Of a DNA stretch of 64,000 nt, positions 1-64,000 are shown in pieces. Below the pieces are notes generated by a model. It saw only the letters and a program-made list of their open reading frames with translations, made no database searches and was not told the DNA's origin. This stretch comes from Heteronotia binoei. Taxonomy: Eukaryota. The DNA lies in the NCBI RefSeq assembly GCF_032191835.1, contig NC_083223.1, positions 70,804,001 to 70,868,000 on the forward strand, written 5' to 3'. The translations under genes were made by a program, and so were the position numbers. Within the stretch, counting starts at the first letter, position 1. Each line of letters starts with the position of its first letter.

Positions 1-968
1 TTCCCTGCGCCCAGCTCCCCACTGCAAAAAGACTAGCTCACTTGTTTTTTCAACACGTGGTTAAACTACACTCATTCCCAGATAAGGTTATTAGTGACAG
101 AGAACCTAAGTTCGGTGCCAACTTTTGGTGGAAGTTCTGTAAGTTAACAGGAATAGAGCAAGGTCTGAACTCAGCGTATCACCCTCAGATGGATGGACAG
201 ACGGATAGGGTGAACGCGCTCCTAGAACAGTATTTATGGTGTTTTGTCAACCACCAACAATCAAACTGGGTGGAACTCTTACCTTTGCAGGATATGGATA
301 TAATAACAGCGTGCATAGCTCCACCAAAACCTCCCCTTTTTTGGTAGTGAATGGATACGAGGGGAAACCCGTTATTACCGGGCGGAACCATCCCGGAACT
401 ATCTTCTTTCGAACATTGGTGGGGGAGTTTGGGGAAGACATGGAAAGTAATACAAGAGAATCTAGAAGCAGTTAAAGACAGCTACAAGAGGCATTATGAC
501 AAAAATCATGCTCCTGTGTGGGATTTTAAAGTAGGAGAGACAGTCTTTGTATCTACTAAGAATTTACCATTGCCTCAACCATCCAAAAAGCTGGCATACA
601 AATTTCTTGGTCCGTTAAAAATAAAGAGAATAATCAACAAAGTGACAATAGAATTAGAATTACCAAAAATGTTTAATAAAATACATCCTGTTTTTCATTG
701 CAGTCTTCTCCACAGAGACCCTGGAGCTACGTCTTAGCACCCTCGACCACAAGCTCCATAACCTATCCAGATTGGGGGTCAGAGTCACCACAAAGTTAAA
801 GAAATCTTAGATGCTAAATTAAAATGGGGGTAGTTGTATTTTTTAATCAGATGAAAGCATTTTTCACCGAGCCACGATGAATGGGTAGAGAGCTCGAATG
901 TGCAAGCAAAAGACTTAATAAGAAAATTCTACAAGTTGCACCCCTCCAAGCCCCAAGCAAGATCTTAG
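1..968 (+). mobile_element. Ty3/Gypsy (chromovirus) pol 3' end: integrase plus chromodomain, disrupted; antisense in LMBRD1 intron 3
   Basis: ORFs 42-347 (VISDRE...YHPQMDGQTDR, integrase core) and 351-737 (YKFLGPLKI, GPF/Y-like). The frame continues past stops at 738-968 as KVKEILDAK..YFLIR*KHFSPSHDEWVESSNVQA..LIRKFY, a chromodomain. Confidence 0.9.
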
Positions 969-979
969 AGGGGGCAGTA

Positions 980-1454
980 TGTCAAGCATGATATTTCTGA
1001 GTATTAATTTAGTATGTATTTTGTGTTCTTACTTCCCCCCCTTCCCGTTCCTATTATCCCTCTTTTCTGAATAAAGATCTCTCTTCAAAGTTCCCACACC
1101 TGTGAACTCTCAAGGATGCAGGATATGCAAGTAATCTTCCTATTGTAAAGCAGAAGTACCTCTCCCCCAAGTTCCCATACGTATCAGCAAGTCAGGAATG
1201 TGTGGGAACCGAGAGATGTTATATTCAAATGGGTAGTTGATAGTATGCTTTGAACCTTCTATGCAATTCACATCTGTATGCTATGTTCTGAAGTTATCTG
1301 AACTTTGTCTTTGAAGTAGCCTTTAAGATGCCATGCTATGTAACATTCTGTATCACTTCCAAGGTATCGTTCCTTGGGCAAGTGTTGGATTATCAATAAA
1401 ACGATTCTTTGATTTAAACAATAGCTCGATTATTCAAAATACCGATGCTTGAGA
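980..1454 (+). mobile_element. 3' LTR of the Gypsy element, preceded by a polypurine tract (967-979)
   Basis: AGAGGGGGCAGTA then TGTCAAGCAT; inverted end ATGCTTGAGA at 1445-1454 (1 mismatch); AATAAA at 1395-1400. Confidence 0.8.
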
Positions 1455-3914
1455 GTTCAGATATAAATCTAATCTCTTATTCTCCTTCTTCAGAGGCCAA
1501 TCAGAAGCCTTGCTGGGCAAAAGCCCTACCTGACTCACCCACTTTTTAAAAATACTTGATGGGTGCCAGGGAAGGTATTGGTAGGTGCCATGGTGGGTGG
1601 GGTCTCTTACCCTAGAAGATGCTGAAGTCTCTGAACTATGTTCCTGCTTGATGAGTTTTCACTAGGGGCACGGAAATGAAGCAGCAGAAAGGGATATCAT
1701 CTCTAGAAAGAATCATCATAGCTGAAAACAGCTCGGACAGCAGGGTTCCCTAATGATCTGTACTTCTTCCTTAGTGTGCAGGAGGCTATGGTACTTAGTG
1801 CTACTGAGCAAACAGGGAATTCTATATCCAAGTTTCAGGACAAATTGAAGGTAAGAATCCCAGTTTAGCACCTACTAACAAACCACAGTTTGTTGGTCAG
1901 ACATCACACGAAACTGGAATTTAAATCAAATCATGGTTTGTTATGTCTGAATGCAGCCACAGACACAGACTGCCCCATACTAACTGTATGATGAACATGC
2001 AGGGAAATGGAGTTCTTCTACCAAAAAGAACAAGCAAGCCCATGAGCACAAGAGCATGGTGTGTGTATCAAAATTTCTGGTATGGAGAGTCTTCTTGGGA
2101 TACAATTATAGTTTTTTCTCCCTTTGCTAAAGTTTGAAAAGAGATAATGCACATATTCAGAACTTGTTCTTAACATGTAACAATGGACTTCTCTTATACT
2201 TCACTGGTGTCAGAGTTATCTTAATTATGTGTTATCACACATGTACACTTCCAAATTAAAGTATGACTTCACTATAAAGCACTGCCAGTCACAGCTTCTC
2301 TGGTCTCTACAAAAGTGCTTGAGAACCTGTGAACCCTGACAAATTTTAAATAATTGTGTTAAGAGTATTAAAAAAGATATAATGAGGATTAACAGAATAC
2401 CTTCAGTAAGGCTATTAGCCTAAACTATGTCACTCCAAATCTGCTACATAAAACTTTGATTTGACAAAGCAGTATTAGCATCAAATTTAAAATGCATCAA
2501 CAGAAATTTCTTTAGCTTTCTTTGAATCTTCAGACTGTTACGATTCTGAACATCAGAATTTACAATTGACAGACATCTTAAGTACCAAAGCAATCAGAGC
2601 AAATCTTGTTCTCCAGTCTTAATGAAGATGCTACCATGCAAAGTTTAATTTGCTAACTAGAATTGTCCTGAAGGTCCTGCCTTCCATAGCATCAGATGTA
2701 GATCTGAAGTTGTATTGTGAAGGGATGTGGATCAGATCAAAATAACAGATGTATCTTTGGCGATATAAGAGAATGAACAGCTAGTCCAGCAGCACCATGG
2801 AACAACAAGCTTTCTGGGACATAAGGTTTCAAGAGTCAAAGCTCTTTTCATCAGAGAATGAACAGTGATGTCTTCCAATAATCTGCAGGGCTGACAAAAA
2901 TAAACTATACCTGGCTATCAAGTACAACCTAGATTTTTGTTGTTGTTCTGTGCAAATACATTGGTTCACAAACATGACAACAAAGGATATTACTGTATAG
3001 GACAACTGGACCCAGGAATGGATCAACTCCCAAATATGAAAGAGATCATCTCTGCTAACACAAAGGCCATATCCAGAAAGAAAGCAGCATTGTTGGTAAG
3101 GGAAGAGAAAACATTAGAAATGTTTCTTTTACCTTGGTGACAAAATGCTTAGTGGGAGAAGAAATTCCCATAACTGCATATTTGTTATTCAACAGATTGT
3201 GTGCTTTGTTGTAGATGGTATTGATGACTTATTTTTTGTAAACTACCTTGGGAGCACCTTGTGCCAAAAGGTAGGATAGAAATTTTACTAAATTATCAAG
3301 TACCTGACTAGTAGCTCTTCATATCCGGAACACAGACTTCTCTAGACCATACCATTGTGAACACCAGCTCCCTCATCAGACATGTATCCAACACACAATC
3401 AGCAATTATCTTTCCACAACCTTTGTTAACAGCCGCCTGTGTCATCATCCTCTGTTCTCACATTACTTCTACCTTCCAATATAATCAGGAATGCTAACTG
3501 TCTGGAAAATGACCCAATATGATTCTTCACCATTGCCACAGGTATGGCAAGAGAGGGTGCCATAAACAGCCTAAGCATACATACATAGGAATTCACAAGT
3601 GAATGGCTTGAAAGCATAATTTCTAGATCCGTAGACTACATGGCAAATGGCTTGCCTACATCTGATTTGAGAAGAGAAAAACAAAGAAGGGGAAGAAACT
3701 CCTGGCACATAGGCTCTGACTTTACTTGATCAATTCTGGATCACGTGGCATACAAAAAAACACTGAATGCTTGATTAAGACATAAGGCTATAGAACAGGA
3801 GGTCTCAAGAATATCTCTAAGCCTTGTCACTTCACTAAATTTCCTTGTGGTCCAGCATTGTTCTATTGTTTTATTCTGTTCTGAATTATGAGCCAGTGTG
3901 TGTACTTACCTTTC

Positions 3915-3958
3915 TGATCTCTGAAGACGACCAATCTAAGTTGAAACGCGTCAGGTCA
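3915..3958 (+). ncRNA. Degenerate minimal type I hammerhead ribozyme in a Penelope-like terminal repeat fragment
   Basis: TGATCT-CTGAAGA-C-GACC(aatcta)AGTT-GAAA-CGCGTC-AGGTCA. Stem I pairs 6 bp, the stem III region ACGCGT is palindromic, the cleavage triplet is GUC, and stem II is damaged. Confidence 0.6.
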
Positions 3959-5109
3959 AGTTGAGTGGGTTCCCATTGAGGTTTTATGATTTTACATAGA
4001 ATAGAGGCTTATTATGGGCCCTTAAATGGTTTTAGCTTTCTACAATAAATACATGTATGTTGATTTATGATTTTTTTACACTTTGTTTTTAATGTTCGGC
4101 CCTTTAATTGCATATTAACCTTTTAGGTTTCTTAGTACATCTGATTTGACCAAAATTCACCACTGGTCATTGTATTATAAAAATGGAACACACATACATA
4201 GACACACACACATCTTTTTCAGATGGAATGGTACATGCAGAGGATCCCCCACGCTATCTAGGACAGTTCCACCTCAAGATCAGCACTATTTCACTAAAGA
4301 TTACATAGGGAGAAACTGTCCATAGAGTTTGGACTACAAGCCTGAAGCATAAATAGTTTTATGTCCTAGATTTTTAAGAGTTTTTTTTTAAAAGATCAAT
4401 TCTTATGTTTAATTATGTTGAGAAATGTTTGCTTTGGTTAATATATCTCTGTCATTCCTAATTCTGCACTAGTCATTTTCTTAGATCCTGGCTGAGCTTA
4501 AAACCGGGTGTCCAACTGAATTACCTCATTAATCTGACATTTAAAACTGCAAGACGGCCATGCCTTGAGCTCATACTTAAATCACTACCACCATCTGGAG
4601 GCAGTACTATATAACAGCATCAATTTTGCACGCAGTTTCCTTTAATATGGCTGGAGTTAACTTTACATTTTTAACCTATGTGCACACTTGTGTGATGTGA
4701 TATACACACACAGAGTTCTTTATTTATTCATTTGATAGATTTATATTCCGCCCTTTCCATAATGGGCTGAGGGCGGACCACAGACATCAAACTATCAAAC
4801 TGTCTCAAGAACTAGCTAGGAATTTTTATTCAGAGCTCACATATTTACACTTGGTCCTTTCAATGATTATAAAAAAGTTCAGTCTCAAGTGAGTGTGCCT
4901 TCCCTGACAATTCAATGTACCAGTGAAAAAACACTGCCAGTGAGTTCACGTTAACAGTAATAGTTCTGTGCTAGACATATCTGTGCAGCATCCCAGAAAA
5001 TCAAAAGGGCTTTTCCTATTAATCTCCAAGTCACTCTTTGATGATATACAAACGTTTTATGTGAACAGATCAATATAATTCACTTTAAACAGTTCTGTAT
5101 CCCATAAGC

Positions 5110-5445
5110 CATGGGTCCACAACATTGTGCCAGTGGGCACCATGTCACCACCTGACAATTTTTCTGGTGAATGCCAAGTGCTTTCAGAAAGTGGGTGGGG
5201 CCAGGTGGAGCTTTTATCTAGCAAGACTTCTGATTGGCTGAGCAGATTTGTTTTAAAAAAACACTGCTTTGACAGCAGCTGCCACCATAGCACAAGAATC
5301 TTTACTATATGACTGAAGGTATGCTATGCCAGTCGTTTTGTGGATTGCTCCATCTCCTGCAGCAGCCATTTTGTTAGCTGTGCTCACCATGCTGTGTCAG
5401 AATTCCAAAGGTGCCCACAGGCTCAAAAAGATTGGGGACCCCTGC
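5110..5445. mobile_element. Decayed hAT-like non-autonomous element
   Basis: Right end TTGGGGACCCCTG; the left end resembles CAGGGGTCCCCAAC only weakly. Confidence 0.35.
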
Positions 5446-5479
5446 CATAGTCCATCCATACAAAGCATTCTCCTTGACT

Positions 5480-5663
5480 CAGGGCTCATTTTGTAGCAGG
5501 AACACCTTTGCATATTAGGTCACCCCCCCCCTCAATGTAGCCAATCCTCCAAGAGCTTACAGGGCTCTTCTTACAGGGCCTATTTTAAGCTCTTGGAGGA
5601 TTGGCTACATCAGGGGTGTGTGGCCTAATATGCAAAGGAGTTCCTGTTACAAAATGACCCCTG
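5480..5663. mobile_element. Palindromic MITE (hAT-like)
   Basis: CAGGGCTCATTTTGTAG / TTACAAAATGACCCCTG ends; the internal arms are also inverted; no clear TSD. Confidence 0.7.
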
Positions 5664-7509
5664 CTCCTCATAGACATGCACACACAGGAGTGACAAACTT
5701 ACAGAAAGCCGGCTGCACAAAACAGCAAAATTCAGATCAGTGCAATCTCTTTGGAACTTCAATAGGATAAAACAGAATATATGTTCCAATTTATATCAAT
5801 AGAAGTTCTAAAACTTCAATGGATTACTAAAGAACTTGCAAAGAAGACCAGAGCAGAGAAATATAATTTTCATTGACCATTACTATTGCAATACAGACAT
5901 TATTAAGCATATTAATGATGAGATTATACAGGTCTGAGATTATCAGCCAACTAGGGAGTTAAAACATTTTACAACACGGTGTTGATTTAACGTAGCGTTG
6001 AGGTACTATTTAACCTGCTATATTTGATTAATAAAGCCAAGTTAATTTATGCATCAAAAATCAGCTTTTAAAGCCTAAGATGATCAGAAATACAGCAGAT
6101 GCTGGGGACATACCAGCAAGAGACAGATGTTGCCTTCAGGCCACCTGAAAGGTTTGTAGAAAAATCTGTGGTTGTGCACTGATAGATAGGAAAATGCATT
6201 AGAGAGGTCTTCAGTCTGGTTTATAGTAAGAACAGAAGAAAAACCTTACTAGTAACAGTGTCCTTGCTCAAGAGGGGAATGGGAGTAATATTTAGAATTT
6301 CAGAAAGTAACTCAACATTAGTCCAAGAAAGAGGCCCAAAGCAGTAAGCTTTTCAAGAGGCATAACTGCAGCATTTTTTTTTATTTCCCCAAGTTTTCTT
6401 TTTTTTAAAAAAGCAGGCAAAGCGCAGACAGGCAGCACTCTTGCCCTTCCTGGTTCCTCCCTATAATAAACATCAACCCATTTTTAAGGTCCCAACAGGC
6501 CATGTCAGATTTCCAAATCATTATCCTCACAACACTGATAAAATGCCTGCTAGAGAAGGTAAGCCAAAGCCCAAGTCACAAACAAGCAGGTATAGAAAGA
6601 CATGTAGTCCGGAATCAAAATGCGTTTTGTGCATTTTTTCAACCTCACTTTTTAGTGAAAATTTTAAATACTAATTCTAGTCACAGCTTCAATTCTCATT
6701 CTAGGACAGTTTTGGACTTTTCCAGGAGAGTTGGCAACTGGAAGTTTTTGTCTGCACCCAAAAACACTTCTTTAGTTCTCTCAAGGAGAGCTGGCAGCTG
6801 AAAAACTTCATCTGTACCAAAAAGGTTATTTAAAGTCTTCACTGTAAATATCAAGACTTGTATTTGAGTATCTATACTATTCTGGGGCAGACACTGAACT
6901 GCAACACTGTGGACTGTTTTTTTGCTTTTGTGATTCTTTACTGTTACATATGTACTGTGTCTTTAATTGCCATTGTGCTTGTTGTGCCTGGCTCTTGCCA
7001 TGAGCTGCTGAGAGTTTTGATTATATATGAATGCTTTTGGTGCAATTTTTGAAAGTATGAATACTTTATTGAATGGCTATATTTCCCCAGTGATTTTTTT
7101 TGTATTGGCTTCACACACTAGGAGACCCTCCCCCCTTTTGTTCACCTCCATGGTGGCCATGCCACCCCAACTCTCAGCTGGGCTTCATCTACCAGCCAGC
7201 TTTCCACAACGTAGCCCACCTCTCCAAATGAGTCTGCCTGCTCCGAGCCCCCATCCAGCTTTGGGTCAGCCTTAGCTCCCCAAGAGTGCAGCAGCCTAGT
7301 CAGGGCTGCTTGCCTAACTGTGAGGACAGCTGCTTCTTATGAGACGCCTGGCTGGGGTGCTATCTGGTCCTATCACCCACCATCCCCCATCAATAGCAAT
7401 GGCTGGAAATGTCTGCATCTTGAACAGAAACTGTCAAACTCAGTGCACAACTGCAATTTCAAAAAAGGCAAGTGCTATGCACAAGATAATTAGGAAGGAG
7501 ACTAAAACA

Positions 7510-8417
7510 AATCTTCCAGTATCATAACAGCCCTGTATAAATCCAAGGTACAGCCCTTTTGGAATACTGTGTACAGTTCCGGTCACTGCACCTAAAAAAA
7601 AAAAATCACAGCTTTCCAAAAGTTGCAGAAAAGGGCAACTAAAACAATTAAGGGGATGATGGAACACTTTCTCTACAAAGAAAGGTTAAAGAAGTTAGGG
7701 CTCTTTAGCTTGGAGAAACAATTAGTGAGGGGTGACATGATAGAGGTTAACAAAATCATCCATGGAATAGAGAAGGTAGAGATAAAAGTATTTTTCTCCC
7801 TTCCTCACAATACAAGAACTCGAAGGCCCTCCATGTAATTGATGAGCAGTAGGGTTAGAACAGATAGAAGGAAGTACTTCTTCACCCAGAGAATAAATAA
7901 CATGTGGAATTCACTGCTGCAGGAAGTGGTGACAGCTACAAGCACAGGCAGCTTCACTATGGGACTGGATAACCATACGGAGCAGAGGTCCATCAGAGGC
8001 TATTAGCCACTCTCTAAGTTGAGTTAACGTGAGCCAGCTCACAGATTTTTAGCCTCCAGCTCACACATTTTTGTCTTAGCTCAGGAAGGATGACCCCAGA
8101 GCACACTAATTTATGCAGTAGCTCACAACTTTAATGCTAGTAGTTCACAACTTTAATACCAGTAGCTCACAAAGTCATTTTTTTTCTCTCTCACAAGACT
8201 CTGCAGCTTAGAGGGAACATTGGATGGGATACTGTCTTGGCCAGTGATGCTTTGTATTCTTGGTGCTTTGGGGGCCACTGCGGGATGGCTTCTGGAGTTC
8301 TGGACCCACTGGTGGACCTCCTGATGACACCTAGGTTTTGGCCACCATGTGACACAGAGCATTAGACTGAATAGGCCACTGGCCTGATCCAGCATGGCTT
8401 CTCTTATGTTCTTATGA
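7510..8417 (+). mobile_element. 5'-truncated CR1 LINE 3' end
   Basis: ORF 7623-7838 (QKRATKTIKG...ERLKKLGLFSLEK...RGDMIEV) is a typical CR1 ORF2 C-terminus; ends in a CTTATGTTCTTATG tail. Confidence 0.85.
8011..8222. mobile_element. MITE nested in the CR1 3' region
   Basis: Right end GCAGCTTAGAGGGAACATTG; partial left end TCTCTAAGTTGAG; internal GCTCACAA repeats. Confidence 0.55.
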
Positions 8418-8653
8418 GGTGGGGGCTGTAGCCCTTTAAAGAGCCTCTGCTTAACTTCCTTTCAGCCTGTTAGCTAGCTTCCCTGGCCCCTCTCCACATC
8501 TTTGCTAGTCCTGTAAGACCAAGAGCTGCATCAGCCAACCATCAGGGGACTTTACTAGCATATACCCCATGGTAGCCTGGTAAGCGTGGGAGAGGATAAG
8601 TTGCTCCCAGGCAGAGGGGTGTCATCTCACCCTGACAAATAGTTGCCTCCCCA

Positions 8654-8760
8654 CTCATTATCTATTTCTAAAACACTGGTTTGATGAAGGCAACATCATA
8701 TAGCTCATTATTATCCATTTCTAAACACTGGTTTAATGAAAGCAACATAATATAGCTCAT
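8654..8760. repeat. ~50-bp tandem duplication
   Basis: ATTTCTAA(A)ACACTGGTTT(G/A)ATGAA(G/A)GCAACAT(C/A)ATATAGCTCAT occurs twice. Confidence 0.85.
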
Positions 8761-11700
8761 AAGCACTATTTTTCTATGAAGAGCAAACTGAGGCAGAGCG
8801 TTTTCAGGAATCAACACTGAAACTTCTAGACCAATGGAATTCGACTGGTATATGTGAAACAATAAGGAATGTGTTCAAAGTGCATATCCCTCCTATTCAC
8901 AACACCCCTTCCCTCCCCAGTTAAGGCATTTTTAAAATGCAGCTAGCAACTTCAATTTATTTAGGAATAATCCTGCTATTCTGCCTAAATGATGTACAGT
9001 TTGTGCTCCTGAAGTGAACAATGACTCAGGAAAGGTTATGCTGGAACTAATTTTGTTACTCATTAAGGTGCCACTGGTCTTCTCATTTATTTTGCCATCT
9101 AGATTAGCAGCTCAACACATGTACCTAGACATCCAACAGCATATTCTGAAGTCCCCTTCCATTAACCCAAGTTACAATATTAAGGCCTGCAGCAATCAGT
9201 GGGTGACTTGCAAGTTGTGACTATGTGATTTGCTTCACTCACCCAGGCCCAGCTGCTTGCTACTCTTCACTTACCAGCCACTCATGAGAACCATTGTGGT
9301 ACAATGGTTAGATTAAGTTCCCAGGCCCAGCCTGGCAACCAGCAGGAAATTGGAAAGCTGGAGAGCTGGGATATCCAGAGCAGCCATTGGCAAGACATTA
9401 CTTCTGAGAAAAATATGGAAGTGGCATCAGTCCTTTCTAGGAATATGGTGACTTCTAGAAAGGTAAATGGTCTCTTCCAGGTTTTCCCCAGAAGTAATGG
9501 CTCATTGCTGGTGGGGTTTTTTTTGTTGTTGTTATGTTTTCCTCCCACTGGAGTTGTAGAGAGCATTGCCCGCTAGAAATGCAGATCTGCCAGAAGAAGG
9601 AAAAGCTGAAGATGGGAGGTAAAGGTAGGTTGGCTTGTCAGTAGGAAGAAAAGAAGCAGGAAAAAAAAGAGGTTGTGTGAGCTTTCAAGAAAGAGAAAGA
9701 GGAAACAGTGGAGGAAGGGAAATGAGATTCCCTTGCAAGTCCTTTGCTTGTACATTACTATTATACAAATGTATGTACATACTATGTTGTGATTAAGAAA
9801 ATAAAAATTCTAAAGTGCTACTGAATTCCTATTAGTTTTTTGCGATTCTGTATTTTCTCAACGGATGCTTCAAGCAGTATCATTTGGGGGGGGGGGGGGG
9901 AGAGATGAAAAATCTTGAAGTTTAGAAAGACTCCTCATACTTAAAATGTCTGGGAACCATGACCTTACAGTTAGTTTTTTGCAGACTCTTGGCATCAGTA
10001 ATACAAAACATCTCACTGGAAATTACTCAGACCATACATTTCAGAGGCATTTCAGGCATCTGGGGGGGGGGGGGGGGGAGATCTAAAAACTTAACTGCAA
10101 CATGATACATTTTGCACAATCCTAATTAATGCCAAATGACAACATAACACACAAAGATGCTGACTCTTAAACAAGCATTCAGCAACAGCACACAAGTTTG
10201 ACATTTATGGGATATTAAATTCAATTCTTTCCTTTCCAGTCAAAGAAGCTCAGGAATCAGAAGTGAGCAAGATCTTCAGTTGAGATACTAGAGGCCTTGG
10301 CAGCAGGCAACACTGACAGTATTAGCCTTGATTAATCACCAATCCAGCTCTTTAAGGCAGGTCATTATATCTTCTACTGATTCAAGTTTCCCTAAAATTC
10401 CCTCACGGGCCACAGGATACACTCAACAATACAACATTAAGTAAAAAGAAAATATAAATGTTATTAACCAACATAAAGATCTAGAGAGCACAATGAACAG
10501 ATGCATACTTCACTTGCTACAATGTCTCTGAAACACATGATCACAAGTTTACTAGCCTTTTTTGTGGGAAAGGCTAAAAACAAGCTATTAACTTTCTCAT
10601 GTACAGTTTTCTAAAAGCTGCAGAAGCCAGCCACAAAGTCATCAGAACAAAACATTGGACTTACCTGAAAGTTTCTTCTCTTCAGTAAGGCAAAAACATT
10701 CAAATGTGTTTATGTCACATCTCCACTCACTACAGGCAGGGCTATGCAAATTTTTGTGCAACTTTCCTGGGGCGGAGTGAGAGTACCCTACCAGTCATCC
10801 AATTGCTTAGCTGCATTTCCACCTCTACTTTTATTTCTCTTCCCCAAACCTGCTAATAATTATATATTATCATTCTGGGGATGGTTGAGAAGTGGATGAC
10901 TTGCCCTTCAGGTAAATCCAATGTTTCAATCTCCTTCAGTGGGGGAAGTCCAAGCTGATTGTAGGTCAAAGCTAACTGACAGACTGGGAAAGTCTTAAAA
11001 AATCCCAACTTTTATAATTATCATCTCACCCCTCTACTTGCCATAACACTCTTACCCCAAAGGCTACCTCAACAGAGATCTGCTGTTCCATTCTATAATG
11101 CCTGACAAGGTTGAGAAGAATGACCCAGTAGTTGTTGTACGGATCTCATCCATGGGTGCTCTAGTGGAAAAGGCTGTTGAAGTAATCTCTGCCCCGGTAA
11201 AATGGGCCATAATGCCCTGTGGTGCCCATAAAGCCATGACTTCATAGGCTTTCTAGATGCAGAGTTTTACTCAAAGAGCAATAGTGGATTTTGACACCAT
11301 CCCCACACTGGCTGTATTATACAACACAAATAAATTATCAGATTGAGCCATGCTGTCCTGCTAATATGTGTATGCAGAAGGCCTGCAAATGTCATGTTTA
11401 TGTTAGGAATTTTTCTGACAAATGGAACAAATGAAGGCTCTGTCATGAGTTCTACAGAGTCCTTGTGGAACATACATAGCCCACTTCTAACTCATCAGGC
11501 CCTCAGTTCCAGTATTCTCTTGGCAGAGGTCACCATTATGAGGAAGGTGACCTTCCATAAGAGGAACTTCAGCTCTATGGACTTTAGTGGCTCGAAGGGC
11601 ATTTTGGTGAGTGTCTGTAAGATTCTAGATAGATTCCAGATAGGTAATCTATACCTCCCTGGGAGTGATAACTACATTATTCCCTTAAAGAATCTCCTAA

Positions 11701-14700
11701 CAAACTTATTGATTATATCTTGAACAGCCCTCTATTTTTAAGTACTGCCACAACGGCTGCTACCTACCCCTTTAGTGTATTTGGCCTCATTCCTTGCTTC
11801 AAATCCTGGCACAAGAAGAAAACAAGATACCTATAAGAAGGCTTTTGAGGATCTATGTTCTTGCCACTGGCCCCTTTCTTGAACACGGCCCAAGTATAAT
11901 TATAAATTCATCCGGTTGCCAGCCTCCTTGCCTGTATAATAATGTCTTCCCCCTCTCCATGCCCTCAGTTGGTGACAGGTTGGATCTGGGTGAAGGACAA
12001 GTCCCTGTGAAAGTAGAACTCTTCTCAATGGGATATACTACAGAGAGTCCACGGACATCTTTTTCAGTTCTGAGAATCAAGGGTGCCTTGGCCAGAAGGG
12101 GATGGTGAAGATCAACCCTGTGCCCACTCTCTGTTTGTTCAGAACCTTGCTGATCAGTGGGGGGGGGGGGGGGGGTTGGGGAAAAACAGCGTATGGCAAA
12201 CCTTTCAGCCACTGGTGTAGTAGCACATTTTCACCCTCTGAGGTGCTTGGTAAGACCTTGGTACCTGATGACTGTTCTGCAATGCCAGCAGATCCATTAT
12301 AGGCACCCTGAACCAGGCCAACACTTCCTGAAGGGTCTTGTGGATTACTGCCGATTCTCTTGGGTCTAAATCCTTCCTGCTCACCTAATCAGCTTGATCA
12401 TTTGACAAGTCTTGCAGGTGTAGGGCCCTCAGACTTGTTAGATGATGTTTCACCCATAGGAAAAGGCACTCTGCTTCCCTGTAGGGTAACGGCTCAGATA
12501 GTGCCCTGGAAGTTGATGTGAGCCTTTTCTATCATGTCATTAGTCCTTACCAACATATTCCTGTCACACAATAGGTCCCAGGCAGCAACTAGGGCTAACC
12601 TGATTGCTCATCGTTCCAGCCAGTTGAGACGGTTACATATTTCTAGGGAGGTCCATCTGCCTCATGCAACTTGGTCCAGGGCCATGTGCTCTCTCTTCTT
12701 TCCTTTATTTGTGCCAACAGTCGCTATGAGATGAGTAGACTACAGGAAGGTTATCTCTTTGATCGGGTTACCTAAGGAAGTCCCCCATCTTTAAGATCTT
12801 TTCAGGGAAGGGGCTAGCTTGATCTGCTTGTGGTGCCTTTGGCTCTTTGCCGATTTATCAGGAACTCATGCTCCTGAAGCAACTGAATGGACATTTCTGA
12901 GTCCCTGGCTGCCAATTTCCTGTCCCTGATCAGGAGATCATCTAAGTAAGCGTGGACTGCCTCAAGGTGGCTATCACAGTACCAGCACCTTGGTGAAGAC
13001 TCTTGGTGCAGATGACAGGCCAAAGGGTAAGGCCACAAGTTGTTAATGCTGGCCACCCAGGGAGAAACACAGTAATCATCTGGAGGCTTGGTGCATAGGA
13101 ATATGCAGGCAAACTTCCTTGAGACCAGTGGCAAGAAGTCCCGCTGCTAAGATGATTTGGAGAATAGAGTGAAGCAACTCCACATGGAATTTCTGCTTTT
13201 TCATCCACAGCTTCAGCTCCTTTAGACTGAGGATGGGCCTCCAATGCCCTGATTTCACAGGCACCATGAAGAGGACTGAGTAGACCAAACCTCTGCAAGG
13301 TAGGTAGCAACTCAACTGCCCCTATGGACAGAAGAGGCTGTTCTGCTTCTAGTAGCATATAATGCCTTGTTTTGTTCTGGGAGCTGTGGACAGAATGAAT
13401 CTGTGGTGGGGTGGAGATACAAACTCTACCTTGTAACTATGTTTGATGATTGAGATCACCTACTGGCCTGTCATGGTTTTCCTCCATATGTAGGAAAAGT
13501 TCTGAAGATAGCCAAACAGTGGGTCTCTTTGTTAGACCCCTCTTGTTTGTTGGACAGGAAACTACCTGTGCTTAAACCAGGACTGATAACAAAAGGGACA
13601 GATATTCCTGAAATCCTTTTCTTCTTGGTCCCTGGCATGAGTCCCGAGGCTATGAAAGGAGTTGTGCGCTCTCCCTTTGTTGTCTTTTTCCTTAGCGGCC
13701 AGGGCAGATGGCATAGCCTTCTTTTCTTTTGTCTCCATCAGGGCCTTGTCTGAGGCACTCTCTCCAAAGGCAACCTACCAGAGAGTTTCTCTGGTGACAG
13801 GCTGGATTTTGACAGAGGGTCTATCTTCCTGTGTTTCAGTCACAAATTTTTCCTTATCACCATGTATGCCACCCGCACCCTTGCACAGAACTGCATGGTG
13901 TCCCAGGAAGCATTCGCAGCAGCATCTGCTGCCTCTTAATTTTTAGAAAATCTCCTAACATCAGGGCATCAGGCTCCCTGTCCTGAAGGAGATTGTCTGC
14001 CCAGATAACCTATTGCTCTGGTAAAGTTTGACAGAACACCTGACACCCTCATTGTGAGGGAGGGCGCCTCATGAGACTTTTTGAGTGATGTCTCAGTTTC
14101 TCTGTCCACGGAGACTTTCAGAACACTGTCTCCATCTTTACACAAGACAGCTCCTGAATGAAGGGCAACCACTGGGGCATCAACTAGGGAAGCCTTGAAA
14201 TCATCCCTGGTCCCCTCCAGAAAGGCATAGAATTTTTAAAAATATTTAATCTGTTCCCGGGAACCAGCCACTCTGCCCTCAGACCATATCATGGGCCAAC
14301 CGATGACCCTTCAGATGGTCTCTTAGACTGCCTCACATCAAGCGTGGCCAAAGTAGCTGCTCTGAGTTTCTCAGGGCTGTTCATCTAAAAATTCAGAGTA
14401 GATATAACTTTCTCCAGCAGTCTCTGGTAATGATAAGGTTACAAATGGCCTAGATGAGCTCTCTGGCGTATCAGCGTCCCCCCACCACCACACACACTCT
14501 TTCCTCCCTTTCAGAGCTTGGCACATAGGCTCCCATACGGTCCCCTGCCCATGGTGGCTGGATCCCAGGGAGTCCCAGTGGAGGCTGAAATGGGAGCATC
14601 CAGACCTATCTCAAGGCCTGCATCAACCAGCCTACCATGGCCAGGTTGAAAAATGCAGGAAAAATGGCACAACCACATTGCTTCCTGCAATTGCTAGTGG

Positions 14701-15504
14701 GTCAGGGAAGGTCTGTACATCCCAGAGGAAAAGGACCTGGCTTGTCATTCAACTCCTGGCCTTTGGGACCACCCTGCTCACATCTGGCCCTCACTGTTCT
14801 TTTTTCTTTTCTTTTTTTGTGGGGGGGGGGGGTTGCTCACCTCCCTCTCCAATGAACATGCTGCTTGCTGACCCAGAAGTTTGAAGGTCCCATTGGGCAT
14901 CTTCAACCACAATTTACTCTGCTTGGCCTGCTGCAAGGGCCTTCATGCATCTTCTATCCACAGCACAGCAAGGGAGAGATCTGAAGCTTCAGTTCACCCT
15001 GCTCTGCCTGATGAGTGCACTGCTTGCCAACCTGGAAGCTTCCAGGTCCCATCAGGTGATTTCAGCTGCAGTCTGCTCCACATGGTCTGTTGCTTTGCAT
15101 AGCTTGCAGCAATGATGCAACAAGGGAGAGATTCAAAGCTTATATCTTCCTGCTTTGCCCATAGCAGTGGCTGCCAATGTCAGGTCCCTTTTCAGCTCCT
15201 CTCCAATGCCCAGAGCATGGTCTCCTTCATCATCTTTGATCCCACCATAGATGCCCTCCCTCCTCCGGGTCTTTTTTGTCTTCCATCTCAGTACAATTTG
15301 AAGCTGCTCGTCTATTTCATTTCTTTCTAATTGAATCTTTTTCTTCCTTTTTTTTAAAAGATGTGGAGCCAGGCTGACAAGTCCTGCTGGATTTTTAGGG
15401 CTATGCAAACTGGAGAGGTGATCTTGCTCCATCCCAAAAGAGTCACACAAAAATTTGCATAGCCCTGCCCACAGTGAGAGGAGGTGTGACCTAACAAGCT
15501 TGGA

Positions 15505-16080
15505 TGTCACGGGTCAGCCAGGGCTCAGCAATAGCAAGGACTTCTCAGAAGAGGAGCCCTGTGTAGGTAGCCTTGAGTTAACAGAAGCATGAAAATGAGC
15601 TAAAATACACAGAATTCACAGCCAGCAGCTGGTAACAGAGCCACCAACACCCTGCAGTCCTGATTCAGCCGGTGAACCTCAGCTGGCCACTCCAGCCCAC
15701 CAGCATCACCTAGATCAGGGGTGGCCAACAGCAGCTCTCCAGATGGTCAATGGCTGGGGCTGATTGGAGTTGTAGGCAAAAAACATCTGGAGAGCTACCG
15801 CTGGCCACCCCTGATCTATTAGAGCACCACAAACAAAGACTGAGAACAGAGCTATAGACAAGACAGCAAACTGCACACCTCATAATCTGACACCAACTAC
15901 TTGCTGATAACTAAGATGAGTAGTTGCAGGGAGGCTGTTAGTATGGATGGAATGCATGCTATAGATGCTACGCCACTGACTCTGCCTTGGCTGACTTCTG
16001 GACCTATGATGTTGGACTGAATGACTCTGCCTTGCCTGACTTCTGGCACATGATATTTAGATCTTTTGTAAGCCAGTGCA
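15505..16080 (+). mobile_element. Probable solo LTR inserted in the DIRS left ITR
   Basis: TGTCAC...TGCA ends; a 45-bp internal tandem repeat (15977-16050); it splits the ITR sequence CTTGGATG/CTTGATG; TSD imperfect. Confidence 0.45.
15716..15813. mobile_element. CAGGGGTGGCC-TIR hAT-type MITE (internally deleted)
   Basis: CAGGGGTGGCCAAC...GGCCACCCCTG; same family as 21634, 53268 and 60883. Confidence 0.85.
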
Positions 16081-16374
16081 CTTGATGACTTCCCTACTGA
16101 AGGAGAAAGCAGTATTTTTTAAAAAACCTGAACTCTGAGCAACTATGCTAGAAAAAAATCTGTGCAAGACTGAAAACTTGAAGTACAGTATGACCAATAC
16201 AACTGTTTCATATTCTTAGCTTGCATTCAACAGGAACAAGACAACAGAAAACACTAATCCTTTATTACACAGTACAAACTGTACAGTGTTTACATATCTC
16301 ACAAACAATCTGTACACCCTACGTCAAGAAACTGAGGACCCAAGACATACGTCTTGGCAGAATCTGTGTTGTAA

Positions 16375-17150
16375 TGTCTTACCCCTGGTCTGTGAGTCTT
16401 TGTTGGGTTATTTACCCCCATGGTAATAAGATTCCTGGGTTAAGGGCAACCACCAGGCTAAATAGCAACACCTGGTGCTGTCAAACCCCACTGACAGTGC
16501 TCCGCCTAGCCATCCAGGGTGACAGTTTAGATCAAAAAGATCTAGATCCTGGGGGCTAAATTGCATGCCAACTGCTATTGGCTAATTGTGTGACAGCTAG
16601 CCAAAGATAAGTAAGCTAGGAGTTACCACCGTAAGGTAAGAAGAAGAAATGCTGCCAGAATCTTTAGGAAGGAGATGACCTCTGATGCAAGAAGAGTGCT
16701 TCCAGAAGGATGTCGGAGAGAGGCAATTTGTTCCAGTTGATACTAAGGACAAAAACCAAGTTTCTTTGTGCGATTTACCTCAGAACTCTCCATTCTCTCC
16801 CACAAAGCTGTGCAGCTGAAAGAGTACTTCTCTCAGGAGCAGCCTTTGAGTAAGCAAGTACTGTCCCAAGTGTTAGCCCAGGCTAGTCTAGACAGGTTTA
16901 TTGTTTTTGTGTTATCTGTTTTTGTTTGCACACCTATTCCTGTTCTTTTAACCTTTGAACTACTTCTGTAAATGAACTCTGTTTTTTATTTTAACTGGAG
17001 TCTCTCTTTTGGTCCTTAAGTACTGGTAGAAAGTTTAGCTACCAGATAGTAAATACAGCACCAAACAAAAGAATTCAGGTACTTAAGTTTATGTAGTGCA
17101 ACCCAATTTTACTTATCTTTCTGTGGGTTGGTCTGAGGGTTAATAAGACA
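16375..17150 (+). mobile_element. Possible solo LTR
   Basis: TGTCTTA...TAAGACA inverted termini, 776 bp; no TSD found. Confidence 0.35.
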
Positions 17151-17984
17151 ACCCTCCAGCACTGGGAAAGGTCCTGTTTTAATATCAGTAGCTGCTGGGG
17201 CTCGGATGTGGCAGCAAGTAGCATATTTTGATACCCTACAATTAAAATTCTGATTGAACGAATCCAGAAACTAGACATATGAACCAATAAGATTATTTAG
17301 AACCCCCAATTAACTACTGATGCTGCTTTTCTACACTATTTATATACATTTAGTGGGTTACTTCTGCTGATGGCAGGACTTCCGTCAGCACAGGGTAATT
17401 TTCTCTCCTTCCCTCTGCTGCTGCAGCCCCAAATGCTCCCCAAAAACATTATTAGCGGGAAACAGGAGCAGCATTTCAGGGGACATTCTGAGCTGCAGCA
17501 GGAGAAGGGAGGCAAGAAAGCAGCACATCACTGTCAGAAATAATTCTATTTATGGAATCATTCTGTGGAACCAAGCCCTACATTCAGAACGCATTTTGCA
17601 GTCACTGCTATGCCTATGTTTTAAAGTAGGATGCCAACATAGGATGCAATCAATGCTACAGTAGAATGAAAAACTATTTCATTAGGATATACTTCATAAT
17701 CCAAGACTATTCCCCCCCCCCAAACACATATTCCACTAAGGTGAAATCAAAGCATATCAAAACTAATTTCCCCTTCTCGCTGCAGATTCCTCCTCATGTT
17801 GTTCCTCAAGATCCCATATCCACAGGAGCAACATTTGCTAGAGATCAGCAGGCTACAGTAGGAACTGAGAGGCAGGAAAGTTCCATTCCACTGACCAAAA
17901 ACTTAAGACTGGATCCAACCCATTGTAAGCACATGGAAAATAGGTCACAAAGGTACATGAATACAGCAGTTTTACAATACTCAC

Positions 17985-18045
17985 TGTAATACGCATAGAG
18001 CACTGTATCTTCAATATGTCTTGTAACATTTGGATCAGCCCAGTC
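17985..18045 (-). CDS. LMBRD1: LMBRD1 exon 3 (61 bp; DWADPNVTRHIEDTVLYAYY + 1 nt)
   Basis: CTTTAG acceptor and GTGAGT donor; matches the recalled human DWANANVSRQIEDTVLYGYYT; phase 0 follows exon 2. Confidence 0.95.
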
Positions 18046-19654
18046 CTAAAGACGTTAACAAGGGAAAGAAAAAAATAGCAATCTGTATATTCTGTGTACA
18101 AGAACAGTTATAAAAGTAACTTCTAGTTTACATCTAGCCTTTTAATTTGCATGATTAGATGAACTGAAATTGTACAACTCCAGACTAGGCCATTACCAGT
18201 TTACCTAAAGAGCAATGTTGAATCAGTGCTGTGTTTTATACAGAGAACTGCCACTGGATATCACCAAAACTAATGATTAACAAGATATTATAAGCAAAGC
18301 TGTGGGATGAAAGCAGGGAAGATCTTAAGACCCATCTTACTAACAAATCAAGACTTTGAGGACTGAGAATACAGCTGGTTGCTCATCTGCCAATTCCTGA
18401 CGAGGGTTAAAGAACAAAAAGGTAGGCTATACCATTACAGAATGTGGTCACTGTGTAGTGACCTACCATTTTAAGAATTATAATTTGAACACTGGGATAC
18501 ATAAATTCTAGCTTCTCTTCAGTCTCTATTTGTTATTTTAAGTGTTTTATAGTAAATTTTGACATTTACAAGTAACTCTAAGGTTTAGAAAGCTAGTGGG
18601 AAATTATCTGTCATTGAGTCAAGTCCAATTAAGCACTACTTGAAAAAGAGAATTTTAATTTTGTATTTTCTCAATGGATGCTAATAGCACAATCCCACAT
18701 TTACCACAGCACAGGTGTAAAACTTGGGAATTAGGCCCATGCTCATCTGCAGAAACAAGTACCCTCAATGAATAACTAAATATAACCTTATCTCTTCTAT
18801 CAGTTTTTACCAGAATATATTGGGAAATCTTCTAAAAGGGCTAACTCCTGTTAAAATTTCTTGCACATGATTTGCCAGCAATGAGAAAACCATATTTTCT
18901 TCAAGAATATGGTATTTAAATGGTAACCAGGAGGATGAAAATTTTTACAAAACATTAATCTCTGCTTCTCTCTGAACTCCCCATTTCCTACCCCAAATTC
19001 AACCTCATCCAGTTATTTTATGGTTGCAAACTTTATTTCTTATTTGCAGACCACAGTATGGATAGCAATGGAAAGATGACTGGGAAAGAATGAAATATGA
19101 CACAGTGAGGAACAATAGTGAAGTTGGTGAATGAAGATATTGGTGGAAGAATGGGGCGACCATACTGTTAAGATTTTGACTGTATGGACCCAGAATATGG
19201 CTGATAGTCAAACAAACAACTTTGACTAGACTAAGCAAGCCTGGACTTTGTCTCTGCCCAGATGGGATCTCATAATATCCTCATATATGCGGCTTGTCAC
19301 TACAGGGGCAATGTTACTACTCTAACCTTGAATTAGATCAAGACTGATAACAGGGGGAAATAGGTACTGCAAATGGTTTCCCTTCAAAATAGCTGAAATC
19401 AAGTTCATCATTAGCTAATTCTATAAGCCAAGTGCCCGCTTCAGTGGCCATTAAGTGAAGCAGATTTGGGGGAAAGTTATCTGTAACATCAAAAAATTTA
19501 CAGAATTATGAATCCCTTTAAAAAAAAAATCAAGCACTTGTGAGCTAGTTTATTCATATAAGCATGGGAAGATCTGCAACAGGGAGCCAACAGTATGGAA
19601 GTCATACACCACTCTTTCCTTTGACATATTATATAGAAACACAGAAGAATTGGT

Positions 19655-19933
19655 GTCCAGAGAAGGATATTGGACTTATATTCCACCCTATACTCTGAAT
19701 CTAAGAGCAGTCACAATCTCCTTTGCCTTCCCCCTCGCACACAACAGACACCCTGTGAGGTAGGTGGGGCTGAGAGAGCTTTTTACAGCAGCTGCCCTTT
19801 CAAGGACAACTCCTGTGAAAGCTATGGCTGACCCAAGGCCGTTCCAGCAGGTTCAAGTGGAGGAGTGGGGAATCAAACCCAGTTCTCTCAGACAAGACTC
19901 CGTGCACTTAACCACTATACCAAACTGGCTCTC
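19655..19933 (-). mobile_element. Squam3-like tRNA-derived SINE
   Basis: Reverse complement of GAGAGCCAGTTTGGTATAGTGGTTAAGTGCACGGA...; same family as 21365 and 30222. Confidence 0.85.
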
Positions 19934-20380
19934 AGAGGTGGTATGGGGGGGCAGATGGACAAACAAAATGAAACGTAACTCAATCAAAATGGAACTGCTG
20001 ATGCTCATGATTGGATGTATAACACTGACTTTATGAATATCCACTCTCCACAAAGAAGCAAATTCACAGTCTGGAACTGCTCTCAAATCCTACCCTGCTT
20101 CTTGAGAGGAAGGCTGTGGGGTCTGCAAAGTGTCTCACTAACTTGTTTTGGCTTGACAACTGTGGCCAGTCTTTAGGCATGTTATAACAGCGCGCCTGGC
20201 GGTCTCACTGGATCGCTTCTATATGCGACTTATGGCTACCCCAGCCCCTTTTCCACCTCAGTTCTCCCTTTTGAATTTCACCTCACGACTATGAAACGCA
20301 AGGGGTGGTTGTAATATGGATTTCTCACTACTAGTCTCTTCGGGGGTTTTGTTTTGCTTTCAGATGGATATAAACTTAGT

Positions 20381-21064
20381 TGGTAGGGGACCACAGCAGT
20401 TTTGATAGTTTTCCCAATATACTGGCACCAGAGAACTTTAAAGTAAACCACAGAAATTTATTAACATACACACACCATCTTCAACTGGGGAATGGGAAAT
20501 ATATACATGGGCTATATTGTATCTCAAGCAGTTAACAGTTTCTTCATAGTTCAGGCTTTATAATATCAAGTTTGCTTAGGTCTTTCAGGTTTCACAGATC
20601 ATACAGCTTTCACTCTCCAACACTATTCTGGGTTGGCCTCTTGGGTATAATGTGCCAAGTCCCTTAAGTCGACTGGTGTCTCTTCTCCCAACCCTTCAGA
20701 CTTCTAGACCCACATCTTTCCCTCAACCACCTCTTTAGCTCTTAAGAGAAGTGTCTCTGTGTCTGTGACCTCTCAGGTCTTTTACTGTGACTCTTCTCTA
20801 GTCACACAGAGCCCCTTGGCTGTCTTTATAGAGTGAACCGTGAGCTCTGCTTCTCCCGAAGACTCTCCTCAGCTCCTGTCTCAGCTTCTTCTCAGACCAA
20901 CTGCTCTCTTCAGCAGTCTCCCTCAGACTCCGTCTGACACTAACTGCCCTCAGCCATTAGCTGTCAATGACCTCTGAGAGTTCCGAGCACTCTGGCCCCC
21001 ACCCTCAGGTCATCTGACGCAGGCTCTGCGTCGTCTTCTTGTTAACCTGTTCATTACCGTCACA
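20381..21064 (-). mobile_element. Possible solo LTR
   Basis: The minus strand starts TGTGACGG and ends CTACCA, with TATA-like CTATAAAG and AATAAA in the correct order; no TSD found. Confidence 0.4.
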
Positions 21065-21364
21065 CAAGCAGATCTGGACATGGTCACATGACCACTTCCA
21101 GATAATCACAGGAGACTTTATCTGAGAATGCTTTAGAAGACTTTTCAGAAAACTGAAAGTTATCTGGTGCAAAATGAAACATCAAGGGATCCAACCTGAA
21201 TAACCAAATGCTTTGTCATCTACTGACTACTTATCCATTTCTAGAGAGCAATTCAAAGTTGACTTTTAAAGCAACAAAGTTTGAGATCAAGGCACTTGAA
21301 GGAGCACCTCCGCTCCAACTTGTAAACAGGACATATTTTTAGGATTTCGTTGAATGTTTTACTT

Positions 21365-21779
21365 GAAGAAGATGATATTGGATTTATATCCCGCCCTCCA
21401 CTCCGAATCTCAGAGCGGCTCACAATCTCCTTTATCTTCCTCCCCCACAATAGACACCCTGTGAGGTGGGTGGGGCTGAGAGGACTCTCACAGCAGCTAC
21501 CCTTTCAAGGACAACCTCTGCCAGAGCTATGGCTGACCCGAGGCCATTCCAGCAGGTGCAAGTGGTGGAGTGCAGGAGTGGAAAATCAAACCCGGTTCTC
21601 CCAAATAAGAGTCCACACACTTAACCACTACACCAGGGGTGGCCAACGTTAGCTCTCCAGATGTTTTTTGCCTACAACTCCCATCAGCCCCAGCCATTGG
21701 CCATGCTGGCTGGGGCTGATGGGAGTTGTAGGCAAAAAACATCTGCAGAGCTACTGTTGACTACACCAAACTGGCTCTC
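21365..21779 (-). mobile_element. Squam3-like SINE interrupted by a MITE
   Basis: Full SINE body with a GAAGAAGATGAT tail; the head is split at CACTACAC. Confidence 0.85.
21634..21759. mobile_element. CAGGGGTGGCC-TIR palindromic MITE with clipped right end
   Basis: Left flank CACTACAC, right flank ACTACAC (7 of 8 TSD bases); the right TIR is missing. Confidence 0.85.
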
Positions 21780-23538
21780 AAACTTGGTTTTATGAACTCT
21801 TCAAAGATTTTTAAACTGACATCTGTCAGATGGTTTTATATTATTATTGCATTGTAACTACACAGTCACTGTTATTTTTCTAGCTTGGTTTTCCTTACTT
21901 TTTCGCCACCTTGCAGGTTGACATTCATCAACAGCACAGTAGAATAAAATAAACAAATAGCTCAGGTGTTAATCTTCCCTCTTTTTTACAGTAGTTCTCA
22001 GATAACTTATTATGTGCATGTTTAAGTTTGCTGTCACTGATAAAACAATCACATCAATCTCCCTCACATTTATGCAGCCAGAATAACTTAAAGCAGGCTT
22101 ATCAAACAAAGTTATTTTAACAGATACTTGATGTAATGGTCTCTAAGGCACTCATTCCCATTTAACCACAACAAACATGAGACATTCCAATAAATCCATC
22201 CACAACCTGAGAACTAAGTTTAAACATGAGTTGTTCCAGGAATGCAATAAACAGTATATACGAGAATGCATTCAAAAAGCAAGAGGATGTGATTTCAAAA
22301 AGCAAGAGGATGTGATTGACATAAAGCAAACAGGTTTGGAACTGATGCATAAAAGCTCACTCTCACAACTCTCCATGTATCTGATCAAGACAACCATTAT
22401 CCATCTCAGCAATTTCTGAGAACTACATCTTAGCATCAAGACAGCACATGCTGTTGCCACATTCAACTACACGTGCAATCAGAATGTTCTGAATAATACA
22501 TAGAAGACAGCTGCTTTCCGTTGTCCAGTGTGACTTAGAAAACACTTGCATATTAAAATATGGGCATGAATAAGAGTTTTAAAAAAATTAAAACTCACAA
22601 CTCCACTACTACACAGCATATCTATGTTTATGGCCCTGGGCCAGAAACACCTAGAACCAACATTCATAGGATGCTGAGAAAACTTTCTACTTTATGTGGC
22701 AGTGTGGGGTGACACATTACTAACATAATTATTAATTATTAACATATAACAGCTGTTTTATCTAATTTTATCCTAACTTATAATGGTAATTTAATTGTAT
22801 TTTAATTTGTCTTATTGTATTGTATTGATTGTATTTTATTGAAATCATGGTTGTTCCATGTCTGTGAGCCGCCCTGAGCCTGCCTTTGGCGGGGGAGGGC
22901 AGGATACAAAAATAAATTTACCTTACCTTACCACATTTGTTTTAATTTGTGTCAAAATCCCTCAAGAAACCTGTAAGCACAAGTGCTTTTCCCTTCCCCC
23001 CCCCCGAATTATTTTACAGGTTTTTCTCCCTAGCCTTCATAGGTTTGTATTGACTCAGCTAGAGAAACTGCTATAGCTATCAGTAAGAAAACAGACAGTT
23101 ATGAAAACTGCTTAGAAATTAGAACAGAAATCTCATACTAAGGGAACAATATTTTTCACTGTACAGCTTCTGTGGTCTGTTACCACAAATAAAAGCCATT
23201 TTTAAAAATACAATTACTTCTGCATTTGAAAGAAATGGGGAAAAAACTTCTTCCACCATGAAAAAAACCCCAGAATATTATTTTACTTATACGCAACACC
23301 TAGCAAAGGGAGAGAGTGAAAGCAAGATGCTCAACCAAAACTAGATTCTCAATTTAAAACAAACTGTAGCTTGCTTCTGAATTTGGAACAAATCACTTGG
23401 TGAAAAATTGGGAGAAAGACAAGTAGTGAACCTTTTGATAATACATAGACTTGCAATAAAACCCTGAAAACATTTGTCTGACACATCATTTTAAATGCTG
23501 CCATAGCTTTATAACTGATATTTGGAATACCTTGGTTT

Positions 23539-23681
23539 TGCTGTCAAATGACAGCCAACTTCTGGCAACCCCATAGGGTTTTCAAGACAAGAGACATTCA
23601 GAGGTAATTTGCCATTGTTTGCTTCTGCATAGCAACCCTGGTACTCTGCTTAGCATCCAAGATCCAGCTAGCCTGGGTTAT
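23539..23681 (-). mobile_element. 5S-Sauria-like SINE fragment
   Basis: GCTGTCAAATGACAGCC...GTTTTCAAGACAAGAG body with remnants of a 5S-like head. Confidence 0.65.
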
Positions 23682-24175
23682 CCTACCTTCACAATTTTTC
23701 CCCAATTTGTTGAGCCATTAGGATTTACTCTCCACTTGTGTCAGTCTATACAACTGCATGTATTCAAAGGCCATCTCAACATGACTAAGATGCTTTGGCC
23801 CTTACAGTTGGCTAAGCAGCAAATGGAGAAGATAGTCCCAAATTATTTTGATAGTCTTTAATTAAAAATCAGATACTGAGCTAAATCTCCAGTACTCAGA
23901 TGATGACTTCAAGGCCCTCAAAAACCAACCTCCCCAGTATCTTGCTTCTTTCCATCTTTCTCGTTCTCACTAAGAAAGCTGAGCTTTTGAAAGCAGCACA
24001 GTGAATCTTGGAAACAGAACAGAGTAACAAATCTGCACAGCACAGTATTCACCTGGTTCTGACTAGAATCTGAAAAGCATTTCATTTGTCAAAGTTTCCA
24101 TAGATAAAGTATTGTCAGCTACAGAGAAGGGGCATAAATTAAAGAACACTAGAGCACTAGATTTTTCTTTCTTTT

Positions 24176-24368
24176 TGCCATTGTCACAGCTGATTTATGG
24201 TGATCCTATAAGGTTTTCGAAGCAATAGATGTTCAGAGGTGGTTTGTCACTGCCTGCCTCTGTGTCCCAACCCTAGTATTCCTTAGTGATCTCCCTTCAA
24301 AATACTAGCCAGGGCCTACCCTGCTTAGCTTCCATGAGCTGACAAGATTGGGGTCACTTGGGCTATTC
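24176..24368 (-). mobile_element. 5S-Sauria-like SINE
   Basis: Contains CAAAATACTAGCCAGGGCCTACCCTGCTTAGCTTCC, the reverse complement of the 5S box A/C region. Confidence 0.7.
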
Positions 24369-25185
24369 AGTTCAGGATAGGATAATAGATAAGCAAATCC
24401 AATATGAGCACTCTCACATATTCAAAAATAATTTCTGCTTTTCCCACAAGCCAAGCAGCTTTTTGTTTTACAACTTTCCCTCCAAGAATGTTATCAAAAG
24501 CAAACAAACCATTACCTATTTTATGAGCATACTGCTGTTCATTCTGTTTTAAAAAGCCCAATAAATACATACCAAACTAAAGTATTTTAAAATAATGCTA
24601 AAGTATTAGGAGAGACTAATAGATCTTTCTGCTTCTACCTGTATGTGCTTAATTGTGCATAATTCTTCTCATACCCGACTGTTTTGGTTTTATACCCCAT
24701 TTCACACCACACTTTGCAACACAATTTAATAACCTGTTTGTTAAATACTATTGGACACACTCAAATATAATTTAGCCATCATTCAACCAGGAGAATGCTC
24801 TTTCCCATTCCCTTCCGGTGCCACACAAATTCTTTCTTTTTTTCCAGGCTGGTATTAAAAATGCTGCTGAGCTACAGCCATACCAGCATCATAACAAGCC
24901 TTTAAAGCAGACATTAGCAACTGTGGTCAACCAGACCTAAAAGTCACATAGTAAACAGTCGCTTTGGTTATGCCAGTGAAGTCATAATGCATGCCATAAT
25001 TAATGGTAGGCAAGATGATGGAAGTGGGAGGAGGAAACTGATTCTGCAAGCCACTCTTGATCATCTAACCATTGTTAAAAGAATGTGGAATATCGCTGCT
25101 AGACTAGACCATACCTATAGGTTCCTGCATTTCATTGGAATCTGATTATTACAGTCTCTCTTTTAAGTTCCCTTAATCATACCAT

Positions 25186-25652
25186 ATGCTTTCTGCGGCA
25201 AAATGCCCCATTATCTACCAGACTTAACCATTTCAAGTCATCGCAGGGCATTTATGTTGGCTAGACTAAATGCATTTCCCTCCAAAGTTTTACAAGGGAG
25301 ATATCATCGAGTCCCTTTAGGCTCTGTTCCTGTGGAGCGAATATTCCCAACTCAATTCAGCATATATTGCTTGATTGCTCCTTTTATCATAATCTCCATA
25401 AAGATTTATTTTGTAAGCTTTCTTTCTCCCCAGATTTGTCTATTCTGCCACCCTGTTATTATTTATTGAATGATACTGAGGGGGAGGTTAGCGAGGCTGT
25501 GGCAAAATTTTTGGCTGACATCCTTAAATTTAAATCTGACCATGTATGAATGCATCCGTAAGCTCGGTTTCATTTTGATTTTATCTCCAATGTTTAAATT
25601 TTTATATTCTGTGTATTTTTATTTGCAACTGTTATGCCATTAAAGGTTATTA
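25186..25652 (+). mobile_element. 5'-truncated LINE 3' end (clade uncertain)
   Basis: YLPDLTISSHRRAFMLARLN..GRY and LLDCSFY..VAKFL C-terminal motifs; approximate TSD AATCATACCAT/AATTATACCAT. Confidence 0.65.
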
Positions 25653-26136
25653 AATTATACCATTATTAAAAAAAAACCAGTCGAAGCATGAAAGGCAAGA
25701 GTGGAGGAAGAACATAAACAAGTTTTTTTTTTCAAAAAGGTATCACAGAAACCAATTTAGCTCTGATACTTTGCACAAGGAGACACAACACCCAATTAGA
25801 TTTGCATTTCTTATAAATTCCAAATTCCATAACTAACTTTGAAGTCATTTGTAGTTCATGCCCATATCAAGTCACGCCTTCATCACTTTGAGTAATGCTT
25901 TGTTCTGCAGTTCAGCAGGTTTTCTGCATGCATTCAAGTAATTGCAATGGGATCACAATTAACATTTTTATAAATGCAATAACAGCCCCATCATTATTCC
26001 ATTAAATGACTAAGTGTTGACTGCAAGTTTAAAACACAACACAAAGCAGAACAGAAATTACCGAATAAATCCAAGAACAGAAGATAATTTGGGGGGGAAA
26101 TTATATTAGCAGCAGCAGGGGATGATCAATACATAC

Positions 26137-26313
26137 CTTAAATGTCCCATTTTGATTCTTCACATAAGAAACTAGAAAAATATCCACTGGTAAGAGTGCT
26201 GATGTAATAAGTGCAATTGCCAAGGCAAAAATAGAGGTAATGGTAGAAATCACTTCACTTTCCCGTCTACTCTGGTATTTGCGAACATAAACCCAGCAGA
26301 AAGCCAGAATAAC
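26137..26313 (-). CDS. LMBRD1: LMBRD1 exon 2 (177 bp; VILAFCWVYVRKYQSRRESEVISTITSIFALAIALITSALLPVDIFLVSYVKNQNGTFK)
   Basis: TTGTTTTAG acceptor and AAG|GTATGT donor; near-identical to the recalled human LMBD1 residues 24-82. Confidence 0.97.
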
Positions 26314-27021
26314 CTAAAACAATACAAAAAAGTTACTGTAACCGAGTTCAAAGACGTCACAGTTTTGCTATGCTGAAATATGTACTCAGTCATGAAATGC
26401 TTCAGGTGTACCTAGCCAAGTCTGTATTTGGGCTCCATCAGTGAAGTGACAAGAGTAAGAACATTGCCTCTGAAATGACTGTAAGGATAAACCATTTGTA
26501 CAGAAAAAAATTAGAAATCAGGAGTCCTACTGTACACATATTTTGAGGGATGTTCCACTGGCATCAATGAAATTTTACTCCCACACATAATTACAGTCTT
26601 GAGAATAAGATCACATTCTCCTTAGCCATACTGTACTACTGCATTTTACAAATGGAATACTATCCAGGCCCTCAGTAAACAGAGGAAAGAGGGGAAGAAC
26701 TAGGACTCTGGCTTGGCTTCTCCATGCATGCCCTTGACCACTGTCGCCTCTGCAAAGGAGCCTACACTAGCTGTGACCATGCAAACAATATCTGTCAAGA
26801 CCTGAGCGGAAGTGCAGCATGATCCTATCAATGTGTATACCAACACCTGCAGTAAGCTCAACAGAGGGACAGATTTCCCATCTCTTTAATGTAAGCTGAA
26901 TGGCAAAGCTGAAATACGTACCTAAATCATGTCAACTGTTGCTTGAACCAAGAGACTATTTTTCTCAGATTAATTAAGGTAGAATAGGAGACACATATAG
27001 TATGTAAAAAAACTCAACACG

Positions 27022-27172
27022 GGCTGTGATCATACATGCCAAATAATGCACTTTCAATCCACTTTTAATGCACTTTCCAACTGGATGTTACTGTGTGAAC
27101 TGACAAAACCCAGTTTGAAAGTGAATTTAAAGTGGGTTGAAACTGCATTATTTAGCATGTGTGATTGCAGCC
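27022..27172. mobile_element. Palindromic Harbinger-like MITE
   Basis: GGCTGTGATCATACATGC / GCATGTGTGATTGCAGCC ends; 3-bp flanks ACG/ATG; related to 42739. Confidence 0.65.
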
Positions 27173-28235
27173 ATGGTAAAGCAAGTTGATCTATAAGACT
27201 TCCCCCTCTCCTCAACCTTGCACTCATTCATTGCTACAGTCCAGGCATGACATGCCCTAGATAAAATACAACACTATGATTTCATGCATGACTGAATGAC
27301 TTGGCTTGGGGAAGAAACCTGGTGGTTTTGAGGAATATTATATTCACGCAGTACTCTAAACACATGAGTGGGAAAGACAGAAATTGTTCCTGCTCCCAGG
27401 GATTTGTGGTACCTATTTCCACGGCAAACAAATGATTTGGCAGAATAGGACTGCAGGTGTGTGCTGAGGGCAGAATTATAATACTGCAGGCTGCCTGAAG
27501 CAAACCACGCCCTTTATGTGGTAAACAAGCATATCAGCCACAGGGTAGTAAGTCACAAAGGAGAGGTTTACCATACTGACCTCATATTTCATAACGAGTA
27601 ACACAGAGTTCAGTAGTCTCTTCTCTCCTACCGTTGCTATCCTCTGACTGAAAAGTGCAACAGGGCATAACCCTCTGCGGAATGCATCCTATACCCACTG
27701 CAAAGCGAGCAGCCGAAAAGGCAACCAAGTACTCTTCTGTTTTAAGGTGTCTTTAAAAAACAAAAGACAACCATGGTCCTGGGAAAACCGCTTCAGCCCA
27801 GTCTCTCTCCTGTCCCCAAATCCAACCCCTCTAAATTCAGCAGCACTTTCTACTGGAATGTATGTACGCTCGCGTGCGTGCGTTTTATAAACACATTTTG
27901 GAATTAGAGAAGCAAAATCCTACGTACCCTTACCAGGTAAGCCTACTGAACGCTGTATGACTTAGTCCCAAGTAAACAAGTACAAGAGTGGCCTCGCACG
28001 CGTGGGGATATATAAGTCTCGTTCCCCTCCTTTTAAAAACGAGGCTCCTTAAAAAGGAGGCACCCCGGGAGATTTACGTCCCTCCCCCCCGCAAGAACCC
28101 AAACTGGGGAAGCAACAGCGCCAGGGATGCGCAGAAAGCAGCGGAAGCGGAAATTAAGGGTGCGATTTGTAAAGTCCAGGCCGCAAAGCAGAAGAATAGA
28201 GAAAAGTCCCAATTATCTGCCCTCCGGTCTCCTAC

Positions 28236-28301
28236 CAGCAAAGCGATGCCGAACAGGCACCAGCCTGTGACTAGGTCAGACTCAGCAGTGAAGGCCACCA
28301 T
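28236..28301 (-). CDS. LMBRD1: LMBRD1 first coding exon, proximal copy 1a (MVAFTAESDLVTGWCLFGIALL)
   Basis: AAGATGG start, CTG|GTAGGA donor, 66 bp, phase 0; GWC.FG..LL matches LMBD1 TM1. Confidence 0.93.
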
Positions 28302-28560
28302 CTTAACTTCCGGCAACAAAGACAGCACAAAACGAAACGATGCTGCCGCCGAAGGGGAGGAGGAGCCAACTGGAGGCAGCGGGTCGACGGGAGAAAAAGG
28401 GCCAGCCTGAAAACCGTCACCAAGGAAACGGCTAAACAATATTCTACGCGCGAAGCTCCTAGGAGCGTTGCGATTGGCTGTTATTGCAGCATAGCCAGCC
28501 AATGAGCATCTCGTAGTGTTAGTTTGCTTAGCTGGGCTCTTTGCCGAGGGAATAAACGCA
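28302..28560 (-). promoter_or_regulatory. LMBRD1: TATA-less CpG-island promoter of exon 1a
   Basis: CpG-dense about 27850-28720; ETS CCGGAAGT (28306-28313) and YY1-like AAGATGG at the ATG; two CCAAT boxes (ATTGG 28473-28477, CCAAT 28499-28503). Confidence 0.75.
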
Positions 28561-29109
28561 GATTACAAAAGCTTTGTGCCACCGCTGGTTTCGGTTTAGT
28601 GAACTCCTTTAAAATAGCAATACTTGACATAAAGGGCAACAGGACGATCCTTTTCGCTTTTGGTGTCAGGAAGGAGGCTACAAAGTCTTGCTTTGGCTCT
28701 ATTCAAGATTAAAGTATCGTAGAAACCGAACATCATTCTTAGAAGCATTTGTTGGGGTTACTGTCACAACCCTTTACGTTAGTGAACGATGTCTAAATGG
28801 ATAGTTCTCCTTCCTTAAAGTGCGCTAATTAGACTAAAGGGATTAAAATTGCTTGTTGCTTCAATGGCAACGGCTTAACCCTGCGGAACTGCTCCGTTTA
28901 AAGATTTGCTCCACGCGCCCCAAAGTCTCCTCTTCGAGTTTAATAATGAATGACCGCCACCACACCCTAGTTTCATACCCAGCCCAGTGCACCCATAACC
29001 ACAGAGGATGGAAGACCGGGACCCAGTCATTTCTCAGAGTGGCAGGAAAAGAAACTGGCTAGAGAGCCAGCTGGCGGGAAGAGGAGAGTTAGTTGTTTCA
29101 GCCGCCTAC

Positions 29110-29175
29110 CAGCAAAGTAATACCAAAGAAGCACCAGCCAGTGATCGGGTCTGAGACAGCTGCTAACATCGTCAT
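29110..29175 (-). CDS. LMBRD1: LMBRD1 duplicated first coding exon, distal copy 1b (MTMLAAVSDPITGWCFFGITLL; optional 13-aa extension from ATG 29214)
   Basis: 66 bp, no indels or stops, CTG|GTAGGC donor, 13/22 aa and 45/66 nt identical to exon 1a. Confidence 0.8.
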
Positions 29176-29420
29176 AGCTTCCAGTTTCTGCGTTAACAGC
29201 TCCGCCGAAGCCATTTTTATAGATGAGACGGAGTATGATGGCGCATGTTCCCTTGCCTCTCAGCAATAAACATTGATTTCAGAGTCAGACTCAGCAGAGT
29301 GCTCACATGGCTGAATGGTTCTTCTAGCCAAAAAGAGCGCGTCAGAGAGAAACTATGCTAGCACTTCTCTCTCGCAGCATAGGCTAGGTTTGTACGTACA
29401 GGGCGCTTTTGATCTGGGAT
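29176..29420 (-). promoter_or_regulatory. LMBRD1: Candidate promoter of exon 1b
   Basis: Minus-strand TATAAAA at 29221-29215; YY1-like AAAATGGC; GCGCATG half-site near 29240; CTGGAAGC resembling the 1a ETS site; local CpG retention. Confidence 0.45.
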
Positions 29421-29890
29421 ATATCCCACCTGTGACCTACTGACCCTCATGGAATGCACCTGTCCTCCTTTAACAACGCCTAATTGTTTTTTTAAGCATG
29501 CTCAGTGAGTTCGGTAGAACCTGTTGTTTTCCTTTTACTCACTCTTCTCTAACTCCTATTTGTAGGCAAAGAAGGGTGGAAATTGAGATGAAGCTGGGAA
29601 TATACTAGGAGTACAATACCTTCAGGAAAACAAACTGGATTAGACAAGGAAGGTGGATGGTGTACATGACAGGATGTATTAAAATGGAATGATGGAATGC
29701 TTATTGGAAACTGTGGGTTATAATGGCAGCCAGGAATGCCAACTGACTTGCATGGGCTCCACTGGAATATACTATAGCACACTAAAGTTGCAGTGAAAAT
29801 GTGGGATGGATTTTGAAAAGCCTGTCCTGGGCCTAGAATGACAGACTCTGGGACCAGAATTAGTGCTCTGGGAGGACAATCCCCCCCCCC

Positions 29891-30023
29891 CAGGGGTCAT
29901 TTTGTAGGGAAAAACCTGCAGGAGCTCAGTAGCATATTCATTTGCATATACCCCAGGATCTGTGTATCAGACTGGAAGTTCAGGAGCTGGATTCTTGTGA
30001 GCTCCTGCTGATTTCAAGCCCTG
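29891..30023. mobile_element. hAT-like MITE
   Basis: CAGGGGTCATTTTGTAG left end (like 5480); right end TTCAAGCCCTG. Confidence 0.55.
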
Positions 30024-30221
30024 CAATCCCCAGGGAGAAATGACAGCTCTGGGAGTGGAATCAGAATTCTAGGGCAGCAACTAGCTATACGTCCCCTTCC
30101 TCTAATTCCAACTGACCACTGTTCGGAAGAGAGAACCCTCCTGACTACCGCCTCTCCAGAGAGAACACTTCCCCCTATCTAGCTTGGCCTTTCATTTCCT
30201 TCCTTCCAGGTCCCATTCCAG

Positions 30222-30495
30222 GAGAGCCAGTTTGGTGTAGTGATTAAGTGTGCAGACTCTTATCTGAGAGAACCAGGTGGGAGAACCCACTCCTCCATTT
30301 GCACCTGCTGGAATGGCCTTGGGTCAGCCATAGCTCTGGCAGAAGTTGTCCTTGAAAGGGCAGCTGCTGTGAGAGTCCTCTCAGCCCCCCCCCCCCACCT
30401 CACAGGGTGTTTGTTGTGGGGGAGGAAGATAAAGGAGATTGTGAGACACTCTGAGTGGAGGGTGGAATATAAATCCAATGTCATCGTCTTCTTCT
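30222..30495 (+). mobile_element. Squam3-like SINE
   Basis: GAGAGCCAGTTTGGTGTAGTG head; ATATAAATCCAATGTCATCGTCTTCTTC tail. Confidence 0.85.
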
Positions 30496-30649
30496 CTGGT
30501 CTCCACTGGGCAAGTTCAAAACTGCTGCCCACTCAATCAGGGAGATAGAAGGGATTGTGGGAAATGTACGCCCTGTAACTACTCTGATATAGGCTTCCCT
30601 GGAGCCTGTAGGCCTCATTAGGCCTAGGATCATGATACTCAGGCACAAT

Positions 30650-31292
30650 TAGGGTTGCCAAATCCAATCCCAGAAATATCTGGGGACTTTGGGGGTGGAG
30701 CCAGGAGACACTGGGGTGGAGCTAGGGGGAGGGGGGGAAACGGCGCCGGGGAGCATGGCGAGCCACCCCGTCTCAGAGCGGGCGACGCCGCTGCGCAGCT
30801 GCCGCCTCTTCTCCGCTCGCCGTGGCTGCTCCTCTGAGATGGGCTCAGGCTGAGCCCTTCTCGGAGGAGCAGCTGCAGTGGGGCGGGGGGGCGGCAGCAG
30901 CGCGGCGGCCTCGCCCGCTCTGCTCCGCCTCTGGGGTGAAATCGGAGGGGGGGTGCAGGCGGGCCGGGGGCGTGGCGAGCCACGAGTCCAGGTCCTAGAA
31001 GGGCCCGGATTCGCGGCTCGCCATGCTCCTGGCCTGTCTCCGCCCTCCCCTTCTCTGGTTTTGCCTGCGCTGCTGCTGCCTCTTGGCTGCTCCTCCAAGA
31101 TGGGCTCAGTCTAAGCCCATCTCGGAGGAGCAGCTGCGGTGGGTGGGGAGGGGGCGGCAGCGGCGCAGCGGCCTCACCCGCTCCAGGATAGGGCAGCTCG
31201 CCATGCTCCCCTGCTTCCGTTTTTTTGGGGAGCGGGGGAAGAGGGTGGAAATCCTGGGGTCCCCCGCCAGGGCAGGAGGGTTGGGAAGCCTA
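30650..31292 (+). mobile_element. Non-autonomous hAT element with GC-rich palindromic interior
   Basis: TAGGGTTGCC...GGGAAGCCTA ends; perfect 8-bp TSD GGCACAAT. Confidence 0.9.
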
Positions 31293-31569
31293 GGCACAAT
31301 ACGTTTTAGAATGATGGCGGTATTGTCCTATACAGAGTAATTCCAGCCTAAACCCACTGAAATGATGTACTTTTCTGTAGTAATTCTTCCTAGGGTTGCA
31401 CAGTAGATTTATCAAAGCAGGTAATTCAACAGATGCCTATTTTGTCACTGCTGTACAACAAACTGCACCTGTTGAAAATCCCTCATCCCACTTAACTATT
31501 TACAGTGCAGAAGCACTATTCTTCTTTGCATCTGGTCATTCTACCACATTTTCTTGCCATATATCCTGG

Positions 31570-32337
31570 TAGGCTTCCCAATCCCCAGGTCCTAGTGGGG
31601 GATCCCCTGTTTTTAAAGGCTTCTCCCTGCCCCCAGCCAGCTGGCCAGTGGGGGAAGCCCCACCCCCCACAATTACCATGTAGTTTTAGAGCTCCTGCAG
31701 GTCCGTTTTTAAAATATGTGCCTTTAAGGTTGAGCAAGAAGCAGGAAACAGGAAGGGCTTTGGAGAACGGCCCCTCCCTTTCTTTTGCTTTCAGTTTTCA
31801 GAGCAAGTAAAGTTCTGTAGGAACAAGACCCAGTATGTATTTGTGTGTGAGAGAGAGGGCGGGGGCAGGGGATTCCCTGGTTTGGAGGCCCTCCCCCGCT
31901 TTAGGAAGCGTGCTGGGGGGAGGGAAATGTCTACTGGGCACTCTATTATTTCCTATGGAGAACGTTTCCCATAGGGAATAATGGGGAATTGATCCGCGGG
32001 TATTGGGGGCTCTGGGGGGGGCAATGTTTTGAGGTAGAGGCACCAAATTTTTAGTTTAGCATCTAGTGCCTCTCCCCAAAATACCCCCCAAGTTTCAAAA
32101 CGATTGGACCAGGGGGTCCAATTCTATGAGCCCCAAAAGATGGTGCCCCTATTCTTCATTATTTCCTATGGAAGAAAGGCATTTAAAAAGGTGTGCTGTC
32201 CCTTTAAATGTGATGGCCAGAACTCCCTTGGAGTTCAATTATGCTTGTCACACCCTTGTTCTTGGCTCCACCCCAATGTCTCCTGGCTCCACCCCCAAAG
32301 TCTTCAGATATTTCTTGAATTGGACTTGGCAACCCTA
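31570..32337 (-). mobile_element. Non-autonomous hAT element, same family
   Basis: TAGGCTTCCC...GGCAACCCTA ends; TSD TATCCTGG/TATCCAGG. Confidence 0.9.
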
Positions 32338-32767
32338 TATCCAGGGGTAGAGAAGATACTAGGTTGAAAAACAATTCTGCTTTTTTATCTCCCCCAGCTG
32401 CATTTTCTGGGTGTTAGCTGAGGTGATATTACCTCATTTTGCTAGGCTATTTCAGAATAAATGAATACAGCATATAACTGATAGAGAAAAACCTTCAGCA
32501 ATATGTGAAGAGCAAAGAGGCTGTACTCAGGAAGCAATCCTTGCCATGAGATTATGGGTATTACAACTACACATACCCCCGTTTAAATCCAGGAAATTTT
32601 GGAAGGTACGCAATATGCAGCCTCTCTGTCCAGTTCCCTACCCCCTCATCAAAACTGACAGGCATTTTTAAATCAAGCTGGTGAAAAATTATTAACCAAG
32701 TTTCTGTTCAACACACACATACACGTATTGTAACTGGCTGGCGGGAGGAATGTGGAATGATATGGTA

Positions 32768-32925
32768 CAGCCTTATTTCATCAAATCTTGGAAGCTAAAT
32801 GGGGTGGTACTTGGATGGGAGATCAGTGGAAGACTATGCAGAGGAAAGCAATGGCAAACCACCCCTGTTCTATCACTTGCATTGAGCTGGGGTTTCCATA
32901 AATTAGCTGGGATTTGACAGCACAG
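32768..32925 (+). mobile_element. 5S-Sauria-like SINE
   Basis: ATCTTGGAAGCTAA...GTACTTGGATGGGAGA 5S-like head followed by the GGCAAACCACC body. Confidence 0.65.
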
Positions 32926-33337
32926 CACATATATAGCGTAATTAGGTGGTCTAGAGTAGAATTGTAGGATTCCATCTTGGGTATTCAAATAGGATGGTTT
33001 AATCCTTTCTGGTGGAGTTTTTCTTCATTTGGTTCTGGGAAAGGGAAATGGGTGCTAGTTTGAAGAGCCTTTCTGCCTTACAGTTAAGTGGTTGTGTATT
33101 TGTGTTCTGTTGTCAATAAAAAGTTGCTGTATGCCTTCCTGATTCTGTAGAACATTATCTTAAGAGGGCCCATCAGGGCTTAAGAGCATGAATCCCCTGC
33201 TTCTGGAACCCACAAACAAGGGGAAACCTTACACAAAACATACAACAGCTTATTCCTCATCTCTGAGAATCAAGTCCCATTTCCTACAACAGGAAAGGCC
33301 AGTGTTGTGTATGTGTGACTTTGTGTTTCATATGGGT

Positions 33338-33600
33338 TGTTAGTTCCTGCCTGGCTCATTGGAGCCTTTAGGACTGAGCTTGGGAACAATGGGAAGCAGA
33401 ATCCAAATCTCTGCTTCCCTGGTCCAATCAACAGACCCCTGCTGGTTCAAATGACCCAATGGCGTTCTAGTGTGAGAACTTTGGAGTGTATATAGTTGGC
33501 CCCGTTGGCCCAATTCAGTAGTCTTAGTTGCCATGCTGTAATCACAATAAAGAGCTTTGATTCACCACAACTAAGTCTCCTCATGCATTGAACCCATTAT
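33338..33600 (+). mobile_element. Possible solo LTR used as the L1 target (last bases TTAACA at 39841-39846)
   Basis: TGTTAG...TTAACA ends when the L1 is removed; TATATA near 33489 and AATAAA at 33546; no TSD found. Confidence 0.35.
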
Positions 33601-33827
33601 TTTTTTTTTTTGTTATTTATACTTTATTAAGTTTTCCATAAAGCATATCACGGACATTCATTCCGTCGAACGAACAAAGGCACTCATCCAACACCTTGTG
33701 CACCGCCACCACATATTCTCCTAATCTGAACTGCCTGAACTGATCAAGATAATTAGATGCCGGCGTGCCAGTTCCCCAGCTCAAGAGCCCCCGGGTGAAC
33801 AAGTCCCAGACTTCAAAATGCAGAGCT

Positions 33828-36800
33828 TTAAACATTAGATGCTTCTAGAAAAGCCGCCCAAATCTCTTCAAATTGTTGTTGTTGACATTGCCGGCGATAT
33901 GCTATCCTTTCTTGCACAGCCAAAGCATACATTCCCTCTAGCCAAGTAGTAATTGTACCGGTGAAGTCTTCACGCCACTGCAGCAGGATAAGCCGCTTCG
34001 CAATCATTATCGCACGTGCCGCCCATCTTCGCTGCCAACGAGTCAGTGACCAGGTCGTCGGGAAGTAATTCAGTAATATCTGCATGGCAGAAATAGACTG
34101 GTCAATGTTAAGTACCTTTTGCATCCATCGAGCAATCCCATCCCAGAAATTTTTTAACATCGGGCATGTCCACAGCATATGAACCAGACCCGCCTCTGAG
34201 CGTAGACACCGCCAACAAGCCGAGGATTCAGCCAAGTTATGCTTATACAGACAAAGAGGAGTCCAATAAATCCTGAACAAAAGCTTTTGTTGAATTAAAA
34301 TCAAGCGAAGATCTTTCGAACAATGGCGGAGACCACTACAGATAGCTGCCCATTGAAAAGGGTAAATAGGGCAGTTAATTTCCTCGCTCCATTGACATCG
34401 CAAGTCTTCCATAGAGTATTGCACATCTTTTTTCAGACATAGATATAAAACACGGACTGGCTTATTTTGTTCAATTGCATGTTCTAGGGTCTGCAGGAGA
34501 GGCGGAGCATCCGGAACTGCCAAAGCGTCTATGCCAAAAGAGGTAGACAGTGAATGCTTCAGTTGCTGGAATTGCAGCCATTGGTTAGCTGGTAACCCAA
34601 ATACACTTTGTAGATCCTCAAAAGAAAGAAATGCGTCCTCGTTGCTGTCTTTAAGCTGATTGAGAGTTAAGAGACCCCTCTGCGCCCACGACTTCCAAAT
34701 CACCGGCCGTCCCCCTATCTTCACTTCAGGATTGCCCCATAGGGTCATCCGACTATGTATAAAGCTGTCAAATCCGTAAATATCACCCAAATATTGCCAT
34801 GTTTGTCTTGTCGCCCGAATTGATGGAAGAACCGACTCTCCCTGATAGTATGTTGATCCAAGCGCGTTCCATGTCGACAAAGGAGTAAGAACAGCAGTTT
34901 CCAAGTTCATCCAGGGAGACTCGACAAAATGTTTAAGTGGGGCCCATCGCTGAATACCAGCCAGCAAGTATGCCCGATGGTAAAGACATAAGTTTGGCAA
35001 GCCAAATCCACCTCGGTCAAATGGTAACTGTAAGCGTGCCCACGACAACCGAGGGGGTTTCCCCTCCCACAGAAAATTCGCTAATATTGAGTTGATTTTT
35101 CGAAACCACTTCTGCGGTATATATTGATGGATACCACGCAACACGTAAAAAAAACGGGGATAGATGATCATCTTCAGAGCATTTATTTTACCCCAAAGCA
35201 ACAAGGGGATAGCGGACCATCGCTCAAGTTCCGGCTGTATTTTCCCTATTACTTTGTTTAAATTTAACGATATGAGCATCTCAGGCTGTTTAGGAATAAG
35301 AATGCCCAAATACATAATAAAAGCCTCCTGAACTGAGAACTGCCCAATATCTCCCGTCAATGCCGCTTCACCCCCGATCTGTAAAATTTCTGATTTTTGC
35401 CAATTAATTTTATAACCGGATAGCCTGCCGAAATTATTTGCCAGTTGCATAATCGCCGGTATCGATATTTCCGGCTGCGTAATGGTGAGCATGGCGTCGT
35501 CGGCATATAATAAAATCTTAAATGTCTGTGATTGGTGACGCATGCCATGGATATTATCATTTAATCGAACTGCCCAGGCAAGTGGCTCCAAACAAAGATC
35601 GAAGAGAAGAGGAGATAGCGGGCACCCCTGTCTGGTACCGCACCGCAGATCAATTGATGCCGAAAGGTGACCATTCACCCGCACCCTTGACGTGGCAGAC
35701 TTGTAGATCAGGCACGTCCAATGAAGAAAATCTTTTGGGAAACCCATATATTTCAATACCATCTGCAAGAAAGATCTGTCAACCCGGTCGAAGGCCTTCT
35801 CTGCATCTAAGGAAATAAGGAGGGCGAGATCATCTTTCTGAGCATGAATCGCGGCCAAATCCGTGATGAGCCGAATATTATCTGCACCAGAACGTCCTTG
35901 GATAAAACCAGTTTGGGATGGGTCAACCACCGAGGCTATGACCTTTTGAAGACGCTTAGCCAATATTGCCGTCAAGATCTTATTGTCAATATTTAAAAGT
36001 GATATAGGGCGATAACTGGCGCAGAGATGTGGGTCTTTCCCAGGCTTAGGAATTAAAGTAATCCAGGCTTCATTAAAATAGCGTGATGGCATACCCTGAT
36101 CAAAAATCGCTTGGTATGTAGCCAACAACTTCGGAGCAAGTTTCTCTGCAAACCGGATATACCATATCGGAGAAAACCCGTCAGGGCCCGGCGAAGAAAT
36201 AGCTTTAAGTCCATGAATCGCCTCCTTCACTTCCTCAAGTCTCAGTGGAGCCCCAAGTAGTTCTTTTGCTTCCTCACACAACTGTGGAAGACCCAGAGGA
36301 CACAAAAAAGATTCCTGAACTGACGGGTCCACCGAAGTATGTCCTCGATATAAGGTCTGGTAGAATTGACGGAAGCATTCAGCAATCCCGGCAGAAGAGA
36401 CGTGAGGTTTGTCATATTGATCCACAATTTGAGCAATCCATCTCTGCTCTTGCAGGGTTTTAAACTTGGATGCCAGAACCCTACCTTGTCTCTCTCCGGA
36501 TTCCCATTGCTGTTGTTTGACATGTGCATAAGCAAGTTCAACCTTGTTTGACCTGAGCATATTGAGCTGAAAATTTATTTGCTGAATCTGCCTAAATTGC
36601 GCCTCTGAAGGGCTTTGAAACTGTGCATCCCATAGGGCCCGAAGTCTGGACTCAAGATTCGCCTCAGTGCGGCGTTTTTCCTTTTGTTTTGCAGCAGAGT
36701 AGGCGATAATTATTCCCCTTATCGTTGTTTTAAAAGCCTCCCATACCGTCAAGTAGTGTTGAACAGAACCCTCATTAGTGGCGAAAAAGTGTTGAATTTC

Positions 36801-37586
36801 TGTTTCCATTTGTGCACAAAAAGCCTCATCGTTTACTAAAGAGTTATTAAAGTACCACGATGGGGACTTATCTATGTGTAGTAAGTTGTCCACTTCCATG
36901 AGCACCATGTGGTGGTCAGAAAGAGTGGAGGGGCAAATTGAACGTACACATCGAAGTATAGATTTAGACACCAGTAAATAATCCAATCTTGCAAGGGTCT
37001 GGTGGATGTGAGAGCAGAAGGTGTAAGCTTTCAAGTCTTTGTGTTGCTCCCTCCATACATCCACCAGCCCAAATTCCTTCATCAGGGCCAATACGGCCAA
37101 CCGTGTTCTCAAAGATCGTTCAGTTGCACCCATGCGATCCATCTTGCCATCCAGAGTAGTATTGAAATCGCCGCCTAAAATAATGTTGTCATAGTTCAGG
37201 TTCTCAAGTATAGCAGCCACTTTATTAAAAGTATGAGGATTATCATTATTTGAGCCATAGATATTAATCAGGGCCGTCCTCACCCCCTGGGCTTCCCCTA
37301 ACAGCACAATGTAGCGACCTTGGGGGTCAGAGAACTCCGAGATCTTTGCCCACCTCAACTTAGCCCGGATAATTATGGCGACGCCACGAGCATTTCGTTC
37401 AAAGCCTGACAAAAACACCTGGTCACCACGGTACTTTGCCAGCCGACCGGCTTCATCTTCGAGGATGTGGGTCTCTTGCAGCATGACAATATCAGCGACT
37501 CGTATCTCACGTGCGCCGAGGATCATGGCTCTTTTTTTGGGGTCACGAAGGCCACGGGCGTTAAATGTCAAGACCTTAAATGGCAT
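33828..37586 (-). CDS. L1 ORF2p (1252 aa): AP endonuclease, RT, CCHC domain
   Basis: TFNARGL, LQETH, GGDFN, RLDY and SDH (EN); GTRQGCPLSP and LYADD (RT); CWRC..HMLWTC. Confidence 0.97.
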   Translation of the reverse strand: MPFKVLTFNARGLRDPKKRAMILGAREIRVADIVMLQETHILEDEAGRLAKYRGDQVFLSGFERNARGVAIIIRAKLRWAKISEFSDPQGRYIVLLGEAQGVRTALINIYGSNNDNPHTFNKVAAILENLNYDNIILGGDFNTTLDGKMDRMGATERSLRTRLAVLALMKEFGLVDVWREQHKDLKAYTFCSHIHQTLARLDYLLVSKSILRCVRSICPSTLSDHHMVLMEVDNLLHIDKSPSWYFNNSLVNDEAFCAQMETEIQHFFATNEGSVQHYLTVWEAFKTTIRGIIIAYSAAKQKEKRRTEANLESRLRALWDAQFQSPSEAQFRQIQQINFQLNMLRSNKVELAYAHVKQQQWESGERQGRVLASKFKTLQEQRWIAQIVDQYDKPHVSSAGIAECFRQFYQTLYRGHTSVDPSVQESFLCPLGLPQLCEEAKELLGAPLRLEEVKEAIHGLKAISSPGPDGFSPIWYIRFAEKLAPKLLATYQAIFDQGMPSRYFNEAWITLIPKPGKDPHLCASYRPISLLNIDNKILTAILAKRLQKVIASVVDPSQTGFIQGRSGADNIRLITDLAAIHAQKDDLALLISLDAEKAFDRVDRSFLQMVLKYMGFPKDFLHWTCLIYKSATSRVRVNGHLSASIDLRCGTRQGCPLSPLLFDLCLEPLAWAVRLNDNIHGMRHQSQTFKILLYADDAMLTITQPEISIPAIMQLANNFGRLSGYKINWQKSEILQIGGEAALTGDIGQFSVQEAFIMYLGILIPKQPEMLISLNLNKVIGKIQPELERWSAIPLLLWGKINALKMIIYPRFFYVLRGIHQYIPQKWFRKINSILANFLWEGKPPRLSWARLQLPFDRGGFGLPNLCLYHRAYLLAGIQRWAPLKHFVESPWMNLETAVLTPLSTWNALGSTYYQGESVLPSIRATRQTWQYLGDIYGFDSFIHSRMTLWGNPEVKIGGRPVIWKSWAQRGLLTLNQLKDSNEDAFLSFEDLQSVFGLPANQWLQFQQLKHSLSTSFGIDALAVPDAPPLLQTLEHAIEQNKPVRVLYLCLKKDVQYSMEDLRCQWSEEINCPIYPFQWAAICSGLRHCSKDLRLILIQQKLLFRIYWTPLCLYKHNLAESSACWRCLRSEAGLVHMLWTCPMLKNFWDGIARWMQKVLNIDQSISAMQILLNYFPTTWSLTRWQRRWAARAIMIAKRLILLQWREDFTGTITTWLEGMYALAVQERIAYRRQCQQQQFEEIWAAFLEASNV

Positions 37587-38638
37587 CCTGCACCTTGATC
37601 CGGGGGGACCCGGCCGGGGGTTGACAGCCAGGCATCAAATAGTAAATAAGAATAGGCATGTTACACCCTACGGTGAGACCCACCACAAAATACGCTCCAA
37701 ACCCCAAGGAGCATATGACCCCCACCCAATCTTCCTGGCTTCCAATTGGTCACAGAGTACTTAGCAGAGCCCGAGCGGCATAAGCCTGCACTTACTACAT
37801 TGCTACATTAAATGCTAACTCCAAACACAGGGGGGGAAAGTAAATAAATAAGTAAATGAAGTAAAACACGCTGGAGTCTATATAGCTATACGCATAAATT
37901 ATGGCCATGTCCCAAGCCACTATATCGCATATGTCTCACCCATACATGCTCCTGCCTAATCAAACAATCGATCAATCGAAACCCTATTCCCCAGCCCACC
38001 CAACAAGAGCACCCCCCCACCCCCCCAAACTGTTTGTTAAAATAATACAAATCTGACACCACACTGAATACAACTCAACCTCAATATAACCAATATACAG
38101 TGCATTAGTGAATGAGTACTTTGTAGGTCAGACTAAACAATAATACATGCACTAATAATAACTTCTCCAGAGTAGCTGCAGTGGTCCATTACGTGCCAGT
38201 ATCTTAATGCAGTCAAAGTTTATTAGGCAAGGAGATGTAGGGGGAAAAAAAAAAAAAAGACTCTCTCCAAAAGGGGGGGGGGAATCTGGGTAATGAGTCA
38301 AGGCGGCACGGGGGTCTCCCAGAAAAGCAGGCATTTATCTATGAGTAATAAGTTGGAGGGCAAACAAACCCAGCCTTCTCGAAAAAATAGATTGCATTGG
38401 GATGGAACAGTCTAAGAGGAGAAAACCAAATCCTCAGAAACCCCCTTGCAACCAAAAAAAGGAAAAAAAAAATGTTGAGCAAAAAGTAATAGATTAAAGC
38501 GACCATCCAGTGTATTCTCCTTCTTCCTCCCTTTCCTTTCTTTTGCAGCAGCACACATCTAAGGCCCAAACATAATTAAGTCTCGATGGACCTTGCATTC
38601 CCTCCCTGTGGCCTTGATAAGTTCACAGCAGTTGGTAA

Positions 38639-39550
38639 TTATAAAGTTCTCAGGAATTCTTCCGCATTCTGAGGGGAGTAGAATGCTTTGCGCTTCCCTT
38701 GCTGGATCACCACCAAGGTTGCAGGGAACAAGACGAAGGCTTCTAAGTTCAGCTGCTTAGCTAGGTCTTTTGCAGTTTTGTATGCCCTTCTCCTCTGAAT
38801 TAAAGATAGAGGGTAATCAGGATATAAGGAGAGACGTGCTGTACTCCCTTGCCAAGTTATTCCGCCCCTCATTGAAATGTCCCGAAACTGTTTCAAAACA
38901 AAGTCTCGAGTAGTAACACGGGCAAAGGAAATCAAAAGAGTAATTCTTGTTAACCCCTGCTGTCCTGGTCTGGCCATACGAAGAACCTCAGCAATGTCTA
39001 GAGCAAAATCTTCAGGGAGTTGGAGTGTCTGCCGAAAAAGGCCAACCACAAAGGAAATCAGCTCAGAGGGGGATTGAGCCGGCAAGTCTGTCAAGCCCAC
39101 CAGCCTTAAGTTACGACGACGCGTTTCAGCCTCTAAGGTGTCTAATTTCTCTCTCAATGCCTGGACCTCTCTCACTGTCTCTTTAAGAACAGCATCTTGC
39201 TGGGCCACTGATTGTTCAACTGCGACAATTTTGCCTTCACAAAGCTGAACTTTATTTAAAGCTTCATTTGTAGCCTTTTGCATCTGATCTAACTGCAAAG
39301 TCAGTTGCTGTAACTGTTGAGACAGTTGAGTTGGGAGAGACTCTAAAACTTGCAGCTTGTCCATACGAGTCGACAGCTGATGCAAATTGCCCGCGAGGGC
39401 GTCAATCTTTCCCTCTAGTTTCTCCATGGGGGGTCTTCCTGACGACCCCTCTGCCGACGCAGACTTGTCCCCACTCAAGGAATCTCTCTCCTCTGCCCCC
39501 CTTCTCCCCCGCGTATCTTTCTTTCTTTTCTGCTGAGGTTTGGGAGACAT
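38639..39550 (-). CDS. L1 ORF1p (303 aa): coiled coil plus RRM/CTD
   Basis: Heptad-rich N-half, LEAETRRRNLRLVGL motif, LYPDY..RRR C-terminal motif. Confidence 0.92.
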   Translation of the reverse strand: MSPKPQQKRKKDTRGRRGAEERDSLSGDKSASAEGSSGRPPMEKLEGKIDALAGNLHQLSTRMDKLQVLESLPTQLSQQLQQLTLQLDQMQKATNEALNKVQLCEGKIVAVEQSVAQQDAVLKETVREVQALREKLDTLEAETRRRNLRLVGLTDLPAQSPSELISFVVGLFRQTLQLPEDFALDIAEVLRMARPGQQGLTRITLLISFARVTTRDFVLKQFRDISMRGGITWQGSTARLSLYPDYPLSLIQRRRAYKTAKDLAKQLNLEAFVLFPATLVVIQQGKRKAFYSPQNAEEFLRTL

Positions 39551-39924
39551 AAATCTTCAGTTAAGCAATTAAGGAGGGGGAGGGAAGCCAGATAGAAACC
39601 TTCCACCTTCTTTGACTCTACGTGGGAGCAGCAAAGTCTGGCAGGATAAAGCAGGACCTCGCAGGCTTCCCCGAAGGCAGCTGCGCTGTTCCACTGATGA
39701 GAAAAAAATAAAATAAAATAAAATAAAAAGCACTCTTATCTGCTCATATAGCCAGAAGTTGCAACTGTCGCTCGGAGCTCGAGTTACACGCGTCTGCTCA
39801 CAGCATCCCTCGTGACCGGAAGCCGCATTGAACCCATTATTTAACAGAATCTTGTCCCCACTCTTTAACCATACCATACATACCACACCAAGCTACAGAA
39901 AACAGTCCAGTAGCTAATCAAATT

Positions 39925-40990
39925 GTGGTTGACCCTGTCAACGTGTGGATTCAGAGGTCTGCCTTCAATGGCTTACCTCTTTTCTCCAAGGCCAGGGACA
40001 AAGGGTGGCTATAGGGGAGCAGTCATCTCAGAGGCACGCTCTTGTATGTGGGGTCCCGCAGGAGGTGGTCCACTCCCCGATGTTGTTTAACATCTACATG
40101 CACCCCCTTGCCCAAATTGTCCAGAGATACGGGCTGGGTTGTCCCCAGTATGCAGATGACACCCAGCTCTATCTATTGTTAGGAGGCTGGTCCAGCTGCA
40201 CCCTGGAAGATCTGGACCTGACATTGCAAGCTGTAGTGAAATGGCTCAGGCAGAGTCAATTAAAATTGAATCCAGCGAAGACAGAGGTCCTGTGCCTGAG
40301 TCGCAGTGACCTAGGTAGGGAAATCCCCTTGCCGGCCTTTGATGGGATGCTATTAGCACCAGCATTGAGGGTCAAGAGCTTGGGGGTGCTTCTGGAGCCC
40401 TCACTGACAATGGAGGCCCAGGTAGCAGCCACTGCCAAATCTGCATTTTGCCATCTTAGGCAGATAAGGCAGTTGATACCATACCTGGAGTGCAACGACT
40501 TGGCAACAGTGATCCATGCGACGGTCACCTCAATAATAGACTACTGTAATGCCCTCTATGTGGAGGTTGTAATGCCCTCTATGTAATGCCCTCTATGTAT
40601 TCGGAGGTTGCAACTGGTGCAAAATGCAGCAGCCAAGTTGTTAATGGAGCTACCTGTACGGGAGTACATTCAGCCTGTGCTGAGAGTGTTACACTGGTTG
40701 CCTGTGGTGTTCTGGATTCGCTTCAAGGTGCTGCTTATAACCTTTAAAGCCCTATATGGCCTGGGACCTGTCTGGCTTTGGGACCACCTTTCCCCATATG
40801 TACCCCAGAGAGCACTACGTTCAGAGTCTCAAAATCTCCTTTAGATCCCTGGACCAAAAGAAGCTCGATTGTCCAGCGCTAGAGCCAGAGCGTTTTCGGT
40901 AATAGCTCCCACTTTGTGGAATGCCCTCCCTGAAAACAGGGAGGATATAAATTTGATAAAGCAGGATATAAATTTGATAAATAAATAAAT
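39925..40990 (+). mobile_element. 5'-truncated L2-clade LINE
   Basis: GVPQ..SPMLFNIY, QYADDTQLY, LKLNPAKTE and LVQNAAA..LHWLP motifs; (TAAA)n tail. Confidence 0.9.
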
Positions 40991-41214
40991 TGTTGAATAA
41001 AATTTTAGACTACATCATGGGGCAATTGCCATTAACTCAGCAATTTAAAGTCATGTGATTGAAGGGAAGAGTGGTCTGTACGGTGTGAAGCAGAAAAAAT
41101 CCATGAAGTTATTCATTATTGCAGTTCAGTTAAGGTAAATAAAGAGGAGAGGAAAGAGAAAAAAAATATCTGGAACTAGGAGTACAAGCTTCCATTGTGT
41201 GCTTGGAGGATTTG

Positions 41215-41550
41215 CAGTTGTGCATATGCACCAAATGATGGTGACCCTATGAATTAATGACTTTCAAAACATCCTATCACTGAAAGCCTTGCAAATTGGC
41301 CATATTGAGTCAATCCATCTCATGTTCCTCTTTGTACTGCCTTCAACTTTAGCTAGCATTATTGTCTTTTCCAGTGAGTCTTGCCTTCCCATGTGACCAA
41401 GTATGATAGCCTCAGTCTCATCATTTTTGCTTCTAGGGAAAATTCAGACTTGATTTGATGTAGAACTCACTTATTTGACTTTTTGGTGGTCCACACATGA
41501 AACAGTCCTCCAACACCACATTTCACATGAAACAGTTTTCTTCCAAGATA
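41215..41550 (-). mobile_element. RTE/BovB-like LINE 3' fragment
   Basis: GAGTCAATCCATCTCATG...GCATTATTGTCTTTTCCAGTGA...TATGATAGCCTCAG, a recognisable RTE 3' block. Confidence 0.65.
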
Positions 41551-41554
41551 GATC

Positions 41555-41704
41555 CAGTTGGTCTGAAGCAATAGAACTAAGTAGGAGTCCAGTAGCACCT
41601 TTAAGACCAACAAAGTTTTATTCAGAATGTAAGCTTTCGTATGCATACATACTTCTTCAGACAAGGAATAAAATTTTGTTGGTCTTAAAGGTGCTACTAG
41701 ACTC
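41555..41704 (-). mobile_element. Penelope-like terminal repeat with an inverted partial copy
   Basis: 39-bp inverted arms (41585-41623 / 41666-41704) flank a hammerhead; related fragments at about 42588, 51860 and 61030. Confidence 0.7.
41628..41663 (-). ncRNA. Minimal type I hammerhead ribozyme, core intact
   Basis: Minus strand TGT-CTGAAGA-A-GTATG(TATG)CATAC-GAAA-GCTT-ACA: 5-bp stem II, palindromic AGCT stem III, 3-bp stem I. Confidence 0.7.
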
Positions 41705-42639
41705 ATAGTTTTCTTCCTATAAGCTTTCTTCAAATGAAGAATCTCCTCCTGTCTTCCTCTTCTCTGCTGCTTTCATCCTGTGAAATTATTATTAATTCCT
41801 AGTTGTTTATTACTCATAAACTCTAAGAAAGGGGTTAGGCTGTAAGTAATCAAAGTCAGAAATTCTGGATTCCAACACATCAAAGGATTTAAACAGATGA
41901 CCCTCATATTTCCATCCTGCTTTGCTGACTGCAGTGTCATGGAACAAAGGCTGGTCTGAATGCATTTCATTAGAGAACCCCTAATAATGAATGTGTAAAA
42001 ATTTCTTCACATGAATTTTGCAGGAATAGATTCCTGGTACCATAAAATGTACATCCCTCCACAGTTTTCTTTAAACACGCATTCATTCCTATCTGGTGTG
42101 AATGCATTTATATATTGGCCATTTCGTATCCAGTTGCACATTTTTCTTTCTATCTATTGCATATTATGTGAAAAAAAACCTTTTTATACTCATTCTGTAC
42201 ACTTGTTAATACCATCAGGTGCCTCCTTGTTCTATATTTGTGTAGAACAGTGAACAGCTGTTCCCTGTTAGCGTTTTCAAGAGCCTTCATGGTTTCATAT
42301 ACCTCTATCATATTTCCAGTTAACTATCACTTTTTTTAAGCTGAAGAGCTGTGGTATTTTTAACATTTTGTGCAAAGATACTCCATGTGTATGGCACATG
42401 ATCACGGTTTTGTCTTTCTCTGTATCTTCCCTAGTTCTACTCAGTTGTTCTAAAATGGAATATTCATCCAGCCAAGTAAATGTGACTTGGCTGCTGAACT
42501 GTTTTTTACAGATAATAATGTGACCTGGAATATTGTATTTCTTTTCTAGCTCTTTGCATTTTGTTTATTTGTAGAAAAGAGTAAGAGTCCAGTAGCACCC
42601 CAAGACTAACAAAATTTGTGTTGTGGTATAAGCGTTACT

Positions 42640-43000
42640 GAAAGTCAGTTTGGTGTAGTGGTTAAGAATGACAGACTCTAATCTGGAGAACCAGGTTTGA
42701 TTCCCCAGAATCCCCACTCCTCCACATAAAGCCAACTGTGGATGCTTTCACACATGCTAAATAATGCAATTTCAATCCACTTCAGCAACCATTTGCAAGC
42801 GGATTTTGCTATTTCACACAGTAAAATCCAGTTGCAAAGAGGATTGAAAATATGTTATTTAGTGTGTGTGAAAGCATTCTGGGTGACCTTGGGCCGGTCA
42901 TAGCTCTCCCAGAACTCTCTCAGCCTCACCTATCTACAAGGTATCTCTTGTGGGGAGAGGAAGGGAAGGCGATTTTAAGACTCCTTCGGGTAGTGAGTCA
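42640..43000 (+). mobile_element. Squam3-like SINE interrupted by a palindromic Harbinger-like MITE (about 42739-42878)
   Basis: The SINE is split at GCCAACTG|GGTGACC; the insert has GATGCTTTCACAC / GTGTGAAAGCATT ends and CTG on both flanks. Confidence 0.75.
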
Positions 43001-43082
43001 CTGCTTACTTCTTCAGATTAGTTTTGTCTCTAAAAGTTCCATAGGACACATTTTTAAAGAAATTTTGGCTTTTCTTAACATG

Positions 43083-44289
43083 GGCTGTTGGTTTCCGCAT
43101 ATCTTGACCCGGGGTGGTAGTTTGACCAGCCTCCAAAGCTGTGTTCTCCGCATTTAGGAGATCCTCAATATGCAAGAAGTTTATTTTTGATGCGGTTTCG
43201 GGGCTTGAAATTTATGTGTGGAACTCACGCCAATGCGTTGTCAAACTTCTCGCATCAGTAGAACACACCCACATAACTCCACTTCCATGATTCTGCCCAG
43301 TTATTTCGTCATACTTCCTTAATTTTATTCCCTTTGAAAATTATCCAATATTTTCCTGAAATAAAGTAATTTTTTTTAAACAAATCACGTTTCGAGTTAC
43401 AACGCGAAAAATATATAATGATGTAATGCGGTTTTCTTTTACTGATTACATCCCTTGCTTCCACCCGCCCCCATTCTTTATAGTATTCCACGTGATTTTG
43501 ATAATGTGTCATTGCATTGTGATTACTTTCCCCCTCCGATTAAATAACTATTATATATTTTTTTCAAATAAGATCGTTACAACGCAATTAAATAAATAGC
43601 GATGTTACACGAACTACTTAAAAGATGCGCGATTGCCACCTTTTTCGATCCCCCACCCCACCCCCGGTATGGCCTCAAATGGGAATGGGAATTTTATTAT
43701 GTTTATAGGTTTATTGAAAATAAACCCTGAGCCCACTTTGGTGGGGTAGGGCGGGATATAAATCGAAATAAATAAATAAATAAATTATATTTTTGATAGG
43801 TTGGGGAAACGTTCTCCCCTAACCCCTCAGCATAAATCTCCCCCCCCCCACCGCCTTCATGCATCTATTTGTAATTTGTTATAGCTTTTAATGGAAAACT
43901 GTGCTTAACATTCAGCATGTGTGGATAAAAATGGTGGATCGCCGACTCAGATTTCCCAGGGCTTAGATAACCTGCCAATGGCAGGGCGAAAGGAAAACAC
44001 GTGACTTTGCCAGTATTATGCTTCTGGCATTGTAACTCAAACAAAGACGATCACGTTGTAATGTGAACAAGCATGATGTTAAAAAAAAAAAGGGAAACGT
44101 ATGAGGGAGGGGGAAATTGCTACAATTGTGGGGGAAACTCCTGGAGCAGCAATAATGCGGAATCAGAACACATGGAACAGATTGGGAATTGAATCCGGGA
44201 GAAATCCTCTAGTGCGGAATTGGAAAATCACGCCCGCATGGAACAACCACGGAGCAAAACGGAGGCAAACGCCAAATGCAGAATCAGCC
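43083..44289. mobile_element. Non-autonomous PIF/Harbinger-like element, CpG-rich
   Basis: GGCTG(ttgg)TTTCCGCAT / ATGCAGAATCAGCC ends; 3-bp TSD ATG. Confidence 0.55.
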
Positions 44290-44799
44290 ATGCTTTAGCA
44301 GAATATAAAGTTATAGCAATATTTGTAAAATTTTGCTTAAACTTATCACCTTGCTTATTTGTCTACTTACTTGAATAAGGTAATGGTTATGTAACATTGT
44401 TCAAGACCTCCAGGGATCTCCATTCCTAGAAAACAAAGAAAAAACTGGGCCAGAGTTTTCCTAGGGAGAGGCTGACAAGGGAGGAAAGGAGGGAAAGCTA
44501 AAGATGGTAGCACATAGAGGTTCACTGTTGGGTGGAAAGGAGTGGAAGTAGGGAGGGAGAAAGGGATATTGGGGTATCCAGGGTAAGGAAAAATGAAACT
44601 GAAGGAGAGGGGGAGATGACATGTTTCCATAGGTTTCTTGCATAGTAGAGCAGACCCCAAAGACTGCTGAGGTATTTGCTCCCACTTTCTTGAACAATTG
44701 CGGCTACTGTAAAGCTGTTGACTAGTGCTTGAGACACCAGCACCGTGAATTATTTGAGCCACCTGTAGCTGTGAAATCTTTTCTGTAATGGAGTGTGTG

Positions 44800-45304
44800 T
44801 AGGGTTGCCAAGTCCAATTCAAGAAATACCTGGGGACTTTGGGGGTGGAGCCAGGAGACATTGGGGGTGCAGCCAGGAGCAAGGGTGTGACAAGCATAAT
44901 TGAACTCCAAACGGAGTTCTGGCCATCACATTTAAAGGGACTGCATGCTTTTTACATGGCTTCCTTCCATAGGAAATAATGAAGGATAGGGGCACTTTTT
45001 TTGGATGCTCATAGAATTGGACTCCCTGGTCCAATCATTTTGAAACTCAGGAGATATTTTGGGGAGAGGCACTGGAATTTATACTGAAAATTTGGTGCCT
45101 CTACCTCAAAATACAGCCTCCCCAGCCCCAGATACCCATGGATCAATTCTCCATTATTTTCTATGGGAATAAGTCTCCATAGGGAATAATAGAGTTCCCA
45201 GCAGACATTTCCCTCCCCTCCCCATGCTTTCTGATGATCCTGAAGCGGGGGAGGGCCTCCAAACCGGGGGACCCCCTGTCCCCACCTGGGAATTGGCAAC
45301 CCTA
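44800..45304 (+). mobile_element. Non-autonomous hAT element
   Basis: TAGGGTTGCC...GGCAACCCTA ends; perfect TSD AGTGTGTG. Confidence 0.92.
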
Positions 45305-47381
45305 AGTGTGTGTGTGTGTGATATGATATGAATAAGAATTTAATTTGTCATATCCCTGATTCCTGTCAGGGCAGAACTTTAAAGTCTTTTGGACATCCAA
45401 TTTATGTCCCTTCTCTTTAGGATGTGTCAAATTAGGACTGAGTATTGCAAGCATTTCTGTCCTTGAAGAATTTAGAATTCTATTTGATATAACAAAAGAA
45501 CTTATCTAAGACCTTATTCTGACGAAATAGGCATTTGTTGCAGTTGCCAAAATTCCCAGTTCTAACACCATATGAGCTGAAGTAACAAGCAGTTCTAAAA
45601 ATCAAAGGCCTTCACAGCCAAACTGGTACTACCAAAATGATCCCTCTCATACACTTCCAGATTAGCAGCACAAACCTTTGAATGAGAAGGAAGAATAGGA
45701 ACATCTACAAGAGCCATGTTTGTCCTACTGAGGGCAGCACATCTGTCCTACCTGCTATTGGGTACCTGAACTTTCACATGAAAGAGTCTATGTGGTGCCT
45801 ACTAATATTTGGATTTCTTCCTTCAGGAAGGATAATTTTATGTCCTCCTGGCCTTAAATAAGCTTTGGCTAAGGTGTTGTTTTTGTGTGTTTTATTAAAG
45901 TATATGCTGCCTGGATCTAGCACTAAAAGGGCAGGGGTGCTAAATATATGACTCAGAGTTCAAGTTTGTTGATAGTCATAGATTGTGTAGGCAGTGCAAC
46001 GATGACATGCTTTTTCAACCATGAGATGTGATCCCCAGGTAATTTATGGTCATGAGTAAGATTCTGTCTTTTCAGTAAGAAATAGCATTACAGAACAGCC
46101 TCCCTGATGGCTACCACAATTTTGGGGGCATGCAAATGAGGCCATGCTGCTGCAATGCTATTTCTTACTGAAAAGACAGAAGGCTCCACTGTAGAGGCTG
46201 GACATGGCATCTGGCCATGCCATCATTTCCTAGTAGGATACCAACATCCCCAGCAGCTGAGCCATCTCTATCACATCTGCCTAGTATTTGTATCTGACAC
46301 TCTTGGTGAAAGCCGTCACCTTTAGCTGCCTGTCTACTGAAAGGAACATTCTGTCTTGAGGCATATCCAGGGTCACTCCCAAGTGGTCTATTTGCTGCTA
46401 CGGATGCAGAGACCTCTTGTCTATATTTATGGCAAACCCATAATCCTTTTGACATTAGTTTGAACATCCTCCTGAGCTTTTGCTTCTGATAATGAGCTTA
46501 TCTGGATATTGTCTGGGTACAGTAAGACTTCAGCTTCCCCTTCACCTAGAGTCAGGGCTACCAAAGACTTGGTAAACCCCCAGGGAATTGATGTTAAGCC
46601 AAGAGTCAGGGTACTATACTGATAATATCTCTTTGAGGTATTTGTTGAACTTCTTTTGGCCTGATGCTTCTCATATCTTTGTTCTTTTGGGGCATGAGAA
46701 AAACAGTGGAGTAATTTCCAGTGTGATGCTGACTGTACATTTCTGTCACTGATGTCTAAGAGATTTTTATCTCTGCCAAAATGATTTTTTTGATCTCATG
46801 AACTCAGTTTGATTGGTATATCTGTTATCCTTCAGCTTGTAAGTATGCCTAAGGGGTTGAAATGTGTATTTCGCCTGTATCTACCACTTTTGTGTTAGGG
46901 AGTACATTCTTTTTGTCCTTTTTTTGATAAGAAATGTTACTGTGAAAAATCTTCTTGAGGCCATTTTTAGCACCTTGGAAATGTTGGCTCAGCTGCTGAC
47001 TTGGAGAATCATGGTTCTGGAGGATGGATGATGCGGCAGGTACTTTAAAGCCCTCTCTCAGTGCTGCCTCAACCCTTTGTCACCATCATCTTTAAGATGC
47101 TATCTCCTTTGGTTGTCATAACTGCTATAGACAGAGATCTAAGCTTCCAGAACAACTGTTTGTCAATCTTGAAAGCAATATTGCTTTGATATAAAGGGAA
47201 TAGTCTGTGTTCTGGGTATTTTACTGTCTTGCTCAGTTTGCTAATTAGGAAAAGATGATGAAGTTGTCTTTCAGCACCTCTGGTGAAAGCTTGCCCTTGT
47301 CCCTTAGTTTGAGGGCTATGTTCAGTTCTTAATTCTGCATTCTTTCCTATGTGCATCTTGAGAAAGGCTGAAGGAAATAAT

Positions 47382-47668
47382 GAGCGTTTTTGCACTGACC
47401 TTACTCGGGAGCGATGTCCCTCTTCACCGCGCAGCGTCTGCGCGGATTTCGCACTAATTGCTCTGCAGAACCCGGAAGAGCCGCAAAGTCCCATGGCTTT
47501 TGCGTTGCAAATGTAAACTGGTTTTTGGCCAGTTTACATTTGCGACGCAAAAGCCGCGGGACTTTGCGGCTCTTCCGGGTTCTGTGGAGCAATTAGTGCA
47601 AAATCCGCGCAGACGCTGCGCAGTGAAGAGGGACGTCGCTCTCGAGTAAGGTCAGTGCGAAAACGCTC
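47382..47668. mobile_element. 287-bp near-perfect palindromic MITE (Harbinger-like)
   Basis: GAGCGTTTTTGCACTG / CAGTGCGAAAACGCTC ends, arms paired to the centre, TSD AAT. Confidence 0.88.
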
Positions 47669-48019
47669 AATGTCTTGAAACATTTGAACGCAGACCAATT
47701 AATAGTTGTTCCGCCCTCAGGTTTCTGCTTATCTTGGCTCAAGCGATCAATTCCCAACCAGTTGCTGTGCAGATGCATTTTGATCTTTGGCTCCCTCCAA
47801 TATCCCTCGCAGCTTCCAGATCTCAAAAAGCCGCCCTGAGCCACTTGTTGGGAAGGGCGGGATATAAATCATAAAATAAATAAATAAATAAATAACCAAA
47901 AGCAAGAAGCCATGAGGGAAATTGAAAAGAGCCATGGATCAAAATGTGCCTGTGCAGCAACTGATGGGGAATTGATCACTTGAGCCAGGGAAAGTAGAAG
48001 CCTGGTGGTGGAGAAACTA

Positions 48020-48215
48020 CTAATGAAGAATTGGTCACAAGATGCCTTATACTGAATTAGACCATTACAGTCTGGATTGCCTACTCTGACTGACAGCTGC
48101 TCTCCAGAGTTTTGGATGAAGGTCTCGCACATTATCCACTACTTGACCCTTAATTGGAGATCTCACCTGGGAACTTTTACCAATGCAAACCAGATTCCTA
48201 CCGCTGAGCTATAGT
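48020..48215 (-). mobile_element. Squam2-like tRNA-derived SINE
   Basis: The reverse complement begins CTATAGCTCAGCGGTAG (box A) and ends TCAGTATAAGGCATCTTGTG. Confidence 0.65.
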
Positions 48216-48896
48216 ATTTCCCTTACTTTTACCCAGTTATTCTTTCTTCTATCTGCAAAGTGATCTATTGGAAACTTTCAAAGGGTTGGGTTAGCAAACT
48301 GTAAAGGGGCTGTTCTCCTGCTACAGTTCTTATATGAGGTGTCTTATGACAAGAGTGTTGGATGTGAGAAAGGTGATTGTTGATGATATATGAATGTGTT
48401 GCATTGCTAGAGGAGATGCTAGCATCTTGCTGATCAATTGGGAGCGATCCCTTTTGTATTTATAGCATGAACTGGCCCCAGCAGTGGCCCCTGTGCATGG
48501 ATTTAACTGATTGCATTCTTTATATCAGTTGACAGGCACTGCTTGGAACATCCTCAATTTTATCTTTATATGAAAGATTTCCATGGAAGCAAATACTGAG
48601 TTCTCTAACACTGATTGATAGGGCAGCAGATAATTAGGATAGTTTCTCAGCTGAAAGCTGCTCTTCCAGTTTAACTAGGGCTGCCCAAGGGCTTCTGGCA
48701 TCCTATGCAAACTCTGCAAACTATGACTTTGGTGCCAGACTCCACACCTGAGGCAGCAGATGGAGGTGGTACGCTTTGGACACATCTTAACTGTATCTGC
48801 ATAGCATGTTGGGCCTAGGTGAGTGAAGCAAATCATGTAGTCCAAAGTCGATTCAGTGGTTTCTGCAGGGCCTACCTCCAACAAGTCCTCCTTCCA

Positions 48897-49066
48897 ACAA
48901 GGGCAAGCATTTAGCAGAGCTGCTGAAAGACAACTTCATCATCTTTTCCTAATTAGCGAACTGAACAAGACAGTAAGATACCCAGAACACAGACTATTCC
49001 CTTTATGTCTAAGCAATATTGCTTTCAAGATTGACAAACAGTTGTTCTGGAAGCTTAGATCTCTGT
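48897..49066 (+). repeat. 170-bp inverted duplicate of 47131-47300
   Basis: 9 substitutions in 170 bp by manual alignment. Confidence 0.92.
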
Positions 49067-49067
49067 A

Positions 49068-49107
49068 TAGATGACCTTGGAGGTCCCTTCCAACTCTATG
49101 ATTCTAT
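49068..49107 (+). mobile_element. 40-bp CR1 3' tail
   Basis: TAGATGACCTTGGAGGTCCCTTCCAACTCTATGATTCTAT. Confidence 0.8.
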
Positions 49108-49619
49108 TCAAATACAAAAAAAGCTGTTGAACAGGCCTTGCCCCCCCCCCCACTTGACTTTTACTGGCAAAAACTAAAGTTTGAAGGCCAGCAATACTGT
49201 TATGGTTGCTTAGCAAACTCTGCAATGGCTGCTAAGAGGGCATTTGTTTCTTTTTTAAATTAGAAATAAACATACAAGATAGAAAAGAGAAACCCAACTT
49301 AACAAATGGGAATAACTTTTGCATTTTTGCATTTCTCCATCGTTTTTCCCATTCTTGAACCATCAGTTTGATCAGTTGATAAGTCTCTGAACTTTCTGTG
49401 TCCATTCTTGAATTTGTTTCTTAAAACAACAAACACTGCTTCTGTTATTTTTGGAGGGAGTGGACAAATGCCCAATGTATTAATTTAAAAATTTCAGATT
49501 TTCCCACAAATCTGGAGTTGTGAGGGGCAGGGAAGATTATAGAAAGGTCTTTGTCTGATCATGGCAACAGTATCTAGATTTAAGTGTCCACCAATTTGGT
49601 CATGTTAAACATTAAATAT

Positions 49620-50740
49620 ATTATTTATTTATTTATTTTGTTACATTTATGAATCACCTAATCCCTACTATTATAGGGCTCTAGGCAATTTACAGCATTA
49701 AAAACATTAAAAGCATAAAACATAGATTAATACATTAAAATAAGAGAACAAATGGTGGAACTTTTGCTTTCCTTCCATTTCCAGCCTGAGGATGACTTAT
49801 GGGCATGGAGGAGGGGAATTAAACCAGTCTATGAGGACGGGCAGTCCATGGGGATGGGGGAGGGTGCCAGCCAGAATGTAGATTATCACTGCCTTCAACT
49901 AAAAGCCTGGTGGAACATCTCTACCTTACAGGCCCTACAGAATTGCATAGGGTCCTTGCCTGATGTTACTTGGCAGAGAGTTCTACCAGGTTGGGGCCAG
50001 GACTGAAAAAGCCCTGGCCCTGATTGAGGACAGCTGGATGTCTCTAGGGTTAGGGAGCACCGGTAGATTGTTGGCTGATGAGCTTAACGCTCTCCTGGGG
50101 ACATATTGGAGGAGATAGTCCAACAGATACGTTGGTCCCAGACCACTCAAGGCCTTAAAAGTCAATAGCAGAAACTTGAACTTGACTCGGTGCTCCATTG
50201 GAAGTCAGTGCAGCTGATGCAGCACAGTTCATACGTGTGCAGCCCTTGCCATTCCTGTCAGGAGTCGTGCTGTCGCATTCTGAATCAGCTGGAGCTTCCA
50301 GGTCAGTCTCAAAGGCAGGCCAGCATAAAGCAGGTTACAGTAGTCTAGTCTGGAGGTGACTGATACATTACAATGGCTAGGTCAGTTGCTGGGGAAGAAT
50401 ACCAGACTGGCTGTATGTGTGACCTGAGGCTCCATATTCAAGAAGGCACTCAGGGTCACACCTAAGCTCTTGACAGACTACACTGGTAACAATGGTGCAC
50501 CATAAAAAGGGGGTAGTCTGGACCCCAATCCTGAAGCTCCCGCCCCCCACACTCACAGAACCTCTGTCTTTGTTGGGTTCAGTTTCAGCCTGCTCTTTTT
50601 TAACCATCCCACCATGACCTCTAAGCCCATGGGCAGTTTTTGCAGGGCGGCATTGGGTGGCCATCCAAGATCAGTTACAGCTGGGTGTCTCCTGAAAGGC
50701 CCCACAGAGGGTATCTGGAGGACACATTCTCTCCCAGCAC
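49620..50740 (-). mobile_element. 5'-truncated L2-clade LINE
   Basis: LKLNPTKTEVL and RVKFKFLLLTFKALSGLGPTYL...RAFSVLAPTW motifs; (ATTT)n tail at 49620. Confidence 0.85.
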
Positions 50741-51859
50741 CACACTCTGTCCCCAATTGTGGAGAAATGAGGTAAGCCATTGAAGGGCTACCCCATGGAC
50801 TCCCACATCAGTTAATTATTAATATTTAATTAATCAATAATTAATAGTTCAACTTCTGTGTCAATGGTGCACTGTTTGACAAGTGAAAATGCCGCCACCG
50901 TAAGTGACCACCTAATTTACCTAAATGGCCAGGCTGGTCCTGGGTTTAACTTTACATAGGACAGAAGTAAAAGTTGATCTTGGAACAGCTTGGAGCATGT
51001 CAGAAGTTAAGAAATACTCACTAATACTGTCTTGTCCGTGCCATATAGAATATGAAAAAGCCAGCTTGACTTTGCCCCATAGATGTTCAGGGAGAACTAG
51101 AAGGCAAATTAACATGCCAATATCAAGGTAACTAAAATAATACTGACTATTCTGTAGTTTTTTTTTAATGGTGTAACACTCAGGAGGGGATACTTTGCTC
51201 TGATATCATAGCCATGAAATTCCTAGCCTACCTACAAAATTCATGCACTGCAGTTACAAAAAATTCAGAAGGCACTTTTGAAAAATGAGAATAAGAAACA
51301 AGTGCCACTGGAAACTTCTTTCTTCTGTGAGGAGGGAATTTTTTTACACCCTCTGCAACCAGCCTGGCACATTCAGTTTTCAAGGAGACACTGTGCATGC
51401 ACAGCGCATAATATACACCCACCCACACATCTGCTCAGTTTTCCTTTTTAGTCTCCATATGGGGTTTTTGTGTCTGCCGTTGGCAAACTCCGAGGAGGAG
51501 AGTAACAGTGCACTTGCAGAAATCTTTCCTCTTCACTTGGAAATGGGAAAAGGAGGGTATGAGAGGATGCAGTAACTGAAAATATACAAGATTTGGTATG
51601 ACAATCAAACCCTGTGCATGTTTACAAGAAAGAGTCCCACTGCATTGATGCTACCAGCATGCATAGGACTGCACTCTTGAGGTACTATTCTGATAATTCA
51701 ATTGTTTGGTTAAAAATATTGTAGCCAAAGAACACCAATTATCGCCCTAATTCAATGAAAACACCAATTGTCTCCCAATTATTGTCGCTGCCATGTTTCT
51801 GTTTTAGTATTCTAAAAGGCAAGCCAAAGCAATTGGAGTATATACCTTCTTATTACTTT

Positions 51860-51980
51860 AGGTGGGTAGCAGTGTTGGTCTGAAGCAACAGAATGAAATC
51901 TGAGTCCAGTGCATGCGTACAAAAGCTTATACCCAGAATTAAACTTTCTTGGTCTTAAAAGTGTCACTGGACTCAAAATT
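51860..51980. mobile_element. Penelope-like repeat fragment with a broken hammerhead
   Basis: Same family as 41555; only GCATGCGTAC-AAAA-GCTT-ATAC remains (GAAA mutated, CTGAAGA missing). Confidence 0.6.
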
Positions 51981-52990
51981 TCTTCCTATTACTGTTCTTT
52001 TAAGGCATTATTTGAATTTGTATCCTAGCCCAAACATGTCTTGTTATGTTATTAACAAATCTCATCATATTGTTTAATTTTGACAGACTGGTAACAATTA
52101 TAAGGAGATGTTCTCTGCATTAGAGCACATAAATTTTGCCTGGAGATTTTTAAATGATTTTATATGCTTTCCTTCTGTGTCTTAAAAAAAACCCCAACTA
52201 ACTATGAAGAGGATATAGTTTTCTGTTGGGAACTGAACCCATGGTCTCCTCTTTCACGTCTTACCAGTGATATCCTTTCAGGCAAAGTATTTGAGTTATG
52301 GGAAGAAGATACTGTCACACTGGTATCTTGCGGCTAAAGATGAATCCTTGAGGGTTAAGTGGGGGATTCTTTTTTTTAAAAGAGAGAATCAAAATGTCAC
52401 TGCATTTATCCTTCTCAAACATTTGTATGTCTTCTAGAATTACTATGCTTCAGGTGGTATTAATGGTTTTTATTGTCTCTGTTTATTTCCCCCTTCCTTC
52501 TAAGCAAGACAAAACAGTTTAACAGCATGATAATCCTGATTCAATTTATATCAGAATACTTTTGATTAAAATCTTGTGGGGTTTCCCTTGGAAATGAAAT
52601 GACTCAACCATTTTCCCAAACGTCTGCAAAAATGTTATTAAGATGTGAACTAGTTTCTCCAGATTCAGGGATGTGTCTGCATCTGTGTTTATACTTCAAA
52701 AGGCAGGAACATTGCCCTGTAGGCAGCACTTATTTGTACATGTAGAACCCAATGCAATTAACACATTTTTTATTTGTACCCTATGTTGCTTTCTGGATTC
52801 TATAGTTTGTGTGGACATGTGCTAATAGAAAAAGCATAAACAACAGTGAGATGGTATAAATCACATGAAGTATTTTATGCCCAAGTATAACAGGTTTTAA
52901 AATTATTTACTACCTAGTGTTTGTGAGCATCACATACAGCTTTAGACTATGATATACAAATCAATTTGTATGCATACATTCTTTGACCTT

Positions 52991-53219
52991 GAGAGCCAGT
53001 GTGATGAAACAGTCTGAGTGTGGGTCTACAATCTGGGAGATCTAGGTTTGAACCCTCACTCAGATATGGAAGCTTGCTGGATGATCTGGGCCAATTACTC
53101 TCTCTCAGCTTAACCTATGTCACAAGGTTGTTGTGATCATACCATGGAGGAGGGAAGAACAGTATAAGCTACTTTTGATTCCCAGTGGGAAGACAGGTGG
53201 GGTATAAATGAATACATAA
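52991..53219 (+). mobile_element. Old Squam3/MIR-like SINE
   Basis: GAGAGCCAGTGTG head, CTGGGAGATCTAGGTTTGAACCC box B region, GGGGTATAAAT tail. Confidence 0.65.
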
Positions 53220-53267
53220 ATTTGTCCTGAAAACAAATGCCTGAAAACAGAATTATATCCTTTAAAT

Positions 53268-53402
53268 TAGGGGTGGCCAACAGTAGCTATCCAGATGTTT
53301 TTGCCTACAACTCCCATCAGCCCCAGCCATTGGCCATGCTGGCTGGGGCTGATGGGAGTTGTAGGCAAAAAAAATCTGGAGAGCTACCGTTGGCCACCCC
53401 TG
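53268..53402. mobile_element. Full-length 135-bp palindromic hAT-type MITE
   Basis: (C/T)AGGGGTGGCCAAC TIRs; TSD CTTTAAAT/CTTTAAAG. Confidence 0.92.
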
Positions 53403-54017
53403 CTTTAAAGTCCATTGATGTAGAAGTGTGTCACTTTGTTTAGAATGGCACTACAATTCAGTTCCACCTGCATTTTAGAATATATGTCTATCCTTAAATT
53501 CAAATAATGGGCGTACTCTTTCCCTGTGAGTTGAGGACCAGACAGAAGTAAACAACTGGATGGGCAAGTGAGGCATAGAAGCCTTCCCAGTTTTTGTTAA
53601 AGGCCATGGGTGTATTAGGCAGCCATCTCTGCAGTTGAAACTGGGTACTCCTTGTTTGGGGATTGGAGAACACTCTGATTGAGCTATTGTGTTTGTATAT
53701 GCTTGAATTTCTTTTTAACAGTAGGAAGAGGCAAAATATGGGTGGGGACAAAGGTTCTTCACTTGTGATGGCATATGAAGCACAGTTCTCCTTTCAGGGG
53801 CCTATAGCCACCCACCATCATTTTCTGAGGATATGTGATTGCTATTTTACTGACTGAGGAAAGACAAATAGAAAAAAGGACCACAATTCAGACACATAAT
53901 AGAAGAATCAAGAGAAAAAATGATACCTTCAGAGGGAATATGCAAAATGAACCAAATATAAAGACCTATATGGCACTTGTTCCAAGTGAAAAGAATTAAG
54001 GAGGTGTAAGATTTTAC

Positions 54018-54162
54018 CCTAGGCTAGCCCAGTCTCATCAGATCTTGGAAGCTAAGACCTCCAAGGAATACCAGGGTTGTGACACAGAGGCAGGCAATGG
54101 CAAACCACCTCTGAAAACCCCATGGGGCTGCCATAAGTCAGCTGTGATTTGATGGCACTTTC
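54018..54162 (+). mobile_element. 5S-Sauria-like SINE whose tail is split by L1-B
   Basis: ATCAGATCTTGGAAGCTAAG head; the (CCA)n tail resumes at 60754. Confidence 0.75.
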
Positions 54163-57100
54163 TTTTTTTAAATTTTAAAACAATTTTATTTAGTAACATA
54201 TGGTAACAATATCTATTTTTTGCAACATTAATAACTTCTTTTATCTATCCCTTATATTACTTTCTAACCACCCCTTCCCCCATTACTTGACCCCCGCCGG
54301 TGTTATTTACTTAAGATACTAACATTTAAAGGTACCCTTAACTAATAAAAACAAAAATTAATATCCTTCTTCCTTCTAATATTAAATCATTATCAAAAAT
54401 TGTCCCTTTTATTTTCCACTCTTTTTCTACATATCTTCTAAACTTTTTCCATTCCATCTTAAAAACTTCTAAATCATAGTCTCTTAAAGTTCTTGTTAAC
54501 TTGTCCATTTCACTTCATGTCATAACTTTTACAATCCAATCCCATTTCTCTGGTATTTTTTTCTTGCTTCCACAACTGCGCATACAATGTCCTAGCAGCT
54601 GAAAGCAAGTACCAAATTATAGTTCTATTTTCTTTTGGAAATTTTTCCATTTATAATCCCAACAGAAAAGTCTTTGCAACTTTCTTAAATTCGTATCCCA
54701 AGATCCTAGAAATTTCTTGTTGAATCATCTGCCAATACTTTTTTGCTCTTTCACAAGTCCACCACATATGGTAGAAATAACCTTCATGTTTTTTACATTT
54801 CCAACATCTATCTGGCATCTTATTGTTCATCTTTGCCAACTTTTTAGGAGTCATATATAGGCTTCCCAATCCCCCCGCCCTGCCGGGGGACCCCTGGAAT
54901 AGCAGCCTCATCCCCCGCTCTCCAAAAATGTGGAAGAAGGGTGGGGGGAAGTCTGCCTGCCTCCCTCCCTCGCAGACTTTAGGCTTCTCCCTTCCTTCAG
55001 GTCACAAAGACCTGCCCACCGCCGGCCTGCCATTCGCTCCAGTCCAGCCTTCCTTCCCAAGGTGCATGCTGGGACTTGTAGTCCTTGCATCCTCTCTGGC
55101 TGCCACAGGCGTCTCCTCGAGGAGTCTGGCTGGTGGAGGGGGGGGAGCTCTGCCCCCAGAGGACCATGTGCGTTTCTACCTCCGGAGGCTTCAGTCGCTG
55201 ATTGAAAGGCTTTCTCTTGGGATGGGGTGTCTGTGATACTTTGAAGAAGTTGGCAGCAACTCATGAGTAGAGAGGCCAATCCCCCTTCAGTGTTGCCAGA
55301 AATAGGGTGGGGGAGTCTGCTGAGTACTTCATTATTCTCTATGTGGAGATCGATTCTCATAGGGTATAATGGGGAATTGATCTGGAAGTTTTGGGGGCTC
55401 TGGGGGCGCTGTTTTTTGAGATAGAGGCACCAATTTTTCAGTATAGTATCTAGTGACTCTCCCCAAAGTATCCCCCAAGTTTCAAAATGATTGGACAATG
55501 GGGTCCAATTCTATGAGCCTCAAAAGAAGGTGCCCCTATCCTTCATTATTTCCTATGGAAGGAAGACATTTAAAAAGGTGTGCGGTCCCTTTAAATGTGA
55601 TGGCCAGAACTCCCTTGGAGTTCAATTATGCTTGTCACACCCTTGTTCCTGGCTCTGCCCTGATGTCTCCTGGCTCCACCCCCAAAGTCTCCTGGCTCCA
55701 CCCCAAAAGCCCCCAGATATTTCTTGAATTGGACTTGGCAACCCTAGTCATATACCATCTATACATCATTTTAAAACAGTTCTCCTTAATACTGTGACAT
55801 CCCGAAAGCTTAATAGAATTCTTCCACAAATATTCCCATGTTTCCATCTGTATTTCTTTATTTACATTAAGTGCCCACTTAATCATTTGAGATTTCACTA
55901 CTTCATCTTCCATAGACCATTTAAAAAGTAATTTATATAGTTTTGAAATTAATTTTTCATTATCTCCAAACAGAACTTTTTCTATTTCTGTTTGCTCTTT
56001 TCTTATTCCTTCAGTTTTAATATCATTTTCCACTAAGCTCTTTACTTGTTGCATTTGGAACCAATCATATTTATTATTCAACTCTTCAGCAGTTTTCAAT
56101 TTTATTTTGCCACTTTGTATTTTTAATAGCTGATTATATGACAACCACTTTTCTTCACCCATCTCAGCTGTTATTTTTATTACTTCTGCTGGCACTATCC
56201 AAAACGGTTTTCTCTCATCCCCATATTTCTTATATTTCATCCAAGTATTTAACAAATTGTTTCTTATATAATGGTGAGAAAAAAAACCATCCATCTTTCC
56301 CCCCCCCATAATACATATAAGCGTGCCAGCCAAATTTATTTCCATGACCTTCCAACGCTAAAAGTTTTTTATTTAACAGCATTACCCATTCTTTTATCCA
56401 CACTAAACAAACTGCTTCATGATATAATTTTAAATCTGGTAGTTGGAATCCTCCTCTCTCTTTTGCATCTGTTAAAATTTTCATTTTAATCCTTGGTTTC
56501 TTCCCAGCCCACAAAAACTCTGAGATTTTTCTTTGCCATCTATTAAATTGTTTACTGTCTTTCACAATCTGAATAGTTTGAAACAAATACATTATTCATG
56601 GCAGAATATTCATTTTAATTGCAGCTATTCTGCCCAGCAATGATAAATTAAGTTTATTCCATCATATTGGCATCCATTTTACGCCATAGCTTCTCATAAT
56701 TGTTTTTAAACAAATCTATATTCTTCATTGTTATCTCCACATCCAAATATTTTACCTTAGAGGTAACTTCACAACCCGTTAGCTTCTGCAATTCCTTTTG
56801 TTTATTTACTTGCATATTTTTACATAGAAGTTTTGATTTTTCTTTATTAATATAAAGTCCCGCCAATTCTCCATATTCTTGTATTTTAGCTAACAACAAG
56901 GTGGTACTTGTATGGGATTTTCATTTATAAACATTATATCATCTGCAAATGCTCTATATTTATAAGTAAATCCTTTTACTTTTAATCCTTCTATTTCTTT
57001 GTCTTCTTGGACTTGCATCAGTAAAATTTCAAGCGTCATTATAAACAACAGTGGGGAAAGCGGACAGCCTTGTCTTGTACCTTTGCTAATTATCATATCT

Positions 57101-60100
57101 TCTGTATGATCTGCATTTATACATAGTCTTGCACGTTGTGCAGTATATATTGCTTTTATCATCCTTATAAAGTTTTCCCCCAACTCCATTTTCTCCATTA
57201 CTGCAAACATAAAGTCCCAGTTTAAATTATCAAATGCTTTCTCTGCATCCACAAAGAATAATGCTACTTCTTTTTCTGGATGTCTTTCATAATATTCTAC
57301 AATATTTACAACAGTTCTAATATTGTCTCTTATTTGCCTTTTGGGGACAAACCCCACTCGATCCTCCTTTATAAAATTTATCAGATGTTGTTTAAGACGT
57401 TCTGCCAATATTCTTTTATATATTATAATCATTATTTAATAGTCTATAATTGGTCTATAATTTTTTACATTCGTGACGTCTCTATCTTCTTTTGGAATCA
57501 ACAAAATAACAGCTTCCTTCCATGTATTTGGTATTTTCCCTTTTATTCTTATCATGTTAATCAATTTCTGAAATTTCAGTATTAATTCCTCTTTGAATGT
57601 TTTTTAAAAATTAGCTCTATATCCATCTGGCCCAGGTGCCTTTCCATTTTTCATTGCATGAATCGCTGCTTCAATTTCTATTTTTTCAATTGGGTCATTC
57701 AAAACTTTTTTTCATATTTTTCTGTTAAGGGTGCTATTTTAATATTTTGTAAATATGCTTCCAACCTTTCTTTCTTTATTTTAACACCCTTAAATAATTT
57801 AGCATAGTACTTAAAGAACTATCTCTTTATTCTTTCTTGATCTACCACCTCTCTTCCGTCAGCCACAATTTTATTAATGATTTTGCTTTCTTTTTTTTTT
57901 CAGTTGCCAGGCGAAATATTTTCCAGGTTTATTTGCTTCCTCGAAAGATTTCTGCTGTAATGTTTTCAGATTCCATTCCAGTTCTTTATTTAACAAATGT
58001 CTCATTTGTGTTTGTAATATTGTAATCTCCCTCATAATTTTCTTTTTTCCTGGCCTTTTACTCAGTTCCCCTTCTTTTTTCTTTATTTCATTTTGAATGT
58101 CCAACATCTGTTTTTCTTTTGCCCTCTTGTCTTTATTATTCAATGTAACCAATATTCCTCTCATTACTGCTTTATAAGCATCCCACACCGTCTGAAATTC
58201 TATATCTTCTTTATCGTTTATTTGGAAGAAAGCTTTAGGTAAAATCTCTATTTTCTTTGTTATAACGCCTAAATCCTTAGTCCCCCACAACATGTCAATT
58301 CTGGAAAAAGTATTATGTCTTGCTGAAAAAAGGTATAGTCCCGCACTTCAGGGTTAAATTTTCTCCATATATCTTCCAGGTTTTCTTTTGACCAATTCAA
58401 AAAAAGACTTTGGCAATTTTCCTTCCTTATTATTTTTTTCCCTCAGACCTATCTTAATTGTATTCTTAATTGTTCCATTAAAGTCCCCCATTATCAAAAC
58501 TTGATCATATGTCACTTCATCAAGTTGTTGTATAATGTCTTTGAAAAAAGCATCCTTTGCTCCATTTGGTGCATACAATCCCAATAACAACTTTTTATTT
58601 GCATTTAATATTATTTCTACCGCTACAAATCTTCCATTTTTATCTTTAAACACTAATTTCGAATCCAATTCTTGTTTAATATAAAAAATCACTCCCCTTT
58701 TCTTCTGTTTAGCCAATGAATGAAATTCTAGTCCCAATTGCTTATTCCATAAATTTGTAATCCTTTTGTTTGATATGTACTTCTTGTAAACAAACTATAT
58801 TACAATTTTGCTTTTTAATCCAATGAAACGTTGCCTTTCTTTTTTTGTGGTGAATTTAGTCCATTTACATTCCAAGCTAATAATTTGTAATCCATCATGG
58901 TGCAAATTCTTTGTTCTTCATAAAATCTACGCAGTTCCCATGTGTTTGTAAATGTAATCCTTTTTCCTTGAAGTTCAAAGCTCAAACCTTCAGGTATTAT
59001 CCATCTATACCTCATTTCATTGTCCCATAATTTTTCTGTCAGTTTCTTATATGCTCTTCTTTCATTTATCACTTGTCTTGGCAACTCCTTCATAATTCTT
59101 AGTCTGCTGCCTCCCTCTATCAATGTCTTTTCAAAGTTTTTATTCATGATTTTTCCCACCATTTCTTTTATCATATATCTTATAACCACATCTCTTGGTA
59201 GATTTTTTTTTGGCATAGAGTGAGTTCAGTCTATACATATAGTTATACATGTTTCTAGACCCTTCAGGATCTTCCTCCAGAAATTCTGCAATTATTTTTA
59301 TTATATATTCTTTAAAGTCAGTTTCTTCATCCTCAGGTACTCCTCTCAGACGTATTTGGGTCTCCATCAATTTGCAGTCATGAATTGCCACTTTTTCTTG
59401 TATTTTTAACAAGGTGGAATCATGTACTTTCACTCTCCCTTCCATCTCTTGCACTTTCTTTGATGTTACCACAGTCTCATTTTTGAGATCCTCTATATCT
59501 TTTTTTAGCTTTTCAATATCTTTTCTAATTTCTTTTTTGGAAGCAGTTATCATCTCCTTCATCTCTTTCATTATCCTGGCTTCCATTGTATCTAACTGGT
59601 CCTGCATTTCTCCAGTAAAGCAGTCCTTGCATGGGTTTGCTTGTGGTCTGACATGTAAAAACACTGAAAATTTTGACCTCACCAAATTAAATTTCAACTA
59701 TTAGATTTAAAAGAGTGAAGCTTGCTTTCTTCAATAACCCTAATTTCACCATCCTCCGAGCCTCCTAGGCTCAGATATTAATTTTTTAAGTTTTTATTTT
59801 CACCAAAATGGCAGTTGCAACTTTCTGCCTCACTTTAATTTTTTTTTCCTTTTTTCTCTAAAGGCTTCTAAAATAATTATTGACAATAATGTCCAATAGC
59901 ATTTACCTTATAATCGTCACCTCTGTTGGCTCCACCAATTTTTAATGTCCCGAACACTTTAAAAGTTTTATTTAAATTTTAGCCTCCTTGCAATGGCTGC
60001 TGATGTTTTTCTATGATATTATAGTCCTAGAGTAGACTGGCTGCTTCAATGATTTCCCTTTTCCATCCAATGCTTCCTGCTTTTTTTGCCACCAAATCTC

Positions 60101-60735
60101 GTTTTTGCTGGTAAAGAGATCTCACGATACTTGACATATTTCCTGTGTTGACTGTGGGAACTGCAATTCTATGGCAATGGGGCTTTTTCTCAAAAACCGC
60201 AAGTAGACCAAACAATAAATTCCTTTCCACTTTTTAGCACTGCCCTTTAAATTTACAAAGTCCAAATTTTGCCCCTTCTTCTTCCAAGCTTTTTAGATTT
60301 CAGTTTCCCACCTTCTGATTTTATTTTGTTTAACTTTAATTAGTCCCGGAATGAAAGATAGCAATCTGTACCTTTTCTGTAGTTATCCAGATCAACACCG
60401 GTCTTGTGTAGCTTTAGATGTTTAGTAGTATCAAAGAAGATTAGGATCCTTTTGAGCTTATGTCAAATAAATGACTCTGGAAACTTCTGCAGATGATGAA
60501 AATGCAACTAATCTCCAGATACCCCTCAAAGCCTCAAAGGAGCCCCCCCCCCCCGGGACTCCCTTTTAGCCAAGGTAAATCTCCTCAAAGTTTCCTGTGC
60601 ATATCTTGGACTGATCTCTGACTGAGAAAAGTAGGCAGTAGGCATTAGATTGCCTTCCACTACCCCGAACAGAAGTTCCAGCCTGCTCCCCTTCTGAGAA
60701 GCAGTTCAGCTTGGCATTTTCCAACCCCAGAAGTC
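54163..60735 (-). mobile_element. Full-length but frameshifted A-rich L1 (L1-B)
   Basis: TSD TGATTTGATG(G/T)CACTTTC (54145-54162 / 60736-60753); ORF1 pieces at 59697-58815; EN WNVNGLNSP and MGDFNG; RT GTRQGCPLSP and AFADD; CWKC..YHMWWTC; AATAAA and A-rich tail. Confidence 0.95.
54858..55746 (-). mobile_element. Non-autonomous hAT element nested in L1-B ORF2
   Basis: TAGGCTTCCC...GGCAACCCTA ends; perfect TSD GTCATATA; splits the YMT|PKK codons. Confidence 0.93.
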
Positions 60736-60882
60736 TGATTTGATGTCACTTTCCACCATCACCAAGATTTTACTTCCAAGACCCAAAGAATGAAAATTTA
60801 AGATACTGTCTTATAAAGCTATAGAGAGAGAACTCTCTATGGATTAACATATACAGGCACCCTCCAGCTGAATATTCTATAG

Positions 60883-60960
60883 CAGGGGTGGCCATGCTGG
60901 CTGGGGCTGATGGGAGTTGTAGGCAAAAAACATCTGGAGAGCTACCATTGGCCACCCCTG
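60883..60960. mobile_element. Half-deleted CAGGGGTGGCC MITE
   Basis: Both TIR ends present; perfect TSD TTCTATAG. Confidence 0.9.
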
Positions 60961-61029
60961 TTCTATAGAACTGATGAATTCATCTGCTTGAGGATTCTCA
61001 TCCTCCACTACTGCATTTCACAATGCATT

Positions 61030-61120
61030 CAGGTGGGTAGCCATGTTGGTCTGAAGCAACAGAACAAAGTTTGAGTCCAGTAGCACCCTTGTTAGTCTTG
61101 AAGGTGCCTCTCAAACTTTG
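61030..61120. mobile_element. Penelope-like repeat fragment (no hammerhead)
   Basis: CAGGTGGGTAGCCATGTTGGTCTGAAGCAACAGAACAAAGTTTGAGTCCAGTAGCACC is shared with the 41555 and 51860 copies. Confidence 0.55.
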
Positions 61121-62276
61121 TTGTTCAAATTGTAAAATGTTTCATAAGAAGTTGTATAATATAGGAAAAGACTTGCCAAAAAACTCCAAGAAGAATGAGA
61201 ATGGAGAAGATGATACTGGATTTGATGAAAATAAAAATTTGGAAACATTTGTAAGAGTAATGGGATATGCCATGCTTCATTTCATAACATTCATAAAATT
61301 CCATTTGTTATCTATTCGGTTTAAGCAGAATGTTCTTTTTTTCACTAAGGCAGACCTTCTTCCCAACATGTTAGCCCTCATGTGTTTGGATCAAGCAGTT
61401 TTCTTGTGGTTATGGGTTTGGGGCATCTCAGCACATGGAATAAATACTGGCAGCTGAATCTGAGAGACCATGATTTACTTTACATGAGTAAATATTCAAG
61501 TTAGGACTTGGCAGTTGACAAGAGTTAAAATTAGCAGAACATCTACTTAAGTCGGAAATAAAGTTTCCTCACTTTCAGTAGTGAAGCATATTGTGAAAGA
61601 AAATTGGTGTTGTGAATAATGCATATATTTTCCCATGCATTATTTCTGTTGAAATAAAAATACCAATTATTTTATACACAGCCTATCTAGTATCTTTGTA
61701 TTCTCATAATTAATGCATAAACCTTAAATCACCAACAGAAAATGGTTCCCTCGATGTTGTTACTGATCATTAATTATGCATATTATGAAACCAAAAATCA
61801 CCACACATATTATGAAGAATTTTTTAAAAAGTTTAAAGCTTGCAAAAATGCTCTTTTTCCCAAAAAGAAGAAAAGAGTAAACATCACTCTTATAAACATT
61901 TTATTAATAGTGATTGGCAATAAAACAGGTTACGAAAGATGTCATTACTAAAGGATTATTAGAATTGTAAAAATTAATTTGGTAGTTATACGTTTATTTG
62001 TATTAACCACGATGACTGCCATCTTATTTCTTGTCCTGGGAAAAAATCCACAAAATATTCTGTTTAAGATCATGTCTTTTGCAGTAATTTTTAATCTAAG
62101 TGAATCAACTGAATACATAATTAGTTACGAATCTTCAGAAAAAATAATTATTAAAATTAAGTGAAATATTTACTCAGTATCACACAGAAAGAAACTCATT
62201 TTTATTTGCTGTTTCAAGGACTTACCATTTCCAAGTTATGATATCTACCTTAAAATATTAAGTAAATATGATATTA

Positions 62277-62850
62277 CTAGGAGAAAGGCCTGTTGTGAAG
62301 TAAAATACAATGGGCTCTAGAAGGAGCCTCTGGGTGAATGCCCTCCCTTGCTGTCTTCCCACCCACCCAACTGTAGCCTTTGGAGGCGGCTTGAGCTGGG
62401 AGGCCTTTTGTGAGACCACAGTAGCTCTGCAGTCCCTTCTGAGGCTGGTTGACAGAGAGGAGACAGAGAAGAGTTGGCGATGTGGCTGTTTCTGAGGTAA
62501 GACTGCTTTTGGCAGTGTGTTCAACATTCCTGTGCTTGTAGTAGGTGGGGGCAGGGGAGTCAGCCAATGGGAGGCCAGAGACGATGACTGACATGTGATG
62601 GGCCAATAGTGTGTTGTTCCCACAGTAACTGCCAGAACTAAGGATGGTTGAATTTTACTGACAGAATCAGCTTTGCTGACTAGCAACAGCCACTCGGGCG
62701 GGAGAGAGGAGTGGACTCAACTAATAGCACACAAGTACTCTTGACTGATAGGTTGACGGGCCAAAGGCTGATACCCCACAGTTCCATTGAGCCCCAACCA
62801 ATCAGGATGGTCAGATTTGCCACCACAACAGGAGAATTATTACTAAATGA
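62277..62850 (-). mobile_element. Non-autonomous Helitron
   Basis: The minus strand starts TC after host A and ends CTAG before host T; 9-bp subterminal hairpin at 62288-62315. Confidence 0.7.
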
Positions 62851-62866
62851 TAAAATGTGGTATATA

Positions 62867-64000
62867 CAGTATGTCACAGAAGTGAGTACACCCCCTCACA
62901 TTTTGTAAATATTTAAGTATACCTTTTCATGTGACAGCACTGAAGAAATGACAATGTAAAGTAGCTTGTATAACAGTGTAAATGTGCTGTCCCCTCAAAA
63001 TTACACAACACACAGCCATTAATGTCTAAACTGCTGGCAACAAAAGTGAGTACATCCCTAAGTGATAATGTCCAAATGAGGCCCAAGTAGCCGTTTTCCC
63101 TCCCTGGTGTCATGTGACTCGTTAGTGGTACAAGGTATCAGGTGTGAAGGGGGAGCAGGTTATTGCTCTCACTCCCTCATACTGGTCACTGGAAGTTCCA
63201 CATGGCACCTCATGGCAATGAACTCTCTGAGGATCTGAAAAAACAAATTGTTGCTCTACATAAAGATGGCCTAGGCTATAAGAAGATTGCCAAGACCCTG
63301 AAACTGAGCTGCAGCACGGTGGCCAAGACCATACAGTGGTTTAACAGGACAGGTTCCACTCAGAACAGGCCTCACCATGGTCGATCAAAGAAGTTGAGTG
63401 CCTGTGCTCAGCTTCATATCCAGAGGTTGGCTTTGGGAAATAGACGTATGAGTGCTGCCAGCATTGCTACAGAGGCTGAAGGGTTGGTGGGGTCAGCCTG
63501 GCAATGCTTAGATCCAATGCCGCATGCTGCATCAAATTGTTCTGCAGGGCTGTCGTCCCAGAAGGAAGCCTCTTCTAAAGATGATGCACAAGAAAGCCCG
63601 CAAGCCCACTGCAGACAAGCAGACTAAGGACATGGATTTCTGGAACCATGTCCTGTGGTCTGATGAGACCAAGATAAACTTATTTGGTTCAGATGGTGTC
63701 AAGCGTGTGTGGTGGCAACCAGGTGAGGAGTACAAAGACAAGTGTGTCTTGCCTACAGTCAAGAATGGAGGTGGGAATGTCATGGTCTGGGGCTGCATGC
63801 GTGCTGCCGGCACTGGGGAGCTACAATTCATTGAGGGAACATGAATGCCAGCATGTACTGTGATATACTGAAGCAGAGCATGATCCCCTCCCTTTGGAGA
63901 CTGGGCCGCAGGGCAGTATTTCAACATGATAAAGACCCCAAACACACCTCCAAAATGACCACTGCCTTCCTAAAGAAGCTGAGGGTAAAGGTGATGGACT
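62867..64000 (+). mobile_element. Tc1-type (IR/DR) DNA transposon, truncated by the window edge; transposase from ATG 63202 with frameshifts
   Basis: TA then CAGTATGTCAC; direct repeats AAGTGAGTACA(C/T)CCC at about 62880 and 63044; MAPHGNELSEDLKK..HTH, WSDETK, VMVWGC and FQHDKDPKH motifs. Confidence 0.93.

Follow-up and report, generated by a model that had tools for sequence, protein, structure and literature searches.

In the UGT1A and clustered protocadherin loci, first coding exons that arose by tandem duplication, and that each have a promoter of their own and no splice site but a donor, are spliced to a set of common exons. The choice of promoter makes these first exons mutually exclusive, and they code for the N-terminal part of the protein. 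The LMBRD1 gene of the gecko Heteronotia binoei, as read in a window of 64,000 nucleotides (the whole stretch of DNA that was analysed), carries a pair of this kind, here called exons 1a and 1b. As in UGT1A and the protocadherins, these are tandem first coding exons with a donor only, and the promoters assigned to them here are sequence motifs. The LMBRD1 pair differs from those systems in that it comprises only two exons of 22 codons, with no diversification into an array, and in that the exons give half a transmembrane helix, not a ligand-binding domain. The exons and donors of the locus, in window coordinates, are as follows.

29175-29110, minus strand: coding part of exon 1b, 22 codons, MTMLAAVSDPITGWCFFGITLL; the distal alternative LMBRD1 first exon
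29109-29104, minus strand: splice donor of exon 1b, GTAGGC
28301-28236, minus strand: coding part of exon 1a, 22 codons, MVAFTAESDLVTGWCLFGIALL; the proximal, conserved LMBRD1 first exon
28235-28230, minus strand: splice donor of exon 1a, GTAGGA
26313-26137, minus strand: exon 2, the shared acceptor exon of 1a and 1b, 59 codons
18045-17985, minus strand: exon 3, DWADPNVTRHIEDTVLYAYY plus 1 nt

Exons 1a and 1b are 66 nt each, start with ATG, end in phase 0 at a GTAGG donor and run in frame into exon 2, across introns of 1922 nt (from 1a) and 2796 nt (from 1b). The initial annotation had proposed this layout from the letters alone, and its coordinates, exon length, donors, phase and intron lengths were all borne out by translation. 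Exon 1b lies 874 nt upstream of exon 1a. Exon 2, which starts at 26313 and is preceded by ttttag, reads VILAFCWVYVRKYQ... / VILAFCWVYVRKYQSRRESEV..., which is LMBD1 sequence; it is 98% identical to exon 2 of Gekko kuhli and 83-98% identical to LMBD1 proteins. The protein matches carry PF04791 (LMBR1-like), and the match to the LMBD1 chains in the PDB has E = 0, identifying the locus as LMBD1. Exon 4 of LMBRD1 is absent from the window. Human LMBRD1 is the same gene, with the same boundary between exons 1 and 2 after ...GLLLL and the same exon 2, but the mammalian proteins listed have one exon-1 type where the gecko has two; the single human exon named in the initial annotation agrees with those proteins. 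The known human N-terminal variant, NESI, lacks about 73 residues by truncation and does not involve an exchange of exons.

The two exons share 45/66 nucleotides and 13/22 amino acids, with synonymous differences at S8, T12, F17, G18 and I19; these counts, including the five conserved residues (S, T, F, G and I) that differ at synonymous sites, agree on recounting with those first given. When the whole window was scanned in six frames with the 1a peptide, the 1b peptide scored 71 (BLOSUM62) and every other site scored below 30. Since the best score in 200 shuffled windows averaged 25.7 +/- 3.9 and reached at most 39, the similarity of 1a and 1b reflects real homology. Outside the exons, no alignment was found in this species between the upstream flanks (score 13, null 10.2 +/- 1.4) or between the downstream flanks (score 10, null 10.4 +/- 1.3). 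The alignable parts of the flanks are limited to about 12 nt before the ATG and to the donor GTAGG, so that the initial description of the sequence beyond the donors as unalignable stands, except for the GTAGG itself. A DNA search of the 2.63-Gb genome found the 1a and 1b regions to be single-copy each, and no further copy resembling them was detected in the window (peptide scan) or in the genome (DNA search). The exons are therefore homologous and equal in length and phase, and each has its own ATG and donor, as in a tandemly duplicated alternative first exon. None of the signs of a pseudo-exon (lost ATG, frameshift, stop or lost donor) is present in the 1b copy of the window. We conclude that the LMBRD1 of this gecko has two homologous alternative first coding exons, which is confirmed. 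In the neighbouring sequence, an Rfam scan of 29300-31600 gave only sub-threshold matches to miRNA families, on a GC-rich palindrome, and the open reading frames in the CpG island were uninformative.

Both exons are represented in public gene models of this species. The N-terminus of H. binoei isoform X2 (XP_060091490.1) is identical to the exon 1a of the window, residues 14-35 of isoform X1 (XP_060091481.1) are identical to exon 1b, and the two proteins differ in exon 1 alone, consistent with the initial proposal of two mutually exclusive LMBD1 isoforms. Exons 2 and 3 of the window are likewise identical to the H. binoei RefSeq LMBD1, exon 3 corresponding to X1 residues 95-114. X1 and X2 are thus the same object as the 1b/1a pair, except that the start of X1 is placed at 29214, 13 codons ahead of the 1b ATG. 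The exon 1a peptide is also identical to the N-terminus of Paroedura picta. Among full-length squamate LMBD1 proteins, found by a profile search (the first row of the alignment being 320 aa) and with isoforms taken from cluster listings, the following N-termini are of the 1b type.

Lacerta agilis X2: MEMFTIVSDPTARWCFSVALL, 21 codons
Salvator merianae (UniProt entry): MAMFTAVSDLTAGWCFFSVALL
Rhineura floridana X2/X5: MAMFSAVSDVTAGWFFFSVALV
Hemicordylus capensis X2: MAVLVVASDLTLGRCLFSSALL
Pogona vitticeps X2: MAVFPPVSDVATDRYFFSGTLL
Sceloporus undulatus X2: MAVFGSMSDMTAGWSFFGGVLL

In these isoforms an ATG-initiated first exon of 22 codons (21 in Lacerta) stands in place of exon 1. They come from automatic models, are 50-60% identical to the gecko 1b, and several of them have no GWC. 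All other sauropsid and mammalian proteins listed, including those of snakes, Anolis, Varanus, tuatara, turtles and birds, show a single exon-1 type, and in tuatara both UniProt isoforms are of the 1a type. Two further protein searches returned, with fish LMBD1, only fish among the matches listed and, with a G. kuhli fragment, only short fragments and a partial protein of Varanus. The initial annotation had allowed that the pair would be real but not novel if it was already annotated, and this is the case: it is modelled in this species and in at least six other squamates. Our literature search found no paper on LMBRD1 together with 'alternative first exon' and none describing the squamate 1b isoforms. 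The 1a/1b pair is therefore already in public annotation, no describing paper having been found, and its architecture is familiar.

Alternative variants in RefSeq and Ensembl models generally need transcript support. RNA searches with 26100-29400 and with 28200-29300 brought up a single run of Logan contigs (132 M letters), which contained 5-6% of the words. A contig of 1924 nt joins 28338-28236, that is exon 1a with 37 nt of leader, to exon 2 with no mismatches; the joint skips 1922 nt with GT..AG ends on the minus strand. This defines one further feature.

28338-28302, minus strand: 5' UTR of the 1a transcript, to the extent covered by the RNA contig (the record spans 28234-28338); its outer limit is the end of a contig, not a mapped transcription start

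No RNA contig lies over 28956-29337 in this single run, in which contigs show presence, not absence. Of the two junctions predicted initially, that from 1a to exon 2 (28236 to 26313) is thus present in the RNA, and no joint from 1b to exon 2 was seen in the run, where the region is uncovered. The joint of 1b to exon 2 is known only from the public gene models, and 1b would presumably be transcribed in H. binoei.

We then compared the sequences around the two start codons, where the following motifs can be recognized.

29221-29214, minus strand: TATA box TATAAAAA of the putative promoter of 1b, placed 46 nt before the 1b ATG
29214-29176, minus strand: in-frame upstream ATG with 13 codons, MASAELLTQKLEA, residues 1-13 of RefSeq X1
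28503-28473, minus strand: two CCAAT-box motifs of the 1a promoter, ATTGG at 28503-28499 and CCAAT at 28477-28473
28313-28306, minus strand: ETS-type motif CCGGAAGT, directly upstream of the 1a ATG, the factor being assigned from the motif alone

A block of the form TCTATAWAWRYGGC precedes the 1b ATG by 46-55 nt in 6/6 species with 1b DNA, and the 1b leader between this block and the ATG is alignable across squamates. The ATG at 29214, from which X1 is modelled, overlaps the TATA block, the last A of the TATA box being the A of the ATG. G. kuhli has ACG in place of this upstream ATG and a frame-breaking indel of 5 nt, and in Rhineura and Lacerta the upstream ATGGC is followed by an in-frame TAG. 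It follows that the 13-residue extension of X1 is not conserved; the upstream 13 codons probably lie outside the conserved coding sequence, and the extension of the H. binoei model is probably spurious, so that the 22-codon exon of the initial annotation is the unit that is conserved. The 1a promoter region is without a TATA box. Its CCAAT block is kept in Paroedura and in G. kuhli (where the second box is CCACT), and GCCGGAAGTKAAG followed by the ATG is present in 10/10 sauropsid 1a loci compared, turtle included. The 1b counterpart of this ETS-type block is a decayed copy, CTGGAAGC. At the other end of the exons, TTGCTG/GTAGGCGGC at the 1b donor shows no change between the window and G. kuhli, and the 1a donor GTAGGA is also that of the turtle and of most squamates.

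The motifs suggest that 1b and 1a would each have a putative promoter of their own. The initial annotation had read the pair as a duplication of exon plus promoter, and this can be maintained for the exon and about 12 nt of its 5' flank. Beyond that a duplicated promoter is not demonstrable: within-species alignment of the 90 nt upstream of 1a and 1b was not significant in 6/6 species (P 0.07-0.76), and the two differ in their motifs, with a TATA box at 1b and CCAAT and ETS motifs but no TATA box at 1a. As a side observation that amounts to a hint, alignment of the promoter of turtle exon 1 with the 1b profile begins at the TTTAAATAG of the turtle, while that of squamate 1a begins only at about -12.

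The corresponding loci of nine other species were compared. In five other squamates 1b was found 0.6-1.2 kb upstream of 1a, at these positions (coordinates as in each fetched locus).

Gekko kuhli: 1b at 8798-8863, 1a at 10001
Eublepharis: 1b at 7384-7449, intact and unannotated, MALLAAVSNPATGWYLFGAALL, donor GTAGGC; 1a at 8001
Rhineura: 1b at 6001, 1a at 7038
Pogona: 1b at 8001, 1a at 8927
Lacerta: 1b at 8001, 1a at 8998

All three geckos have GTAGGC as the 1b donor; GTAGGT is the donor in Rhineura, Pogona and Lacerta, in which 1b lies behind a TATA box about 1 kb upstream of 1a. The comparison fills gaps in the public annotation, since the intact 1b exons of Eublepharis and Gekko kuhli are unannotated and the copy in Thamnophis is a relic. 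This relic is located some 640 nt 5' of 1a; it has lost the ATG and reads ...AGWCIF before a stop, and its promoter and leader still align to those of Rhineura (score 19.5; null 12.3 +/- 1.5, maximum 18). In Paroedura the flanking anchors are 169 nt apart, compared to 573, and a deletion of about 350 nt took the TATA box together with the 1b exon. No 1b was detected in Anolis within 8 kb upstream of 1a, and within 10 kb the green turtle locus shows only one exon 1.

The initial annotation had also proposed that 1b is kept by purifying selection. Using a GY codon model on a fixed species tree of six taxa, we estimated omega at about 0.55-0.6 for 1b, compared to about 0.10 for 1a; the test against omega = 1 gave 2dlnL of 2.9-3.1 for 1b, which is not significant, and of 32 for 1a. 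Between the window and G. kuhli, 12/66 nt differ in 1b (6 synonymous, 6 non-synonymous) and 9/66 in 1a (7 synonymous, 2 non-synonymous). The introns of the same two species have 13.6% of their aligned columns mismatched, with 0.116 indel events per substitution, so that the divergence of 1b (12/66 nt) is at least the intron mismatch rate. With an omega near 0.55 and neutrality not rejected, constraint on the residues of 1b is weak. A different picture emerged from the retention of the exon as such. In 20,000 neutral simulations, set up with branch lengths as estimated here and with the indel ratio of 0.116 given above, a single tip remained intact (ATG, frame, no stop, GT) with a probability of 1-15%, and ATG, frame, ORF and GT were kept in at least five of the six species in 0/20,000 runs, a figure biased by the choice of 3/6 species because they were annotated as intact. 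The retention of ATG, frame and donor in 1b is far beyond neutral expectation, and selection shows mainly there. Purifying selection, as proposed, would thus be apparent mainly in the start, frame and donor, and only weakly in the residues. The Thamnophis copy is decayed and that of Paroedura deleted, and six 1b loci are intact.

Nine intact 1b lineages are known, compared to three independent losses (Paroedura, Thamnophis and Anolis). The GWC that is invariant in the family is broken in the 1b of Pogona, Hemicordylus, Sceloporus, Rhineura and Eublepharis. Among the nine 1b peptides there is next to no variation at S8, D9, F17 and L21, and the geckos and the tegu have V7 and F16 in common. Overall, constraint on 1b is weaker than on 1a by a factor of about five, and the exon has disappeared on at least three occasions.

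An old duplication, as initially suggested, is supported by the syntenic 1b orthologues in the five other squamates and by phylogeny. A maximum-likelihood tree of sixteen exon sequences groups all six 1b exons together (UFBoot 91), the geckos being apart from the rest within this clade. Two independent duplications, one in geckos and one in the other squamates, were worse by 12 lnL and are disfavoured, short of formal rejection (AU p = 0.055). Moreover, 1a and 1b have in common the length of 22 codons, F/L4 and D9, all absent in tuatara, turtles and birds. Taken with the 1b clade, these shared squamate features point to one duplication on the squamate stem. Geckos are sister to the other squamates, from which they split on the order of 200 My ago. 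Judged from these sequences, the 1b duplication would predate crown squamates.

Exon 1b codes for a diverged 22-residue N-terminus, consisting of the luminal tail and the first half of TM1. In the cryo-EM work of 2026 on the ABCD4-LMBD1 complex (PMC13434180; PDB 24vc and relatives), the contacts with ABCD4 are made by TM4, by the strands between TM7 and TM8 and by the cytosolic bundle, away from TM1. An exchange of 1a for 1b is therefore not expected to alter ABCD4 binding. What the swap most likely affects is not the binding of ABCD4 but the time and place of LMBD1 production, and perhaps also the luminal tail or the insertion into the membrane. We infer that the 1a and 1b isoforms may differ in function, regulation by promoter choice being the likelier point of the arrangement.

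In our reading, which we hold to be probable, 1b is an ancient alternative first exon of squamate LMBRD1 that has its own promoter and is kept under relaxed constraint. Transcription of the gecko gene would begin at either of two places, and each start would have a first coding exon of its own. The proximal promoter, with CCAAT and ETS motifs but no TATA box, would give, through 1a, the canonical and highly conserved N-terminus, and the distal start with its conserved TATA box would give, through 1b, the diverged one. Because both exons have a donor only and join in phase 0 to the same exon 2, a transcript would carry one or the other, making them mutually exclusive. Exon 1b would have arisen on the squamate stem, before the geckos split off, when exon 1 was duplicated in tandem together with at least the sequence immediately 5' of it, and would afterwards have stayed open, spliceable and ATG-initiated in most lineages under relaxed constraint, being lost in some. 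The interpretation given in the initial annotation is thus supported in its essentials.

This reading overlaps with another, from which it differs solely on protein function: that 1b is kept for regulation, as a second, TATA-driven start, the two proteins being equivalent and their coding differences near-neutral drift. All that would be required of the 1b peptide is then a hydrophobic half-helix that begins with an ATG. Such a view would account for an omega of 1b indistinguishable from 1, for the degraded GWC of several 1b lineages, for the TATA block and 5' leader being the most conserved non-coding feature, for the position of TM1 outside the ABCD4 interfaces and for the repeated loss of 1b without loss of LMBRD1. 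The near invariance of S8, D9, F17 and L21 in nine 1b peptides, together with the V7 and F16 common to geckos and tegu, argues against equivalent proteins, and we regard a role in regulation only as rather unlikely. It is quite improbable that 1b in this species is an unused, slowly decaying relic, with X1 a product of homology or ab initio extension and not of transcripts. The one RNA run does have no coverage over 1b, X1 begins at 29214 with an ATG that is not conserved, lies within the TATA block and resembles an automatic ORF extension, and the divergence of 1b from G. kuhli is close to that of introns. Yet the ATG, the 22-codon frame, the donor and the TATA box are intact here and in two other long-split geckos, the copies of Thamnophis and Paroedura show how disuse looks, and isoforms with 1b come out of independent pipelines for seven species. 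That 1b resembles exon 1 by chance, or belongs to another gene or a repeat, is refuted by the peptide score (71, shuffled maximum 39), by the single-copy state of both regions in the genome and by the syntenic position in five other squamates, and we give this possibility practically no credence.

Returning to 1b as an ancient alternative first exon, its general importance is limited, since duplicated alternative first exons are familiar and both isoforms are already annotated. What is added here is that the pair appears to be squamate-wide and old, that the 1b TATA box is conserved, that 1b is more weakly constrained than 1a and that it has been lost repeatedly. These losses offer a natural experiment on how far the N-terminal tail of LMBD1 and the first half of TM1 can vary, and such natural variation of the TM1 start fits the 2026 structures of ABCD4-LMBD1, in which TM1 is off the interface. 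Only tentatively do we consider that the squamate 1b protein could have a distinct role, for example one that is tissue- or stage-specific or that involves a different membrane insertion, luminal tail or partners, and that it was kept with its TATA-driven promoter for about as long as the crown group has existed, being lost independently in snakes, Anolis and Paroedura. If that were true, a deeply conserved lysosomal escort of cobalamin would have, in 1b, an isoform specific to one lineage.

Intact copies of LMBRD1 exon 1b, the upstream of the two alternative first coding exons, were found in other geckos, and the exon was absent from the protein models seen for either species:

L009:7384-7449, Eublepharis macularius, intact exon 1b with ATG, 22 codons and GTAGGC donor
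L003:8798-8863, Gekko kuhli, intact exon 1b with ATG, 22 codons and GTAGGC donor

The G. kuhli gene is divided among at least two faulty GenBank models (P0001 and P0399), which are flagged UNVERIFIED_CONTAM; the 146-aa P0001 includes read-through of intron sequence that separates exon 1a from exon 2.

Loss and decay of exon 1b were also observed. The Paroedura picta locus (L007:5435-5604) lacks ~350 nt relative to the window, so that the TATA box and exon 1b are gone, and both exon 1a and the anchors flanking the deletion are conserved. In Thamnophis elegans, the 1b promoter, leader and exon survive as a decayed relic (L010:7292-7400), ~640 nt upstream of exon 1a, in which the ATG is replaced, the exon is partly missing and a TAA stands right after ...AGWCIF. 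Other protein models revealed further variants: Hemicordylus X3 (P0435) joins a first exon of a third kind, MTQCGAYSR, to exon 2, and Rhineura X4 and X5 (P0439, P0440) skip exon 2 in frame, starting from either 1a or 1b.

The RefSeq isoform X1 of H. binoei begins upstream of exon 1b:

29176-29214, minus strand, upstream start ATG and 13-residue extension of X1, overlapping the TATA block, a putative promoter element

Sequence comparison revealed ACG at the position of this ATG in G. kuhli, plus an indel that breaks the frame, and in-frame stops after the X1-type upstream ATG in Rhineura and Lacerta. As judged from sequence, the extension is probably an annotation artefact.

Upstream of exon 1a lies a putative ETS-type motif:

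28306-28313, minus strand, CCGGAAGT, within GCCGGAAGTKAAG followed by ATG

This arrangement was found in 10 of the 10 sauropsids compared, turtle included.

Further upstream of LMBRD1 lies a repeat (30226-30455) for which the summed depth of contigs from the RNA run was very high, peaking at ~460,000, with numerous rearranged joints. The consensus of its loose ends (GGGAGAACCGGGTTTGATTC...) resembles a tRNA-derived SINE, and Paroedura has two copies similar to this repeat upstream of LMBRD1, at L007:2630-2791 and L007:4069-4288. The stretch at 30600-31200, ~1.5 kb upstream of exon 1b, is CpG-island-like (GC 0.68-0.71) and contains a GC-rich palindromic piece (30937-31063), for which miRNA-family matches were sub-threshold only on both strands. 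This CpG-island-like stretch may serve as the promoter for a divergently transcribed neighbouring gene.
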